This document shows positions 1 to 64,000 of a DNA stretch of 64,000 nucleotides, piece by piece. The DNA comes from Nitrospirota bacterium (GTDB taxonomy: Bacteria > Nitrospirota > UBA9217): positions 9,485 through 73,484 of the forward strand of contig CAVWIL010000009.1 in NCBI GenBank assembly GCA_963755045.1. The letters are read 5' to 3'. Position 1 is the first letter of the stretch, and every line of letters starts with the position of its first letter. The notes below the pieces were generated by a model that made no database searches, was not told the DNA's origin, and saw nothing but the letters and a program-made list of their open reading frames with translations. The translations under genes were made by a program, and so were the position numbers.

Positions 1-102
1 ATCTGGAAAAAAGCCCTCGTTTTTGACCCTGAAAATACAGGGATCAAGAATGCCATTGAAACCGCCACCTTGCAACTGCAGAAACTGAAGAGCCTGAAAT
101 AA
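1..102 (+). CDS. C-terminal end of a probable TPR-containing protein (partial)
   Basis: Frame 1 reads IWKKALVFDPENTGIKNAIETATLQLQKLKSLK*; WKKALxxDPxN is a TPR-like motif. Confidence 0.6.
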   Translation: MWKKALVFDPENTGIKNAIETATLQLQKLKSLK

Positions 103-190
103 ATCAGGGGAACACTGCCGAAATGAGCTTTATGGCAAGCCTGGCCGCGCGCGGCATCGATTGCATGTTGTCCCGCGTTTCTCCCGTCAC

Positions 191-895
191 TTAAATTTTC
201 CCGCCCAAATACCTCAGTCTTTTCTCTTCCGGAAATCTCTCGATCGCGTACCTCAGCATGGTACGCGGCATTTTTTTATAATGTCGGCTCAGAAATTTCT
301 CTTCAACAGAAAGAGAACGCTTTCCGACCTCTCGAAGCATCCATCCAACCGCCTTGTGAAGAAGATCGTGATCGTCCATGAGAAGCATTTTCGATATCCT
401 GAGCGTATCATCGAAATCCTTCTGCTTGATAAACTGGAATGTTGCCAATATCGCTATTCGTTTTTTCCACAGATTCTTTGATTGAGCGAAGGTATACAGC
501 GGCTTTCTGCTCTTGTCCAGAAGGTATGCCCCAACGATGTTCGGGGCCGACAGGTCTACGAGGTCCCAGTTGTTTATGAACTTTGTGTTCTTGAGGTAAA
601 GGCTGAAGATCTTCCTTTGGAGAGAATAATCGCCCCTGGCATACGCTTGGACCAGCATGAGAAGTGCGAGCAGGCGTTCCTCGTGAACAGTTGAGGCAAG
701 CAGCGTCGTGATCTCATCGAGTGGAGCGTTCTGAAATTCCTTAGACACCCTCCGGATGTCAGGGACCACGACCCCGAGAAAGACATCCCCTTCTCCGTAC
801 TCCCCCGGCCCGGTCTTGAAGAACCTCTGCAGGACCTTCGCCTTTTCCCTGGTAGCGAATTGTCGTAAACGTTTCTGGATTTGCTGCGCGGTCAT
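191..895 (-). CDS. DNA alkylation repair protein (AlkD-like)
   Basis: 234 aa with FFKTGPGEYGEGDVFLGV, NNWDLVD, KAVGWMLRE and MPRTMLRYAIE motifs. Confidence 0.9.
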   Translation of the reverse strand: MTAQQIQKRLRQFATREKAKVLQRFFKTGPGEYGEGDVFLGVVVPDIRRVSKEFQNAPLDEITTLLASTVHEERLLALLMLVQAYARGDYSLQRKIFSLYLKNTKFINNWDLVDLSAPNIVGAYLLDKSRKPLYTFAQSKNLWKKRIAILATFQFIKQKDFDDTLRISKMLLMDDHDLLHKAVGWMLREVGKRSLSVEEKFLSRHYKKMPRTMLRYAIERFPEEKRLRYLGGKI

Positions 896-973
896 TGAAT
901 GCTTTGAGAATTCGTCATCTTATTTTTGGTTCTTCTGACTTTTCTGCGGGTCACTTAATTGCACGTATCGCTT

Positions 974-1493
974 TTTATTCTTCATTAACAATCTGTTTCC
1001 TGAATGTTATCTAAGTTGGCACGTGTCCCACATGTGCATTGTTTTTTTGGGCAGCTCATCACTCGGCCACGCAGCATGCCGGGAAGATGTACAGTACCTC
1101 CACCCTGATATGCAGGACTCGCATCACTCCACCCTCGCCCTTTAAAAAAGGGCTCGGCCGTGTCTGCCTTGTCTTGTTCTCGTAACTATGCTCTGTGCAG
1201 CATTGCTACGCGTGTCTCTCGCGTCAGAGCTACCCGGCGCAGGGGAATGGCAGAAATCTTTGACTTTCCAGAAGCCCCTGCATCCCATGAACAGGTTCGC
1301 GCACAAGCATGGTAAGGTAGAAAAGACCGATGCTGTCACAAAGCCAGGCAGACGCGGCCGAGTCCGTTCTCTGGGCGAGGGGAAGCGCTGCGATGCTCGA
1401 AAAGGCTTGTTATCAGTACCGGCAATCATGCCCTGCGCGGAGCTGTGAACTGGGGTGCAGAAAAAAATAGGACCGCGACATGTGCTGAGTTAG
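974..1493 (+). repeat. Non-coding element with imperfect inverted ends; first ~285 bp recur inverted at 48566-48842
   Basis: Manual alignment of 974-1258 to the reverse complement of 48566-48842 is colinear with scattered substitutions; CTAAGTTGGCACGTGTC (1011) versus GACATGTGCTGAGTTAG (ending 1493). Confidence 0.75.
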
Positions 1494-1532
1494 GAACAGA
1501 GAAAAGCGACCCACACAAAACCCGGAAGACCC

Positions 1533-2354
1533 TTATTTTTTAAAGACCGCTGAAAAAAAATTAGTCATGTCTTCCCATGACCTTTTATCAGCTTCAGCAT
1601 TGTACGCCAGCGGAAGGTTGAACCTTTTGCCAAGTTCGTCAGCTTCGGGATTTGTGAAGCTGTGGACTGCGCCGGGATAGTTGATAAACTGGAAATCGAC
1701 CTTTGCGTCCTGCATTTCCTGCATGAACGCATCGATCGCCTGCTGTGGAGTGAATTTGTCGTCCTCGCCGTTATACACCCGGATCTTCGCCTTTACCTTT
1801 CCCGCCTGAGCAGGTTTGACCGCGGCGAGACTGCCGTGGAAGCTCGCCACGGCCTTGAGGTCAACGCCCTGCCGGGCCATGTTCAGCACCACCCCGCCTC
1901 CAAAACAATAGCCGATTGCCGCGATCTGTTTCGGGTCCACGGTATAATGCTTTTTAAGAAAATCCTCGGCCGCCTTGAAGCGTATCTTCGCGGTATCAAA
2001 GTTCTTCATGGTTTCTGACGAGAACTTCCCCGCGTCGTCGGGATGCATGGCCTGTTTACCCTCTCCGTACATGTCCACTGCCAGAGCCGTGTAGCCCAGT
2101 TCAGCCAGCATCCTGGCGCGCTTGCGGACATACTCGTTCTGTCCCCACCATTCGTGGACCACAAGCACCCCTGGCCGCTTGCCTTTGATATTCGAATCAT
2201 ATGCCAGGTAGCCCTTCATGGTCACTCCACCGGCCTTGTACTCCACCGGCTTTCCTTCGATCGTGGGGGCAGCTGAAACCAAACGCGCAATTGTCAATAC
2301 CATGGCGAAAACCAGCATTCCGGCAAAATATTTTTTCATAGCATCCTCCTTCAA
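1533..2354 (-). CDS. Dienelactone hydrolase family protein, probably exported
   Basis: HEWWG, GYCFGG nucleophile motif, HSFTNP; signal peptide-like N-terminus. Confidence 0.9.
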   Translation of the reverse strand: MKEDAMKKYFAGMLVFAMVLTIARLVSAAPTIEGKPVEYKAGGVTMKGYLAYDSNIKGKRPGVLVVHEWWGQNEYVRKRARMLAELGYTALAVDMYGEGKQAMHPDDAGKFSSETMKNFDTAKIRFKAAEDFLKKHYTVDPKQIAAIGYCFGGGVVLNMARQGVDLKAVASFHGSLAAVKPAQAGKVKAKIRVYNGEDDKFTPQQAIDAFMQEMQDAKVDFQFINYPGAVHSFTNPEADELGKRFNLPLAYNAEADKRSWEDMTNFFSAVFKK

Positions 2355-2552
2355 TTAAATTACATGATGTCAGGGTCGGCGACGGAGTATTCCGTTGTCC
2401 ATTCGGGCCAAGCCTCTCGATGCATGAGCTTGACGCATCACGAGGTTGGACTGCAAACGGATTCTAAAGTAGTATTAATGATATTTTAGAACATATTGCA
2501 CTGCTGTTGATAGGGATATTGTAGCAGAAAAAAAGAGTGCTTTCGCGGGTCG

Positions 2553-3020
2553 TTACCGGTTCCGTTCCTTCACCACCCGCTCCACTTCCCGCTTCGATTC
2601 CTTCGCCTTGATCGTTTCCCGCTTGTCATAGAACTTCTTGCCCTTGGCAAGACCGATCAGCACCTTGGCCTTGCCGCGCACGAAATAGATCTTGAGCGGG
2701 ATGAGCGTGAACCCTTTCTGAGACACCTTCCAGGTAATTTTGCGGATCTCTTCTTTATGCAGCAGGAGCTTGCGGGTCCGGAGCGGTTCGTGGTTCGCAA
2801 TGTTGCCGTGGGTATAGGGGCTAATGTTCGCATTCAGTAGGAACATCTCTTCGTTCTTGACGATGGCGTAGCTGTCCGTCAGGTTCGCCAGCCCCAGGCG
2901 CAGGGACTTCACCTCCGTGCCCTGAAGCGCGATGCCGGCCTCGACGGTCTCCTCGATAAAGTAGTCGTGGAACGCCTTGCGGTTTGTAGCGACCGCGGTG
3001 TCCTGTTTCTTTTCTGTCAT
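2553..3020 (-). CDS. smpB: SsrA-binding protein
   Basis: NRKAFHDY, EAGIALQGTEVKSLR, GKKFYDKRE. Confidence 0.98.
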   Translation of the reverse strand: MTEKKQDTAVATNRKAFHDYFIEETVEAGIALQGTEVKSLRLGLANLTDSYAIVKNEEMFLLNANISPYTHGNIANHEPLRTRKLLLHKEEIRKITWKVSQKGFTLIPLKIYFVRGKAKVLIGLAKGKKFYDKRETIKAKESKREVERVVKERNR

Positions 3021-3038
3021 GACGGTTTAGAATCAAGG

Positions 3039-3338
3039 TTACTTTTCAGATTTGCTGACAAGTCTGTACGTCTCCTCGTAGATGCGTTCACGCGGACCGA
3101 CTGCGATAATTTCAACCTGCTTTTCCTGTTTGATACGGTAAATGATCCTGAACCGGCTGACACGATAGCTTCTCAATCCGTCCAGTTCCTGGGTGAGGGC
3201 CTTACCTGCGTAGGGATCAGCCGCGATCACTTGAAAAGCAGTTCTGAGCTTCCTTTTGATGTCCGGATGGAGCGTGCGAAGGACTGAGGCGGCATGATCG
3301 GCTACCAGCAGCTTGGAGAGTTGCCGTTTCATATTCAA
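3039..3338 (-). CDS. Type II toxin, RelE/ParE family
   Basis: PYAGKAL...GLRSYRVSRFRIIYRI...VGPRERIY; directly downstream of an antitoxin. Confidence 0.85.
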   Translation of the reverse strand: MNMKRQLSKLLVADHAASVLRTLHPDIKRKLRTAFQVIAADPYAGKALTQELDGLRSYRVSRFRIIYRIKQEKQVEIIAVGPRERIYEETYRLVSKSEK

Positions 3339-3340
3339 TC

Positions 3341-3601
3341 TCAGTCGAACAGTTCTTCAAGCGTATAGAGTCTCGCTTTCTTTCGCTTAAGGTCCTTCAG
3401 GCCTTCTTTTATTTCGCGCATCAGGGCCGCGTCAGAACGCACAGCGATGGTTTCCTTCAGGCTCTCGAACTCATCGGGGCTCACCATGACCGCGGCCGGC
3501 GCTCCATTCTTCGTAATGAGCACTTCCTCGTCCGTGGCCTGGATCGCGTCGATAAGACTGCTCAGTTTCATCTTCGCTTCGGAAAGCGACAGTGTCTTCA
3601 C
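3341..3601 (-). CDS. Type II antitoxin, Phd/YefM family
   Basis: KTLSLSEAKMKLSSLI...VLITKNGAPAAV; GTG start after GGAGG. Confidence 0.9.
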   Translation of the reverse strand: MKTLSLSEAKMKLSSLIDAIQATDEEVLITKNGAPAAVMVSPDEFESLKETIAVRSDAALMREIKEGLKDLKRKKARLYTLEELFD

Positions 3602-3640
3602 AGTAATGACCTCCATTCAGGTTGACCAGAATTCAGACCA

Positions 3641-3669
3641 ATACTACCACCTGGCGACCTCTGTGTCAA
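3641..3669 (-). promoter_or_regulatory. Sigma70-type promoter of the TA operon
   Basis: TTGACA-17 nt-TAGTAT on the minus strand upstream of the antitoxin. Confidence 0.65.
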
Positions 3670-3687
3670 GCTGGCGGGAAGTGTGGT

Positions 3688-3744
<57 letters not shown>

Positions 3745-3746
3745 CC

Positions 3747-5922
3747 CTACATCAAATTCACGGGATCAACGTCCACGATCACCTTGCACTTCCTGCCGTA
3801 CTTCTCCTCCACTGCGTTCCGTCCCTCGATCGCAAGGGACCGGATCTTGTCTCGCTGCTGCGACAGGAGCAATAGATGGAACCGGTATTGGCCGCGCACC
3901 CGTGAGATCGGCGCCGGGGCGGGACCCAGGAGAACCGTGTCCTTGCCGCGCATGAGACTGCGGATGCGGTTCTGGGCCGTCTTGGCCGCTTCCCCGGCAA
4001 GCGACTCCTGCGCGCTCTTTATCTCGAGCTTGATGATGCGTCCGACAGGCGGATAGCCGAGCTGTGTCCGGTACGCGATCTCCTCGTTGTAGAAACCCTC
4101 GTAATCATGCGTCATGCTGTGCCGGACCGAGTAGTGGTTCGGGTTCATGGTCTGGATGATGACTTCGCCTCCCAGCTCGCCCCGTCCCGCCCTGCCCGCG
4201 GCCTGGGTGACCAGCTGAAAGGTCTTCTCGGCAGCGCGAAAGTCAGGCAGGTTCAACCCCACGTCGGCATCCACCACGCCGACAAGCGTCACTGCCGGAA
4301 AATCGTGCCCCTTGGCGATCATCTGCGTGCCGAGCAGGATGTCGACCTCCCGTCGGTCCACCTTGCCGAGCAGCGTCTCGTAGGCCTGCCTGCCCTTGAC
4401 CGAGTCGCTGTCCATGCGCAGGATGCGCGCTGCCGGAAAAAGCGCCTTCAGTTCCTCTTCGATCTTCTGTGTTCCTGATCCGAGCAGCTTCATCGCAAGG
4501 CCTGAACAGGCCGGACACTTGTCCGGCGGCCGGGTGATGAAACCGCAATAGTGGCATTTCAACTTCCGCTCCGTCTTATGGAACGTGAGTGACACGCTGC
4601 AGCTCGGGCATTTGACGGCTACACCGCAGTCACTGCATATCAGAACGGAAGAAAAACCGCGGCGGTTCAACAGCAGGAGGGACTGTTCGTTCCGGGCGAG
4701 CCGCTGCGTGATATGATCGATGAGCAGGGGCGAATAGAGCGAAGACTTGGGCAGGGTCTTTACGTCAATGACAGCAACCTCGGGCATGGGGCGGTGGTCC
4801 ACGCGGTCCGCCAGGCGGAGATACTGGTATTTGCCCGATCGGGCGTTGTAATAGCTTTCGAGGGACGGCGTCGCGGAACCGAGGACCGCGACCGCGTTTA
4901 GAGAGCTTCGCGCGCATGATCGCAACGTCCCGTGCGCTGTACCGAAGACCTTCGTCCTGTTTGTACGAGTTCTCATGCTCTTCGTCCACGATGATAAGCC
5001 CGATGTTCTCAAAAGGCGCGAACACTGCCGAGCGGGCACCGATTGCCACGCTCACCTGTCCGGCCTGGATGCGGCGGTATTCGTCGGCCCGCTCGCGGTC
5101 GGTCAGCCCGCTGTGCAGCACCGCCACCCGGTCGCCGAAACGGCCCTTGAACCGGGCAAGCAGCTGGGGCGTGAGCGCGATCTCCGGCACCAGCACAATG
5201 GCCCCTTTTCCCGTGTTCGCGAGTCCGCTGATGGCGTGAAGATAAACCTCGGTCTTGCCGCTCCCGGTCACGCCGTGCAGGAGAAATACGCCGAACGTTT
5301 TACCGGCAACAGACTCGTTGATACGCCGCACGGCCTCGGACTGCGCTGGCATGAGCCCGGGCGGCGCACTCGGAAGAAACTCCCCGGCGTCCGGTTTCTC
5401 ATTCGCTTCCTTCTCGATGATCGTCGCCATCGCTGCGTCGCACAGTGACCTGATGGTGGCCGGAGCATAGTCCTTCAACTCCTCCATGCCGATGACCTGG
5501 CGATCGCACAGGAGCAGCAGAAGCTCTCTCTGCTTCGGCCCGCGGATCGACCCCATATCGTGGTCCCCCGCGACGATCTGCAGGTATCTTTTCTTTTTCG
5601 GTTTTGTTCGGGACAGGGCCTTCGGCACGAGCGCTTCGATGGTCTGGCCAAACGGGTGCAGGTAATAATCGGATATCCAGCGGGCAAGAGCGAGGAGCCC
5701 GGGCGTGAGCGGGTTATCGAGAAGCTCGATCACGGACTTCAGACCGGTGACTTCGGCCTTGCCGGGAAAACCGATGACCGTCCCCTCGATGCGCCTGTTC
5801 CCGAACGGCACCAGCACGCGCGATCCCGGAACAAGACGTCCCCGCATCTCCTGAGGCACTCGATAGTGAAATGTTTTGTGAACAGCGACGCCGACAGCTA
5901 TATCAACGACAGAGTCGGGCAT
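3747..5922 (-). CDS. priA: Primosomal protein N' (frameshift near 4900, probably sequencing error)
   Basis: GVTGSGKTEVY and DEEH in 4765-5943; GSATPS, zinc CxxC motifs and QAAGRAGR in 3747-5039. Confidence 0.95.
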
Positions 5923-5939
5923 AGAGTTAGGAAAGGAGT

Positions 5940-6491
5940 TCAAGAATCCAGGGGGAGGAGCAATTTTTCAGGCTTTTGTTTTTTTTCTTCCGCCTTCTGC
6001 GGTTTTTCCGTGACAACGTCCTTAGTGTCCTTCATTTCCTTGTTGCTCAGGATGTCCTTCAGTTCGCTCATGAACTCGTTGATGTCACGGAAGGACCGAT
6101 ACACGGAGGCGAAACGGACATAGGCCACTTCGTCAAGCCTGTGCAGCCGTTCCATCACTTCCTCGCCCACCATCGTGCTCGGAATCTCCTTGAGGCCCTT
6201 TTCCTGAAGAACTTTTTCGATCTCTTCAACGGTCCGCTCGAGCATTTCCATGCTGATCGGTCTTTTTTCGCAGGCCTTTTTGAGGCCGTTCAGGATCTTC
6301 AGGCGGTCAAAGGGCTCACGCCGGCCGTCCTTCTTTATGACCGAGGGAAGCACTTCCTCCACGCGCTCGTAGGTGGTAAACCGCCCCTCGCATTTCAGAC
6401 ACTCGCGCCGCCGCCGGATGGATTCGCCTTCTTTTCCCATCCGGGAATCAACCACCTTGTTATCTATGCTGGAACAGTAGGGACAACGCAT
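5940..6491 (-). CDS. nrdR: Transcriptional repressor NrdR
   Basis: MRCPYC...[10 protein letters not shown]...FTTYE, ATP cone, [10 protein letters not shown]. Confidence 0.98.
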
Positions 6492-6527
6492 CGGACCCCC
6501 GGGGAAATATCGATGGACGATCGCTCG

Positions 6528-7022
6528 CTAGGACGACGGACGTGTTTTCTTCTCGTCTCTCGTCCCTCGTCCTTCGTCCTTCCTGTACTGCGAGATTTTT
6601 AATCCTGACTCTTTCAGCATTTCTTCGGCGAGTTTGTCCGGATACCCATCCTCAAAGATGATGTGCTTGACGCCCGAGTTGATGATCATCTTGGCGCAGA
6701 TGCCGCAAGGCTGGTTCGTACAATAGAGCGTGGCGCCGTCGATGTTCGTTCCATGCCGCGCAGCCTGTATGATCGCATTCTGCTCCGCGTGCAGGCCGCG
6801 GCAGATCTCGTGCCGCTCACCCGAAGGGATTCCCATCTGCTCGCGCAGGCAGCCTCGATCGAGACAATGCTCGATGCCCGACGGGGCGCCGTTGTAGCCC
6901 GTCGCAAGAATGTTCTTGTCCTTCACGAGCACGGCCCCGACCTGGCGGCGGAGACAGGTGGCCCGCTTCTTCACCAGGTGCGCGATCTCCATGAAATACT
7001 CGTCCCACGTAGGTCTTGTCAT
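6528..7022 (-). CDS. Deoxycytidylate deaminase family protein
   Basis: [24 protein letters not shown]. Confidence 0.92.
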
Positions 7023-7129
7023 AAGGCCTCTACTGGAAATTGGAGATTTGAGAATGAATGCTGTGGCAGCTCCTTTTTCCATAATTTTCCAATTTACAAT
7101 TTCCAATCTCCAATTTCCAATTCGGCGAT

Positions 7130-8383
7130 CTACGCCGTCGTCTTTTCCCCGGCGAACAGCGGGAATCCGGCGCAGAACGCCTTCGTCCTTTCCTTGATCG
7201 CGGCCAGCTTCTCAGCGGATTTGCCGTTCACGAGCACCTCACAAATAAGGTCACCGATGATCTTCATTTCCGGCTCGCGCATTCCGCGCGTGGTCACGAT
7301 CGGGGTGCCGAGTCGGATGCCGCTCGTGGTCACCGGCGGCTTCTGGTCGTAGGGGATGCTGTTCTTGTTTACCGTGATCCCCGCGGCGTCGAGCGCGATC
7401 TCTGCGTCCCTGCCCGTGATATTCTTTGGGGTCAGGTCCACGAGCATGAGATGATTTTCCGTGGCGCCTGAAACAATGCGCAACCCGTCCTGGGTAAGCC
7501 GCCGCGCCAGCGCCTTTGCATTCTTCACGACCTGATGCTGATAATCACGGAACTCCGGCATGAGCGCTTCCTTGAAGGAAACGGCCTTGGCCGCTATCAC
7601 ATGGACGAGCGGCCCTCCCTGGATACCGGGAAAGATGACCTTGTCCACGGCCTTGGCGAACTGTTGTTTGCACAGGATCATGCCTCCGCGCGGGCCCCGC
7701 AAGGTCTTGTGCGTCGTCGTGGTCACGAAGTCGGCAAAGGGTACGGGACTTGGGTGCTCGCCCACCGCTACGAGTCCCGCGATGTGCGCGATATCGGCCA
7801 TGAGATAAGCGCCCACCTTGTCGGCGATCTGCCGGAAGCGCGCAAAGTCCAGGACGCGCGAATAAGCGCTGTACCCGCAAATGATCATTTTCGGCTTGTG
7901 CTCGATCGCCAGCCGCTCGACTTCATCATAATCAAGCAGCTCTGTTTTCCTGTCCACGCCGTAGGAAATTGATTTGTAGAGCTGGCCTGAAAAGCTCACG
8001 CTGGCCCCATGGGTCAGGTGGCCGCCGTGGGCGAGCCCCATGCCAAGGATCGTGTCTCCGGGCTTAAGCACACTGAAGTAGACCGCCATGTTAGCCGAGG
8101 AGCCGGAGTGAGGCTGTACGTTCACGTGCTCCGCGCCGAAGAGCTGCTTTGCCCGCTCGATGGCGAGCGTTTCAACCTCGTCGGCGAACTCGCACCCGCC
8201 ATAATAGCGCCGGTTCGGATATCCTTCAGCATACTTGTTCGTGAACACCGAGCCCTGCGCTTCGAGCACGGCCTGACTCACATAGTTTTCCGATGCAATG
8301 AGGACGATCTTGGAGAGCTCGCGCTCCTCCTCGCTTTTGATCGCGTTATAGACCTCGGGGTCTTCCATTTTTAGGTCCGACAT
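7130..8383 (-). CDS. glyA: Serine hydroxymethyltransferase
   Basis: [28 protein letters not shown]. Confidence 0.99.
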
Positions 8384-8481
8384 TCTGGTATCCTTTACAA
8401 AAGAATAGGGTCAAGGGGCATCGTGCCGCGGGCAAGGGAACCGGGTATTCCATGCATTATGATCCCCACTGCTTCTTGCAG

Positions 8482-8943
8482 CTATTTTCCCGCTGATCCG
8501 ATCGACGTTTCTATCTCTCTGATCTTGTCGAGCCGGCGCTGGTGACGGCTGCCCTCAAATTCGGTCTCAAGCCAGGCTTTTACGATGTCCAGGGCGACGC
8601 CCCTGCCGATGACCCGCTCGCCCATTACGAGCACATTGGCGTCATTGTGCAACCGGCTCATCCTCGCGGTAAAGTTGTCATGGCAAAGCGCGGCCCGCAC
8701 GCGGGGAAATCGGTTCGCCACGATCGACATGCCGATCCCGGTACCGCAGATCAGGATGCCGCGGTCGACGGTCCCCCGTGATACCGCTTCCGAGACCATT
8801 CGCCCGTAGTCGGGATAATCCACCGAATCCCTGGTCGTCGTGCCGAAGTCGGAAACCTCGATGTTCTTGATCGACTGGAGAAATTTCAAGATCTCCTGTT
8901 TGAGCTCAACGCCGCCGTGGTCCGCACCAATCGCCAGTTTCAC
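8482..8943 (-). CDS. rpiB: Ribose 5-phosphate isomerase B
   Basis: IGADHGG, CGTGIGMSI, HNDANVL; GTG start after GAGGAG. Confidence 0.96.
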   Translation of the reverse strand: MKLAIGADHGGVELKQEILKFLQSIKNIEVSDFGTTTRDSVDYPDYGRMVSEAVSRGTVDRGILICGTGIGMSIVANRFPRVRAALCHDNFTARMSRLHNDANVLVMGERVIGRGVALDIVKAWLETEFEGSRHQRRLDKIREIETSIGSAGK

Positions 8944-9190
8944 GTGAAGTGCTCCTCTCATCGCGTCTCCCCGGGGTAGCGGGTTTGCAGCCTCCCCCCG
9001 ATTGTTCCTTCGGAGGACAGGGATGTCTTTGTTTCAGGGAAATTGATATTAACATCTCCGCTGTTTTTGTGTCAAGGGAAATACCGGGGACAATACCGGG
9101 ACATGAAAAGTGGCGACCAGGGAAAAACTATGCGTCTCGAACCGTCACGGATCGCGAAATCCAGCGCTCATGCAGGTTTACTGTCGTCGC

Positions 9191-10147
9191 TCAGGGCTTC
9201 TTCTCGTCCCGGGCTTTTTCCCGCAGATCGTCGGGACATGCACTTACGCTCTTCTGCTCCCTGTTTGCCGAGGATGCCGGACCGTCAAGCGATTCCAGGT
9301 GTGTAATCACCTCGGCATCACGCAACGCGCTCCGGATTTCGGATTCGATGCGCTCGGCGAGTTCATGCCCGCGATTGACCGTCCATGAGCCGGGAACAAG
9401 CACATGGAGCGATATGAACCGGCTATTCCCTGCCTGCCGTGTGCGAAGATCATGGCACTCTATGCCGTGCTGCCTGCCGAACCGGTCAAGGATATCGCGC
9501 ACGTTCTTTAGATCTTCAGGGGGGATCGAAGTGTCCATCAATCCTGCTACTGAATCCCGGACGATGCGGAACCCTGACCATACAATGTTGCCCGCAACGA
9601 TCAAAGCTACCATGGGGTCCAGTCGCTGCCATCCGGTCAGAACGACCGCGCCGACACCGACCACCACACCCGCCGAGGTCCAGACATCGGTCAGCAAATG
9701 GTGCGCATTGGCTTTCAGCGTGATGGATTGGTGCTGTTTCGCGGCGCGGAGCAGGACCAGCGCCACCCCCAGGTTTACCAGGGCCGCGGCGACGGACACT
9801 GCAAGTCCCAGCCCGACCTGCTCCAGAGATCGGGGATGTAAAATCCGCGGGATGGCCGTTATCGCGATGCTGACCGCCGCAAGGACGATCAAGGTTCCCT
9901 CGACACCGCTGGAAAAGTATTCCGCTTTGCTGTGGCCGTAGGCATGGTCGTCATCAGCCGGCCGGGCCGCAATCGTCAGCATCGCCAGCGCCATAATCGC
10001 GCCCACAAGATTCACCAGGGACTCGAGCGCATCCGAAAGCAGTCCCACAGAGCCGGTGATAAGATACGCCGCGGTCTTGAGCCCGATGGTCAGGATTGCC
10101 GCGGCAATAGAGAGCCAGGCATAACGCGCGAGAGAGGATCGATTCAT
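9191..10147 (-). CDS. Cation diffusion facilitator family transporter
   Basis: [30 protein letters not shown]. Confidence 0.93.
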
Positions 10148-10205
10148 ATTCGGTGATTGTCCCTGTTTGTCCACGTGAACAGAAATTCTTTCCCGGCAAT
10201 GGAAA

Positions 10206-10961
10206 TCAGCCGGCCGCCGGTCGGCCATCAAAAAACTCGTACCCGATCATGCTGAGCACGGCAATGGCCGCGGTCTCGGTGCGGAGTATATTCGGGCCAA
10301 GGCTCACCAGATGGAATCCTTTGTTGTGAGCCGCTTCCGCCTCATGTGCCGAGAACCCGCCTTCGGGGCCGATGAGAACGTTGATGTTCTTAATCTCAGG
10401 ATTCGCACGAAGGATTTCCTTGATCGGGACAGTTCCTTCTTCCCAGGGGAGGAGGAGCAGGGTCCGGGGTTCAGGGGACAGGGTCCGAAGAAACTCAGGG
10501 AACGATACTAGATGACCAACCTGCGGAATGTCCAGCCTGTTGCTCTGCATGGCCGCTTCCCGGGCGATCCTCTGCCACCGAGCAACCCGCTTCTCCTCGT
10601 CCCTCACCTTCACGATCGTCCGCTCGGTGAGCAGAGGAACGATGTTCGCAACGCCGAGTTCCGTGGCCTTTTGCACGATCCAGTCCATCTTGTCGGACTT
10701 TGGCAAGCCCTGACCCAGGGTGATGAGGGGATAACGGATTTCCCGCTTCGATCGGGCCTTCACCACGGCTGTGATATCGGATTTATTGACCTGCGCGATC
10801 TTCGCTGAATACTCGGCGCCTTTGCCGTCGCACAGCAGAAGCTCGTCGCCTGTCTTCATGCGAAGGACTTTCACGATATGGTGCACGTCATCGCCGGAGA
10901 TGGTGATGCTCTGGCCACTGACCTGTTCGGGAGATATGAAAAAACGCGGTGGTCTGGGCAT
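10206..10961 (-). CDS. rsmE: 16S rRNA m3U1498 methyltransferase
   Basis: [27 protein letters not shown]. Confidence 0.97.
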
Positions 10962-11010
10962 TGGGAATACAATTGGGAATACAGTTCAGCGTTCAGCGTT
11001 TAAAACGCTT

Positions 11011-11088
11011 ACCACGGATGGACACGGATTAACACGGATAAGAAAAATATCTTTTTTTCTCAAGTCTTTCCTCTGCGTCCTCTGTGGT
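11011..11088. repeat. Empty palindromic repeat with a CACGGAT-type left arm and a CTCTG-type right arm
   Basis: ACCACGGATGGACACGGATTAACACGGAT ... CTCTGCGTCCTCTGTGGT. Confidence 0.7.
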
Positions 11089-11099
11089 TAAAAATGCTT

Positions 11100-12575
11100 T
11101 TATGTCTTCGGTTTCTGGCCTTCGGTCCGCGGTTTGTTGCCCCGTCTCCGCCTGCGCCGCGTTGGCTTCGCTTTTCGCTTTGCGCTTTCCTGTAGTTCCT
11201 TTTCCTCGCCCGGCGCGAGCGGATGCTCCCTGATGAATTCTTTCCACCAGGCGCGGAGCTCTTTTTTCTCGCCCGTGGTCTCGCTCGTGAAACGCAGATA
11301 CTCGAAGGCATCGGCAAACCCGGGCCGCCGCAGGAAATAGCGGGGGTATTTTCCTTCCCGCTTTTCGAACCGCTGCTGATCCCAGTACATGTCGCGCATC
11401 GACAGCCCGACCTTCTTGGGGATCTGCACCCGTTGCGTCTGCTCCAGCATGGTCTCGGTCACTGCCCTCGTCATGGCATCAAGTGCAGGCACCCCCTGCT
11501 TCCGTAACTCAGCGGCTTTTCCCTCGACCAACTGTCCGAACATGAGTGCGAACAACATGGACGGCGGGACCTGCCGGCCGGCCTGCACATAGCCATCCAC
11601 CCACTCGAGCGACTTGCCGATCCAGATGTGCGGGAAGCCGTCGGACTCTGTGTCCACCCACTCGTTCAAACGAGGGAACATGACGTCGAAGAGACCCGTC
11701 TTCCTGAGGAGTTGGTAGGTCTTCTCGCCCTCACCGAGCAAAAAGAGCTTGAGGACCTCTTCGTACATCCGGGACGGAGAGGCAAGCGCTACCTGGTCCT
11801 TAAGCTCCAGTATGGCGTGATAGGTTTTCTCTTCGATCTCGAACCCGAGCAGGGCCGCGAACCGCACAGCGCGAACCATGCGCACCGGGTCCTCGGTGAA
11901 CCGCACCAGGGGATCGCCGATGATGCGGATGAGCCCGCGTTCGAGGTCCTGCAACCCGCCTATGTAGTCGATGACCGAGAAGTCGGCAATATTGTAAAAC
12001 AGCGCATTCACGGTGAAGTCGCGCCGGAGGGCGTCCTCTTTCGGCGTGCCGAAGACATTGTCCCGGAGGATCATACCGCCCTCGGTCTTGAGCATGCGCG
12101 GCGGCTTGGGCCTGACAGGGGCCTTCGTCCGCACCCCGGGAGTTGAAGGCGCAACACCCTCGACTCCGGGGGAAGCAACTGCTTCCTGCGCAGGCTGTTC
12201 CGCCGGTTCCGGCTGCAGCTGTTCGGCAACAGGGACAGCGTCCAGTGCCACCGGTTCATCGGACACCATGGACCGGAACGTCGCAACCTCGATGATCTCG
12301 TCATGAAAATGGACATGGGCGAGACGAAACCTGCGGCCGATGAGCCGGCAGTTGCGGAAGATCTTCTTGACCTCGCCCGGCGTGGCGTTCGTGGCAATGT
12401 CGAAGTCCTTGGGCTCGCGGCCGAGCAGCAGGTCGCGCACGCTGCCTCCCACCAGATAGGCGAAATACCCGTGCTCTTTCAGCTTGTAGAGGACGCGCAC
12501 GGCGTTGTGGCTGATCCACGTGCGGGAGATGGCATGTTTGGAACGCGGGATGATCGTAGGTTTTATAGGACTCAC
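11100..12575 (-). CDS. pcnB: Poly(A) polymerase I
   Basis: LVGGSVRDLL, KDFDIAT, LIGRRFRLAHV (PAP signature), RRDFTVNAL, EDPVRM; start approximate. Confidence 0.93.
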   Translation of the reverse strand: MSPIKPTIIPRSKHAISRTWISHNAVRVLYKLKEHGYFAYLVGGSVRDLLLGREPKDFDIATNATPGEVKKIFRNCRLIGRRFRLAHVHFHDEIIEVATFRSMVSDEPVALDAVPVAEQLQPEPAEQPAQEAVASPGVEGVAPSTPGVRTKAPVRPKPPRMLKTEGGMILRDNVFGTPKEDALRRDFTVNALFYNIADFSVIDYIGGLQDLERGLIRIIGDPLVRFTEDPVRMVRAVRFAALLGFEIEEKTYHAILELKDQVALASPSRMYEEVLKLFLLGEGEKTYQLLRKTGLFDVMFPRLNEWVDTESDGFPHIWIGKSLEWVDGYVQAGRQVPPSMLFALMFGQLVEGKAAELRKQGVPALDAMTRAVTETMLEQTQRVQIPKKVGLSMRDMYWDQQRFEKREGKYPRYFLRRPGFADAFEYLRFTSETTGEKKELRAWWKEFIREHPLAPGEEKELQESAKRKAKPTRRRRRRGNKPRTEGQKPKT

Positions 12576-12718
12576 GGGGAGGTATAATAGCACAGAGTGG
12601 CGGGCAAGGTAAAGAGGGAATCCGCTCGTGTGCCCCGGACCGGCCACGATTGACCATCCGGATCAATGGGGATTTGCTCCGTTGTGAAGAAGGTCTTCCT
12701 ATGGTATAATGCGCGACT

Positions 12719-13469
12719 ATGATGAATAATATTAATGTTACTGGACTGAACCCCGCGGTCGCAGGCAAGATCACCCCGATGCTCGAAGACCTGCTCAGGG
12801 AGCACGCAGCGAACATCCATTCATTTCACCTCGTGGGAAGCGCGGTGATCCCGGACTACAACGAGAAGCTTTCGGACATCAATTCCGTGCTCGTGCTGAA
12901 AACAATGGACCTGCGGGTCCTCGTCTTCCTGGCGCCCCTCGGTAAAAAATACGGCAAGAATCGGATCGCCGCGCCGCTCGTGATGACCCCGGAGTACATC
13001 GAAACATCGCTTGACGCATTCCCCGTCGAGTTCCTCGACTTCAAGCATCATCCACAAGACCCTGTACGGGCATGATCTGCTGCAGGACCTGCGGATCACC
13101 ATGCCGAACCTCCGGCTTCAGTGCGAGCGCGAGATCAAGACAAAACTCATCGGCCTGAGACAAGGATACGTCTCCTCACTCGGAAAGAAGGAAGAGATTG
13201 CCGCCGTGCTGGTACGGTCCTTCACCGGCTCCATGGCGCTCTTCCGGGCCATTATCACCCTCCTCGGCAAGGAACCGCCGATCCCGCGCACGGACGTCAT
13301 TACCGTGCTCGGCGCCGCAACAGGGATCAATACCGATATTTTTGAAAACTTGCTCATGCTCAAATTGAAGCTCCTCAAACCATCGGAACAGGAACTTGCA
13401 TCCTTCTTTGAACGCTACTATAAGACGCTTGAGGCCGCGGGAAAGATCATCGATGACCTCACGATTTAA
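12719..13469 (+). CDS. Nucleotidyltransferase-fold hypothetical protein (frameshift near 13045)
   Basis: GSA...SDIN motif and DAFPVEF continuing into NLRLQCERE in another frame; lies upstream of TPM and lemA genes. Confidence 0.7.
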
Positions 13470-14240
13470 GAGACTCCTCATCGCGGTCGTTCTCCTTGCA
13501 GCCGCCTGCGCTTCCGTTGTCAGCGCCTCCACGCCGCAGCCTCCCGATACGCCCCGGGATTATGTGGTCGACCTGGCCGGCATTATCAGAAGCGACTTGA
13601 AAAGCGAACTCAACGCCTATCTCCAGACACTTGAGCAGAAAACCACGGCCCAGGTGCTGGTGCTCACGGTCCAGACCCTTGACAACCAGGGCATCGAGGA
13701 ATTCGCGCTCAATACGAAGGAAAAATGGAAGCTCGGTCAAAAGGGCAAGGACAACGGTGTCCTGATCGTTGTCGCGGTGAATGACCGTAAGTACCGGATC
13801 GAGGTGGGCTACGGGCTCGAGGGCGTATTGCCCGACAGCATGGTCGGCACGATCGGACGGGAATACTTCGTCCCCTATTTCAGGGCAGGCGATTACAGCA
13901 CCGGGATCTACGCCGGCACGATCGCCGTGATCAAGACGATCGCCGCCCATGAGGGCGTAAGCATAACGAATGGATCGGAGAGAACACAGCCTCGCGGGGC
14001 CTATTCCGGCAAGCCCATCAGTACGTTCAACAAGATCATCCTTATCGCATTCGGGGTCATCCTGCTGGTCCTGTGCGTGGCCAATCCCGGACAATGTTTT
14101 CTTTTGCTCCTGCTCTTTTCACGGGGGGAGGAGGCCGCGGCGGCTGGTCCGGCGGCGGTGGGAGTTTCGGAGGCGGAGGAAGCTTCGGAGGCGGTGGCGG
14201 AGGAAGCGGAGGGGGCGGCGGAGCATCAGGAGGCTGGTGA
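13453..14240 (+). CDS. TPM domain protein (YgcG-like), Gly-rich tail frameshifted at a G-run near 14125
   Basis: KWKLGQKGKDNGVLI, RIEVGYGLEGVLPD; other frame gives GGFGGG...GASGGW*. Confidence 0.9.
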
Positions 14241-14300
14241 GTTCCTTCTTTAAGGTTCCCTCTCCCCAAGGGGCATACTCTTCAACTGAGCACAGTTTTT

Positions 14301-14744
14301 CCCTCCCCCTTCAAGGGGGAGGCCAGGTGGGGGATGGGTCTTCCCATGCATGGCCAGACAAACAAATATGTTCTCGACCATAAGCTGCAACGAACTCTCC
14401 GGAATAATATGACGGACGCGGAAAGAAAGCTATGGGGCGTTTTAAGGGGCAAGCAGTTTGATGGATTCAAATTCAGGCGACAACATCCCTATGAGCAATA
14501 CATACTTGATTTTGCTTGTCTCGAAAAGAAACTGATTGTTGAGGTTGACGGCGGACAGCATACGGAAGATACACTTCGTGATAGCGAACGGACATTATTT
14601 CTGGGAAAAGCCGGTTTCAGGGTATTGCGGTTTTGGAATCATGAGGTTCTGACCCAGATGAATGCGGTACAAGAGTGCATCTGGCGGGCGTTACATGATA
14701 ATGCAAACCCATCCCCACCCAGCCCTCCCCTTGAAAGGGAGGGT
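14301..14744. mobile_element. DUF559 gene bracketed by ~38-bp inverted palindromic repeats
   Basis: 14301-14339 CCCTCCCCCTTCAAGGGGGAGG...GGATGGGT versus 14707-14744 ACCCATCCCC...CCCTCCCCTTGAAAGGGAGGG; sits between the TPM gene and lemA. Confidence 0.7.
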
Positions 14745-14750
14745 ATATGA
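14334..14750 (+). CDS. DUF559 / Vsr-like endonuclease domain protein
   Basis: LRNNMTDAERKLW, FRRQHP, IVEVDGGQH, VLRFWN. Confidence 0.92.
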   Translation: MGLPMHGQTNKYVLDHKLQRTLRNNMTDAERKLWGVLRGKQFDGFKFRRQHPYEQYILDFACLEKKLIVEVDGGQHTEDTLRDSERTLFLGKAGFRVLRFWNHEVLTQMNAVQECIWRALHDNANPSPPSPPLEREGI

Positions 14751-14853
14751 TGCGGCTTTGCCATATGGTTTTGATAAACAGCCAGCAGCACTTCTCTCTT
14801 CCCCAACGGGGAGAGGAAGGTGAATCAGATAAATCACAACACAGGAGGAAATC

Positions 14854-15429
14854 ATGAGCAACGGAGTAAAGGCAGTACTGATCATTCTCGGCGTCATCGC
14901 GGTGTTTGCGATCGGGGCCATCATGTATGGCGTCGGCGAGTACAACAAGGTGGTGGCCATGGACGAGCAGGTCAAGAATCAGTGGGCGCAGGTCGAGAAT
15001 CAGCTGAAGCGGCGCTACGACCTGATCCCGAACCTGGTCGAGGTCGTCAAAGGGTATGCAACGCATGAAAGGGAGCTTTTTGAGCACATCGCCGATGCCC
15101 GCACGAAATATTTTCAAGCACCGACACCCAAGGACAAGATCGCGGCCTCGGGACAACTCGAAGGCGTGCTCTCGCGCCTGCTCGTGCTCCAGGAGACCTA
15201 TCCCCAGCTGAAGGCAAACGAAAGTTTCCTGAAACTGCATGATGACCTTGCGGGCACGGAGAACCGGATCGCGGTTGAGCGCATGCGGTACAATGACACG
15301 GTGAAGGTCCTCAATACGTACCGGAGAAGCGTGTTCGGAAAGTTCTTTGCTTCGTTGGCAGGCGTGAACGAGGCGACTTACTACGAAACCCCGCAGGCGG
15401 AGAAGGAAGCGCCGAAGGTGAAATTTTAG
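14854..15429 (+). CDS. lemA: LemA family protein
   Basis: QLKRRYDLIPNLV, ETYPQLKA, TENRIAVERMRYN. Confidence 0.96.
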   Translation: MSNGVKAVLIILGVIAVFAIGAIMYGVGEYNKVVAMDEQVKNQWAQVENQLKRRYDLIPNLVEVVKGYATHERELFEHIADARTKYFQAPTPKDKIAASGQLEGVLSRLLVLQETYPQLKANESFLKLHDDLAGTENRIAVERMRYNDTVKVLNTYRRSVFGKFFASLAGVNEATYYETPQAEKEAPKVKF

Positions 15430-15583
15430 GAAAGCAGTCTGGCCGAAAATATCACATTATGATAGTATCCAGAGCCTGTTTAGCAACTTAGTTGCGAAGC
15501 AGGCTTTTTTTCGTCCAGGTGACTATTACTACGGCGAACCTTTAGAAATAATGACACTATAACAACAGCATCTTTTACCCTTC

Positions 15584-15701
15584 CGTCATACCTGTCCCCA
15601 CCTACGCGGGCATCAACTTGCCCCCGTGAAAACGGGGGGCGGTATCCAGTGGTCTTTATATCCAAGCTACATCCTGGATTCCCGTTTCCACGGGAATGAC
15701 G
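15584..15701. repeat. CGTCAT...ATGACG REP-like palindrome with an internal extra hairpin
   Basis: CGTCATACC...GGTATCCAG...CTGGATTCCCGTTTCCACGGGAATGACG; related copies at 26560 and 52515. Confidence 0.75.
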
Positions 15702-15720
15702 AAACAAGTTCACTGCAGTA

Positions 15721-17361
15721 CTACGAAGCCTTCTCCACGGCCTCCTTTTTTGCCCAGGAAGATTGCGTGAGGTCCTCGAACGCCGTCATGGCCGCAATGG
15801 ACCCGTGCGCGACCGCAACGACGATCTGCTTCGGCGCACCGGTGATGTCTCCCGCGGCGTACACATTCGGCATGGACGTCCGCATGGTCATCAGGTCGGT
15901 CTTTATGTATCCCTGATCATCAAGCTCGAGACCAAGCTGCGTTGCGATCTCGTTTTGCGGAACATAACCGATGGCTACGAACACGCCATCGGCGGGCATC
16001 TCCGAGATCTTGCTGGACTTCCTGTCCCTGATCTTGACGGCTTTTACGATCTTGTCGCCGGAGATCTCCCTCACCTCGCTATCCCACAGTGCCGGGATCC
16101 CCGATTGCTTGAAGCTCTCCTGCAGCCGTGCCTCCGCCCGAAGCGTATCGCGCCAATGAACGAGGGTCACCTTTGCGCCGAGGTTGTGAAGATAGAGCGC
16201 GTCGGTAACTGCCGTATTGCCGCCCCCTACCACGATCACGTGCTTGCCGTCCTTGAAGAAATACCCGTCGCAGGTAGCGCAGTAGCTTACTCCCCTGCCG
16301 TAGAATTTCTGTGCTCCTGCTGCTTCGAGGACCCGGTTGTCAACGCCGGTCGCGATCAGCAGCCCCTTGGTAATATAGATGGCGTGGTTCGTTTTGAGAT
16401 GGAACCTGCCGTCCTGCGGGTCTTTCACCACCTCGGTCACGAATTCGCCGATATGAAGTTCCGTATACTGGGCTGCCTGCTGCGCCATCAGATCAATGAG
16501 ACTTTTGCCGCCGATGCGCATGAACCCCGGGTAGTTCTCCACCACCGGAGTGATGACCACCTGACCGCCGAGGTTGCTTTTTTCGATCAGGACGGAGTCG
16601 AGTCCCGCCCGCACGGCGTATATCACAGCCGTGAGCCCCGCGGGTCCGCCGCCGATGATGACCAGGTCCTTTTCCACCGGTTCTCCCGAGATCTGTGTTG
16701 ATGCTGCCAGGGGCTCCTTGAGGGTCATCAGGGATTCCATGAACAGCGGCTCCGGCTGCAGGCCGGCGCCGGTAAAGGTATTGTTCATGAATGTCTGCGG
16801 CACGGCAAGAGAGCCGAGGCTTTCCGCGAGGTCCCGGTTCTCATAGATCTCTACAGCCTCTGCAGACACCAGGTCGGGCTTTGCGATCGCAGCGGAAACT
16901 GCAGAGAGGACCTGCAGCGGACAATAGGGACAGGTCGGACTGACAAAGACCTGAATGTCCCGTTTTTCATGCAGCTGTTCGGTTATCTGCTTGATCGATG
17001 GCTCGGAAAGGATGGCCTTTCCCGTGGATGCCATTATGATCGCCGTGAGAAAGGATTGGCCTTCCTCTCCCATGGGAGCGCCGGTGAATCTGATGCGATA
17101 CTTGTCAGGCGCGATGAGTATCGACGGTGTGCGGGTGACGCCGCGTTTGACCGACTGCTCATCGCCGATGGTGTGGAATGTTACCTTGAGCTTATCTGAA
17201 AGAGGGGCAAGGGCCTTGAGCAGTGCCACAGCAGTTTCATTGAACTGGTCATTCGTTCCGCTCCCGGTGAAAACTTCAATGGCGACATCTTCCTTGAGCG
17301 TGTCTTCAAATGTTTTCCTAATGGTCTGTTTTACATCGTCAGGGATGAGTTCCTGTGCCAT
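15721..17361 (-). CDS. Thioredoxin reductase with N-terminal double thioredoxin-fold domain (AhpF-like architecture)
   Basis: TCPYC in the N-terminal region; IIGGGPAG, VSYCATCDG, GGGNTA, AAGDITG. Confidence 0.9.
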   Translation of the reverse strand: MAQELIPDDVKQTIRKTFEDTLKEDVAIEVFTGSGTNDQFNETAVALLKALAPLSDKLKVTFHTIGDEQSVKRGVTRTPSILIAPDKYRIRFTGAPMGEEGQSFLTAIIMASTGKAILSEPSIKQITEQLHEKRDIQVFVSPTCPYCPLQVLSAVSAAIAKPDLVSAEAVEIYENRDLAESLGSLAVPQTFMNNTFTGAGLQPEPLFMESLMTLKEPLAASTQISGEPVEKDLVIIGGGPAGLTAVIYAVRAGLDSVLIEKSNLGGQVVITPVVENYPGFMRIGGKSLIDLMAQQAAQYTELHIGEFVTEVVKDPQDGRFHLKTNHAIYITKGLLIATGVDNRVLEAAGAQKFYGRGVSYCATCDGYFFKDGKHVIVVGGGNTAVTDALYLHNLGAKVTLVHWRDTLRAEARLQESFKQSGIPALWDSEVREISGDKIVKAVKIRDRKSSKISEMPADGVFVAIGYVPQNEIATQLGLELDDQGYIKTDLMTMRTSMPNVYAAGDITGAPKQIVVAVAHGSIAAMTAFEDLTQSSWAKKEAVEKAS

Positions 17362-17394
17362 GGTAAGCCTCACATGAACCAAACAATGATTTAG

Positions 17395-17832
17395 CCACGG
17401 ATAGACACGGATTAACGCGGATGGTGAAGTCAGGATACCAACCGCTTCCATTCAAGTTTTGTTCTTCCAAAGTTAATGATCAATCCCACGTTTAAGCCCG
17501 TTGCTTTAAGATAATTGATCATTTGCGCTTCATGCTCAGAGCTGATTGACTTTATCGACTTCAGCTCCAGGATCAACTTGCCATTGACAAGAATGTCGGG
17601 ATAGAAATCTCCGACCACCTGACCTCTAAATTTTACTTTGAGTGGTACTTGTTCCTCGACGGTGAGCCCCTTCTGAGTCAAGGCAATAGTAAGAGCCTTC
17701 TGATACACACTTTCCAGAAAACCCGAGCCGAGTTCGTTTGAGACTTCAAAACAAATTCCGATCACTTTCTCTGTCAGTTCTTCATAAACCAAGCTCATTG
17801 TTTTATCCGTGTCTATCCGTGTCCATCCGTGG
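17395..17832. mobile_element. GxxExxY gene flanked by inverted CACGGAT decamer arrays
   Basis: CCACGGATAGACACGGATTAACGCGGAT (17395-17422) versus ATCCGTGTCTATCCGTGTCCATCCGTGG (17805-17832). Confidence 0.7.
17430..17798 (-). CDS. GxxExxY protein (PD-(D/E)xK nuclease fold)
   Basis: LGSGFLESVYQ, DILV...LILELK, QMINYLKAT, GLIINFG. Confidence 0.95.
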   Translation of the reverse strand: MSLVYEELTEKVIGICFEVSNELGSGFLESVYQKALTIALTQKGLTVEEQVPLKVKFRGQVVGDFYPDILVNGKLILELKSIKSISSEHEAQMINYLKATGLNVGLIINFGRTKLEWKRLVS

Positions 17833-18024
17833 CAAACCGGCTATCTTAAGCAAGCTCATTGTTTTTATCCGTGCCTATCCGTGTCCATCCGTGGCAAACC
17901 GGCTATCTTAAGCAAGCTCATTGTTTTTATCCGTGCCTATCCGTGTCCATCCGTGGCAAACCGACTATCTTAAGCAAGCTCATTGTTTTTATCCGTGCCT
18001 ATCCGTGTCCATCCGTGGCAAACC
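17790..18024. repeat. Tandem repeat, 62-bp unit, ~3.8 copies
   Basis: Units start at 17790, 17851, 17913 and 17975; nearly identical, no spacers. Confidence 0.95.
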
Positions 18025-18026
18025 AG

Positions 18027-18585
18027 CTACTTGATCCTCCGCGATATCGCCTTAAACTCCTCCGTGCCGGCAACCTTGAGAAGCTGAAACAGCGCCGTCT
18101 CGGTGCAGGTCACGACAGCGCCCGCATCGCGCATATACTCGATCCCGATCTTCCAGTTCTCCTTGAAGCGGGAACAGATCGCGTCCTGAACCACATGGAC
18201 ATTGATCCCGCCCTTGAGCAGGCTGATGCATGTCTGGAGCACGCAGACGTGCGTCTCCATGCCCGTCAGGACGACGCTCCTTTTCTTTTTCGCCTTAAGC
18301 TCCTCGAAGAACGGAGGTTGTCCGCAGCAATCGAACGTCATCTTCTCGATCGGGCTATAGAGCGGCACCGCCTCCCGGATCTCCGGCACGGTTGGGCCGA
18401 GTCCCTTGGAATACTGCTCCGTCACCATGACCGGCATGTGTATCATCTTGGCAAGCTCGATCAGGTGAAGGTTATTCCTGCACTACCTTCTCCCGTTCCT
18501 TCATGACCGCAGCCAGCTTCTCCTGAATATCGACGATCAAAAGGATCGTGTCTTCCTTATCAATAAAAAAATTATCCAATGTCAT
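18027..18585 (-). CDS. Isochorismatase family hydrolase (frameshift near 18475)
   Basis: LLIVDIQEKL upstream, then TEQYSKGLGPT, GMETHVCVLQT. Confidence 0.9.
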
Positions 18586-18606
18586 AATGCTGTTCGTCCC
18601 CCTAAC

Positions 18607-18766
18607 CCCGACAAGCCGGAACCGAAAGTGCGTCTCTCGCAGAGCACGCGGAGAACGCAGAGTTAAGCTTTACGTCTTGTTTTAACCCAAAATATTATAG
18701 CTTTTCTCTGCGAACTCTGCGCCTCTGCGAGAAAACTTTTTGCCGTTTTGAGAAGAATTTGACTCC
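18607..18766 (+). repeat. CGCAGAG/CTCTGCG palindromic intergenic element, copy 1 of 5
   Basis: GACAAGCCGGAACC...CTCTCGCAGAG...CTCTGCGAGAAAA...AGAAGAATTTGA shared with 38153, 40989, 42358 and 47591. Confidence 0.85.
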
Positions 18767-18820
18767 TTAGTTACTAAGATAGATCTGGTTTATGCGTTGC
18801 TTCCACCTCAATCGAACCTT

Positions 18821-18837
18821 ACCGGCAGCCTGCCGGT
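18821..18837 (-). promoter_or_regulatory. SECIS-like hairpin for the C-terminal UGA
   Basis: ACCGGCA-GGC-TGCCGGT begins 11 nt after the UGA at 18851-18849. Confidence 0.65.
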
Positions 18838-18839
18838 CA

Positions 18840-19058
18840 TCAGATCCCTCATGAATCGCCCTCATAACCTATAGTGACCTTGTCATATTCCACGATTACC
18901 GGTACTTTCCTCACGCCTTTTGAATACATCATCATGTCATTCAATTTCGAACTGTCAGCCTGCACATCATAATACACAGCCTTATTCCCGTAGACCGACC
19001 TGGCCTTATCGGTATGAGGTCAGCCGGCTTTCCCGAAGATCAACACCTTGTCCGCCAT
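18840..19058 (-). CDS. Uxx-star family glutaredoxin-like selenoprotein, two Sec codons
   Basis: MADKVLIFGKAG-U-PHTDKARS...GVRKVPVIV...TIGYEGDS-U-GI*; RBS AGAGGA; absent from the ORF track because of in-frame TGA at codons 13 and 70. Confidence 0.85.
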
Positions 19059-19260
19059 AGGTCCTCTCTTAACGAGTATTTGATGTATCGTAAAATCTGA
19101 TTCCTCCTTGTCATTTCAGACACGATACGAGTAAGATCTTTACATAAACATTCCTCTCTTCTTCGGAATGAACATTGTGCAATGACTTTTACAAATTGAT
19201 ATGGTATATAATATCATTTTACGGATGCAAAAGTAACTTTTTTACGATACAATCACAAAC

Positions 19261-19914
19261 GTGATGTTAGACGGAACAAATCCAACGGCAAGTTTGTCAT
19301 ATAGTAGTAAAAGGAGCAGCGCTTCTGGTCCGGATGACGATGCAACGCTCGTATCATCTGCACAAACAGGCGATTTGCAGGCTTTTGAACAGCTCGTAAC
19401 AAAGCACCAGAAAAAGATGCTCAACATCGCTTATCGACTGATCGGGGATTATGACGATGCGTGCGAGGTCGTGCAGGATGCTTTTGTCTCTGCTTACAGG
19501 AACATCAAAACGTTCCGTGGGGATGCAAAGTTCACGACCTGGCTCACGACAATAACATTGAACCTTTCAAAGAACCGGCTGAAACAGGTGAAGTCCCGGC
19601 AGAGCCATGAAGCCTATTCCCTGAATGATCCGATCCAGACCGATGACGGCACGATGACCATTGACCCGCCGTCGAAGGAGCCTTCGGTGCTGGATCGCAT
19701 GGAAACGCGGGACATCCGGACAAGGGTGCAGGACTGCATTAAGGCGCTGGATGCGGATTTTCGGGAGGTCCTCGTGCTTCGTGATATGCAGGAGTTCTCG
19801 TATGAAGAGATCGGGAGCATGCTCAAGGTGCGCGAGGGCACGGTAAAGTCGCGGCTGTTCAGGGCAAGGGATATGGTCAAGGATTGTCTGAAGAAGGCAA
19901 TGGTCTCTCTTTGA
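19261..19914 (+). CDS. ECF RNA polymerase sigma factor
   Basis: AFEQLV, VVQDAF, FTTWL, SYEEI...GTVKSRLFRAR. Confidence 0.95.
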   Translation: MMLDGTNPTASLSYSSKRSSASGPDDDATLVSSAQTGDLQAFEQLVTKHQKKMLNIAYRLIGDYDDACEVVQDAFVSAYRNIKTFRGDAKFTTWLTTITLNLSKNRLKQVKSRQSHEAYSLNDPIQTDDGTMTIDPPSKEPSVLDRMETRDIRTRVQDCIKALDADFREVLVLRDMQEFSYEEIGSMLKVREGTVKSRLFRARDMVKDCLKKAMVSL

Positions 19915-19928
19915 TCGAATCATGCCTT

Positions 19929-19980
19929 GGTAGCCGCAGGCTTTAGCCTGCGTCGACGCAACCTGAGGGTTGCGGCTACC
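19929..19980. repeat. REP-like doublet
   Basis: GGTAGCCGCAGGCTTTAGCCTGCG ... CGCAACCTGAGGGTTGCGGCTACC; GTAG-tetranucleotide hairpins in inverted orientation. Confidence 0.75.
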
Positions 19981-19990
19981 TGTGATATAA

Positions 19991-21031
19991 ATGGGGTATT
20001 CAATGGAACATAACGACATACGTCATAGACTTTCCGAATATATCGACGGATCTGTCACGGGTGAAGAACGGGCGGAGATCGAAGCGCACCTTAAGACCTG
20101 CACGCAGTGCACTGATGCGCTTCAGGAACTCCGCAAGACCATTGAGCACATCAAGACCGTCGAAGACATCGATCCGCCTGCATGGATGACGCAGAAGATC
20201 ATGGCAACGGTGCGCGCGGAGGTTGGTGAAAAGAAATCTCTCTTCCAGAGATTATTCTACCCATTAGCAGTCAAGATCCCGATCCAGGCCATTGCGGTCC
20301 TGTTCCTTGCCGTGACCGGGTTCTATATCTATCAGAACATTCAGCCGGCAGAAAGAACATCCGAAGCGCCGAGCCAGGAGTTCGCTGCCAAAAAGCCGGT
20401 TCCTCCAACAGACACTGCACAGGATAAACTTGCTAAAGCTGATAGACCTGCTCTTCGCTCAAAGCAGGTTCCGCAAACACCAGCGTATAAAGCTTTGGAC
20501 ATGAAACAGGAATACGAGAAACCTCCGCAGCCAACGCTCCAAGGCCAAGCGACAGCACCACCCCCCGCTCCCGCAGTTCCTGTCATGCCGGCTGAGCAGC
20601 CCATGCCTGCCCAAAAAGAGGCTGACTCACTCAAATCTGCTGCGTCTCAAGCAGGCGCTCCCGCAGCCATATCGGAGCAGGCGACCGGAATTGCGCCGCA
20701 TGCGGAAAAGAAATCAAAATCCGCGGCACCAATGCGGCAGGCATTAAATGTGGCGCCAACTGATGCGGTTGGTTCCGTCATCAGCGTACGGGTCAATGAC
20801 ATTGACGCTTCCGTACGGAAACTTGAGCAAACAGTTAAGCAGCTCGGAGGATCGATTCAGAAGAAGGACCTTCCCAATGCGAAGAGGATCTATGAAATTT
20901 CGATCGATGCTCAGAAGCTTCAGCAGCTCAAGGAAAAGCTGAAACGTATCGGCGCTGTCAGGGATGAGGCGGGGCAGCCTGTATCGAAGGATGGACAAAT
21001 CGTATTAAGAATTGAATTTGAAGTAAAGTAG
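19991..21031 (+). CDS. Zinc-finger anti-sigma factor (zf-HC2, DUF2275-like)
   Basis: LSEYIDG...HLKTCTQC (HxxxCxxC), one TM helix, Pro/Ala-rich outer part. Confidence 0.85.
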   Translation: MGYSMEHNDIRHRLSEYIDGSVTGEERAEIEAHLKTCTQCTDALQELRKTIEHIKTVEDIDPPAWMTQKIMATVRAEVGEKKSLFQRLFYPLAVKIPIQAIAVLFLAVTGFYIYQNIQPAERTSEAPSQEFAAKKPVPPTDTAQDKLAKADRPALRSKQVPQTPAYKALDMKQEYEKPPQPTLQGQATAPPPAPAVPVMPAEQPMPAQKEADSLKSAASQAGAPAAISEQATGIAPHAEKKSKSAAPMRQALNVAPTDAVGSVISVRVNDIDASVRKLEQTVKQLGGSIQKKDLPNAKRIYEISIDAQKLQQLKEKLKRIGAVRDEAGQPVSKDGQIVLRIEFEVK

Positions 21032-21078
21032 AGTGCACCTTTCTGCGACCCTCTCGACATGTCTTTTTGCCATTAATA

Positions 21079-21135
21079 TTGACCAGCCTAATATTCTGTG
21101 CTAGTGTAATCCGTCCCTATAACAACTTGTTATGC
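21079..21135 (+). promoter_or_regulatory. Pc-like promoter plus attI-like site heading the cassette array
   Basis: TTGACC-17 nt-TAGTGT followed by CCCTATAACAACTTGTTATGC (inverted TAAC/GTTA boxes, 5-nt spacer). Confidence 0.5.
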
Positions 21136-21159
21136 AATGCAAGAGGTCACCTTTCTATT

Positions 21160-22548
21160 ATGAGTGATAAACGAATACTGACTATTGGTCTCGAGCTGGC
21201 CTCGACGGATATACAGTACGCGATTTTCCAATCGAAGATGTCCCTTCTGGATTGGGATATCGTGCTCTTCAAACCACAAATCGGTGACTTCACGAGCTAC
21301 GGTGAACATTTCCAGGGTAAGCCAAGCCTCAAGCGACCGCGCCTCTTCCAGTTGAAGGAATGTTGTGAGCATTGGAGGCGAGAAATTAAACAAGCAGTCG
21401 AGACTGGCAAGACGATAATCGTCTTTCTACCGAGTCTTGAAGAGGTCTACGTGACACGGGAGAGCGGTCCTACTCCGGTACTGGTCGGAATCAACGGGCC
21501 ACCGGTCACGTCGCGGAGTACAACAACTACCGAGCGATTCCAGCTGGCCTGTCGCCAGTAACGGCGAGAGGCACCTCCATGAAGTTGTCGGACAAGGACG
21601 CAGAGGAATTGCTGCCGTAATGGACGTATTTCGAGAGCGTTTCACAGTACTAGGTGATCCTCACTGACCCGAAAGTTCCGGCATGTGTGACCCGCACGGA
21701 GACAGGGCCTGTCAGTACAGCGCCACGAGCGAGTACCGGAGGACTCTTGCTACTCCCGGCCTTCAGTGGCTTGCGACGATTCGTTAAGGGAAAGGGAAGC
21801 AAGCTTAACTGGACTCGAGCACCTGTTCGCGGAAATGGTGTAACGATCGTGGCCTTGACAAGGTATGCGAACTGCGGCCGAAGTCATCGACAACGTGGGA
21901 TCGATCTAGTGTTGTGATGGTACGGAGACAACCCGCGCCTCCTCGCTATCTACGACGCTGAGCGGAAAGGAACGTGGATAGAGGAACAAGAAATAGCTTC
22001 GCTCACAGTAGTGGCGGTCTGCTGGCGCGTATCGGGGACAGCTACTTGAGAAGGGGAAACTACTGAAGAACGTGACTATTGAGTCACTTGCCTTCTAGGC
22101 TTTACGGCTGCGCCCTTCGATCGGACTCAAGTTTGATGTGGCATTAGAATCGAGGAAGGCCGACTTATCGGAGAAGGTGAAGGGAAAGACAACAAGGCGG
22201 TCAAATCGATAAGCTCAGGGAACTATCGATAGAACTTACATGAGGATTTACGGCGCGAAAGCATTACTACACCTGCAAAGCCGGTGCTTTTCGGAAACGG
22301 TTTCCGTCTTAGCCATGAACGAACGGGCCAACTTTTTTACGAGAAGTGCTATATCGCTGCAGCCTCCTCTCCACGGCATTGGTTTTACGCCGTATCGTTT
22401 TGGAATGTTCAATATTTTCTCAGCAACTGATACCGCGTAAGACTTGAGCAAGCCGGTAAGCGCTGCTCTGGTCTTTCCGGTGGGTTGCGTTTCGACGCCA
22501 GTTGTTGAGAAGACATAGGACGAAACGCAAGTTGAGAAGGAAAAGTGA
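21160..22548 (+). pseudogene. Cassette-like hypothetical gene, heavily disrupted
   Basis: MSDKRILTIGLEL...SLLDWDIVLFKP... then repeated frame breaks; later fragment GEGEGKDNKA suggests a nuclease-like C-terminus. Confidence 0.55.
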
Positions 22549-22622
22549 CGAATGACCAACGCTTCAAAACCGACGCGTAATAACGCACGTCTTGGCCGCG
22601 TTCTTCTAAACGGACCATATCT

Positions 22623-23358
22623 ATGAACCCACCTAGAGTATTCATTTCTATTGACACGATGCGCTGAACATAAGAAATGGGTTTTGGATTTTGCATCAAC
22701 CCTTAGGACTAGAGGTGTCGACGCCATTTTAGACCAGTGGGATCTAAAACCTGGAGATGATCTTCCTCATTTTTTGGAGACTCATCTGGAATCCGTCGAC
22801 TATGTCGTCATAATATGCTCAGAAAAATATGTCGAAAAAGCTAATGCAGGCGAAGGTGATGTTGCTTACGAAAAAATGATAGTGACTACGTCGTGATTGT
22901 CCAGGATTAATGGCAGCAAAGTAATTGCTAATAGTCGTTAATCAGGCACTAACATGAGGCCCACATTTCTCAAGTGAAAGCAAGACATAAATTTATCAAC
23001 GACGAAGATATTGAATATAAATTAGATAATCAGCTTCGTGTCAATCAAAACTCTCCATTATATGAAAAACCTAAAATTGGGGTTAAGCCATTTAAACATT
23101 AGAAGGTGCACGCCTGACCGTGTATCCGATGGTGTAAAAGAAATAATGAAAGCAGTTGTTAAGTGCTTTAAAGGCCGCGAGTATGACTACATTTGGTTTA
23201 AGTGCCTTGTTGACAATGTTTCAATGCACCGCCTTACACTTGATCGTTACATTGAACAGGCTGTCGAACAAGACCTTATATATTGGAATTCAAATAAATT
23301 GTATGTTACAGAGAAAGGCATAGAATAACTAAGCGCTCACGGTATTATCAGTGGGTAG
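22623..23358 (+). pseudogene. TIR/SEFIR-domain protein, disrupted
   Basis: MNPPRVFIS.../HKKWVLDFASTLRTRGVDAILDQWDLKPGDDLPHF...ICSEKY...AYE; C-terminal LYVTEKG resembles a winged helix. Confidence 0.75.
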
Positions 23359-23466
23359 TCAGCTAGTGGGTTGGAGTACATGATACTCGACGCTGACTCT
23401 AAGCATTCGGCTCGAGTTGGTCTCGAAAACCGCGACCCTCAGACAAGCCCTTGAAACGAAAGCAAT

Positions 23467-23995
23467 ATGAAAAAAGCTGTGACGAAATAAGATAATTTCT
23501 CCCAACTCCGTATCCATAGCGGGGGAGTTAGCTGCATTATCGCGACTTCCTTTTTGGGGATATGATGCTAAAATGAACCTCGGCCGGAGTAATAATGTTG
23601 ATATCTTATTGTCGAATGCAGAACCAATAAGTTCTAAAAGCTCGAGTAGTCAAAGATCAATTTGCATTCCAGGAAGAGGCTAACTGCTTATAGATTATTC
23701 GGAAAATTTAAAAACGGCTGGATCAAGCAAGAAAACATGATCCATTGCAAGGCCGGAACTGTGGTACTGCTTTGTGATGATTGGACTAAAATCGAAGGTG
23801 GCCAGATTCTTCATCGTCCCAAGCGCTATCGTAGCGAAATACGTGAAGGCACAGCACCGCTTGTGGCTGAAAGACGATATGGATCATAAGGACGGACAGA
23901 TGAGAGTCTTTCGGGTCGGAATAAAGGGTGAGAAATACAGAATCCCAACCCCGACCGCAGAGCAGTATGAAGACAATTGGGAATTTCGTCGGTAG
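23467..23995 (+). pseudogene. Cassette-like hypothetical gene, possible restriction-endonuclease fold, disrupted
   Basis: Fragments GYDAKMNLGRSNNVDILL and RFFIVPSAIVAKYV...YEDNWEFRR*. Confidence 0.45.
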
Positions 23996-24004
23996 CCATG
24001 TTCA

Positions 24005-24080
24005 ACCTAACCAATAGCTACTGCCAACAGCGGTGATTAAGAAAAACTAATAGTCGCGGTGGCAGCACGTTGCGTTGGAC
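24005..24080 (+). other. attC-like recombination site
   Basis: ACCTAAC (RYYYAAC) ... GTTGGAC (GTTRRRY), internal CTGCCA/TGGCAG inversion, 76 bp, between a stop and the next start. Confidence 0.7.
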
Positions 24081-24103
24081 CGGTTAAAACCGAAAGGGAA
24101 TAT

Positions 24104-24831
24104 ATGGCACTTAAGCGCAGTTTAGAATAAACTCAATCTTTATCTTTCAAACAGTTCTAGCATTTTATCGAATCTTGGCAGTATATGGCTGCGCACCTTG
24201 AACGACAAATCTTACTGGCCAACAGTTTGAATTTCACGAAAAAGATGAAAAACAGTTAGCACAACTCTATATTTATCGGATGATTCCACCGCATACATTA
24301 AGTTCTCTAGATGAAATAATAAGTGGGAAAAAAGTCTCCGATTTAAAAGCAGGTGGCTTTCAGAAAATATTTGAACAATGCGGGAGAAATGAAGATCGAA
24401 AACGAAATGAAATTGGGATACAGGTGTAGAAGACAAATCTGTCCATTTTTTAACGGAGGCAGGTCAAACTTATTTTGTGCGATGTCACACGCAGATGTGG
24501 GGCATTGTCTTACATCCCATACTTAAAGTAATTACGAAGGAAATATGATATATATGAAATAGAAGCTCTCAAGGCACTACGGGAAATATCGTAAACTGAC
24601 GAGGATCAACTAAATGATAGCCTGCCAGTATTACACTTGCAAAAAGACGAGAACCCACAAGTCGAGTAACCGCCTTAAATGGTTTAATCGGCGATCCTGA
24701 GAAACCATTTATCATGACGTAGAGAATGCTACGATTATCCTGACTCTTTGCATAAGCAAGGCATGATAATGCCAAAATTTTACTAGCGATAGGCGATATC
24801 GCAGTGTGCATCTATTCTCAAATATATCTAG
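24104..24831 (+). pseudogene. AT-rich cassette-like gene, heavily disrupted, function unknown
   Basis: ATG after a purine-rich stretch just past the attC; only broken frames; end approximate. Confidence 0.35.
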
Positions 24832-24958
24832 AATTCAAGTTACTTTTAAAATTGGCAAGTGTCGGCCAGAATTGTACCGTTCTTTCAACCTAACGGCTCG
24901 AGAACGGTCACACAGACACGCGCGCTCTCGCTTACCTCATTCTCTTCTCAAATCTTCG

Positions 24959-24987
24959 GGAACTTTTTCCTCCCCTCCCCTGTCTAA
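24959..24987 (+). promoter_or_regulatory. ECF (sigmaE-type) promoter
   Basis: GGAACTT-16 nt-GTCTAA upstream of the DUF4139 gene. Confidence 0.7.
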
Positions 24988-25029
24988 TGGACCAGAAGCA
25001 GTTAAATCCATTTGCACAGGAGGCCCGTC

Positions 25030-26487
25030 ATGAAGATCAAATATCTTGTCCCGGTTTTATCAGTAGTGTTTCTCGCAACCATAAGCATGTGTCCGGTTTC
25101 CGCCGCAGTCAAACAGGAAGTCAAAACCCCAACAACTTCAAGCACGCTGGACGACCAGACCGGCGTAGCGCTCACCATTTACAACGTCAATCTCGGCCTG
25201 GTCAAGGACCAGCGCGCCATCAAGCTGTTCAAAGGCATCGGCGACCTGCGGTTCATGGATGTGGCTTCGCAGATCATGCCCACCAGCGTCCATATCAAGT
25301 CCCTCGTCAAACCGGAAACACTGCGGGTACTGGAACAGAACTATGAGTATGACCTCTTGAATCCCCAGAAGTTGCTCGACAAGTATGTCGGCAAGGAGGT
25401 CAAACTCTACACCAAGAATCCCTACACAGAACGGGAGGAGGTCGTGACTGCCACGCTCCTGTCGAACAACGGCCAGCCCATCTTCAAGATCGGAGACGAG
25501 ATCACCTTCGGCCATCCCGGCAGGATCGTCTTCCCCGGCGTGCCGGAGGACCTCAATGCCAAGCCGACCCTTGTCTGGATGCTCGACAACGACCTGCCGT
25601 CAACGCAGAAGATCGAGGCCACCTACCTTACGAACGGCATCAACTGGCGGTCCGATTATGTCGTGACGCTGAATGACAGGGACGACAAGGCCGACCTCTC
25701 GGGCTGGGTGACCATCGACAACCACAGCGGCGCAACGTATAAGAACGCGACGCTCAAGCTCGTTGCCGGTGACGTGAACCGGGTGAAAAACGAGTTTGAG
25801 TATAAGGACAAGATGATGCGTGTGGCGGAAGGAGCCGCAAAAGCAGCAGCGCCGCAGTTCAAGGAAGATTCGTTCTTCGAATACCATATATATACCCTCG
25901 GGCGTCCTGCCACGGTAAAGGACAACCAGACCAAGCAGATCAGCCTGGTGACTGCCGACGATATCCCGGTTAAAAAAGAGCTCCTGTACCACGGAGCGAA
26001 CTATTATTACTACAATCGCTATGGCGATCCCATGTCGAACCAGAAGATCGGCGTGTTCGTCGAGATCCAGAACAAGAAGGTGAACAACCTCGGCATCCCG
26101 CTGCCCAAGGGCACGGTGCGGGTCTACAAGGCCGACAAGGAAGGCAGCCTCCAGTTCGTGGGCGAGGATTCGATCGACCATACCCCAAAGGACGAGAAGA
26201 TCAGGATCAAGTTGGGCGATGCCTTTGACGTGGTAGGCGGCAGGAAGCAGACGGACTGGAAGAAGATCGCATATGATACCTACGAAGCGGCATTCGAAAT
26301 ATCGCTCAGGAACCACAAGAAGGAAGACGTGGTCGTAAAGGTCGTTGAGCCTATCCCGGGCGACTGGAAGATGCTCTCATCATCGCACGAATACAGCAAG
26401 AGCGAGGCCTTTACCGCCGAGTTCAACATCCCGGTACCGAAGGACCAGGAAGTGAAGCTGACGTATCGGGTGAGGATGAGGTATTAA
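25030..26487 (+). CDS. DUF4139 domain-containing exported protein
   Basis: LTIYNVNLGLVKD, EQNYEYDL, YLTNGINW, GEDSIDHTP; signal peptide. Confidence 0.88.
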   Translation: MKIKYLVPVLSVVFLATISMCPVSAAVKQEVKTPTTSSTLDDQTGVALTIYNVNLGLVKDQRAIKLFKGIGDLRFMDVASQIMPTSVHIKSLVKPETLRVLEQNYEYDLLNPQKLLDKYVGKEVKLYTKNPYTEREEVVTATLLSNNGQPIFKIGDEITFGHPGRIVFPGVPEDLNAKPTLVWMLDNDLPSTQKIEATYLTNGINWRSDYVVTLNDRDDKADLSGWVTIDNHSGATYKNATLKLVAGDVNRVKNEFEYKDKMMRVAEGAAKAAAPQFKEDSFFEYHIYTLGRPATVKDNQTKQISLVTADDIPVKKELLYHGANYYYYNRYGDPMSNQKIGVFVEIQNKKVNNLGIPLPKGTVRVYKADKEGSLQFVGEDSIDHTPKDEKIRIKLGDAFDVVGGRKQTDWKKIAYDTYEAAFEISLRNHKKEDVVVKVVEPIPGDWKMLSSSHEYSKSEAFTAEFNIPVPKDQEVKLTYRVRMRY

Positions 26488-26489
26488 GT

Positions 26490-26771
26490 AGTTCGGAGCG
26501 TATAGTTCGGAGTTAGGAGGATTAGCAGACTGTTGAAAAACTATTTTTTACCGCTTTTCCGTCATTCCCGCGCAGGCGGGAATCCAGGCTTTTCAAGATG
26601 CTACTGGATCCCCGTTTTCACGGGGATGACGAATTATGCCTCAAGAGATGACTTTTTCTACAAGCCGTTAGACATTCGTGCAGTAGCTTGGAGGGATAAC
26701 CAGAAGAGGAGATCGTTGCTTCCCTCTTCTGCTTTACGTTGCTCCGAACTCCGAACTCCAGACTCCGAGCT
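26490..26771. repeat. Nested repeats: heptamer arms, MITE-like ends and a CGTCAT palindrome
   Basis: AGTTCGG units (26490) / CCGAACT units (26742-26771); AGACTGTTGAAAAA / TTTTTCTACAAGCC; CGTCATTCCCG...GGGATGACG at 26560-26631. Confidence 0.7.
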
Positions 26772-26783
26772 TAATTCTTTCGC

Positions 26784-27857
26784 TCACAGCCACTTCTTCC
26801 GTTTGAAATAAATGAACATGGATACGCCGATACCGAACATCCCGACGAGCGCAGTAAAATACCCATACCGCCACTCGAGCTCGGGCATGTATTTGAAGTT
26901 CATCCCGTACACTCCGGCGATGAACGTGAGCGGCATGAAGATCAGGGAGATGGCCGTCAGGACCTTCATGACCTCGTTCAGCCGGTTACTGACGCTCGAC
27001 AGGTACAGGTCAAGCATGCTGGACAGCATTTCGCGGTAGATGTCCACGCTGTCGATGATATGGATGGCATGGTCGTAGACGTCTCTGAGATAGGGCGCCG
27101 TGGCTTCCCGGATCAGCGATGACTCATGCTTGCCCAGACTGCTCACAACCTCCCGGAGGGGCCATACCGCATTGTGCAGAAAGATCATCTCCCGCCTTAA
27201 TTGATAGATCCTCTGCACAGTCTGCTGCTTCGGGTCCCCGATCAGTTCCGTTTCTATCGCTTCGATCTTGTCGCCGAACTTCTCGAGGATCACAAAGTAG
27301 TTGTCAACTACCGCGTCAAGAAGCGCGTAGGCAAGGTAGTCGGCCTTCATTTTCCGGATGCGTCCCTTTCCGGTCCGGAGATGATCGCGGATCAGATTAA
27401 AAACATCCCCCTCGACCCCTTCCTGGAAAGAAAGAACAAAGTTCGCGCCGAGGACAAGGCTGACCTGCTCGGTAATGATCTCGCCGTTCTTCCCGCCCGC
27501 GAGCATCTTGAGCACGATGTAGAGATACTCTCCGTAGTCCTCCATTTTCGGCCGCTGGTCCGTGTTCATGATGTCTTCCATCACAAGCCGGTGGAGGCCG
27601 AAACACTCGCCGAGCTTCTCGAGCACCGGAGTATTATGCACGCCATCCACGTTGATCCAGGTCACGGTCGGTTTGTCTTTGAACGGGATGCAGGCATCGA
27701 CAGATGCCATCTCTATCTCTTGAACGTTCGCCTCATCATAATCGATAACATGGATCTTGACCTGCTCGTCCTTCTTCTCCCCGGTATACACCAGCGTTCC
27801 GGAAGGAAGGCCCGCTTTTTTGGATCGTTTTTTTGTAAGGTTGCGAATCGAGGGCAT
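26784..27857 (-). CDS. corA: Magnesium/cobalt transporter CorA
   Basis: KKAGLPSGTL, EDIMNTDQRPK, YGMNFKYMPEL; true start MPSIRN. Confidence 0.96.
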   Translation of the reverse strand: MPSIRNLTKKRSKKAGLPSGTLVYTGEKKDEQVKIHVIDYDEANVQEIEMASVDACIPFKDKPTVTWINVDGVHNTPVLEKLGECFGLHRLVMEDIMNTDQRPKMEDYGEYLYIVLKMLAGGKNGEIITEQVSLVLGANFVLSFQEGVEGDVFNLIRDHLRTGKGRIRKMKADYLAYALLDAVVDNYFVILEKFGDKIEAIETELIGDPKQQTVQRIYQLRREMIFLHNAVWPLREVVSSLGKHESSLIREATAPYLRDVYDHAIHIIDSVDIYREMLSSMLDLYLSSVSNRLNEVMKVLTAISLIFMPLTFIAGVYGMNFKYMPELEWRYGYFTALVGMFGIGVSMFIYFKRKKWL

Positions 27858-28711
27858 TAATAAAACTCCTTTATCGTTCTTTGGATCTTTGTCAGCGTCG
27901 AACTCCTGGTGGACGAGCGGCCTGTCCTGGATCATCGGAATGCGCTCTTCGAACGTCGGCCGGTTATTGCGGTAGATGACGCCGATGGGAATGCGGTCTC
28001 CCCACTCGAGTGCCTTTGCGAACGCCGCCTTCCGGTCCTCGGGGTTATACTCCGGCTCGACATGATAGACCCGCTGCTTGTACCATTCATAGGTGTTCAC
28101 CTTGTTGAAGGTAACGCAGGGCTGAAGAATATCGAGGAGCGCAAACCCTTTGTGGTTGATCGCCTCTTTCATGAGATCTTTAAGGTGCTCCGTATCAGCC
28201 GCATACCCTCGCGCCGCGAAGCCGCAGTCAAGCGCAACAGCAAGCGCCATGGGATTGAACTGTTCCGAGATCACGCCGAACGGCATGTTCTTGGTCACCA
28301 CCCCTTCGCCCGTCGTAGGAGATGCCTGTCCCTTGGTCAGGCCATAGACCTGGTTGTCGTGTACAAACAGCTTTAATATTGATGTTCCGGCGCATGGCGG
28401 CCAGAAGATGGTTGCCGCCCTCGCCGTAGCAATCGCCATCGCCGGTCGTGACGATCACCGGCATCTCGTGGTTCGCGAGCCGGACGCCTGTGGCGACGGG
28501 CAGCGCCCTGCCGTGAAGGCCGTTAAAGGTGTTGCACTTTGTGTAGTGCGGAAATTTTGCTGCCTGGCCGATGCCGGAGACGATCGTGATCTGGTGTGGC
28601 TCCAGGTTGAGTTCGACCATGAGTATCTTTGAACGCCTTCAGGATGGCGAAATTGCCGCACCCCGGACACCACGCCGGGACCTGTCCTCTATACGTTTCC
28701 AAGGTGATCAT
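27857..28711 (-). CDS. 2-oxoacid:ferredoxin oxidoreductase beta subunit (several frameshifts)
   Basis: WCPGCGNF, VSGIG, LHGRALP, GDGD, NQVYGLTKGQASPT, QPCVTFN across frames. Confidence 0.92.
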
Positions 28712-30421
28712 TGATCTCTCCTGTCAGTTCTTCCACCGTGAACGGCCGGCCGTCGATACTTATGGATCTGCGCCTTGAACTCAAACCCTGTCTCGCTGCG
28801 CAGGAGACGGGCGAACTGGCCGGTAGCATTGTTCTCAATGCAGAGGGGGAGCTTTGCCTTCTCGAGCAACCGGAGATAATCAAAGCGTTCCCGGTCCGGC
28901 AGCGGGAAAATCTCACTGAAATGCAGCATGGCGATGCTCGTTGACTTTGACAGGGCGTCGACCGCCTCTTTCATGACACCGTAGGTTGAGCCCCACCCGG
29001 TCAGCACGACACGAGGGTCATGATCGCCGTAGAGGAACGGCGGTGCGATCTCCTGCCTGATGAGCGGCAGCTTTTTGAACAACCGCTTCTCCACCATCTT
29101 GACCCGTGTCAACGCATCCTCGACGATATGGCCTTCTTCGTCATGCTCATCGCTGTCCGTGACCACAAGGTGCCTCGCGTCTCCCGGCACGCCGAAGGGG
29201 CTGATCCCCGTCTCCGTGAATGCATGACGCCGGTATTCTGAAAGTTTTTTGAACGCATCCCCCCGCAAGCGATGATCCTGGTATCGAATTTTGTCCATAT
29301 CGAAACCTTCAAACGTCCATTGAGTATCGGCGAGATACGTGTCAAAGAGAATAAAGACCGGTATCTGGTATTTTTCCGCGAGATCGAAGGCCTTGTTCGT
29401 GAGATAAAACGCCTCGCGGGGCGTGCCCGGCGCAAATATCACACGGGGGAATTCCCCGTGTCCCGCGGAGATGAGAAACTGGAGTTCGCCCTGTTCGCTT
29501 CGTGTCGGGAACCCCGTCGCCGGTCCCGGCCGCTGCCCCATGGCTATCACGATGGGCGTCTCGGTCATGCCCGCAAGCGAGAGTCCCTCGACCATGAGCG
29601 AAAATCCGCCGCCGGAGGTGCCGGTCATGGCGCGTACGCCGGCGAAGGATGCGCCGAGCGCCATGTTGATGGCCGCGATCTCGTCCTCAGCCTGCTCCAC
29701 GACAACACCGTATTCCTTTTCCTTGGTCGCGAGATAGTTCATAATGCCTGTCGAAGGCGTCATGGGGTAGGCGGAGTAGAACTTGCACCCCGACGCCAGC
29801 GCACCGAGGGCGATGGACTCAACACCGCCCACGAGCATCAGGGATTTTTTGGGTCCGTCAGTGCGGACGGAGAAGTTACACTTGAGGCATCCCTTCACGG
29901 CGTGGTCAAATCCTGCCATGGCCGCGTTCTTGTTCGCGGTGATGACCTTCTCGCCTTTTTTCGCGAAGGTCTCGGCAATGAGGCCCATCAGGATATCAAG
30001 GTCCATCCCGAGCATGCCGAGGACCGCCCCCGTTGCTACGGTGTTCGCCATGATCCTGTCGCCGCCATGCTCCATGGCAAGTTTCGCAAAGGGGATGTCG
30101 AGGAACGCCGGCTTGTCGTGTTTTTCCTTGAGCGTCTCGGAATCATAGATGATCTGGCCGCGGGAGGTGAGTTCCTGCTCGTGCAGCCGGATGCTTTCCT
30201 TGTCCAGGGCAACGATGAATATCGATTGCTTCCCTGGGCGCCGAAACCGGCCGGTCCGAAAATCGTATCTGGTAGAAATTGTGACCGCCCCGGATGCGCG
30301 ACTCATAATCCTGGTTGGTGAAAACGTGGTATCCCGAGCGGGCAAAAACATGTCCCAGCGTGTCGCCGATCGTCTGGATACCCTGCCCGGCCTCGCCGCC
30401 GATCTTGATGGAATAGTCCAT
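28689..30421 (-). CDS. 2-oxoacid:ferredoxin oxidoreductase alpha subunit (frameshifts)
   Basis: IGGEAGQG, YESRIRGGHN, YPMTPS, QAEDEIAA, TSGGGF, DGRPF. Confidence 0.93.
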
Positions 30422-30673
30422 GGTTTCCTCTTTCAGAATCGTTCTCGATAGGACAGGAGTCTTTCTCCAATTACATCAGTGAATCGATATCTTCTTAATG
30501 CTTTTCTATTACAGTGGAAAACGGGATGGAGGGGAAAATGGAGAAGAAGACTTTCGTTTCATTTGATTATCACTGCCCCCGTTTTTCTCCCAAATTCACC
30601 TGTGGATTTTTTGTTGCAACTGCCCGACACATTCATATCTTCCGGGCACCGTCCCGGACAGCGAATGAGACCC

Positions 30674-31003
30674 TTAGTAGATATCTTCAAGCGTGATCAC
30701 ACCCGACCCGAGGAGTTTTTCAAGAAGCACAAACCCTCCGCAAGGCCGTGCTGCCCGGTCCTGCATAAAGTCGCAGTCCTGTTCGTGAAAGTCGCAGGCA
30801 AGGCACAGGACATTCACCAGCCTATCCCTAAGAACCGGATTTGAGTCGCCACTGATGTTTTCAAGAACAAGGTTTTTCCCTTCTCCCGATAATCGTTCCG
30901 CAACCAGATAGCCTCTGCACGCAAGCGCTTCATTTTTCCCAGGCTTATAATAGGAACAGAATTTTAAACAAAGTGTTTGTTCCAGCGGCGAGTTGTGCGT
31001 CAT
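30674..31003 (-). CDS. Cys-rich hypothetical protein
   Basis: 109 aa, CLKFCSYYKPGK...C...CLACDF...CDF...PCGG; divergent from the radical SAM gene. Confidence 0.7.
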   Translation of the reverse strand: MTHNSPLEQTLCLKFCSYYKPGKNEALACRGYLVAERLSGEGKNLVLENISGDSNPVLRDRLVNVLCLACDFHEQDCDFMQDRAARPCGGFVLLEKLLGSGVITLEDIY

Positions 31004-31048
31004 GGTGCCATTATAACAAAATTACTTATGGAGTGCTATAATAACGCT

Positions 31049-32179
31049 ATGATTTACTACCTGGCGAGGCGGGCTGTCCTGAAATGGCTTGAGATCCCGT
31101 CAGTTTATCAGATCGCAAAGGACGAGTTATACGAACTTGACAGCGCATCGTTCACTTTTCTTAAAAAGTGCGCCTCGCACGACGGGTGCGCCTCAAAGAA
31201 CAGCGCGTTCGTGGATTACTGCCTGACCGAGGGACTGCTGACAACAACCCCGGATGCGGTCCGGCGGCCCGCTCTCAAACAGGGGCCCGAGCCTTCGCTC
31301 CGGTACCTGGAACTCCAGATCACCGATGCCTGCAACCTCAGATGCAAGCATTGTTATATCGGCACTACCGGTCACAACGAACTGACCGTGGACCAGGTGG
31401 AAAAGGTCCTGCGCGAATTCGAGGAGATGCAGGGTTTACGCGTCCTGATAACCGGTGGCGAACCGCTGGTACACAGCAAGTTCCACGAGATCAACGAGAT
31501 GCTTCCTGATTTTTTCGTCAGGAAGGTCCTGTTCACGAATGGAGTGCTCCTCAAAAAGGAAGACGTGAAAGCGCTCAACGTCGAAGAGATACAGGTGAGC
31601 CTGGATGGCCTTGAACTTGCCCACGACAAACTCCGGGGAAGCGGGACATTTAAACGAACCATGGAATCGATGAAACACGCGCTTGACGCCGGCTTTGATG
31701 TTTCAGTGTCCACTATGGTACATAAGCATAATACAGCGGACTTCGACAGCATGGAACAGCTGTTCAAGAAGATGGGGATCAAGGATTGGACCGTGGATGT
31801 TCCGTGTCTGGTCGGCAGGCTGAAGAAAAATGAGGAGTTTTATGTCAGTCCCGATGAAGGCGGAAAATATCTCGGCTATGGATATGGTAATGGACTTCAT
31901 TCCTCCACACAGGGGTATGGCTGCGGCCTCCATCTCATGGCGGTGATGGCAGATGGAAATATAGCAAAATGTACATTTTACGGACACCAGCCCGTGGGCA
32001 CCGTGAACCATGGCCTTAGATCAGCCTGGGGTAAAATACAACCGGTCAAGCTTAAGGACCTGCAGTGCGACTGCGAGTACCTTGAAGTATGCCGGGGAGG
32101 GTGCAGATACCGGGCGGAGCTTATCGAGGGGAAAAGTGGAAAAGACCTGTACCGGTGCGCGCTCTATGATATACTATAA
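31049..32179 (+). CDS. Radical SAM/SPASM domain protein
   Basis: CNLRCKHC, ITGGEP, SLDG; SPASM-type GCG...AKC...CDCEYLEVCRGGC...RC; ~80-aa N-terminal extension. Confidence 0.92.
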   Translation: MIYYLARRAVLKWLEIPSVYQIAKDELYELDSASFTFLKKCASHDGCASKNSAFVDYCLTEGLLTTTPDAVRRPALKQGPEPSLRYLELQITDACNLRCKHCYIGTTGHNELTVDQVEKVLREFEEMQGLRVLITGGEPLVHSKFHEINEMLPDFFVRKVLFTNGVLLKKEDVKALNVEEIQVSLDGLELAHDKLRGSGTFKRTMESMKHALDAGFDVSVSTMVHKHNTADFDSMEQLFKKMGIKDWTVDVPCLVGRLKKNEEFYVSPDEGGKYLGYGYGNGLHSSTQGYGCGLHLMAVMADGNIAKCTFYGHQPVGTVNHGLRSAWGKIQPVKLKDLQCDCEYLEVCRGGCRYRAELIEGKSGKDLYRCALYDIL

Positions 32180-32275
32180 GATAATACGGACCGATAATCG
32201 TATTGTGGCAATCCGAAAAAATGCATTGAACATCTCAGAATCTAAGGCGTGTTCGAAAGAAAGGAGGTCTTTCCA

Positions 32276-32338
32276 ATGACCATTAAGAAGGTAACGAAAA
32301 AAATGGCGGTCACCTGCAAGTGCAAAAGCTCCTGCTGA
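32276..32338 (+). CDS. 20-aa Cys-rich peptide, candidate RiPP precursor
   Basis: AAGGAGGT RBS, then MTIKKVTKKMAVTCKCKSSC*; followed by a terminator. Confidence 0.7.
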   Translation: MTIKKVTKKMAVTCKCKSSC

Positions 32339-32367
32339 CACCGACACGGTCTGCCCAAGACACAGAT

Positions 32368-32397
32368 AAGCCCGGCACTCTTTGCCGGGCTTTTTTA
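32368..32397 (+). terminator. Intrinsic terminator
   Basis: AAGCCCGGCA-CTCTT-TGCCGGGCTT followed by TTTTA. Confidence 0.85.
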
Positions 32398-32586
32398 TCA
32401 AATACTTTTGTCGTTTCTTCTTGACCCAAGGTGACTTGCAAGAATTTCACATTGAAGCAATTGAGCTCTACCGATTGTCTGAAATGTTCGGATTTGTTCG
32501 GAGGTATCACCTTTAAGAGTTCCCGGAGCTGTTCGTTCTTCCGATAAGCATCCCCCGGTGAATACCAGCGTATTGTTATAACCCTA

Positions 32587-33681
32587 TCACACGTTAAACC
32601 GAAAGAGCATGATGTCCCCGTCCTTGACCACGTAATCCTTGCCTTCAGAACGAAGCAAACCCGCCTCTTTCACGGCCTTCTCAGAACCGAGCTTCATCAA
32701 ATCATTGAAATGGAACACCTCTGCGCGAATGAAACCTTTTTCAAAATCCGAGTGGATCTTTCCGGCGGCCTGCGGCGCCTTGGTGCCCTTGGTAATGGTC
32801 CATGCCCGCACTTCTTTCTCGCCTGCGGTAAGGTAGGTGATAAGTCCGAGGAGCTCGTAGCCCGCGCGAATCATGCGATCGAGGCCTGACTCCTTGAGCC
32901 CCATGCCTGCAAGGTATTCCATTCGTTCTTCCATGGGAAGCTGGGCGATCTCACCCTCCACCTGGCCCGAGATGACGACGACTCGGGCATCTTCCTCGGC
33001 AGCGATCTTCCTGACCGCGTCCACAAGCGGGTTCGGCTTGTCCACCATGTCCTCTGCCACGTTCGCCACATAGAGCACCGGTTTAGCGGATAACAAGGCG
33101 TAGCTCTTGAGCCACACGGTCTCTTCCTCGGAATGGGTCGCGCGGCGGATAGGCTCCCCCCTCGCAAGCATGTCCTTGAGCCTCCGCATGAACTCCAACT
33201 CTTCCAATACCTTTTTATCCGCGGTTCTGGCCGTCTTCTCGGCTTTATACAGCCGTTTCTCTATAGCATCGAGGTCCGCAAGCATGAGTTCCGCCTCGAT
33301 CACCTCGATGTCCTCCCGGGGGTCCACCTTCCCGGCCACATGAATGACATTCGGGTCTTCGAAGCAGCGCACCACGTGCGCGATGGCGTCCACCTCGCGG
33401 ATGTTGGCGAGAAACTTGTTTCCCAGCCCTTCCCCCTGCGCCGCGCCCTTGACGAGACCGGCGATGTCCACGAACTCCATGCTCGTGGGGGTTCTTTTTT
33501 TCGGCTTGTAGATCTCGACAAGCTTGTCGATCCGCTCATCCGGCATGTCCACCACACCGACGTTCGGATCGATGGTGGTAAAGGGATAGTTCGAGGCCTG
33601 AGCACCCGCGGAGGTGAGCGCGTTGAAAATAGTGGACTTGCCGACGTTCGGCAGACCGACGATACCGCAGTTGAAACCCAT
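32587..33681 (-). CDS. ychF: Ribosome-binding ATPase YchF
   Basis: [38 protein letters not shown]. Confidence 0.98.
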
Positions 33682-33976
33682 AAAAAACTCCTTAAAATTT
33701 ATATCTACCACTGAGTCACGGAGGCACTAAGGACAACTAACATTGATGCAAAGAAAGTCAAAACTACATATCCGACATAACAAGTGCAAACGGGCATCCA
33801 GTCTTTTCACAGATTCATGACCCTGGAAACCCGCATTCACGGGCATGACACTTTATACGATATAATCAACGTGATGTCTTCGTGCCTTGTGGCAAATCGG
33901 TATTAAACCAAAAAAAAACCCGGAGCTGTCGGAATGGTCCTCCAGGTCCGGGCTTCTGATATTATTGATTGAATGC

Positions 33977-34540
33977 TTACTTTTGATTAACGATATCCAT
34001 GGCCCGTGCGGGGCCTTCAACAACAATGCGTCTGACCGTTTCCGCGGCCTTTGCAACGGCCTCTGAAGCAGCCGGACGCTCTTCGGCGAGAAATGGGCTA
34101 AGCACGTAATCCGCCGCATCTATATTCAGCGCCGGCCTGTTGATCCCGATGCGGACCCGGATAAAGTCCGATGACCCCAGGCACTCGATGATGGAGCGAA
34201 GCCCGTTGTGGCCTCCGTGGCCACCGCCGATCTTCACGCGCACGGACCCAAGCGGAAGATCCAGATCATCGTGGAGCACGATGAGATCGGACACGGTTTT
34301 GTAAGCGTCCCTCAGAATCGCAGCCACCGCCCGGCCGCTGTCGTTCATATACGTTTGCGGTTTGACCAGGAGCGATTCCTCTGAATCGATCCTGGCCTTC
34401 CCGATCAGCGCGTGGTGTTTTTCCTGAGTACTGTCAACACGCAGGTTTCTGGCAAGCTCGTCTAGTGCCATGAAGCCTGCATTGTGACGCGTGCGTTCGT
34501 ACGTTCTGCCCGGATTGCCGAGCCCGACGATGATCTTCAT
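33977..34540 (-). CDS. pth: Peptidyl-tRNA hydrolase
   Basis: VGLGNPG, TRHNAGF, PQTYMN, GGHNGLRS. Confidence 0.98.
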   Translation of the reverse strand: MKIIVGLGNPGRTYERTRHNAGFMALDELARNLRVDSTQEKHHALIGKARIDSEESLLVKPQTYMNDSGRAVAAILRDAYKTVSDLIVLHDDLDLPLGSVRVKIGGGHGGHNGLRSIIECLGSSDFIRVRIGINRPALNIDAADYVLSPFLAEERPAASEAVAKAAETVRRIVVEGPARAMDIVNQK

Positions 34541-34650
34541 CGGACCCGTGATCGCAAAGTGCGTTTTTCAAATTGCAGATTGCACAAGGAAGACAAGGCG
34601 GCCATACCTTCAGTTTGCATTGTGCACGTTACATTCTGCATTGATCCGCC

Positions 34651-35410
34651 TTATTTCTTCGGTGCAGCTTCCTTCTTCGGAGCAGCTTCTTTTGCACCTT
34701 CTTTGGCCCCTTCTTTGCCCTTTGCTTCAGCGCCCGCCGCAGCCGCAGCCTCTTCTTCCTTCTTCGTCTTCTTGACGAGCTCGGGCTCAGCACCCTCCGC
34801 TGCCACAGCCGGGGTCGCGGTAAGCATTTCCTCGAGCTTGGCCTCCGAGATCGGCGGCTGGATCGTCGCCACGGTCGCGTCCAGATCAGTCAGGATCTTG
34901 ACGCCTTCAGGCGCCTTGATGTCTCTCACGTGGAGGGACTCGTTCACCTTGAGATGCTCGATATTGACGTCGATAAAATCAGGGATATGAGCCGGAAGGC
35001 ACTCGATATCGAGATTACGCTGACCATACTGGAAGATGCCGCCTTCCTTCACCCCGATGGAATTCCCGGAAATGTGCACCGCCACCTGGAGTCTTCACCT
35101 TCTGGTTCATGGCGACTTCCATGAGATCGAGATGAATGAGCCTGCTGCTTATGGGGTCCACCTGGTAGTCCTTGATCAGTGCCAGCTTGACACCCGCGCC
35201 TTTTCCTCCCTCGAGCTTGAGGTTGATGAGCGCATGCGCTCCACCCTCGGCGTTCAGGACCTTCGAGACGTCCTTATTGACCATCACAATGGGCGTGGAC
35301 TTGCCATGGCTGTAGAGGACCGCCGGCACCTGCGCATCCCTCCGCAATCCACGGGCAGCTCCCTTGCCCACCTTGTCTCTGACTTGTGCTGTTAATGATA
35401 TTTTTTCCAT
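34651..35410 (-). CDS. rplY: 50S ribosomal protein L25/Ctc (frameshift near 35090)
   Basis: GKGAARGLRR...VPAVLY, HLDL, then GVKEGG...LPAHIP. Confidence 0.93.
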
Positions 35411-35549
35411 TTCTCCTCCGATACAATTATTAATGAAGCGTTATACATGACGACAGAATAAACACCGGTGAACACGCTTCGGTTACCACACAGGACAGGC
35501 TCTGCGTCCCTGCGGTTATTCGTGTTCACCCGTGGTTCCTCTCTTCCGT

Positions 35550-36509
35550 TTATACGAACAACGAGCTGAGCGATGTTTCCTCGTGAATCCTCGTGATGGC
35601 ATCGGCAAGAAGCTGCGCAACAGAAAGCACCTTCAGCTTTTTACATTCCTGTTGTTTGCTGTCCAGAGCGATCGTATTTGTTGTGATCAGCTCATCGAGC
35701 GAAGATTCATTAATGCGCTTGATCGCCGGGCCTGAGAGCACCGCGTGGGAACAGGCGGCATTGATCGTACCGGCCCCGTTCGCCCTGAGCGCGGCCGCGC
35801 CTTCGGTCAACGTTCCGGCGGTGTCCACCATGTCATCCAGCAGCAGGCAGTCATGCCCCTTGACGTCGCCGATGATATGCATGACCTGCGCCTCGTTCGG
35901 CTTGTCCCTCCGCTTGTCGATGATCGCAAGCGCTGCATTAAGCCGCTTGGCGAATGCCCGCGCCCGCTCCACGCCGCCGGCGTCGGGCGAAACAACGGTC
36001 AGGTTGTTGAATGTCTTCGACCGGAGATACTCGAGGAGCACCGGTGCGGCAAACAGATTGTCCACGGGGATATTGAAGAACCCCTGAATCTGGCCCGCAT
36101 GCAGGTCGACCGTAAGGACCCGGTTCGCGCCCGCGGTCGTGATCAGATCGGCCACCAGCTTGGACGTAATGGGGACGCGGGGCTGCACTTTCCGGTCCTG
36201 CCGGCTGTACCCGTAATAGGGCAGCACCGCCGTGATGCGGGTCGCCGACGCCCGTTTGAGCGCATCGATCATGATCAGCAATTCCATGAGATTCCGGTTC
36301 ACCGGGTTCCCCGTGGGCTGCACGACAAAGACATCCATGCCGCGCACGTTGTCCACGATCTGGACGTTGATCTCGCCGTCGCTGAAACGGCCCACCAGCG
36401 CGTTCCCGAGCGGGATGTTCATGTCCTGGCAGATTTCCTTTGCCAGCGCCGGATTTGCGTTGCCCGAAAAAATCTTTATTTCCCGTGATCTTGCCTTCAA
36501 TTCATTCAT
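35550..36509 (-). CDS. prs: Ribose-phosphate pyrophosphokinase
   Basis: [32 protein letters not shown]. Confidence 0.99.
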
Positions 36510-36525
36510 CCTCTTTTCCGATTAC

Positions 36526-36599
36526 TGGTTCGGGGACAGGGATTCGAACCCCGATAAAAGGCTTCAAAGGCCTCTGTCCTACCATTAGACGATCCCCGA
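36526..36599 (-). tRNA. tRNA-Gln (TTG)
   Basis: TCGGGGA acceptor stem, TAATGGTA D-loop, GAGGC-CTTTGAA-GCCTT anticodon arm, GGTTCGAATCC, CCA end. Confidence 0.96.
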
Positions 36600-36820
36600 T
36601 CAAAGGCCGACCCCGGACCTGGCCGCGGGGTCGAATAAACCCCGATAGAGAACAACTGCGCAGACTAAAAACATATTGCTGACGAACCATATCCGTTCAA
36701 AGAGATGTTCAGCCGTACACAGGGCGGGCTGCATTCTCCAACGGGGTAAAAATCAAAGGATAGGCAGGCGCCTATCCTCTCGTATCACATGCAGAATCGG
36801 CAAACTCATATTAAAACGTA

Positions 36821-37123
36821 TTATTGCCTGTCGGAATCTTTCGGCGCCGGCTCTTGCTTCGCGGGATTGGCCAGCTCGCGTTCGTATTCGGCAAGAACTT
36901 TCTTTTCTATCACCTGCCTGGTCTCGCTGTTCAGCGGATGGGCAATGTCCCTGAACGATCCGTCCTTCATCTTGCGGCTCGGCATGGCCACAAATAATCC
37001 CGCGTTGCCGAGAATGACACGCAGGTCCCTGACCAGAAACACGTTGTCAATCGTTATGGTTGCATAGGCCTTGAGACGTTCTTCATTATTGACCGGGAAA
37101 ACCCTCACCTCCGTGATTTCCAT
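36821..37123 (-). CDS. spoVG: Septation regulator SpoVG
   Basis: [25 protein letters not shown]. Confidence 0.96.
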
Positions 37124-37193
37124 AGACTCTCCCCTTAACGCTGAAGAATCGTCGTACTAGGGTCGATCCTGACAAGTTCGGAATGATGTTCTG

Positions 37194-38072
37194 CTAGCCA
37201 GCACAAAACTCCGCGAGCGGTGATTCGGTCAATGTTTCTACCGGATAAAACATCCATCCTTCGGGGGAAAGGCTATCCGATGCAACCCGGCATGCAGCCT
37301 CCGTCTCGAATATACCGAACACCGTCGGTCCGCTCCCGCTCATAAGAGCGCCCACGGCCCCCCGGTCCAAAAGCGCTTCTTTTATCCTGTTTATCACCGG
37401 GAGACGTACCGAGGTCACCGTCTCAAGGTCATTATGGAGCCCCAGTGCAATATTTCGGAGATTAAGCCTTGCAATTTTATTACAGTCGCCTTTTTTTGTC
37501 AACCTCAAATTTAAGTTTTTGTAAACCCAGGCAGTGGAGGTCTCAACCCCCGGGTTGACGAGTAAGATGTGAATACGCGGCAACGGCGTCAGCTCCGTGA
37601 GGATTTCTCCTCTCCCCTGGGCGAGGGCGGTCGGGCCGAAGAAGAAAAAGGGCACGTCCATCCCGATTCGAGCGCCGATTTCAGCCAGGTGGTCCCGGTC
37701 AAGTCCAATGCCGAGCAGTCTGTTTAATGCCACGAGCACGGCTGCGGCATTGCCGCTCCCTCCACCGAGCCCGGCTGCGACGGGTATGTTTTTTTTGATC
37801 TCGATAGCCAAGCCGGCTTCTTTACCGGAGATTCCGAGCATTTCCGATGCCGCCTTCCAGGCAATGTTCTCCCGCCCGGACGGCACTGCACGGCTGTCAC
37901 AGGTCACCCTGATGCCCCGTCCGCCAAGCGATACGGTCACCTCGTCGAACAGCCCTACCATCTGCATCAGCATCTCCACGTCGTGGTAACCGTCCGGCCT
38001 CCTGCCGAGCACGGACAGACAAAGGTTGATCTTCGCCGGAGACTGAAGCGTGATAGTGTTCATCGAGTCCAT
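37194..38072 (-). CDS. ispE: 4-diphosphocytidyl-2-C-methyl-D-erythritol kinase
   Basis: PAKINL, IPVAAGLGGGS, MSGSGPTVF. Confidence 0.97.
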   Translation of the reverse strand: MDSMNTITLQSPAKINLCLSVLGRRPDGYHDVEMLMQMVGLFDEVTVSLGGRGIRVTCDSRAVPSGRENIAWKAASEMLGISGKEAGLAIEIKKNIPVAAGLGGGSGNAAAVLVALNRLLGIGLDRDHLAEIGARIGMDVPFFFFGPTALAQGRGEILTELTPLPRIHILLVNPGVETSTAWVYKNLNLRLTKKGDCNKIARLNLRNIALGLHNDLETVTSVRLPVINRIKEALLDRGAVGALMSGSGPTVFGIFETEAACRVASDSLSPEGWMFYPVETLTESPLAEFCAG

Positions 38073-38152
38073 GTGTCTTCTCTCTACTCCCCGTCCCACA
38101 TCCCTCATCCTACATCCTAACCCGGACCAGCACGCCATGGCAGAGTGAAAAC

Positions 38153-38344
38153 GGAGCAAGCCGGACCAAAAGGCGTCTCTCGCAGAGAACGCAGAGTTAA
38201 ATCAGAACCTTTTTATGTATTTGTTTTAATCCGGAACATCTTTTGCGCTTATCTCTGCGCACTCTGCGGAAGTCCTAAGTGGCCGCTTTTCTTTCATAGG
38301 CCACTGCGAGAAAATTTCTTGCTGTTTTTAGAAGAATTTGATTC
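38153..38344 (+). repeat. CGCAGAG/CTCTGCG element copy 2, with an internal insertion
   Basis: Same ends as 18607-18766; extra GAAGTCC...ATAGGCCA segment in the right arm. Confidence 0.85.
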
Positions 38345-38370
38345 TGGAGTAACTATTTCTCCGGCTTCCC

Positions 38371-39147
38371 TTATTTGACCTCTGCCCCCTGGTCTGAAAG
38401 AGTAAACACATCGTCAGCCACGTTCTCATTCACGTCCGTCTCGGTGTATTCGATCGTGATCATCACGCGCTTTTCGGGATTTTCTATGACGATTGTCCGG
38501 GGCACGAGAATATGCGATACTTCCTGCATGCGTTCATACCGTGTCCGGTACACCAGGGTGTTCGACCGGTAGAGCTCCTGATCGGCGATCCTGACTGACG
38601 GCGCCGGGCCTCCTGAGGAAAGCAGCACACGGATGCGACGCTCCGTGTCCCCCTCAGGCAGCTCGATCACGCAGGCGTTTTTCTGCGTGCAGAACGCCCG
38701 CGAGTCCAAAGGCCGGGTGATCTCCGTGATCGTCCCGGAGAAGATGGCACAAAGATCCTTTGCCTCCACGCTCATGCCGAGAAGTTTCTCGATCCCTGCC
38801 TGCCCGGGCCTCATGACCCGGTCGTTGTCCTGCATGCGCAGCAATACTTCCTTGCCGTCCCATACGAGCGCGATGAGGGACTGGCCCAGAGGCCCGAAGG
38901 CTTCCACCCGAAGCCTGCGCTGAGCATCGAGCACGATACCCACGGTATCGAAAAAGCGTTTTTTACCCCGCGTGACCACCTCAACGGTCGCGAGCGCCTT
39001 AAGCCCGGTGAAGGCCTGGCGCTGCCGTTCTAGCGCCTGGACGAACGGACCGGCAGGAACCTCGGTCCCGGGGATCTCTGGTTTTTTAGGGAGACACGAG
39101 AACAGGAATAGAACAGCGATGAGGGCGATGAGTCGGCGGGCCTTCAC
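38371..39147 (-). CDS. Lipoprotein, LolB-like/DUF4292-like
   Basis: Lipobox LFSC; RLRVEAFGPLGQ; occupies the lolB position between a TPR gene and ispE. Confidence 0.65.
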   Translation of the reverse strand: MKARRLIALIAVLFLFSCLPKKPEIPGTEVPAGPFVQALERQRQAFTGLKALATVEVVTRGKKRFFDTVGIVLDAQRRLRVEAFGPLGQSLIALVWDGKEVLLRMQDNDRVMRPGQAGIEKLLGMSVEAKDLCAIFSGTITEITRPLDSRAFCTQKNACVIELPEGDTERRIRVLLSSGGPAPSVRIADQELYRSNTLVYRTRYERMQEVSHILVPRTIVIENPEKRVMITIEYTETDVNENVADDVFTLSDQGAEVK

Positions 39148-40894
39148 TTCTTCCCTTTTTTCCTTGGGGTCACGTCCTTGAGCAGGTCATCGGGATTACC
39201 GAACCCCGCCTCCTTAAACTTTGCGCGAAGCTTCTCGTTCTTGGGGTCCAGTTCCAGGGACTTGAGCCACTGCAGTTTGGCCTCGTCCTTCTTGGAAAGC
39301 TTCAGGTAAATATCTCCAAAGTGTTCGCGCATCACGGGGTCCTCATGTACCTTCGCGACAGCGTCTTTCATAGTCGCGAGCGCCTCTTTCAGCATGCCCT
39401 TCTGATAATAGGCCCAAGCGAGGCTGTCGAGGATGTAGCCGCTCTCGGGTTTGATCACGAGTGCACGCTTGATAAGCCGTATCGACTCGTCCAGGTTCTC
39501 TCCCGCTTCGGCAAAGGAATAGCCCAGGTAGTTCAGGGCGTCCGCATGGTCCGGCTTGAGCTCGATCGTCTTTCTGAGCGTCAGCGATCATCTCGTCGCG
39601 CTTGCCCTGCTTTTCGTAGGCAATTGCCAGACTGAACAGCAGGTCGTCCCGGTCCGGCGCCATCTGGAACCCCTTGATGCAGCGTATCAACAGCCTGCTG
39701 GTATTTCTCAAGATCCATATACGCATTGGCCAGATAAAGATACAGCTCGGGCTTCCCAGGCTGTTCGGCGAGCGCCTTTTCCAGGAGCGGCACAGCGTCC
39801 GCCGTCCTGCCCATCTGCGCATAGACGTACGCCATCTGAAGGATCGTGTCGGTATCCTCGGGTGCTGCTGACCGGAGAGCCTGGTATTCCGCAAGCGCCT
39901 CCGAATACCGTTCCGCGGCCACCAGGGTTGAGGCAAGGTAACGCCTGACCCGCAGCTCCTGCGGGACTGCGCGCGTAACGATATGGAATGCCTCCACTGC
40001 CTCTGCGTATTTCTTCTGCTCGGTATAGATAAGGCCGATCTTGACAAAGGCATCATAGTTCTTCGGGTCCAGGTTGGTCACCCGTTTCAATTGTTCCAAT
40101 GCCTCGGGAAGCGAATTCTGCTGAATATAGAGCTGGGCGAGGTGCTGCTCGATCTCGATGTTGTGGGGATTGATCTCGACGGCCTTTTTATATGCCTCAA
40201 TGGCGTCGTTGACTTTGTCCATTTGCTCATAGATGAACGCCATGCCTACGTATGCAGGCTCGAAGTCGTCCCGGATGGAGAGCGCGCGCTTATATTCGGC
40301 CAGTGCTTCCTTATACATCTGCTGTTCCGTGTAGATCCGGCCGAGATAATAAGGTGACATGAGCATCGTGGGATTGATCTTATCAAGGGCATGAAACGTC
40401 GCCACGGCTTCATCGTACCGTTTCAGAGATGCGTACAATGAACCGAGGTACAGATAGGGGTCCTCCTGCTGCGGATTGATCGCTATCACCTTGAGGTAAG
40501 CGGTCACTGCATCGTCGTATCTCTTTTTGCTCGTATAGATGCTGGCAAGGAGCATAAGCGGCTGCGTGTTGTCCGGTTGGAGTTCCGCGGCCCGCTCGGC
40601 AAAACGGATCGCCTGATCGAGTTGTCCCTTGCGAAAACTGAGGGTCGCGAGGGCGAGGGTGACTTCAGCCGCGTTCGGATCCAGCCGGGAGGCTTCCTCG
40701 TATTCCTTCATGGCGACGTCGAATGCTCCATCCTCTTCAGAAAGCCTGCCGACCATAAAATGGTAATAGGCATCGGCTTGTCTGCTAACGTCCGGCCCGA
40801 TCGCCTCGGATACGTTTTCATGCATCCCGGAGGAAAGCGTTGCGCAGGAAACAACGAAAATGGAGAGCGACAACAGAGCGAAGGTCTTTTTCAT
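39144..40894 (-). CDS. TPR repeat lipoprotein (frameshifts near 39570-39680)
   Basis: VVSC lipobox, many TPR repeats, C-terminal ILDSLAWAYY...EHFGDIY. Confidence 0.88.
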
Positions 40895-40988
40895 GATCGT
40901 AAATCTATGCGAACGATTGGTGTCTGTCAAGGTAAACTCCCAACAGCGGTAAATTGTATTATTTCATTCCTGAAGAAGGGGAACGCTT

Positions 40989-41191
40989 AACCGGACAAGC
41001 CGGAACCGAAAAGTCGTCTCTCGCAGAGACCGCCGAGGACGCAGATTTAAATTAAAATCTTTATGTATTGTTATCAAACCGGAATATTTTTTTCGCTTTT
41101 CTCTGCGAACTCTGTTTATGGCCGCGCTTACGCAAGTGCAGGCTACGTCTCTGCGAGAAAATTTCTTGCCTTTTTAAGAAGAATTTGATTC
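40989..41191 (+). repeat. CGCAGAG/CTCTGCG element copy 3, with a different internal insertion
   Basis: Shared ends; extra TTTATGGCC...CAGGCTA segment in the right arm. Confidence 0.85.
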
Positions 41192-41965
41192 CTATCCATC
41201 TTTCTTCATAAGTCGCTTCACATGCTCCAGACTCGTCTCTATACCATTTTTATCGTGCACTTCAACGGTAAGAACAGGGAGCGGAACATGGGCGTTCATC
41301 AGACCGAAGAATTTTTCAAAATCGATATTCCCCTGTCCCAGGGCCCAATGCGAGTCGGCCGTCCCATCGTTGTCGTGCAAATGAACCTCCACCAGGTGGC
41401 GTCCGAGAGACGCGAACCATTGTTCCATCGTGACCGATGAAAATAGATTGAAATGGCCTGTGTCGAAACAAAACCCGAAATCCGGGCTGTTGATCTTCTC
41501 AATAAGCATCTGAAGCGCATCCGGCTCTTCATCGAACACATTCTCGACCGCAACGCGCAGTCCGATCTTCGTTGCCGCGTCCATGACCTTCTGCCAGGTC
41601 TCAATGCTGTTCTCGAGCCAGATGTCCTTCCTTCCGCTGTAGCGCCACCGGTCGTAGGCCGCGTGGAACACGACAGCGCGCGGTTTCAGCATGGCTGCTA
41701 CGGCCAGGATCTGCCGGAAACGCACCTGTGTCACCGACTGCACCATGGGGTCCATGGCGCCGGGGTTCAGGTCCATGAACGGCGCGTGGAGCGTCAGCTT
41801 GGGATTCCAGTCAAGGCGTTCGAGCAGTTTCTCGATATCCTGCTTCTCGATCTGGTCGAGGACCGCGCCGGAAAAATAGATCTCGAGGTCATAGCGGCGT
41901 TTACGCAGCATCTCGAGGTAATCCTTCAGCATCGGAAAGGGTATCTGGACGTGTATGGGTTCCAT
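41192..41965 (-). CDS. Sugar phosphate isomerase/epimerase (AP endonuclease 2 TIM barrel)
   Basis: HAPFMDLN, VENV, FDTGH, HLHDNDG. Confidence 0.88.
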   Translation of the reverse strand: MEPIHVQIPFPMLKDYLEMLRKRRYDLEIYFSGAVLDQIEKQDIEKLLERLDWNPKLTLHAPFMDLNPGAMDPMVQSVTQVRFRQILAVAAMLKPRAVVFHAAYDRWRYSGRKDIWLENSIETWQKVMDAATKIGLRVAVENVFDEEPDALQMLIEKINSPDFGFCFDTGHFNLFSSVTMEQWFASLGRHLVEVHLHDNDGTADSHWALGQGNIDFEKFFGLMNAHVPLPVLTVEVHDKNGIETSLEHVKRLMKKDG

Positions 41966-41971
41966 CGGGTC

Positions 41972-42256
41972 TTAGCCTTTGGACGGACAGGCGCCAGTAC
42001 AGGTGCCCGCAGCAGCACATGCCGGCTTTGGCTCCTCTTTGGGTTTCTCCGAAGCACTTCCCTCTTTTCGGTCATTCGACGGGTAATCCGTCACATACCA
42101 GCCACTCCCCTTAAGCACGAAGGCCGGCGTAGAAAGCACTTTGTGGATATTCTTGGCTTTGCACAGCGCGCATACAGAGAGATCCGGATCGCTGAATTTC
42201 CGGACAGCCTCAAAGCGGCCCCCACAGCTTCCGCATTCATATTCATAAACGGGCAT
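41972..42256 (-). CDS. FmdB family zinc-ribbon protein
   Basis: MPVYEYECGSC...CALC...FVLKGSGWYVTDY. Confidence 0.92.
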   Translation of the reverse strand: MPVYEYECGSCGGRFEAVRKFSDPDLSVCALCKAKNIHKVLSTPAFVLKGSGWYVTDYPSNDRKEGSASEKPKEEPKPACAAAGTCTGACPSKG

Positions 42257-42357
42257 ACAGTACCTCCACAATCAATAAAGAATTAGAACATATATTATAA
42301 ACAATAGTGCCCATAAAAACAAGAGTTTTCGTGTACAGGGCGGGATGAAGACGGGGG

Positions 42358-42512
42358 CAGGACGAACCAAAGGACGGTCTCTCGCAATGAGCCTACGAAA
42401 GAACAGTTGACGATGCAAAGAGCCATAAATCTGCACGTCTCGGTTTAAACAAAAATACTAATAGATCTTTCTTCGCGAGGTTGGCGTCTTTGCGAGAAAA
42501 TTTCTAGCATTT
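42358..42512 (+). repeat. Diverged palindromic element, copy 4
   Basis: GGTCTCTCGCAA ... TTGGCGTCTTTGCGAGAAAATTTCT. Confidence 0.6.
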
Positions 42513-42534
42513 GTGACGCGTTTCGGGACTGATA

Positions 42535-43350
42535 TCATAGTTTCATCTCAGTGAGAGTGAGCACGAAGGACCCGACTTTGAGGTGGCTCTTCATGAGTAC
42601 GGGAACCTTCCGGCTGTCGTCCGTGAGCCAGATAAACACCTCGCCCTTGTTCATGAAGACGCCTTTGTATTTGGGATAGGTCCTGACCTTGATCGTCGGG
42701 AACTCACCGACTAGCGTTTTCAACTTCTCCCTGCCCAGGACCTGGAATTCGACGGACCAGTTCTTTTCACTGTCAAGCACATCGATGACGATGGTCTTGC
42801 CGGTCTCGAGGTCTTCCCTCGTCCGAAGGTAATAGAGCGACGACAAGCCGTCCTGCACCTGCTCCGGTACGTCCAGGGTTGCCGGCGGGTCGTTGTTCAG
42901 CGTGCTGATCACGGTCTTTTGCGCACGGTTGAAGACCACGACGCGCCGTCTCTCCTTCTTACCGTACTTCTCCTTGAGGCTGTATGAGAGGCTTTGCATG
43001 ACCAAAGGGTCGAACACACTCAGGGCCGTTTCAGTCACCGGATATAAGCTGCCGACCAGTCCTGTGGAATGCCCCGTCACGATGAACTCGAGGACACTCT
43101 TGCCGTCCGGCAAGGTTTTACCTTTAACCTCCATGGTCAGGGTCCCCGCTGAGATGATATTCGACCAGCTGACATCGTACGTCAGGGTTTCCCCGGCTGG
43201 AATGCCCGAATGTGCGGCGGGAGGGCGACCACGGTCGGTGCTTCTTCGCTGAAAACGCCGGAAATTGGCGCAAGTCCGAAGGCGAGGATGCACAGGGCGC
43301 CGAAGTTCCGCAAAACCGTGCCTAATGATGATGTTCAAAGGACATTTCAT
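42535..43350 (-). CDS. DUF3108 domain protein (N-terminus frameshifted)
   Basis: GETLTYDVSW, QDGLSSLYYLR, IWLTDDSRKVPV. Confidence 0.82.
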   Translation of the reverse strand: MKCPLNIIIRHGFAELRRPVHPRLRTCANFRRFQRRSTDRGRPPAAHSGIPAGETLTYDVSWSNIISAGTLTMEVKGKTLPDGKSVLEFIVTGHSTGLVGSLYPVTETALSVFDPLVMQSLSYSLKEKYGKKERRRVVVFNRAQKTVISTLNNDPPATLDVPEQVQDGLSSLYYLRTREDLETGKTIVIDVLDSEKNWSVEFQVLGREKLKTLVGEFPTIKVRTYPKYKGVFMNKGEVFIWLTDDSRKVPVLMKSHLKVGSFVLTLTEMKL

Positions 43351-43465
43351 AAGCAACCGTATCCGGACTTCTGGTCGTGGTCAGAAAGGGCACGAGCCGG
43401 AAGTACTTTTCGATACTGATCTATAGTAAATTTTTTAGAATTTTACAATAGCCGAAAAAAGTCTG

Positions 43466-43675
43466 ATGAAGGCCCGGGCACAAACCGAGTGCCAGAAGAC
43501 AAGGCCCTCGATGCCCACAGAGCCCATCAAAAGTCTAATGTCTTACTTAAAGCTACCACGGCTTGAACCGAAGTCGTAAGGGATCCTCATACTGATGCCC
43601 TACTGTGCTAATGTTCGTGACGATCCCCCGTGCACGTGGATCGGTTCCAGGCCCTGAGCAATGGAAACCATTGTG
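43466..43675. other. Structured non-coding segment, possibly an IS110-type non-coding end
   Basis: Several hand-found stems and a twice-repeated GATGCCC...CTAATGT motif; no credible ORF. Confidence 0.35.
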
Positions 43676-43688
43676 ATACAGGCTCGTG

Positions 43689-44123
43689 TTACCCTGCATC
43701 ACCCTCACATGCCTTTTTCAGTTGCTGCAGCATCAAGACAACGAGGTCGCGTGAAACTTTTTCCGTGAGCGGTTTCCCGCCGAGTAGCAATGGGAAGCCG
43801 CTGAAATGCTCGCGGCTGGTCACGAGCACGCCGTTCCTGGCCTGTTGGAACAGAAACTCGTGCCGCGAGGTGATGCCGAACCTGCCACCGCTCCAGACGA
43901 CCTTCTCCCGGGGGACGACCTTTTCGATCTTCGGTTCGATCGTGATCGGCACGGAAAAAGGACGGAGGCAGAACGTGAACGTGTCTCCTTCCTCAAGGCG
44001 GCCCGAACCCGATGCAGCGTCGGTGGCCACGGTGTTCCAGTCAGCCCAGCACGTGAGATCCGTGAAGGTCTTCCAGATCTTCGCAAGGTCGGCGTTGATA
44101 AGGACAGCTTCTTCGATGACCAT
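43689..44123 (-). CDS. SRPBCC family protein
   Basis: INADLAKIWKTFTDLTCWADWN...HEFLF...VTSREHFSG. Confidence 0.8.
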   Translation of the reverse strand: MVIEEAVLINADLAKIWKTFTDLTCWADWNTVATDAASGSGRLEEGDTFTFCLRPFSVPITIEPKIEKVVPREKVVWSGGRFGITSRHEFLFQQARNGVLVTSREHFSGFPLLLGGKPLTEKVSRDLVVLMLQQLKKACEGDAG

Positions 44124-44124
44124 G

Positions 44125-44335
44125 TCAGAATCCTTTGATTCCCGGGCCCGTCTTCTCTTCTGTGTGGGCAATGCGTACAGCCTCGGCAAAGGTCGTTTTC
44201 GCGATGGGAATGTACTTGTAAGGAGAGAATCTGCGCGATCTCGGCGCGGCTCTGGAGGTGTTCTGGACGAAACCGCTTCCGCCGAGAATGAGGACCCTGT
44301 CCTCCGGGGTAAGGGCCGGGTGAGTTCATGGGCAT
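44125..44335 (-). pseudogene. Internally deleted NAD(P)-dependent epimerase/SDR remnant
   Basis: One frame reads DRVLILGGSGFV, followed within ~20 codons by YKYIPIAKTTFAEAVRIA...GF*. Confidence 0.45.
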
Positions 44336-44496
44336 AGTGTAACGCGAAAATACCGGATTGGCAACGAATGAAGCTTGTTCATCTCGCTGTCGAATGGTTC
44401 CCGGGTTGTATTGATCGCAATCCCGATGTCATTGATACCCTGCCACTCATTCCGCAGTTCGATTTCCCAATCCGCACTCCACGATCGCCATCTATT

Positions 44497-44583
44497 TAAA
44501 GTTCACTCCATCCCCACTCTGATCCCGGAGCCTGCCGCGGTCTCGATCACCCAGGCAGCTTGCTTGCCGGAGGGATATATATC
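44497..44583. repeat. Direct repeat of the 3' part of the DUF192 domain
   Basis: Near-identical to 45943-46030. Confidence 0.9.
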
Positions 44584-44942
44584 GAGATCTATAGAAAACC
44601 CTTCACAACAGCTGATCAGCGGTGACCTTCCGAAGCTTTTTCCATACAACCCGTAACTGACTGATTGTTCAATCACTATCGTGATTTAAGCAGATTTAAG
44701 CGTTATGTCTTGTAGTGAAATGCATTCACTTCAGAATAGTTCAGACAATTCCAAGAATTTTTAGTAACTATTTTAATTCATATTAATCATTATGTTAAGT
44801 GTAAAAATATATGGTTTGAGGAATTTGGTACTTAGATTGCTTGTTAAATGAACGTAGATGAGTTAATTTTGATTTACAGAAAAAATGCCTGGTTCGTTTC
44901 AATTCAAATCCCAAAAAATAAGAGATTGAAAGGAGTCCCAAA

Positions 44943-45347
44943 ATGATAACCGAGCCAGAAACAACGAATGAAATCAAGACAATCCTCGTGGTTGACGATG
45001 AACCCGAAAACCGGCGGATCTACAGCGAGATTCTGAGCGACTTAGGGTACAGGGTCATCGATGAACCGGATGGTGCATCGGCTTTGTCGGACATCCGTCG
45101 AGGAGAAAAAATCGATCTCGTGATAACCGATTATAATATGCCGGGCATGAATGGACTGGAACTGGTAGCAACTTTGCGGAATATACTTCCCTCCATTCCT
45201 GTGCTCATGCTCACTGCGTATACCAGCATTGAAAATTTTATTCAATCATTGAATCTCGGCGTGTTTGAGTATATCAACAAACCGGTGGGAACGAGCGAGT
45301 TCATCAGGATCGTTCGCATGGCGTTGAACGATAATTCTGCATGTTGA
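44943..45347 (+). CDS. Single-domain response regulator
   Basis: ILVVDDE, DLVITDYNMPGMNG, LTAY, YINKP. Confidence 0.93.
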   Translation: MITEPETTNEIKTILVVDDEPENRRIYSEILSDLGYRVIDEPDGASALSDIRRGEKIDLVITDYNMPGMNGLELVATLRNILPSIPVLMLTAYTSIENFIQSLNLGVFEYINKPVGTSEFIRIVRMALNDNSAC

Positions 45348-45512
45348 ACATTGAACAAGGAATGAATTACGGGGAAGGCGCGAAAGTCTCTATTCGACGC
45401 TCTCCAAAAGCCCCAATAGGGTGAGGCCCTTTGTAATGGCATGACGACTTCGCTGTTTTTTTTGATGATTTCCACAATCACTCTTAGCTTCTTTAACTGT
45501 GCCGGACTTTCG

Positions 45513-45836
45513 TTATAAAAGCTTACAGAGCCCGTCGATTATATGTTTTTGAATGCCGTCCGCAAGACGTTGAGCACTGGCTTTAGCCGAGACATCCAGC
45601 TTAATGGTCTCCAGTTCTATGAGAACATCCATATTCGTCACAAGCCTTTTAAAGCCTGCGGGTGTCACCTGGCCTGCTGAAAGCATGACGATCCAATGTT
45701 CAACATTTACCGCCTGCAATCTCACAAATTCGGACTCATCTTTCTTGGCTGAAAGAATAAGTTCCTTCAGCTCCTCTTTAGCCAGCGTCGAGCTCTTATC
45801 CGCAATACCATCGATGTAATCCGTGAACTTGCTCAC
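45513..45836 (-). CDS. Hypothetical protein
   Basis: 107-aa helical ORF with AGGAG RBS before a GTG start. Confidence 0.6.
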   Translation of the reverse strand: MSKFTDYIDGIADKSSTLAKEELKELILSAKKDESEFVRLQAVNVEHWIVMLSAGQVTPAGFKRLVTNMDVLIELETIKLDVSAKASAQRLADGIQKHIIDGLCKLL

Positions 45837-45910
45837 ACAGGCTCCTAGTCCGGAAAGCCGGAATTGGAAATTGAAATTGGAAATTGATAATTTTAAAAAT
45901 ACGTAACAGA

Positions 45911-47574
45911 CTAATGTTTATCTTTGTTTTTCAAGTTTTCGGTAAAGTTCACTCCGTCCCCCACTTTGATCCCGGAGCCTGCCGCGGTCTCGATCACCCA
46001 GACAGCTTGCTTACCGGAGGGATATATATCCCGGCTCCCTGGCCTGCAGTTCGGATAGACACGGACGACCTTTCTATCGGGGCCGACAAATATGATATCG
46101 ATCGGGTATGCGACGCTTCCCATCCAGAAGGTGACGACATCGGGCTTCTCGAACACAAAAAGCGCGGCTTCGTTGTCTTTCAATTGGCGAAAACCTTGCA
46201 GACCTTGGGCCCTGGCATCCTGAGTATCGCAGATCAGCACGATGCTGAAGGTACGAGGTTCAGACCTGTGGTCGGACGGCGTAATCGTCACTGACGACAA
46301 CTGTCTCGGTTTCTCTGCTGCAATGGCTTCAGCGCCGCCTGCCAGTTTTACTTCTACAGCAAGCACCGCGATACCGATCGCGATCGTCATGACCGTGATC
46401 AATGCACCAACCCGGAAATACTCCATGAACCCGATCTCCACCCGTTTTCGCGCCTGCTGTACCACGATCAGGTTGGCAACAGAACCGATGAGGGTCAGGT
46501 TCCCCGCCAACGTACTGCTCATGGCGAGTGCGAGCCACACGAACTGTCCGCTGCCGAGCGTTTGGGTAAGCGGTTTCAGCAGCATCACCGCCGGCACGTT
46601 GCTTACCAGATTCGAGAGAATGACGGATACCGCGGACAACCCCGCAATCCTGCCCAACGGCGAGAGCGCTGTTAGATCACCTGCCTTGCTCGATCATTGT
46701 TGCGGCAAGACCCGACACCTCCACGCCGTGCATCACGACGAACAATCCGGAAAAAAACAGAAGAAGCGTCCAGTCCACGCCCTCGAGGATCTTTTCGGTA
46801 CTCACCCCGCCGATCACCAGGAGCAGCATTGCACCGGCTGCGGCAACGAGCGAATATGGATATCCCAGCGAGAAGGAAACGAGGACCGCGCCGCAAACCA
46901 GGAGCGACTTCAAGAGCAGCTTTTTTTGCACACGGTACTCCGGCATCAGGGGCCGGGTCGGAAATGCGCCGGCCTTCATCTCATTTCACATACACAAGCC
47001 AGATGACCACGACGCTCACCGCGAGTCCGGCAAGGGCAATTGGAAAGAGCGCCCCCAGGAAGGACAGGTAGGATATTTTCGAATATATGCCGATGAGCAT
47101 GTTCTGCGGATTACCGGTCACGGTCATAACGCTTCCGATGTTCGACGACGTGGCAAGCGCGAGCAGATACGGCATGGGGTTCACTCCCAGCTGGACCGTT
47201 ACGTCGAGGATGATCGGTGTATACAGCAGGCAGATCGTATCGTTCACGAACAACGCGGATAGCAGGCCGGACGACAGCACCACCAGGATGAGGAGCTGAA
47301 TCGGCGTTTTGGCAAGCGAGAGCAGCTTGTCCGCCATGAGCTCGAAGAACCCCGCCGTGCGGAGATAGACCGTGATGATCATCATCCCGAGGAGCAGCAG
47401 GAGCGTGTGCATGTCGATGGCGCTAAATGCCTGATCGAGGGTGAGCACACCAAAGACGACCATCAGCACCGCTCCCACGAGGGCGCCCGCGGGCCGGTCG
47501 ATATGCAGACGCGGGATCTGGCGCAGGCCGATGAACAGGTAGGTGATGATGAAAATGATGAGTGCGGTGATCAT
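45911..47574 (-). CDS. ArsB/NhaD-family anion permease with C-terminal DUF192 domain (frameshifts near 46980 and 46670)
   Basis: FVNDTIC, SNIGSVMTVTGNPQN, SNLVSNVPA, AGNLTLIGSVAN, then RAQGL...FWMGSVAYPIDIIF...VIETAAG. Confidence 0.82.
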
Positions 47575-47590
47575 GGTTGTCGGTTTATCG

Positions 47591-47765
47591 GAATCAAGTT
47601 CTTCTTCAGGAAATTTTCTCGCAGTGGCCTATGAAAGAAAAGCGGCCACTTAAGGACTTCCGCAGAGCTCGCAGAGAAAAGCTTAATAAATGTTCTGGGT
47701 AAATACCAAGACTAAAGGTTTTAATTTTTACTCTGCGTGCTCTGCGAGAGACGCCCTTTAGGTTT
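47591..47765 (-). repeat. CGCAGAG/CTCTGCG element copy 5, inverted, same insertion as copy 2
   Basis: Reverse-complement match to 38165-38344. Confidence 0.85.
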
Positions 47766-48462
47766 TAACCGCCTTCGTGATCGTCGCGATCCCCATCGTG
47801 AGTGAATCGTCGATGACATCGGTGAAGCCGCACGTGGCAATGAGTTGTTTGAACTCTTCAGGCGAGTAGAAGGCATTGATGGACCGGGGAAGATATAAAT
47901 ACGGTTTGGCCTTCTTCGTGACCAGCATCGCGATAAAAGGCATGGCTTTGAATACGTACCATTCATAGGGTACGCGGAACCAGGAGACGCGGGGCCTCGT
48001 TAGCTCGAGGCAGATGAATTTTCCGCCGGGCTTCAGCACCCGTCTGAACTCCCGCAAGGCTACGTCGGTGTCGGGGATGTTCCGTATACCGAAGGCCACG
48101 GTGACGGCATCGAATGAATTGTCCGGGAAGGAGATATTCTTCGCATCCGAGAAGCTGAATGAGACATTCTTGTAACGGGAGCCTTGTTTGACCTTCGCGA
48201 GCTCGAGCATCTCCTCGCAATAGTCTGTACCCTTGACTGAGCCCCCGGGGCCTACTCGCTTGGAGAGCAGAAAGGCCAGCTTGCCGGTGCCGCAGCAGAC
48301 GTCGAGCACCTGATCGCCTTTGCGGATGCCCGATCGGGACACGGCCAGCTTGCGCCAGATGTGATCAAACCCAAAACTGAAACTGCTCGTGAGAAGATCC
48401 AGATGGGGCGCCACCGTGGAGAAGATATTGTGTATATAAACGTCTTTCCGCTTGAACGACAT
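47758..48462 (-). CDS. ubiE: UbiE/MenG quinone biosynthesis C-methyltransferase
   Basis: VLDVCCGTG, FDAVTVAFGIRN, RVLKPGG, YLYLPRSI. Confidence 0.88.
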   Translation of the reverse strand: MSFKRKDVYIHNIFSTVAPHLDLLTSSFSFGFDHIWRKLAVSRSGIRKGDQVLDVCCGTGKLAFLLSKRVGPGGSVKGTDYCEEMLELAKVKQGSRYKNVSFSFSDAKNISFPDNSFDAVTVAFGIRNIPDTDVALREFRRVLKPGGKFICLELTRPRVSWFRVPYEWYVFKAMPFIAMLVTKKAKPYLYLPRSINAFYSPEEFKQLIATCGFTDVIDDSLTMGIATITKAVKT

Positions 48463-48565
48463 TCAGATAGTAACTCCCTGATGAGAATAAGATGCGGACT
48501 GCTTGAACCTCGCTGGGCACTATACCACACGGTTTTTTAGATTTCAACGGGTTGCTGTTTTTTTG

Positions 48566-48842
48566 ATTCTGTCTTCCCCTGCGCCGGGTAGCTCTGACCG
48601 AAAGACGCGCATAGCAATGCTGCACAGTTCGTAGTTACGAGAACAAGACAAGACAGACACGGCCGAGCTCTTTTTTAAAGGGCGAGGGTGGAGTGCTGCG
48701 AGATCTGCATACCAGGGTGGAGTTACTGTAAATATCCGGCATGCTGCGCGGCCGAGCGATGAGCTGCCCAAAAAAATCAATGCATACGTGAGACAAGTGC
48801 CGACTTAGATAACCTTCAGACAGATTGTTAATGAGGAATAAA
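48566..48842 (-). repeat. Second, truncated copy of the 974-1493 element
   Basis: Reverse complement aligns to 974-1258. Confidence 0.85.
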
Positions 48843-48858
48843 TTGCGCTATACTCTTT

Positions 48859-50229
48859 TTACCCCACCACATTATATTCCCGCACCCGAAACTTTGCGCC
48901 AAGCCCGTCAACGATCTTTCGGCAGGCCTCGACGTCCACACCGGGCGCGGAGACCACGGTAGCGGTTACATCGGGGATATATTTTCTTGCTTCGCGGATA
49001 AATTCCTTGACCGCCTCATAGGTCGGGGCGCCGAATTGGGGCTGTGAAAGCCTCTCATAGACCTCCGCGCTCTGGGCATTCAGGCTGACGCTTACGGCGT
49101 CCACGAGCCCGGCCAGCTCGGGCAAAACGTTCCGTTTGTGAATCAGGTTCGCATGGCCGTTCGTATCGATACGCACCTTGCCGCCAAGCCGCTTCACCTC
49201 TGCCGCAACTGCCTTTACCACATCGAGCCGGATCAGCGGCTCGCCGTATCCGCAGAACACGACCTCGTCATATCGTTTCGGGTCCCCGATCTCCCTGATG
49301 AGGTCATCCGCCGAGGGTTCCTCGCGCAATCGAAGGTTGTGACCCTTCACAAAATCGGTGTGATACCGTACGCAAAACGTGCAGGCCGCGGTGCAGCGGT
49401 TTGTGATGTTGAGATAGAGCGAGTTCCGTATGGGATAGGTTATCTGGCCGCGATCAGGTATCGTGCCGATGCCGAAGAGCTGCATGGCATTGAAGCTCGT
49501 GATCCTGGCAACGTCATCGAACGTGAGCCCCTTGATTGCAGCAACGGCCTCCGCCGTATAGCGTACGAAGGCGGGCTCGTTTCTTTTGCCGCGCATCGGT
49601 ACGGGAGAAAGATACGGTGCGTCCGTCTCGACCAGCAGGTGTTCGATCGGGATCCTGTGCACGACCTCGCGCAGGGCTTCGGCCTTGGGAAAGGTGACCG
49701 GCCCAGCGATGGAGATCAGGAACCCCATCTCAATGAAGGTTTTCGCCAGCTCCACATCGCCGGAAAAGCAATGCATGACGCCGCCGAGCCCGGGCGCCCA
49801 TTCTTCGGTCAGGATCTGGAGCATATCGTCATGGGCGTCGCGGTCATGAACAATGATGGGAAGCTTGAGTTCGCGCGCTTCGTGCAACATGTCTCGGAAT
49901 TTTCTTTTCTGGTCCGTGCGGGGCGAATGTTCGTAATGATAGTCGAGCCCGATCTCGCCGTAAGCTACGACCTTCTTGTGCTGCGCAAAGTGTCTGATGA
50001 TATCGTATGCGGGATGAAGAACATCCTTCACCTCGTGGGGGTGGATGCCGATGGCGGCGTAGATGAATTCGTGCTTATCCGCAAGCATCACCGCGTCACG
50101 GCATGATTCGATCGTCGTGCCGATGGTGACGATGTATTCGACGCCCGCTTCGCGTGCCCGTTTGATCACCTCGTCGCGGTCGTCATTGAACTCGCGCATC
50201 TCGAGATGCGCGTGGGTGTCGATCAGCAT
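48859..50229 (-). CDS. TatD DNase fused to a TatD-associated radical SAM domain
   Basis: LIDTHAHL, GEIGLDY, ETDAPY; then YLNITNRCTAACTFC, FCGYGEP. Confidence 0.93.
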   Translation of the reverse strand: MLIDTHAHLEMREFNDDRDEVIKRAREAGVEYIVTIGTTIESCRDAVMLADKHEFIYAAIGIHPHEVKDVLHPAYDIIRHFAQHKKVVAYGEIGLDYHYEHSPRTDQKRKFRDMLHEARELKLPIIVHDRDAHDDMLQILTEEWAPGLGGVMHCFSGDVELAKTFIEMGFLISIAGPVTFPKAEALREVVHRIPIEHLLVETDAPYLSPVPMRGKRNEPAFVRYTAEAVAAIKGLTFDDVARITSFNAMQLFGIGTIPDRGQITYPIRNSLYLNITNRCTAACTFCVRYHTDFVKGHNLRLREEPSADDLIREIGDPKRYDEVVFCGYGEPLIRLDVVKAVAAEVKRLGGKVRIDTNGHANLIHKRNVLPELAGLVDAVSVSLNAQSAEVYERLSQPQFGAPTYEAVKEFIREARKYIPDVTATVVSAPGVDVEACRKIVDGLGAKFRVREYNVVG

Positions 50230-50263
50230 GCTCTCAACCTTTTCTCAAGAAAAACATAGTTAA

Positions 50264-50451
50264 CCACGGATGGACACGGATGAGCACGGATGAAGAAAAG
50301 AGAGCTTCGGGTTTGCTGCAAATAAACACGATTTGAAAAACCGTAAGGAAATATACGAAGCCGTGATACCGCTGAAAAAATCAATTCAATGTCTTTCCTC
50401 TACACCCTGCTCCTTCGTTTGTTAACCGTGTGCATCCGTGTCCATCCGTGG
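50264..50451. repeat. Empty CACGGAT-type inverted repeat element
   Basis: CCACGGATGGACACGGATGAGCACGGAT ... CCGTGTGCATCCGTGTCCATCCGTGG; same arms as the GxxExxY element, no gene inside. Confidence 0.85.
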
Positions 50452-50506
50452 TAAAATATTCTTTGACTTTATTTGCGATCATCGCGTCCATTCGCGGCTC
50501 AACAGC

Positions 50507-52472
50507 CTACTTCACCCTGCTCCCCGTTTTCGTCTCCCGGTCGAAGGTGGCCACGGCAAGCAGGTCCCCGCTGCTCGCGGCGAGCAGCATGCCCTGGGAC
50601 TCAATGCCCATGAGCTTGGCGGGCTTCAGGTTCGCCACGATCACGATTGACTTGCCCATGAGCTCTTCAGGACCATAGCTCTTCCCGATGCCGGCAACCA
50701 CCTGGCGGGTTTCAGTGCCGATGTCCACCTTGAGTTTTATCAGTTTCTCTGATTTCTCAACGCGCTCGGCAGAAATAATCTTGCCGACCCTGAGGTCGAC
50801 CTTCATGAAATCCTCTATCCCGATAAGCTCCGGACCGGCCGCTGCCGGCTGTGGCGCAGGTTCCTTTACATCCTCTACCGTTTTTTCCATCTTCTTCTCC
50901 ATATTCTTATTCCGGTCGATCCTGGGAAATAATTGCGCGCCGGGCTGAATGGCGGTGCCGGGCGTTAACTTCCCCCATTGCTGTTCTTCGTTCAACCGGC
51001 ACGAGGCGATCTGCTTGTCCCTGCCAAGAGCGTTCCATATCTTTTGTGAGGTCAACGGCATCACCGGATAGAGATACAGCCCGATCAGCCTGAGCGACTC
51101 CGAAAGGTTATAGAGCACGGTTCCGAGGCGCGCCATATCGTTTTTCTTTGCAAGCGTCCAGGGCGCGTTCTCTTCCACGTAGCGGTTCGCGCGCGTTACG
51201 AGCGACCACACCTCGTGAAGATACTTGGTGAACGCGAGCGTTGACAGATTTTCATCGATCCTGGACAAGATCGGCGCCGCGGTCTCGCGCAGTTCACGGT
51301 CGAGCGGCTGTTCAACTCCTGCTGTCGGGATCTTTCCTTCAAAGTACTTCCCGATCATCGTCTGTACCCGCGAGAGCAGGTTCCCCAGGTCGTTCGCCAG
51401 CTCGGTATTGAAGCGCGTGACAAAGGTCTCTTTCGAAAAGTCGCCGTCCAGTCCGAAGGGCACTTCCCGCAGCACGAAATAGCGAAACGCATCGGCGCCG
51501 TAAGCATCGACGACCTCGTGCGGATCGATCACATTCCCGAGCGACTTCGACATCTTTTTGCCGTCCTGTGTCCACCAGCCGTGGGCAAAGATGTTCCCCG
51601 GAAGCGGCAGTCCGAGCCCCATCAGCATCGTGGACCAGTACACACTGTGCGTTGTAAGGATGTCCTTGCCGACCAGGTGGTGGTCCGCAGGCCACCAGAA
51701 TTTTTCCCGTGCAGCCGGGTCCGTCGAGCCCTGCTGCCGGAGGGCTCAGATACCGCGTGGCTGAAAAATAATTCACGAGGGCGTCGAACCAGACGTAGGT
51801 GACAAAATTGTTATCGAACGGCAGTTCGATCCCCCAGGCAAGCCGCGCCTTGGGCCGCGAGATACAGAGATCGCCCAGGGTCTGCGATTTCAAAAACCCG
51901 AGCACCTCATTGCGCCGGGAATCGGGACGGATATAGTTCGGGTTCTGTTCGATATGCGCGATAAGGCGTTCCTGATACTTGCTCATCAGAAAAAAATAGT
52001 TGCTTTCCGAGATACGCTCCACCGGCCTGCCGCAATCCGGGCATTTGCCTTCCACGATCTCCTTCTCGGTCCAGAATCGCTCATCAGGCGTGCAGTACCA
52101 GCCTTCATAGGTCCGCTGCTCCAGTTCGCCCTGGTCGAAGAGCTTCTGGAGCAATTCCTGCACCACGGCGACATGTTCCTTGTCGGTCGTGCGGATGAAG
52201 GCATCGTTCGTGATATCAAGCTTTTTCCAGAGCTTCTGGAAGTTCACGGTCATGCTGTCCGCGTGCGCCTTTGGGGTAAGCCCGCGCTCCTGCGCGGCCT
52301 TTGCCACCTTCTGGCCGTGCTCGTCCGTGCCCGTGAGGAAGAACACGGCATCCCCCCTGAGCCGATGGTAGCGCGCAAGCACGTCCGCCGCGATCGTTGT
52401 GTAAGCGTGCCCGATATGCGGCACATCATTCACGTAATAGATGGGAGTAGTGATGTAGAATTTACCGGTCAT
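50507..52472 (-). CDS. metG: Methionine--tRNA ligase (frameshift near 51715)
   Basis: [27 protein letters not shown]-terminal tRNA-binding domain. Confidence 0.97.
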
Positions 52473-52493
52473 ATGTTCGTTATTCGGAACTCA

Positions 52494-52631
52494 TTGATGA
52501 TGGTCTCGTAAAATCGTCATACCCGCGAAGGCAGGTATCCAGGTTCCAAGTGATTGCCGGAAAAGATGATTCCCGTTTTCACGGGAATGACGGCAAAAGT
52601 GTTTTCAAAACTATTTTCACGAATTTATCAA
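52494..52631. repeat. MITE-like ends enclosing a CGTCAT palindrome
   Basis: TTGATG..GGTCTCGTAAAA ... TTTTCACGAATTTATCAA around CGTCATACCCG...GGAATGACG (52515-52592). Confidence 0.65.
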
Positions 52632-52707
52632 CTGGGAATGCGCAATTCGTACGATGCCCACGCCCCATGACCCCTGACCCGTGACCCTACCTAACTCCGG
52701 GCCTGCC

Positions 52708-53920
52708 TCAAGCGCTCGCCGGTCCCTGTGGTTTGTTCTCGCCCTGCTGTCCCTTCTTTTTTTTGCGCCAGAACTTGCGTTTTTTCTTCCGTGCGGACGC
52801 GGTTCCTTCCTGCTGCTGTGGCTGCTGCGAATCACGTTCCTGTGGCTGCTGGCTGTTGCTGCGGCTGCTGCTTTTCCGGCTTCTGCTGCTGACTTTCCCG
52901 GGACTGCTCCGGTTTCGGCTGCTGTGCCTTCTTTTCCTGCTTCTGGTCCCTCTTCCTTTCAGTCCTGCCGCCGCCCTTCTGGCCGCCTTCCCGCTGTTTG
53001 TCCCGCCGCTGATCCTGCTGTTTGCGGTCCTCCTGGCGTCTTTTCTCCTCTGCCGCGCGGCTCTCGTCGGCTTCTTTGCGTTCCTCGGTGATACGCTGCT
53101 CCACTTCAAGCTTCTTTTCAGTGGCCGCGGCCTCGCGCATGTCTGCGAGGTCCTTTTTGTTCTCATCGTACATCCCGAACTCGTAGGAAAGGCAGCAGAG
53201 CAGCCTGCCGCAGACCCCGGAGATCTTGGCCGGGTTCAATATCATTTCCTGTTTCTTGGCCATCCGGATCGAGACCGGCTCGAAGTTCTTCAGGAACGCC
53301 GAACAACAAAGCTCCCTGCCGCAGGGACCGAACCCGCCGATCATCCGCGCAACGTCCCGGACGCCGATCTGGCGCATCTCGATCCTGCTCTTGAGCTTGT
53401 GCGCCAGGTCCTTGACCAGCTCACGGAAGTCCACCCTGGTCTCGGAAAAAAAGAAAAAAGTGGCGCGCGATGCATCAAAGGAATATTCCGCTCGGATAAG
53501 CCTCATCGGCAGTTCCCGCTCGGTAATCATGACCTGTGCAATGCTGAACGCCTCAGCTTCGCGAGCGCGGTTTTTCTTTTCCCGTGCGAGGTCCTCTTCC
53601 GTTGCCCTGCGAAGTACCTTTCGCAGCCCTCGTGGCGGCTTGGATGCGGGCGGAAAAGGCGCGGCTCCCGCCGGGGTGATTTCTTCCCCGCCTTCAATCG
53701 GCCGTTCGACTTCCTGCTCAACCCGAGGTGTCGCTTCCACGGCAAGCGGCTCCTGCATTCTCCTCATGCGGACCACCTGAGCAACGTCCAGTCCGCGGTC
53801 GGAGTCGATGATCACCTTGTCGCCCACGGCAACATTAATGTCCGTTGCGTCAAAATCATACACCTTCCAGTTATCATGAAAACGAACTCCGGCTATCCTT
53901 ATCATAGTTTCTTCTGTCAT
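52708..53920 (-). CDS. PSP1/RicT (YaaT) family protein, low-complexity tail frameshifted
   Basis: RVDFRELVKDL, RQIGVRD, GPCGRELCC, KISGVCGRLLCCL. Confidence 0.92.
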
Positions 53921-53969
53921 CGATTTTCTGTCCTGTCTTCTGTCTTCTGGCTTCTGACTGTTTCTGTGC

Positions 53970-54950
53970 TCATCCTCTCCCAAACTTGAGGAGCAGGTTC
54001 TCCGCTACAAGCTGGGCGCTCACCCGCCGGTCCAGCAGGTCCCGGCTCGCAATGAAGAGTTCCATGTCCGCAAGAAGCCGGGGAAGCGAATACTGGTCGG
54101 CAACCTGACGGTAGAGTTGTTGTGCCCGAGCATGGACGAGCAGTCGCTCTTCCCCTGTCTCCCGGTATACCAGCGTGTCCCTGAGCGCTTCAACGCCGAT
54201 CTCGATCAGGCGTCCGAGCCTTTCGCGGTCCTTCGCAAGCGCTTCCGCCAGCGACAGCGTCTCGCCGGGACCCATCTGCCCCAGCCCGGTCCAGAGCGTC
54301 GCAACCTCATCCCGGGCGGTTTTTTCCTGTTCAACGTCCATTTCGAGTCCGCGGCCCATGCTTCCCTGCGCAAGCGCCGCGATAAACCACGCGTCTTCTT
54401 CAGAGAGTCCGCGCCTTTGCGCAAGCGCCCGTGCAAGCGTGTTGCGGGGAAGCGGATGGAACGTGATCTCCTGGCAGCGCGAACGGATTGTAGAAAGAAG
54501 ACTCTGCGGCATCGCGGTTATCAGAATGATGAGAGCGTCGCCGGGAGGCTCCTCGAGTGTCTTCAAAAACGCGTTCGATGATGCCGGGTTCATGGTCTCG
54601 GCATTATCAACGATCAGTACCTTCTTCATCCCCTCGAACGGCTTGAGCGCGAAGTCGGCCTGCACCTGCCTGATCTGGTCGATCTTTATCTCGTCCCCAT
54701 CCGGGACCAGCACATGCACGTCCGGATGGCCGAGCGTCTCAACCTTGCGGCATGAAGGGCACGTGCCGCACCCGCCCTCCGGCTTCGCGTTCAGACAGTT
54801 CACCGCGGCGGCAAGGGCAAAGGCTGTCTTCTTTTTTCCGATCCCCGCCTGGCCTGAGAACAAATAGGCGTGGGCAAGGGCGTTGTTGGCGATCGCCCGC
54901 TGCAGGATTCGAATGGACTTTTCGTGTCCTTCTATCGTCGAAAACGTCAT
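53970..54950 (-). CDS. holB: DNA polymerase III delta' subunit
   Basis: HAYLFSG, CGTCPSC, HPDV, NAFLKTLEEPP, TIRSRC; follows tmk. Confidence 0.95.
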   Translation of the reverse strand: MTFSTIEGHEKSIRILQRAIANNALAHAYLFSGQAGIGKKKTAFALAAAVNCLNAKPEGGCGTCPSCRKVETLGHPDVHVLVPDGDEIKIDQIRQVQADFALKPFEGMKKVLIVDNAETMNPASSNAFLKTLEEPPGDALIILITAMPQSLLSTIRSRCQEITFHPLPRNTLARALAQRRGLSEEDAWFIAALAQGSMGRGLEMDVEQEKTARDEVATLWTGLGQMGPGETLSLAEALAKDRERLGRLIEIGVEALRDTLVYRETGEERLLVHARAQQLYRQVADQYSLPRLLADMELFIASRDLLDRRVSAQLVAENLLLKFGRG

Positions 54951-55042
54951 AATTGATAAGCTCAAACGTGTTTACAATCTACCGGATGCCCTGCGACTTA
55001 CGAATGAATAAAAATATACACAAAACGGAATAGCAGTTCAGT

Positions 55043-55187
55043 CACAGAGGTCGCCGAGTACACAGAGGACAGCGCACTGCAATTATATTAATACGAGGAG
55101 TACTCTACGCGTTGTCCTCTGTGACCTCTGAGTCCTCTGCCTGCACCCGGCGTTTATGAGTGCGCCAGCGCGAGTGCATGGCGTGGT
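55043..55187. repeat. CACAGAG/CTCTGTG palindromic element with an inserted segment
   Basis: CACAGAGG...CACAGAGGAC ... GTCCTCTGTGACCTCTGAGTCCTCTG[insert]TGGT. Confidence 0.6.
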
Positions 55188-55245
55188 AAAAAAATTTCGC
55201 TTCTCGTTCGTCCGAGTCAGGAACCGCTACCCGACCATTTCATTA

Positions 55246-55887
55246 TCAGATTCGCAACCTCTCATCAACGATCTTCCTGACCTTTGCCTGGATCGCTTCG
55301 GCCGATGAAGACGCGTCTACGACCTGGATGCGTTCGGGCTCCTGCGCAAGCAGCGCCAGGTATCCCTGCCTCACCCGCTCGTGAAAAGCAAGCTCCTCGT
55401 TCTCAAACCGCGCCTCGGCTTCAAGTCCGCGGCTATTGTTCCTCCCCCGCGCACGGGCGATTCCTGAGGCTGCTTCGATGTCAAACAGGAGGGTAAGGTC
55501 GGGACGCATCCCCGCGGTTACGATCTGGTCGAGAGCGCGGATCATCTCAATATTCAGCCCTCTCCCGTACCCCTGATACGCAAGCGTGGCGTCCGAGAAC
55601 CGATCGCAGAGAACATTCGCACCGCCCGCTAGCGCGGGCACGATGATTTCGCGCAAATGCTGGGCCCTGCTGGCGGCATACAGGAGGAGTTCCGCTGCGG
55701 GATCGAGAACTCTGTTCGCCGGGTCAAGCAGGATCTTCCGTATTTGATCGCCGATCAGCGTCCCGCCCGGCTCCCGGGTGAGCACATACCGCACTCCCCT
55801 GGCGGTAAGATAGTTCGCAAGCAACGCAATCTGAGTGGACTTGCCTGAACCTTCGATGCCCTCGAAGGTGATGAAAGTTCCTTTCAT
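55246..55887 (-). CDS. tmk: Thymidylate kinase
   Basis: FITFEGIEGSGKSTQ, TREPGG, CDRF, AYQGYGR. Confidence 0.98.
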   Translation of the reverse strand: MKGTFITFEGIEGSGKSTQIALLANYLTARGVRYVLTREPGGTLIGDQIRKILLDPANRVLDPAAELLLYAASRAQHLREIIVPALAGGANVLCDRFSDATLAYQGYGRGLNIEMIRALDQIVTAGMRPDLTLLFDIEAASGIARARGRNNSRGLEAEARFENEELAFHERVRQGYLALLAQEPERIQVVDASSSAEAIQAKVRKIVDERLRI

Positions 55888-57792
55888 TTATTTGAGCTCC
55901 GCAACGGCATCTCCCTCTGCCCTGAGCGCGGGGTTGGAGGTGAACAAGATCACCTGGGTCTTCGCACCCAGGGCGCGAAGGACCTGGCATGCGGCCTTCT
56001 GCCTCGCTGGATCGAATTCTGCGAGCGAATCATCGAGAATGAACGGAAATCGCCTTTTCCCGGCAAGCGCCTCGACCAGACCGGTCCTGAGACAGAAGGT
56101 GATCAGGCTCCTGGTCCCGTGGCTCAGTTCCGAGTAAGCCACCACCGAGTCGTCGTTGGCATGCACGATCGGATCGCCATCATGGCCGGCCTCGAGCCTT
56201 ACATACCTGCCCGCGGTAACTGCAATCAGGCTCCTCTGGGCCGCCGCTTCAACCGCCGGGACAAGCGTCTCCATCTCGATCCCTCCCACCCGGCTTGCGA
56301 TGCTGAGTTCCGCAAGGAATCCACCATGACTGCCGCCTGCCGAAAAATCATCAGAATCTGAGGGCAGATGCTGCGCTTCAGCACCGAAATCCCACGACGT
56401 CCCCGCGGATGCGGCGGATGCTTCGGATTCCAGCCGTTCAATATCCTGACGAATGCTGTAGGTGTCCACATTAAATTGAGCGAGTGCCTGCGCCGCCTTT
56501 TCCAGTTCCACGATCTCCCGCTGCTGATCCTCACACTGCTGCTGGAGAATTTCCAGGGTAAGATCCCCAAGGCTGCGCTGTCGCTGCTCTTCAAGATCGG
56601 CCCTGAGGGAGAGAAAATAGCGGTAGTTCTCTGCCTTTTCTTTAAGCTCGGCCGTCGATGTAGCCATTGTCGAGAGCATATAGGTCGTTAGGGTCGCCCC
56701 TTCCTGTTGAAAACGTTTTTCAAGTTCAGCGAGTTCTTGCTTCAGGTGTTCCTCTTCCTTCAGATACTGCCTGCGCCGCGCATCCTTCCGGGAGCCGAAA
56801 TACCACGCGCCCGCCATCAACGCGAGTGCAAGAAGGACTCCACCGGCCAGGATGTAATAGGCCATGTCCCCGGTCAGCACAAATCCCCCGAGGATGACCG
56901 ACAGGACGCCCAGGACGCAGCCGGTGATGAACAACTTGTCCGAGATAAAGACGAACGGAGGTATTGCCGCCCGCTGCATCTTCAGCCCATCGATCCGTTT
57001 GTTGAGCTCATCGGCATCAGCCAGCTTTTGGCCCAGACGCCGCTCCTGGGCCTCGATGAGCGCGCCAAGGTCATCGGGTATCGCCTCGTACGCCTTGAGC
57101 GCCTTAAGCGATGACTCCAGCTCTGCCTTTTTCCTCCCGAGCTCGTCGAGGGAGGTGGTTTTTTTTCTGTTCTCTTCCAGTGCAAGCTTGACGGATTGAT
57201 ACTTGTACTCGGCATCCGCGGCCTCCTCCGCCTTGCGAAGGGACTCACGAAGTACGGCGAGCCTTTCCTGATTTCCGGAGGTCTTTCGAACTGCGGGTGG
57301 AACCGGCGTGCTCGGCGCCGAACGAAGCAATGCGGCTGAATTAAACCTTCCCGGTCGGACTGGCTGCTCCCGCTGAAAAACAAAAATTCTGGAAAAGTCC
57401 TCTGCGGTAATCCCGGCGGTCAATTCGGCCATGAACCGAGCGGCGCTTTCCCAGTCCTTATGCAGAAGGCTGAATTCCTTGCTCGTTGGATTGTATTGAG
57501 AAATGTTTACGACGCGTTTTGAGAAATCCTGGATGATTCGGTAGTAATCATTGTCAGCGGAACACATCACAAGTGCCGCGCGTGATGCGTCGGGCGTGTG
57601 CCGGGATACCATGCTATCAAGGGCTCCGGCCTGATTGATGGGGAACAGCAGGCGCTGCATGGCGGCCACTGCCGTGGTCTTTCCCGATTCATTACCGGCA
57701 ATGACAAGGTTGAATCCACCCTTGAACCTCAACCGGGTAGGTTCACGAAATCCCCGCACACCTTGCAAAACAAGCTCCACCAGGAACATCAA
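55888..57792 (-). CDS. Rad50/SMC-like (YhaN-type) coiled-coil ATPase with two TM helices
   Basis: Walker A GNESGKTT, long coiled coil, LSHGT signature, FILDD Walker B. Confidence 0.78.
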   Translation of the reverse strand: MMFLVELVLQGVRGFREPTRLRFKGGFNLVIAGNESGKTTAVAAMQRLLFPINQAGALDSMVSRHTPDASRAALVMCSADNDYYRIIQDFSKRVVNISQYNPTSKEFSLLHKDWESAARFMAELTAGITAEDFSRIFVFQREQPVRPGRFNSAALLRSAPSTPVPPAVRKTSGNQERLAVLRESLRKAEEAADAEYKYQSVKLALEENRKKTTSLDELGRKKAELESSLKALKAYEAIPDDLGALIEAQERRLGQKLADADELNKRIDGLKMQRAAIPPFVFISDKLFITGCVLGVLSVILGGFVLTGDMAYYILAGGVLLALALMAGAWYFGSRKDARRRQYLKEEEHLKQELAELEKRFQQEGATLTTYMLSTMATSTAELKEKAENYRYFLSLRADLEEQRQRSLGDLTLEILQQQCEDQQREIVELEKAAQALAQFNVDTYSIRQDIERLESEASAASAGTSWDFGAEAQHLPSDSDDFSAGGSHGGFLAELSIASRVGGIEMETLVPAVEAAAQRSLIAVTAGRYVRLEAGHDGDPIVHANDDSVVAYSELSHGTRSLITFCLRTGLVEALAGKRRFPFILDDSLAEFDPARQKAACQVLRALGAKTQVILFTSNPALRAEGDAVAELK

Positions 57793-57866
57793 TCAGGCTC
57801 CTTTTCTCAATTAATTTGGCACTATAACGCAAGTAGGCTAAAGTTGCAACAGGGAAAACGGCTCCA

Positions 57867-59393
57867 TCACAGCGTCTCCAGCGCCTTCTTGAGCGCCTCG
57901 GCCTTCTGGAGGGTCTCATAGTATTCCTGTTCGGGAACGGAATCCGCAACGATCCCCGCCCCGACCTGGATGTGAGCGATCCCGTCCTTCACGACAAAGG
58001 TCCTGATGATGATGTTCAGGTCCATGTCGCCGGCGTTCGATAGGTACCCGATGGAGCCGGTATAGGGTCCGCGTGCCATGGGTTCAAGCTCGTCGATGAT
58101 CTCCATACAGCGGACTTTGGGTACACCCGTGATCGTGCCTCCCGGGAAAACGGCACGGACCAGGTCGAAGGCATCACGTCCCCGCGCAAGCGTACCCCGG
58201 ACATTCGAGACGATGTGAATAACATGGGAGTAATCCTCCACTGCCATCATCTCGTCCACCCGCACCGTGCCATACTCGCACACCCTGCCCAAGTCATTCC
58301 TCTCGAGATCGAGCAGCATGATGTGCTCCGCTCTCTCCTTTTCGTTCGTCAGGAGCTCCACGGAAAGCGCACTCGTTTCCGTTCCATCCCTTCCCCTCCT
58401 GCGCGTACCCGCGATCGGCCTCGTATCGGCAATACCGTTATAAAGCCGGACCAGACGCTCGGGGGAAGAGCCCACCAGCTGCAGGTCGCCGAAATCGAGG
58501 TACGTGGCAAACGATGATGGATTGATATCTCGCAGAATTGTGTATAAACGCAGCGTGTCCGCATCATCGATCGATGCCGAGAGCCGCTGAGACAGGTTCG
58601 CCTGATAGATGTCCCCTGCCGCAATATATTCCTTGCATTGCACGACCATGGACTCGAATTGGTCTTTCGTCATGTTCGGAGCAAGGATAAAACTCCCCGG
58701 AACGCTTTTTTCAGGGAGCTGAACAGTGCCCTCGTTAACCTTTGCGGCGAGCTTTGAGCTCAGAGCTATAATCTTATTTTTTGCTTCATCATAGAGCCTG
58801 CCCCACTGGTCCCGCTCCGGTTTCCGAAAGCCCATTTCCTGTTCCCGTGCTCCCGGATTGACGATCACCCACGCCTTTTCCAGGATATGATCAAAGGCAA
58901 CAACCATATCCACGAACACGAAATACGCCTCAGGGATGTCCAGCTCAATCCGCGCCCTGCGTGGAAGCTTCTCGATCTGGTGCACAAAATCGTATGAGAA
59001 GAACCCCACTGCACCTCCGGTGAAAGGGGGCAGGCCGTCAACCCGCGTTGTCCGGTAATTGGCGAGAAGCTCACGAAGCTTCACGAGCGGCTTTCGTTTC
59101 ATGGACGCCCGCCTTCCGTATTTGCCTGTGGGCGTGACCGGCAGACTGAGTTCCACATCGTCCCCGCGGGACCGGAAGATCAGGTAGGGTTCCGCCGTAA
59201 CGAACGAATACCGTCCGATCTTGTCGTTCACCCGGGCGCTTTCGAGAAGAACGGGATAGCCTTCCCCCCTGATGGCCTCAAGCGCGGAAAGCGGCGTCAG
59301 TCCCGGCAGGTCGAGTTCGGCTGAAAGGGGCAGCAGTTTCCCGGACTGAACGGCATCGAGAAAATAGTTTTTTGAGGGCTTGATTGTATGCAT
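57867..59393 (-). CDS. Aminodeoxychorismate/anthranilate synthase component I family
   Basis: LLESA, GDIYQANLS, SSPERL, PIAGT, FPGGTITGVPK, GAGIVADS. Confidence 0.92.
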   Translation of the reverse strand: MHTIKPSKNYFLDAVQSGKLLPLSAELDLPGLTPLSALEAIRGEGYPVLLESARVNDKIGRYSFVTAEPYLIFRSRGDDVELSLPVTPTGKYGRRASMKRKPLVKLRELLANYRTTRVDGLPPFTGGAVGFFSYDFVHQIEKLPRRARIELDIPEAYFVFVDMVVAFDHILEKAWVIVNPGAREQEMGFRKPERDQWGRLYDEAKNKIIALSSKLAAKVNEGTVQLPEKSVPGSFILAPNMTKDQFESMVVQCKEYIAAGDIYQANLSQRLSASIDDADTLRLYTILRDINPSSFATYLDFGDLQLVGSSPERLVRLYNGIADTRPIAGTRRRGRDGTETSALSVELLTNEKERAEHIMLLDLERNDLGRVCEYGTVRVDEMMAVEDYSHVIHIVSNVRGTLARGRDAFDLVRAVFPGGTITGVPKVRCMEIIDELEPMARGPYTGSIGYLSNAGDMDLNIIIRTFVVKDGIAHIQVGAGIVADSVPEQEYYETLQKAEALKKALETL

Positions 59394-59536
59394 GCTGAAA
59401 TGGGGAAATTCTAAAGGCAATTCATTAACTGGTCAAGACAATTCTCAAAAAAAATTCCACACAATAACGAAGGATGTGGTATACTATAATTAGAAAGACG
59501 TAGTGATCTTTCTAAAGAAACGCACGAAGTTCACAG

Positions 59537-59849
59537 GGCGTTGCCGGACCATCACCGACTAGGTGTAGAGATGATAGCCCGTTTTGAGGGGAATAAGGCA
59601 CCGTGTTGGACAGAGAGCCGAAACCGGTAAGAAGTCTGCAAGTTGAGCGGTCATTCACTGGTTGCTTCACAGGCTTCTATAAACATGGAAGAGCCGAAAG
59701 CCCCGAAGTCGAAGGATAGTGCGGGAAGAAAGGAACAATGAGCTTCACAGGGTCTGCTGAGCAGAGCCATAGAAGCAGCCATTGAAATCCCGCAGAGAAT
59801 CCCCGGCTCAACGGAATATCAGTAACGGTCCGCAGGCAACGCCTTTTTT
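59537..59849 (+). ncRNA. Candidate structured non-coding RNA, family not recognised
   Basis: Paired termini GGCGTTGCC/GGCAACGCC plus T-run, nested stems, repeated modules, upstream TATACT/TATAAT box. Confidence 0.55.
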
Positions 59850-59974
59850 ATTTTCATCCTCTCTCCTGGGGGCCACCCTAGCTCCCGATACGGGAATCAC
59901 GCTGAAACACTTAATCTTTCGCTCGACAAGAATAGAAAATTATTTTAAACTGTATCTTCATAAGGAGATCGGCC

Positions 59975-60367
59975 ATGAACCATGCCATGGACGTTAAGAT
60001 CTATTACGAGGACACGGACTGCGGCGGAGTCGTATACTATGCCAACTACCTGCGCTACATGGAGCGTGCGCGGACCGAGTACCTTGCCTCCAGGGGCCAT
60101 TCGGTCAAAATGCTGATGGATCAAGGCACGATCTTCATGGTGTTCCGCGTCGAGATCGACTACAAAGCGCCGGCCCGTTACGGAGACACGATCGAGATCG
60201 AAACATGGGTCAGAGACGCGACACGGGCCACGATGATATTCGAGCATGTGATGCGGGAAAAGATGTCCCGTCGCGTTTTGGTCGAATGCAGGGCAAAGGT
60301 CGTTGCTGTCGATGCGAACGCAAGACCTAAACGCCTGCCCGACGAGTACGTGGAAAAGATAAAGTGA
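59975..60367 (+). CDS. YbgC/FadM family acyl-CoA thioesterase
   Basis: IYYEDTDCGGVVYYANYLRYMERARTE. Confidence 0.93.
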   Translation: MNHAMDVKIYYEDTDCGGVVYYANYLRYMERARTEYLASRGHSVKMLMDQGTIFMVFRVEIDYKAPARYGDTIEIETWVRDATRATMIFEHVMREKMSRRVLVECRAKVVAVDANARPKRLPDEYVEKIK

Positions 60368-60467
60368 CATTCTCTTTTACGAAGGAGAAAATGAATCGCC
60401 GTTACTCAACCACCGCCTCCTGCTTTCTTTGCGGGTTCACCGGTATGTGTGATAAAAGATACTGTCC

Positions 60468-61199
60468 ATGACTTCCTCAACCCTTGACAGCATCTCGCTC
60501 CGCAACGCCGGCGTGGTGAGCATTGCTCAACCGAAAAAAGGTTTCCGTTTTACACTGGACAGTCTTCTTCTCGCCGATTTTTGCAGCATTAAACCTCTTT
60601 GCCGCATTCTCGAACCGGGCTCGGGAACCGGGATCATTTCAATTCTGCTTGCACGAAAATTTCCAAAAGCGCGGATCATTGCCTCTGAAATAGAACCACA
60701 GGCATTCAACCTCCTTTGCCAAAATATACAGCATAATGGTCTTGTTGATATTATCATGCCTCTTGAGCAGGACATTCGATATCTGGGCCGGTCTATTGCG
60801 CCGGACTTTTTTGATGTCATTATCGCCAATCCACCCTATATCAAATACGGGACCGGTCGAAAAAGCCCCTCCCGGGAACGACAAACCGCACGTCAGGACG
60901 TGACCACATCGCTAGCGCACTGGCTCGACCTCCAGACCTTTTTAAAGGACAAGGGCAAATATTTCCTCGTCTTTCCCGCAAGCCGCGCAGCAGAAATGAT
61001 GTCATTATTGCGAAAGAGAGGGATGGAACCAAAGCGCCTCCGGTGTGTGCATCCCTTTCAGGAAAAACCTGCGTCGCTTGTGTTGATTGAAGCAATAAAA
61101 ACAAAGGGGGTTGGTCTTGAAATCCTGCCGCCGCTGGTCGTTCATGAACAGGGTGGTGGCTATTCGAAAGAGATGCGGGAGATATACGGGCTGGGATGA
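60468..61199 (+). CDS. tRNA1(Val) adenine-N6 methyltransferase-like (YfiC/YabB family)
   Basis: QPKKGFRFTLDSLLL, EPGSGTG, NPPY. Confidence 0.85.
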   Translation: MTSSTLDSISLRNAGVVSIAQPKKGFRFTLDSLLLADFCSIKPLCRILEPGSGTGIISILLARKFPKARIIASEIEPQAFNLLCQNIQHNGLVDIIMPLEQDIRYLGRSIAPDFFDVIIANPPYIKYGTGRKSPSRERQTARQDVTTSLAHWLDLQTFLKDKGKYFLVFPASRAAEMMSLLRKRGMEPKRLRCVHPFQEKPASLVLIEAIKTKGVGLEILPPLVVHEQGGGYSKEMREIYGLG

Positions 61200-61572
61200 A
61201 GCCGCCCAGGACAATATTGTGTCTAAAGACGCCTTCATCAGGAATTCAGCCCATGCTCATCCCTTTTTTTTGTAACTGCCCAGGTCGGTTGCACTGCGCA
61301 GTCGCAATTCGAGATCGCTTGCACAGCTTTGAAATTGTTACCATAAATGCGACCAGGGTATAAGGTTTAGCCATTAAAAAAAGGGGGAATTGTGGATATA
61401 ATGCGAAAAGGACTATTTTAATGCCAAACAAAGGTTGCTTTTATTTAAAAAAAGTGAGATAATGATAAATATAAGAATGTAAAAGGTCACAGAAGATCAA
61501 ACCAGAAAGGCCACAAAGACAGGCGTCTTTGCGGCTTTTCCATTTGGGATGTTATCATCAGAAAGGGGCACC

Positions 61573-61959
61573 ATGGCGATTAAACAAAATTACAAGGAAA
61601 AGCTGGAATTGAAGAGAAATATCATGCTTGCTGCCGGTCTGGTCTCCGAACGGTTTCCTGCGGTTGCCAACATCATGTTTCGCATGACCTATTACCAGAG
61701 GACGGCGGACCCTATCCTGATGAAGCGCACGATAAGTTTTTCTCCAACTAATTATGCCTGTTTTCATCTTGAATGTATGCGGGAAGAATGCTCTGACGGC
61801 GGTTTTGACCTGACGCCGGTGGTTGCCAGTCTGGTTAAAAACAACAAGAAATCTGTATCAGGCAAAATCGTCTGCAATGGGAAAAGCGATGATCTCCGAC
61901 ACGGCCATGCCAGTATCGCCTATGAGGTCAGTGTCCAGTACAACAAGCCTCCTAAATAA
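61573..61959 (+). CDS. Hypothetical protein
   Basis: 128 aa with GLVSERFP and CMREECSDGGFDL; purine-rich RBS. Confidence 0.7.
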   Translation: MAIKQNYKEKLELKRNIMLAAGLVSERFPAVANIMFRMTYYQRTADPILMKRTISFSPTNYACFHLECMREECSDGGFDLTPVVASLVKNNKKSVSGKIVCNGKSDDLRHGHASIAYEVSVQYNKPPK

Positions 61960-62102
61960 GGCGTATCTCTTCCTTCCCCGCAGGTTCCTCAAAATCTACA
62001 TTTCTCCTCCCCGCGGTCATATCCGGGCCGCGTGCTGTTTTTCTCTTGCCTCTTGACTTTCTGCTACCCTTTGCCTATTCTCTTTAACATAATCCGTTAA
62101 CG

Positions 62103-63206
62103 ATGCCGATCTTTAAACACATAGCCTTGATTGTCATACTGATCGTCTTTCACCACTCTCTGGCTGTCCCGGCAAACGGCGAAGAGATGTCCACTACAGC
62201 TACGACCACGCAGCAACAGGAGTCGCAAACACTACGAGAACAGCCTTCGGAAACTGAGAAACAAGCAACTGCCCCGCTTATCGAAACCATTCAATCATCC
62301 CCCTCGGATACGTCATTGGAACCCGATTTCATCGGCCCGAAGATGGGATTTATTGATGAGCTGCACGGCGAAATATCCGAGCGGCTTCTTACCACTGCGA
62401 CCTGGCTTGACTCCTTTTTTTCGGACGATCGGTACATAAAGGAGGAAAACCGCTCATATATACGGGTCCGGTATGATTTCTTCAAAGAAGAAAGATCGGG
62501 CCCTACATATAAGCCGGCGTTTGACATACGCCTGGCACTTCCGCAGTTGGAGAGGAAGGCACACGTCGTCGTATCGGCAGAGCCTGCTGAAACTCCTGCC
62601 ACAACTCCGGTTCTGCCGAGTGCCACCACCGAACGCATCGGAACGACAGAGCGTAATGTTACAACTGCTGTCCATTATACGCTTCGTGCCACGGCGGAGC
62701 AAAACTTCATTGTGAGGAGCGGAGCACAGTTCACTCATGGTTCGCCCGCGTTGTTTATCGCGCCACGATACCGGTATTTTCGCCCGCTCAATACATGGGA
62801 CTTCCGGTTCACCCAGGAGGCAATCTGGAACACGCTCACAAGGTGGCAGGTGAACACGGTCTTCGATCTCGAGCGGCAGCTTCCTTACGAGCTCTTCTTC
62901 CGCACAAGCGTCGGCGGCTCCTGGATCGAAACCAGCAGGGGTTATTTCTACGGCCTCAGTTTTTCGCTGCGCCAACCGCTTGACGCGAAACGCGCCCTGG
63001 AATACGAATGGAGCAACGCTTTTCAGACCAGGCCGGTCGGCGAATTATTGGAAGTCGTATTCAGGGTGCGCTACCGCCAGAGCTTCTTGCGGGAATGGTT
63101 CTTTTTCGAAATTGCCCCCCAGTACCGCTTCCCGCGGGATAGGGATTACATCGGCACTCCCGGAATCCTGTTTAGGATCGAAATGTTTTTCGGGCGAAAG
63201 AGATAG
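62103..63206 (+). CDS. Hypothetical exported protein, probable outer-membrane beta-barrel
   Basis: Signal peptide, WLDSFF, amphipathic beta strands, C-terminal RIEMFFG. Confidence 0.7.
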   Translation: MPIFKHIALIVILIVFHHSLAVPANGEEMSTTATTTQQQESQTLREQPSETEKQATAPLIETIQSSPSDTSLEPDFIGPKMGFIDELHGEISERLLTTATWLDSFFSDDRYIKEENRSYIRVRYDFFKEERSGPTYKPAFDIRLALPQLERKAHVVVSAEPAETPATTPVLPSATTERIGTTERNVTTAVHYTLRATAEQNFIVRSGAQFTHGSPALFIAPRYRYFRPLNTWDFRFTQEAIWNTLTRWQVNTVFDLERQLPYELFFRTSVGGSWIETSRGYFYGLSFSLRQPLDAKRALEYEWSNAFQTRPVGELLEVVFRVRYRQSFLREWFFFEIAPQYRFPRDRDYIGTPGILFRIEMFFGRKR

Positions 63207-63343
63207 AGCAGGAAAGTGAAGCTTGCTCGCGTTCAAGGCAGGGTATGCGGAATGGTTTTCAATGAGCGGATCAGAACGCGGATGAAAAGCCAAAGACCAG
63301 TGACCGTCGGAATGCTTAATAGAGACTCTCGGACTGAAAAACA

Positions 63344-64000
63344 TCACCCGATTTGAAAGCACGTCATCGAGATCGAGCCGTATTGAAACCCTTCATAGGT
63401 GAAGAGAAGAGGTTCGTTCTTTTCCTGCAGGGCGATGGCATAGATCATGGGAAGATAATGATCAAGCGTCGGCACGGCAAGGACCGCTGTCTTTCCCATG
63501 TTCGTATAGTGGATCAGGTCCTGGTGGTTTCCCCTGGTCAAGTTTGATTTCACTCGCTCATCGAACTCCACGGCCCAGTCAAATGACTTCGCCGCAATGT
63601 TCATGTAATCGAACATCCCGAGATTGTGAACGATATTTCCGCTCCCAATGATCAGAACACCCCTGCTTCGCAATTCAGACAACCCGGCGGCGAGATCATA
63701 GTGATACTGGAGCGGTTTCGGGTCCCATTCATTAAAAGAATAATCGAGACTCAGCTGGAATACCGGGATATCTGCAGAAGGATACAGGTGTTTCAGGATT
63801 GCCCAGGCACCATGGTCCAATCCCCAGCCATGATCGCATTTCACCGAGTCTTTCGTAACCGCGCCTGTCACAAACGACGCCTCTTCCGGAGCGCCTGGAC
63901 AGTGGTAGGTTGTCTCATACAGCTTTTCAGGAAACCCGTAGAAATCGTAAATGGTCTTTGGCTTCTGCATGCAGCCCACAAAGGTTCCCTTTGTAAGCCA
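63344..64000 (-). CDS. ygiD: 4,5-DOPA extradiol dioxygenase (LigB family), partial
   Basis: TIYDFYGFP, GLDHGAW, GSGNIVHNL, DHYLP; frame runs off the window end. Confidence 0.9.
   Translation of the reverse strand, partial: WLTKGTFVGCMQKPKTIYDFYGFPEKLYETTYHCPGAPEEASFVTGAVTKDSVKCDHGWGLDHGAWAILKHLYPSADIPVFQLSLDYSFNEWDPKPLQYHYDLAAGLSELRSRGVLIIGSGNIVHNLGMFDYMNIAAKSFDWAVEFDERVKSNLTRGNHQDLIHYTNMGKTAVLAVPTLDHYLPMIYAIALQEKNEPLLFTYEGFQYGSISMTCFQIG

Follow-up and report, generated by a model that had tools for sequence, protein, structure and literature searches.

The window (the whole 64,000-nt stretch of Nitrospirota DNA analysed here) almost certainly carries, at positions 59503-59849 of the plus strand, a real, expressed and structured stand-alone RNA gene with a product of about 340 nt. 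The gene lies between a TrpE/PabB-family gene on the minus strand (57867-59420; NCBIfam trpE_most 480 bits and PabB-clade2 379 bits, both under the cut-offs) and a YbgC-type thioesterase gene on the plus strand (59975-60367). Its elements, in order, are an extended -10 promoter, the 5' leader, a body of 313 nt that is closed by a helix we call P1, and a U-run. Taken as a whole, the locus probably encodes a stable, trans-acting structured non-coding RNA from a gene whose anatomy resembles that of an rRNA unit, the mature RNA perhaps serving as a protein-binding scaffold or sequestering RNA. The original prediction had already proposed a stand-alone small RNA, a view borne out by the gene's own promoter, a discrete transcript, a variable downstream gene and strong covariation; the leader motif common to the rRNA operon, a second paralogous type and the very high expression were absent from it.

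The plus strand of 59530-59855 folds with a minimum free energy of -121.9 kcal/mol (z = -5.6), a value equalled by none of 100 shuffled sequences; the folding z-score of the minus strand is -3.6. A cmscan search with permissive filters against all 4227 families of Rfam 15 returned no match at E<=1 in 57000-62000, and the same result was obtained for six loci of a paralogous type (type 2, described below), so that the novelty the original prediction had made dependent on this search stands. The models for OLE, ROOL, GOLLD, HEARO, raiA, the riboswitches and the T-boxes match neither the window region nor the six type-2 loci, and ARAGORN found no tmRNA or tRNA at the locus. Consistent with the earlier judgement that the RNA is not tmRNA, RNase P RNA, SRP RNA or 6S, all four genes were found elsewhere in the same genome above their cut-offs (196.5, 269.5, 73 and 104.5 bits, respectively). 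The rrn operon of this genome is also complete (16S 1-1533, 23S 1-2925 and 5S 1-120 of the models), and the RNA shows no similarity to it, the best blastn-short match being a 12-nt word with an E value of 0.16. A search of the full-text literature, with subscription journals and supplements outside its scope, found no prior description. Because no Rfam family matches and no description was found in the literature, we rate the RNA family as new. The window genome carries one copy of the RNA. A 15-codon open reading frame starting at the ATG at 59739 was rejected as a coding gene, since its start codon is conserved in the genus alone.

For the structural analysis we collected 58 distinct type-1 copies; a branched fold with about 85 base pairs is supported by the covariation among them. 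The body is organized as a rod (P1-P1b-P3-P4) with a side hairpin, P2, and then splits into two long irregular arms, A and B. In a structure-blind MAFFT alignment 89.1% of 4828 cells pair, compared with 33-43% when the partners are slid by 1-3 columns; both sides change in 51 of 84 pairs, and none of 500 shuffles reaches any of the five measures. A model-fitted alignment of 65 sequences, which is biased towards the model, gave 84.8% pairing against 33-42% for slid partners, and in this same alignment, with its lean towards the model, both sides change in 66 of 73 pairs. The excess of G-U over A-C cells (365 versus 179) identifies the plus strand as the RNA and, together with the compensatory changes, indicates that selection acts at the RNA level; the U-run and the promoter agree with this choice of strand. 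The search for homologues and covariation that had been suggested at the outset yielded 58 copies with strong compensatory change.

Close inspection of the rod confirms the pairing of the ends as it had been predicted. GGCGTTGCC (59537-59545) pairs with GGCAACGCC (59835-59843) to form P1, a helix of 9 bp, 7 of them G-C, and GGACC (59546-59550) pairs with GGTCC (59827-59831) to form the 5-bp P1b, while six T residues (59844-59849) follow directly after P1. Six of the P1 pairs do not vary among the 58 copies, and another is U-A in 43 and U-G in 15; P1b covaries (A-U in 40, G-C in 14 and U-A in 2). Since our covariance model (R2) spans only 59571-59820, the MAFFT alignment was used to assess P1 and P2. 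In that alignment the P2 hairpin (CACC-GACTA-GGTG, 59553-59565) has 96.6% of its cells paired, and three of its four pairs change on both sides. P3 (TGATA/TATCA, 59572-59576/59817-59821) covaries among TGATA/TATCA, TTTAA/TTAAA and TGGTA/TACCA, and P4 (CCGTT/AACGG, 59579-59583/59810-59814) is swapped for AGGCT/AGCCT in copies L099 and L101. The 3' strands of P4, P3, P1b and P1 (AACGG, TATCA, GGTCC and GGCAACGCC) all fall within 59810-59843 of the plus strand.

Arm A (59588-59704, plus strand) comprises helices P5 (59588-91/59701-04), P6 (59597-99/59693-95), P7 (59601-07/59682-88), P8 with a bulged G (59612-19/59672-78) and P9 (59622-27/59658-63), all of which have pairs that change on both sides, with 75-91% of cells paired. 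Beyond P9, a distal stem (59634-39/59647-52) presents a conserved 7-nt loop, AAGTTGA (59640-59646), at the tip of the arm, the nucleotides of which are near-invariant columns. Conserved, purine-rich internal loops, GGAAGAGCCGAAAG among them, also lie in this arm. Arm B (59707-59808, plus strand) comprises P10 (59707-11/59804-08, with GGAT/ATCC at 59714-17/59799-802), P11 (GCGGG/CCCGC, 59721-25/59789-93), P11b (CAATG/CATTG, 59736-40/59780-84) and the P12 hairpin (59742-46/59772-76, with an inner stem at 59750-57/59761-68); compensatory changes occur in each helix and 74-96% of cells are paired. One clade has an extra hairpin inserted in the P11/P11b loop. The terminal loops of the fold are AAGTTGA, GACTA and one variable loop of 3-5 nt.

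The inner part of the fold agrees only partly with the original prediction. The two complementarities that it had read as nested stems, GTTGAGC/GCTCAAC (59642/59806) and TGCGGGA/TCCCGCA (59720/59788), are both present, but the former was rejected as a nested stem because it overlaps the covarying helices P4 and P10. It joins the P9 loop to the P10/P4 junction and is pairable in 88% of cells, a figure equalled by 444 of 500 shuffles, and the complementarity is due to conservation alone, with no covariation; a contact between the P9 loop and the P10/P4 junction, as a tertiary or an alternative pairing, is possible. Similarly, the 10-mer GCTTCACAGG, described earlier as part of a repeated module, is a real 10-nt repeat in the window genome (59664 and 59742), and GAGCCGAAA is present at 59615 and 59691, but the two modules are not structurally equivalent: the second copy of the 10-mer forms P12, whereas the region of the first pairs as P7 and P8, and the GCTT of this first copy is absent in 14 of 58 homologues. 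A second module fold at 59664-59701 was accordingly rejected as unconserved.

The RNA is a discrete and strongly expressed transcript, as seen in metatranscriptome contigs. Part of a 461-nt query, two thirds of which is the RNA, was found in 19 RNA-labelled runs from 19 studies (29-41% of sampled words), which cover freshwater, groundwater, sediment, soil and ice. Metatranscriptome contigs from four runs of four studies, placed on 59300-60100, cover the RNA from 59503 to 59842 and bear out the discrete transcript that read mapping had been proposed to look for. They start at 59503, 59504 and 59506, and Illumina adapter sequence abuts the RNA at 59503 (run X1), 59506 (run X4) and 59842 (run X4). 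In one run a single 331-nt contig extends across 59504-59833, placing leader and body on the same contig. All bins before 59489, including those of the pabB-like gene, are empty in the four runs; the 125 nt from the U-run to ybgC have no RNA cover in any of them, and the bins from 59867 onwards are empty except in run X4, which has a depth of 1-4 inside ybgC (60002-60082). These empty flanks serve as a silent control for the contig cover, which in itself carries no strand, exact ends or level. Because contigs of related strains are summed (very large in run X6), the depth figures were kept out of the expression ranking. One contig joint in run X4 skips 59556-59624.

We next describe the distribution of the RNA, as seen in DNA searches that used single sequences as queries. 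Among 41 relatives the element was found in 20, comprising 19 of the 24 examined from the window's family and none of the 16 from ten other families of the phylum; the matches run from query position 57 to 375, the exact extent from P1 to the U-run. Of the 64 genomes in the window's order, BLAST detected the RNA in 57 (30 of the 32 high-quality ones), and six of the seven negative genomes are at most 90% complete. This order contains one family only. R2, a model of the core only (250 positions and 73 pairs; an earlier core model with an automatic consensus held just 19 pairs and was set aside for it), was searched with strict filters and matched 27 of 27 sampled family genomes, including one missed by the DNA search, and none of 123 other Nitrospirota genomes across 21 families. 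A pattern scan of one genome per species of bacteria and archaea returned 101 stretches; nhmmer confirmed 38 of the 80 that carried titles, all of them titled Nitrospirota, Nitrospirae, Nitrospiria or Nitrospiraceae, and none of the 42 titled records from other taxa, which are chance pattern matches. With a looser pattern, none of 20 matches in viral contigs was real, while at least five were confirmed among the 121 metagenome matches listed (four of type 1 and one of type 2). As far as searched, then, the family is restricted within these genomes to one uncultured Nitrospirota order, a little-studied groundwater and sediment lineage in which the RNA is nearly universal and from which it assembles even in small metatranscriptomes. 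The element is single-copy and syntenic in most genomes, and some have 2-3 tandem copies of mixed types.

Upstream of the body, a consensus scan predicts a promoter at 59456-59490 (plus strand), with a -35-like TCCACA (59456-59461) and an extended -10 element, TGG-TATACT (59477-59485, TGGTATACT), overlapped by TATAAT (59485-59490); TATACT at 59480 and TATAAT at 59485 are thus where they had been placed earlier. In 56 of 58 copies P1 is preceded by an extended -10 of the form TGnTAnnnT, which is found at -54 to -81 in those type-1 copies that have one and at -31/-32 in two divergent tandem copies. The 5' leader (59503-59536, plus strand), which seems to be retained on the RNA, contains the boxA-like sequence GATCTTTCTAAAG at 59505-59517. 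Its motif reads TCTTTCT in the window's genus and TCTTTGA in most relatives. NTCTTT occurs in 55 of 58 leaders, starting 24-38 nt before P1 in 54 and 50 nt before it in one, against an average of 1.6 and a maximum of 5 in shuffled leaders, and the core NTCTTTGA (TCTTTGA) is present in 42 of 58. The three leaders without the motif belong to extra tandem copies. In many copies a hairpin directly precedes the motif.

The same core recurs in the rRNA operon of the lineage. In four of four genomes (the window genome and three relatives) the rrn leader carries GGTCTTTGAAAAC after the promoter, as well as GGTCTTTGAAAACTAAATAGGTGC, which is also located after the promoter, about 125 nt before 16S, and is complementary to the sequence following 16S, giving a leader-trailer helix; the rrn spacer carries GTTCTTTGACAAC and GTTCTTTGACAACTGAATA ahead of 23S. 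The rrn leader and the pre-23S spacer are the textbook positions of boxA. Given that the same core stands at these positions of the lineage's own rrn, the leader motif of the RNA corresponds to boxA by sequence and position, and it is likely to be a genuine boxA element. The gammaproteobacterial boxA consensus is given as GYTCTTTAANA (PMC5725501). The window's genus deviates from the common motif, with TCTTTCTAAA in place of TCTTTGAAA, and the motif is short.

This anatomy leads us to infer a gene organized as an rRNA unit in miniature. As in precursor rRNA units, a strong promoter is followed, often after a hairpin, by a boxA-like NTCTTTGA whose core is identical to that of the lineage's own rrn leader and spacer and, about 16 nt later, by the 5' strand of a long-range helix around a structured body. 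There are also clear differences: the body is 290 nt long and has no similarity to rRNA, the closing helix measures 9+5 bp rather than forming a long RNase III stem, and the leader seems to be retained. In addition, since the U-run comes directly after it, the closing helix would terminate transcription and not be processed.

These features suggest how the RNA may be made. Transcription would start at the strong extended -10 promoter, and the boxA-type element of the leader would load NusB/NusE and other Nus factors onto RNA polymerase, boxA being described as both necessary and sufficient for the rRNA antitermination complex to assemble. The modified polymerase would then transcribe the untranslated body while shielded from Rho, a protection by the boxA-like leader that we propose by analogy. 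For rRNA, Wahl and co-workers have put forward that NusB-bound boxA holds boxC, a leader strand located 18-19 nt downstream, at the RNA exit so that it pairs with the trailer once this emerges (PMC10250234). By the same logic, tethering would hold the 5' strand of P1, which starts about 16 nt past the leader motif, near the RNA exit channel until the 3' strand emerges some 290 nt later, at which point P1 would close and, with U6, both terminate transcription and cap the two ends of the RNA. We put the chances of this tethered closure a little below even. The T-run (T6, 59844-59849, plus strand) is at least 90% conserved across the 58 type-1 copies, no local terminator hairpin was found near it, and P1 with the U-run is the sole terminator-like signal; as a putative intrinsic terminator, the 9-bp, G-C-rich P1 stands immediately before T6, where the RNA cover ends, but its two strands are 290 nt apart. 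Termination by a helix of such span is unusual. The 3' end could instead stem from trimming back to P1. If the model is correct, boxA-tethered closure of a terminator with a 290-nt 'loop' would be a new mechanism for terminating and folding a transcript.

The Nus/boxA machinery has been seen as reserved for rRNA, a few mRNAs and the CRISPR arrays of Enterobacteria being the exceptions; in these arrays boxA elements lie in the leaders. What such cases share with the present one is a transcript other than rRNA whose leader has a boxA-like sequence; here, in contrast, the motif precedes a compact structured non-coding RNA at a fixed distance from its long-range closing helix. The boxA of the suhB 5' UTR is described as regulating that mRNA in Enterobacteria (PMC5725501), and the same survey reports that non-rRNA targets exist and leaves non-coding RNAs out of consideration (PMC5725501). 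The layout of the gene suggests that the machinery may also serve a compact non-coding RNA, and that tethering of a 5' strand may close a long-range helix that doubles as a terminator.

In six genomes R2 also gave full-length but weak matches (29-45 bits), all at unlinked loci; these define type 2, and the family has at least two paralogous types. The type-2 RNAs are 293-300 nt long and retain P1 (GGCGTTGC/GCAACGCC), a 7-bp P4 (CCGTTGA/TCAACGG) and the junction sequence. Their genes have their own promoters, with a -10 box immediately upstream of P1 and no leader motif, a separate canonical terminator hairpin downstream, and unrelated, variable neighbours. Because the type-2 genes and three extra tandem copies among the 58 lack the motif yet have P1, the motif is not needed for folding in every copy. 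Because P1 is invariant in both types, its sequence matters beyond termination, the simplest reading being that it is recognized by a protein.

For the function of the mature RNA we consider a small number of candidate readings. Its abundance, the invariant sequence of P1 and the conservation of the internal loops and the 7-nt loop make it a candidate protein-binding scaffold or sequestering RNA, which we hold as a tentative interpretation. A further-reaching and rather unlikely extension is that this lineage has added the RNA to its core machinery of gene expression; the rRNA antitermination complex would make it, and it would act with ribosomes or their assembly. The lineage consists of very slow-growing subsurface bacteria, and a ribonucleoprotein storing Nus factors or ribosomal proteins, or titrating them, for example, could then couple rRNA synthesis to slow subsurface growth.

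Two more specific roles are possible, each of them doubtful. In the first, the RNA would sequester RNA polymerase in the manner of 6S or Ms1, mimicking nucleic acid in the cleft during slow growth. Like these, the new RNA is abundant and stable, its 5' and 3' ends pair, its helices are long and imperfect, and its size is similar to that of Ms1 of mycobacteria, which is about 300 nt. Nevertheless, RF00013 has no match at the locus, the canonical 6S gene is already present elsewhere in the genome, and the fold is three-way branched rather than a rod with one central bubble, no such bubble having been identified. In the second, for which the odds are similarly poor, the RNA would titrate Nus factors or ribosomal proteins, binding NusB/S10 or further proteins that bind rRNA, and so feed back on rRNA synthesis or ribosome assembly. 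The 331-nt contig unites the motif-bearing leader with the body, the motif has the same core as in rrn, and the bulged 14-bp P1 plus P1b looks too short for removal of the leader by RNase III. Such titration would leave unexplained the 313-nt body, where most of the conservation lies, and is at odds with the leaderless type-2 paralogues and with the lack of rRNA similarity beyond a 12-nt word. A bacterial Y RNA, bound by Ro, is unlikely because the TROVE protein (PF05731) was not found in the window genome (86% complete; this genome only), where controls were positive.

A role in cis is very improbable. The RNA sits between two genes, ends in a terminator-like signal and keeps its pabB-like neighbour at 19 of 20 loci, all of which would suit a regulatory leader, a riboswitch or, as the original prediction had suggested, a tandem aptamer for the thioesterase gene, or else an element acting on the divergent pabB-like gene. 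Yet ybgC (with a methyltransferase gene) is downstream at only 7 of 20 loci, the downstream gene otherwise varying, and the RNA cover stops at the U-run, with ybgC reached in a single run at a depth of 1-4; with a variable downstream gene and a discrete transcript, we exclude a cis-acting leader and find the aptamer unsupported. As for pabB, the RNA lies on the opposite strand with no overlap of the pabB transcript, the ratio of G-U to A-C cells speaks against the pabB strand, and type-2 copies stand beside unrelated genes.

The remaining two explanations are less credible still. Several GGA motifs had been noted, and nine GGA triplets occur between 59546 and 59813; the RNA is also abundant, as expected of a CsrA/RsmA-type sponge. 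Such a sponge is excluded by the absence of its protein: with control genomes positive, CsrA (PF02599) turned up in one of the 64 family genomes, in none of the 32 of high quality and not in the window genome (86% complete). The conserved GGA motifs, too, belong to helices and internal loops rather than to hairpin loops. Finally, a DNA-level element (such as a MITE, or a recombination site bearing terminal inverted repeats) or a detached rRNA fragment, to which the invariant terminal inverted repeats, the 2-3 tandem copies in some genomes and the rRNA-like leader might point, is scarcely compatible with a single-copy, syntenic locus in most genomes, with compensatory changes and a G-U excess, with expression as a discrete RNA, with a full-length rrn operon that has no similarity to it and with the failure of all 20 viral pattern matches.

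In its general character the RNA resembles OLE, ROOL, GOLLD, raiA and HEARO, which are large bacterial non-coding RNAs of unknown function, all represented in Rfam: it too is large, ornate, lineage-restricted, strongly covarying and highly expressed, with no obvious function. Few such RNAs are known, and each has opened a new line of research. The present RNA differs in that their Rfam models match neither the window nor the type-2 loci, in its phylum (Nitrospirota) and in lacking a signature protein gene linked to it, of the kind of oapA or IscB; to our knowledge, a boxA-type leader is not a feature of any of these classes. It is a candidate for structure determination and for a search for partners.

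The rRNA-unit model leaves the conserved TrpE/PabB-family neighbour unaccounted for. This divergent gene, at 65-87% identity, flanks 19 of 20 loci, the window's own included, and the twentieth has a relative at 41%; the pairing may reflect back-to-back promoters or a real link between the two genes.

In the rRNA operons of this lineage, whose genes are arranged in the order 16S, tRNA, tRNA, 23S and 5S, the boxA region of the leader (GGTCTTTGAAAACTAAATAGGTGC) is almost perfectly complementary to the sequence located directly 3' of the 16S gene (GCACCTATTTAGTTTTGAAGGACC), both in the source genome of the window (L335/L340) and at loci L333, L334 and L336. BoxA itself therefore lies within the 16S leader-trailer helix. 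A boxA-like motif (GTTCTTTGA, GTTCTTTCA or GATCTTTGA) is also present in 17 of the 30 family genomes examined at the gene for RNase P RNA, 10–14 nt ahead of its 5' end (L021, on contig 2 of the source genome, and L341–L369). The lineage may also use a boxA leader for the synthesis of RNase P RNA. In the source genome, the 6S, tmRNA and SRP genes show no such motif in the 120 nt preceding them.

In the window's genus, the boxA-like motif in the leader of the structured RNA is complementary to a segment located just upstream (AGAAAGA...TCTTTCT, window 59492–59513), a pairing that could make the motif inaccessible in transcripts starting before 59492. The RNA contigs begin at 59503, that is, within this hairpin.

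The internal loop of arm B carries an additional short hairpin (GGCC-loop-GGCC, columns 180–195 of the alignment of RNA copies, A3) in one clade (L036, L037, L050, L051, L053, L054, L058, L059 and L082), and such a stem of variable length is typical of the behaviour of structured RNAs. In arm A, a few metatranscriptome contigs (runs X4 and X6) skip 67–91 nt (window 59556–59624 and 59597–59689); arm A may be shorter in the relatives that gave rise to these contigs, or the joins may be assembly artefacts.

The type-2 paralogue, 293–300 nt long (L182–L187, L264 and L018:553–854), shares P1 and P4 with type 1, is leaderless and has its own terminator. The genes surrounding it differ from locus to locus. 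Around 400 nt downstream of the copy in L183, the start of an ORF resembles a TnpB/OrfB transposase-associated protein, a proximity that is probably coincidental.

Directly downstream of the divergent pabB-like neighbour (57867–59420, minus strand), a gene on the same strand (55888–57792) encodes a 634-residue protein that has a P-loop at its N terminus, long stretches resembling coiled coils and only weak NCBIfam matches, to SMC-related (E = 4e-8) and Rad50 (E = 3e-6) families.
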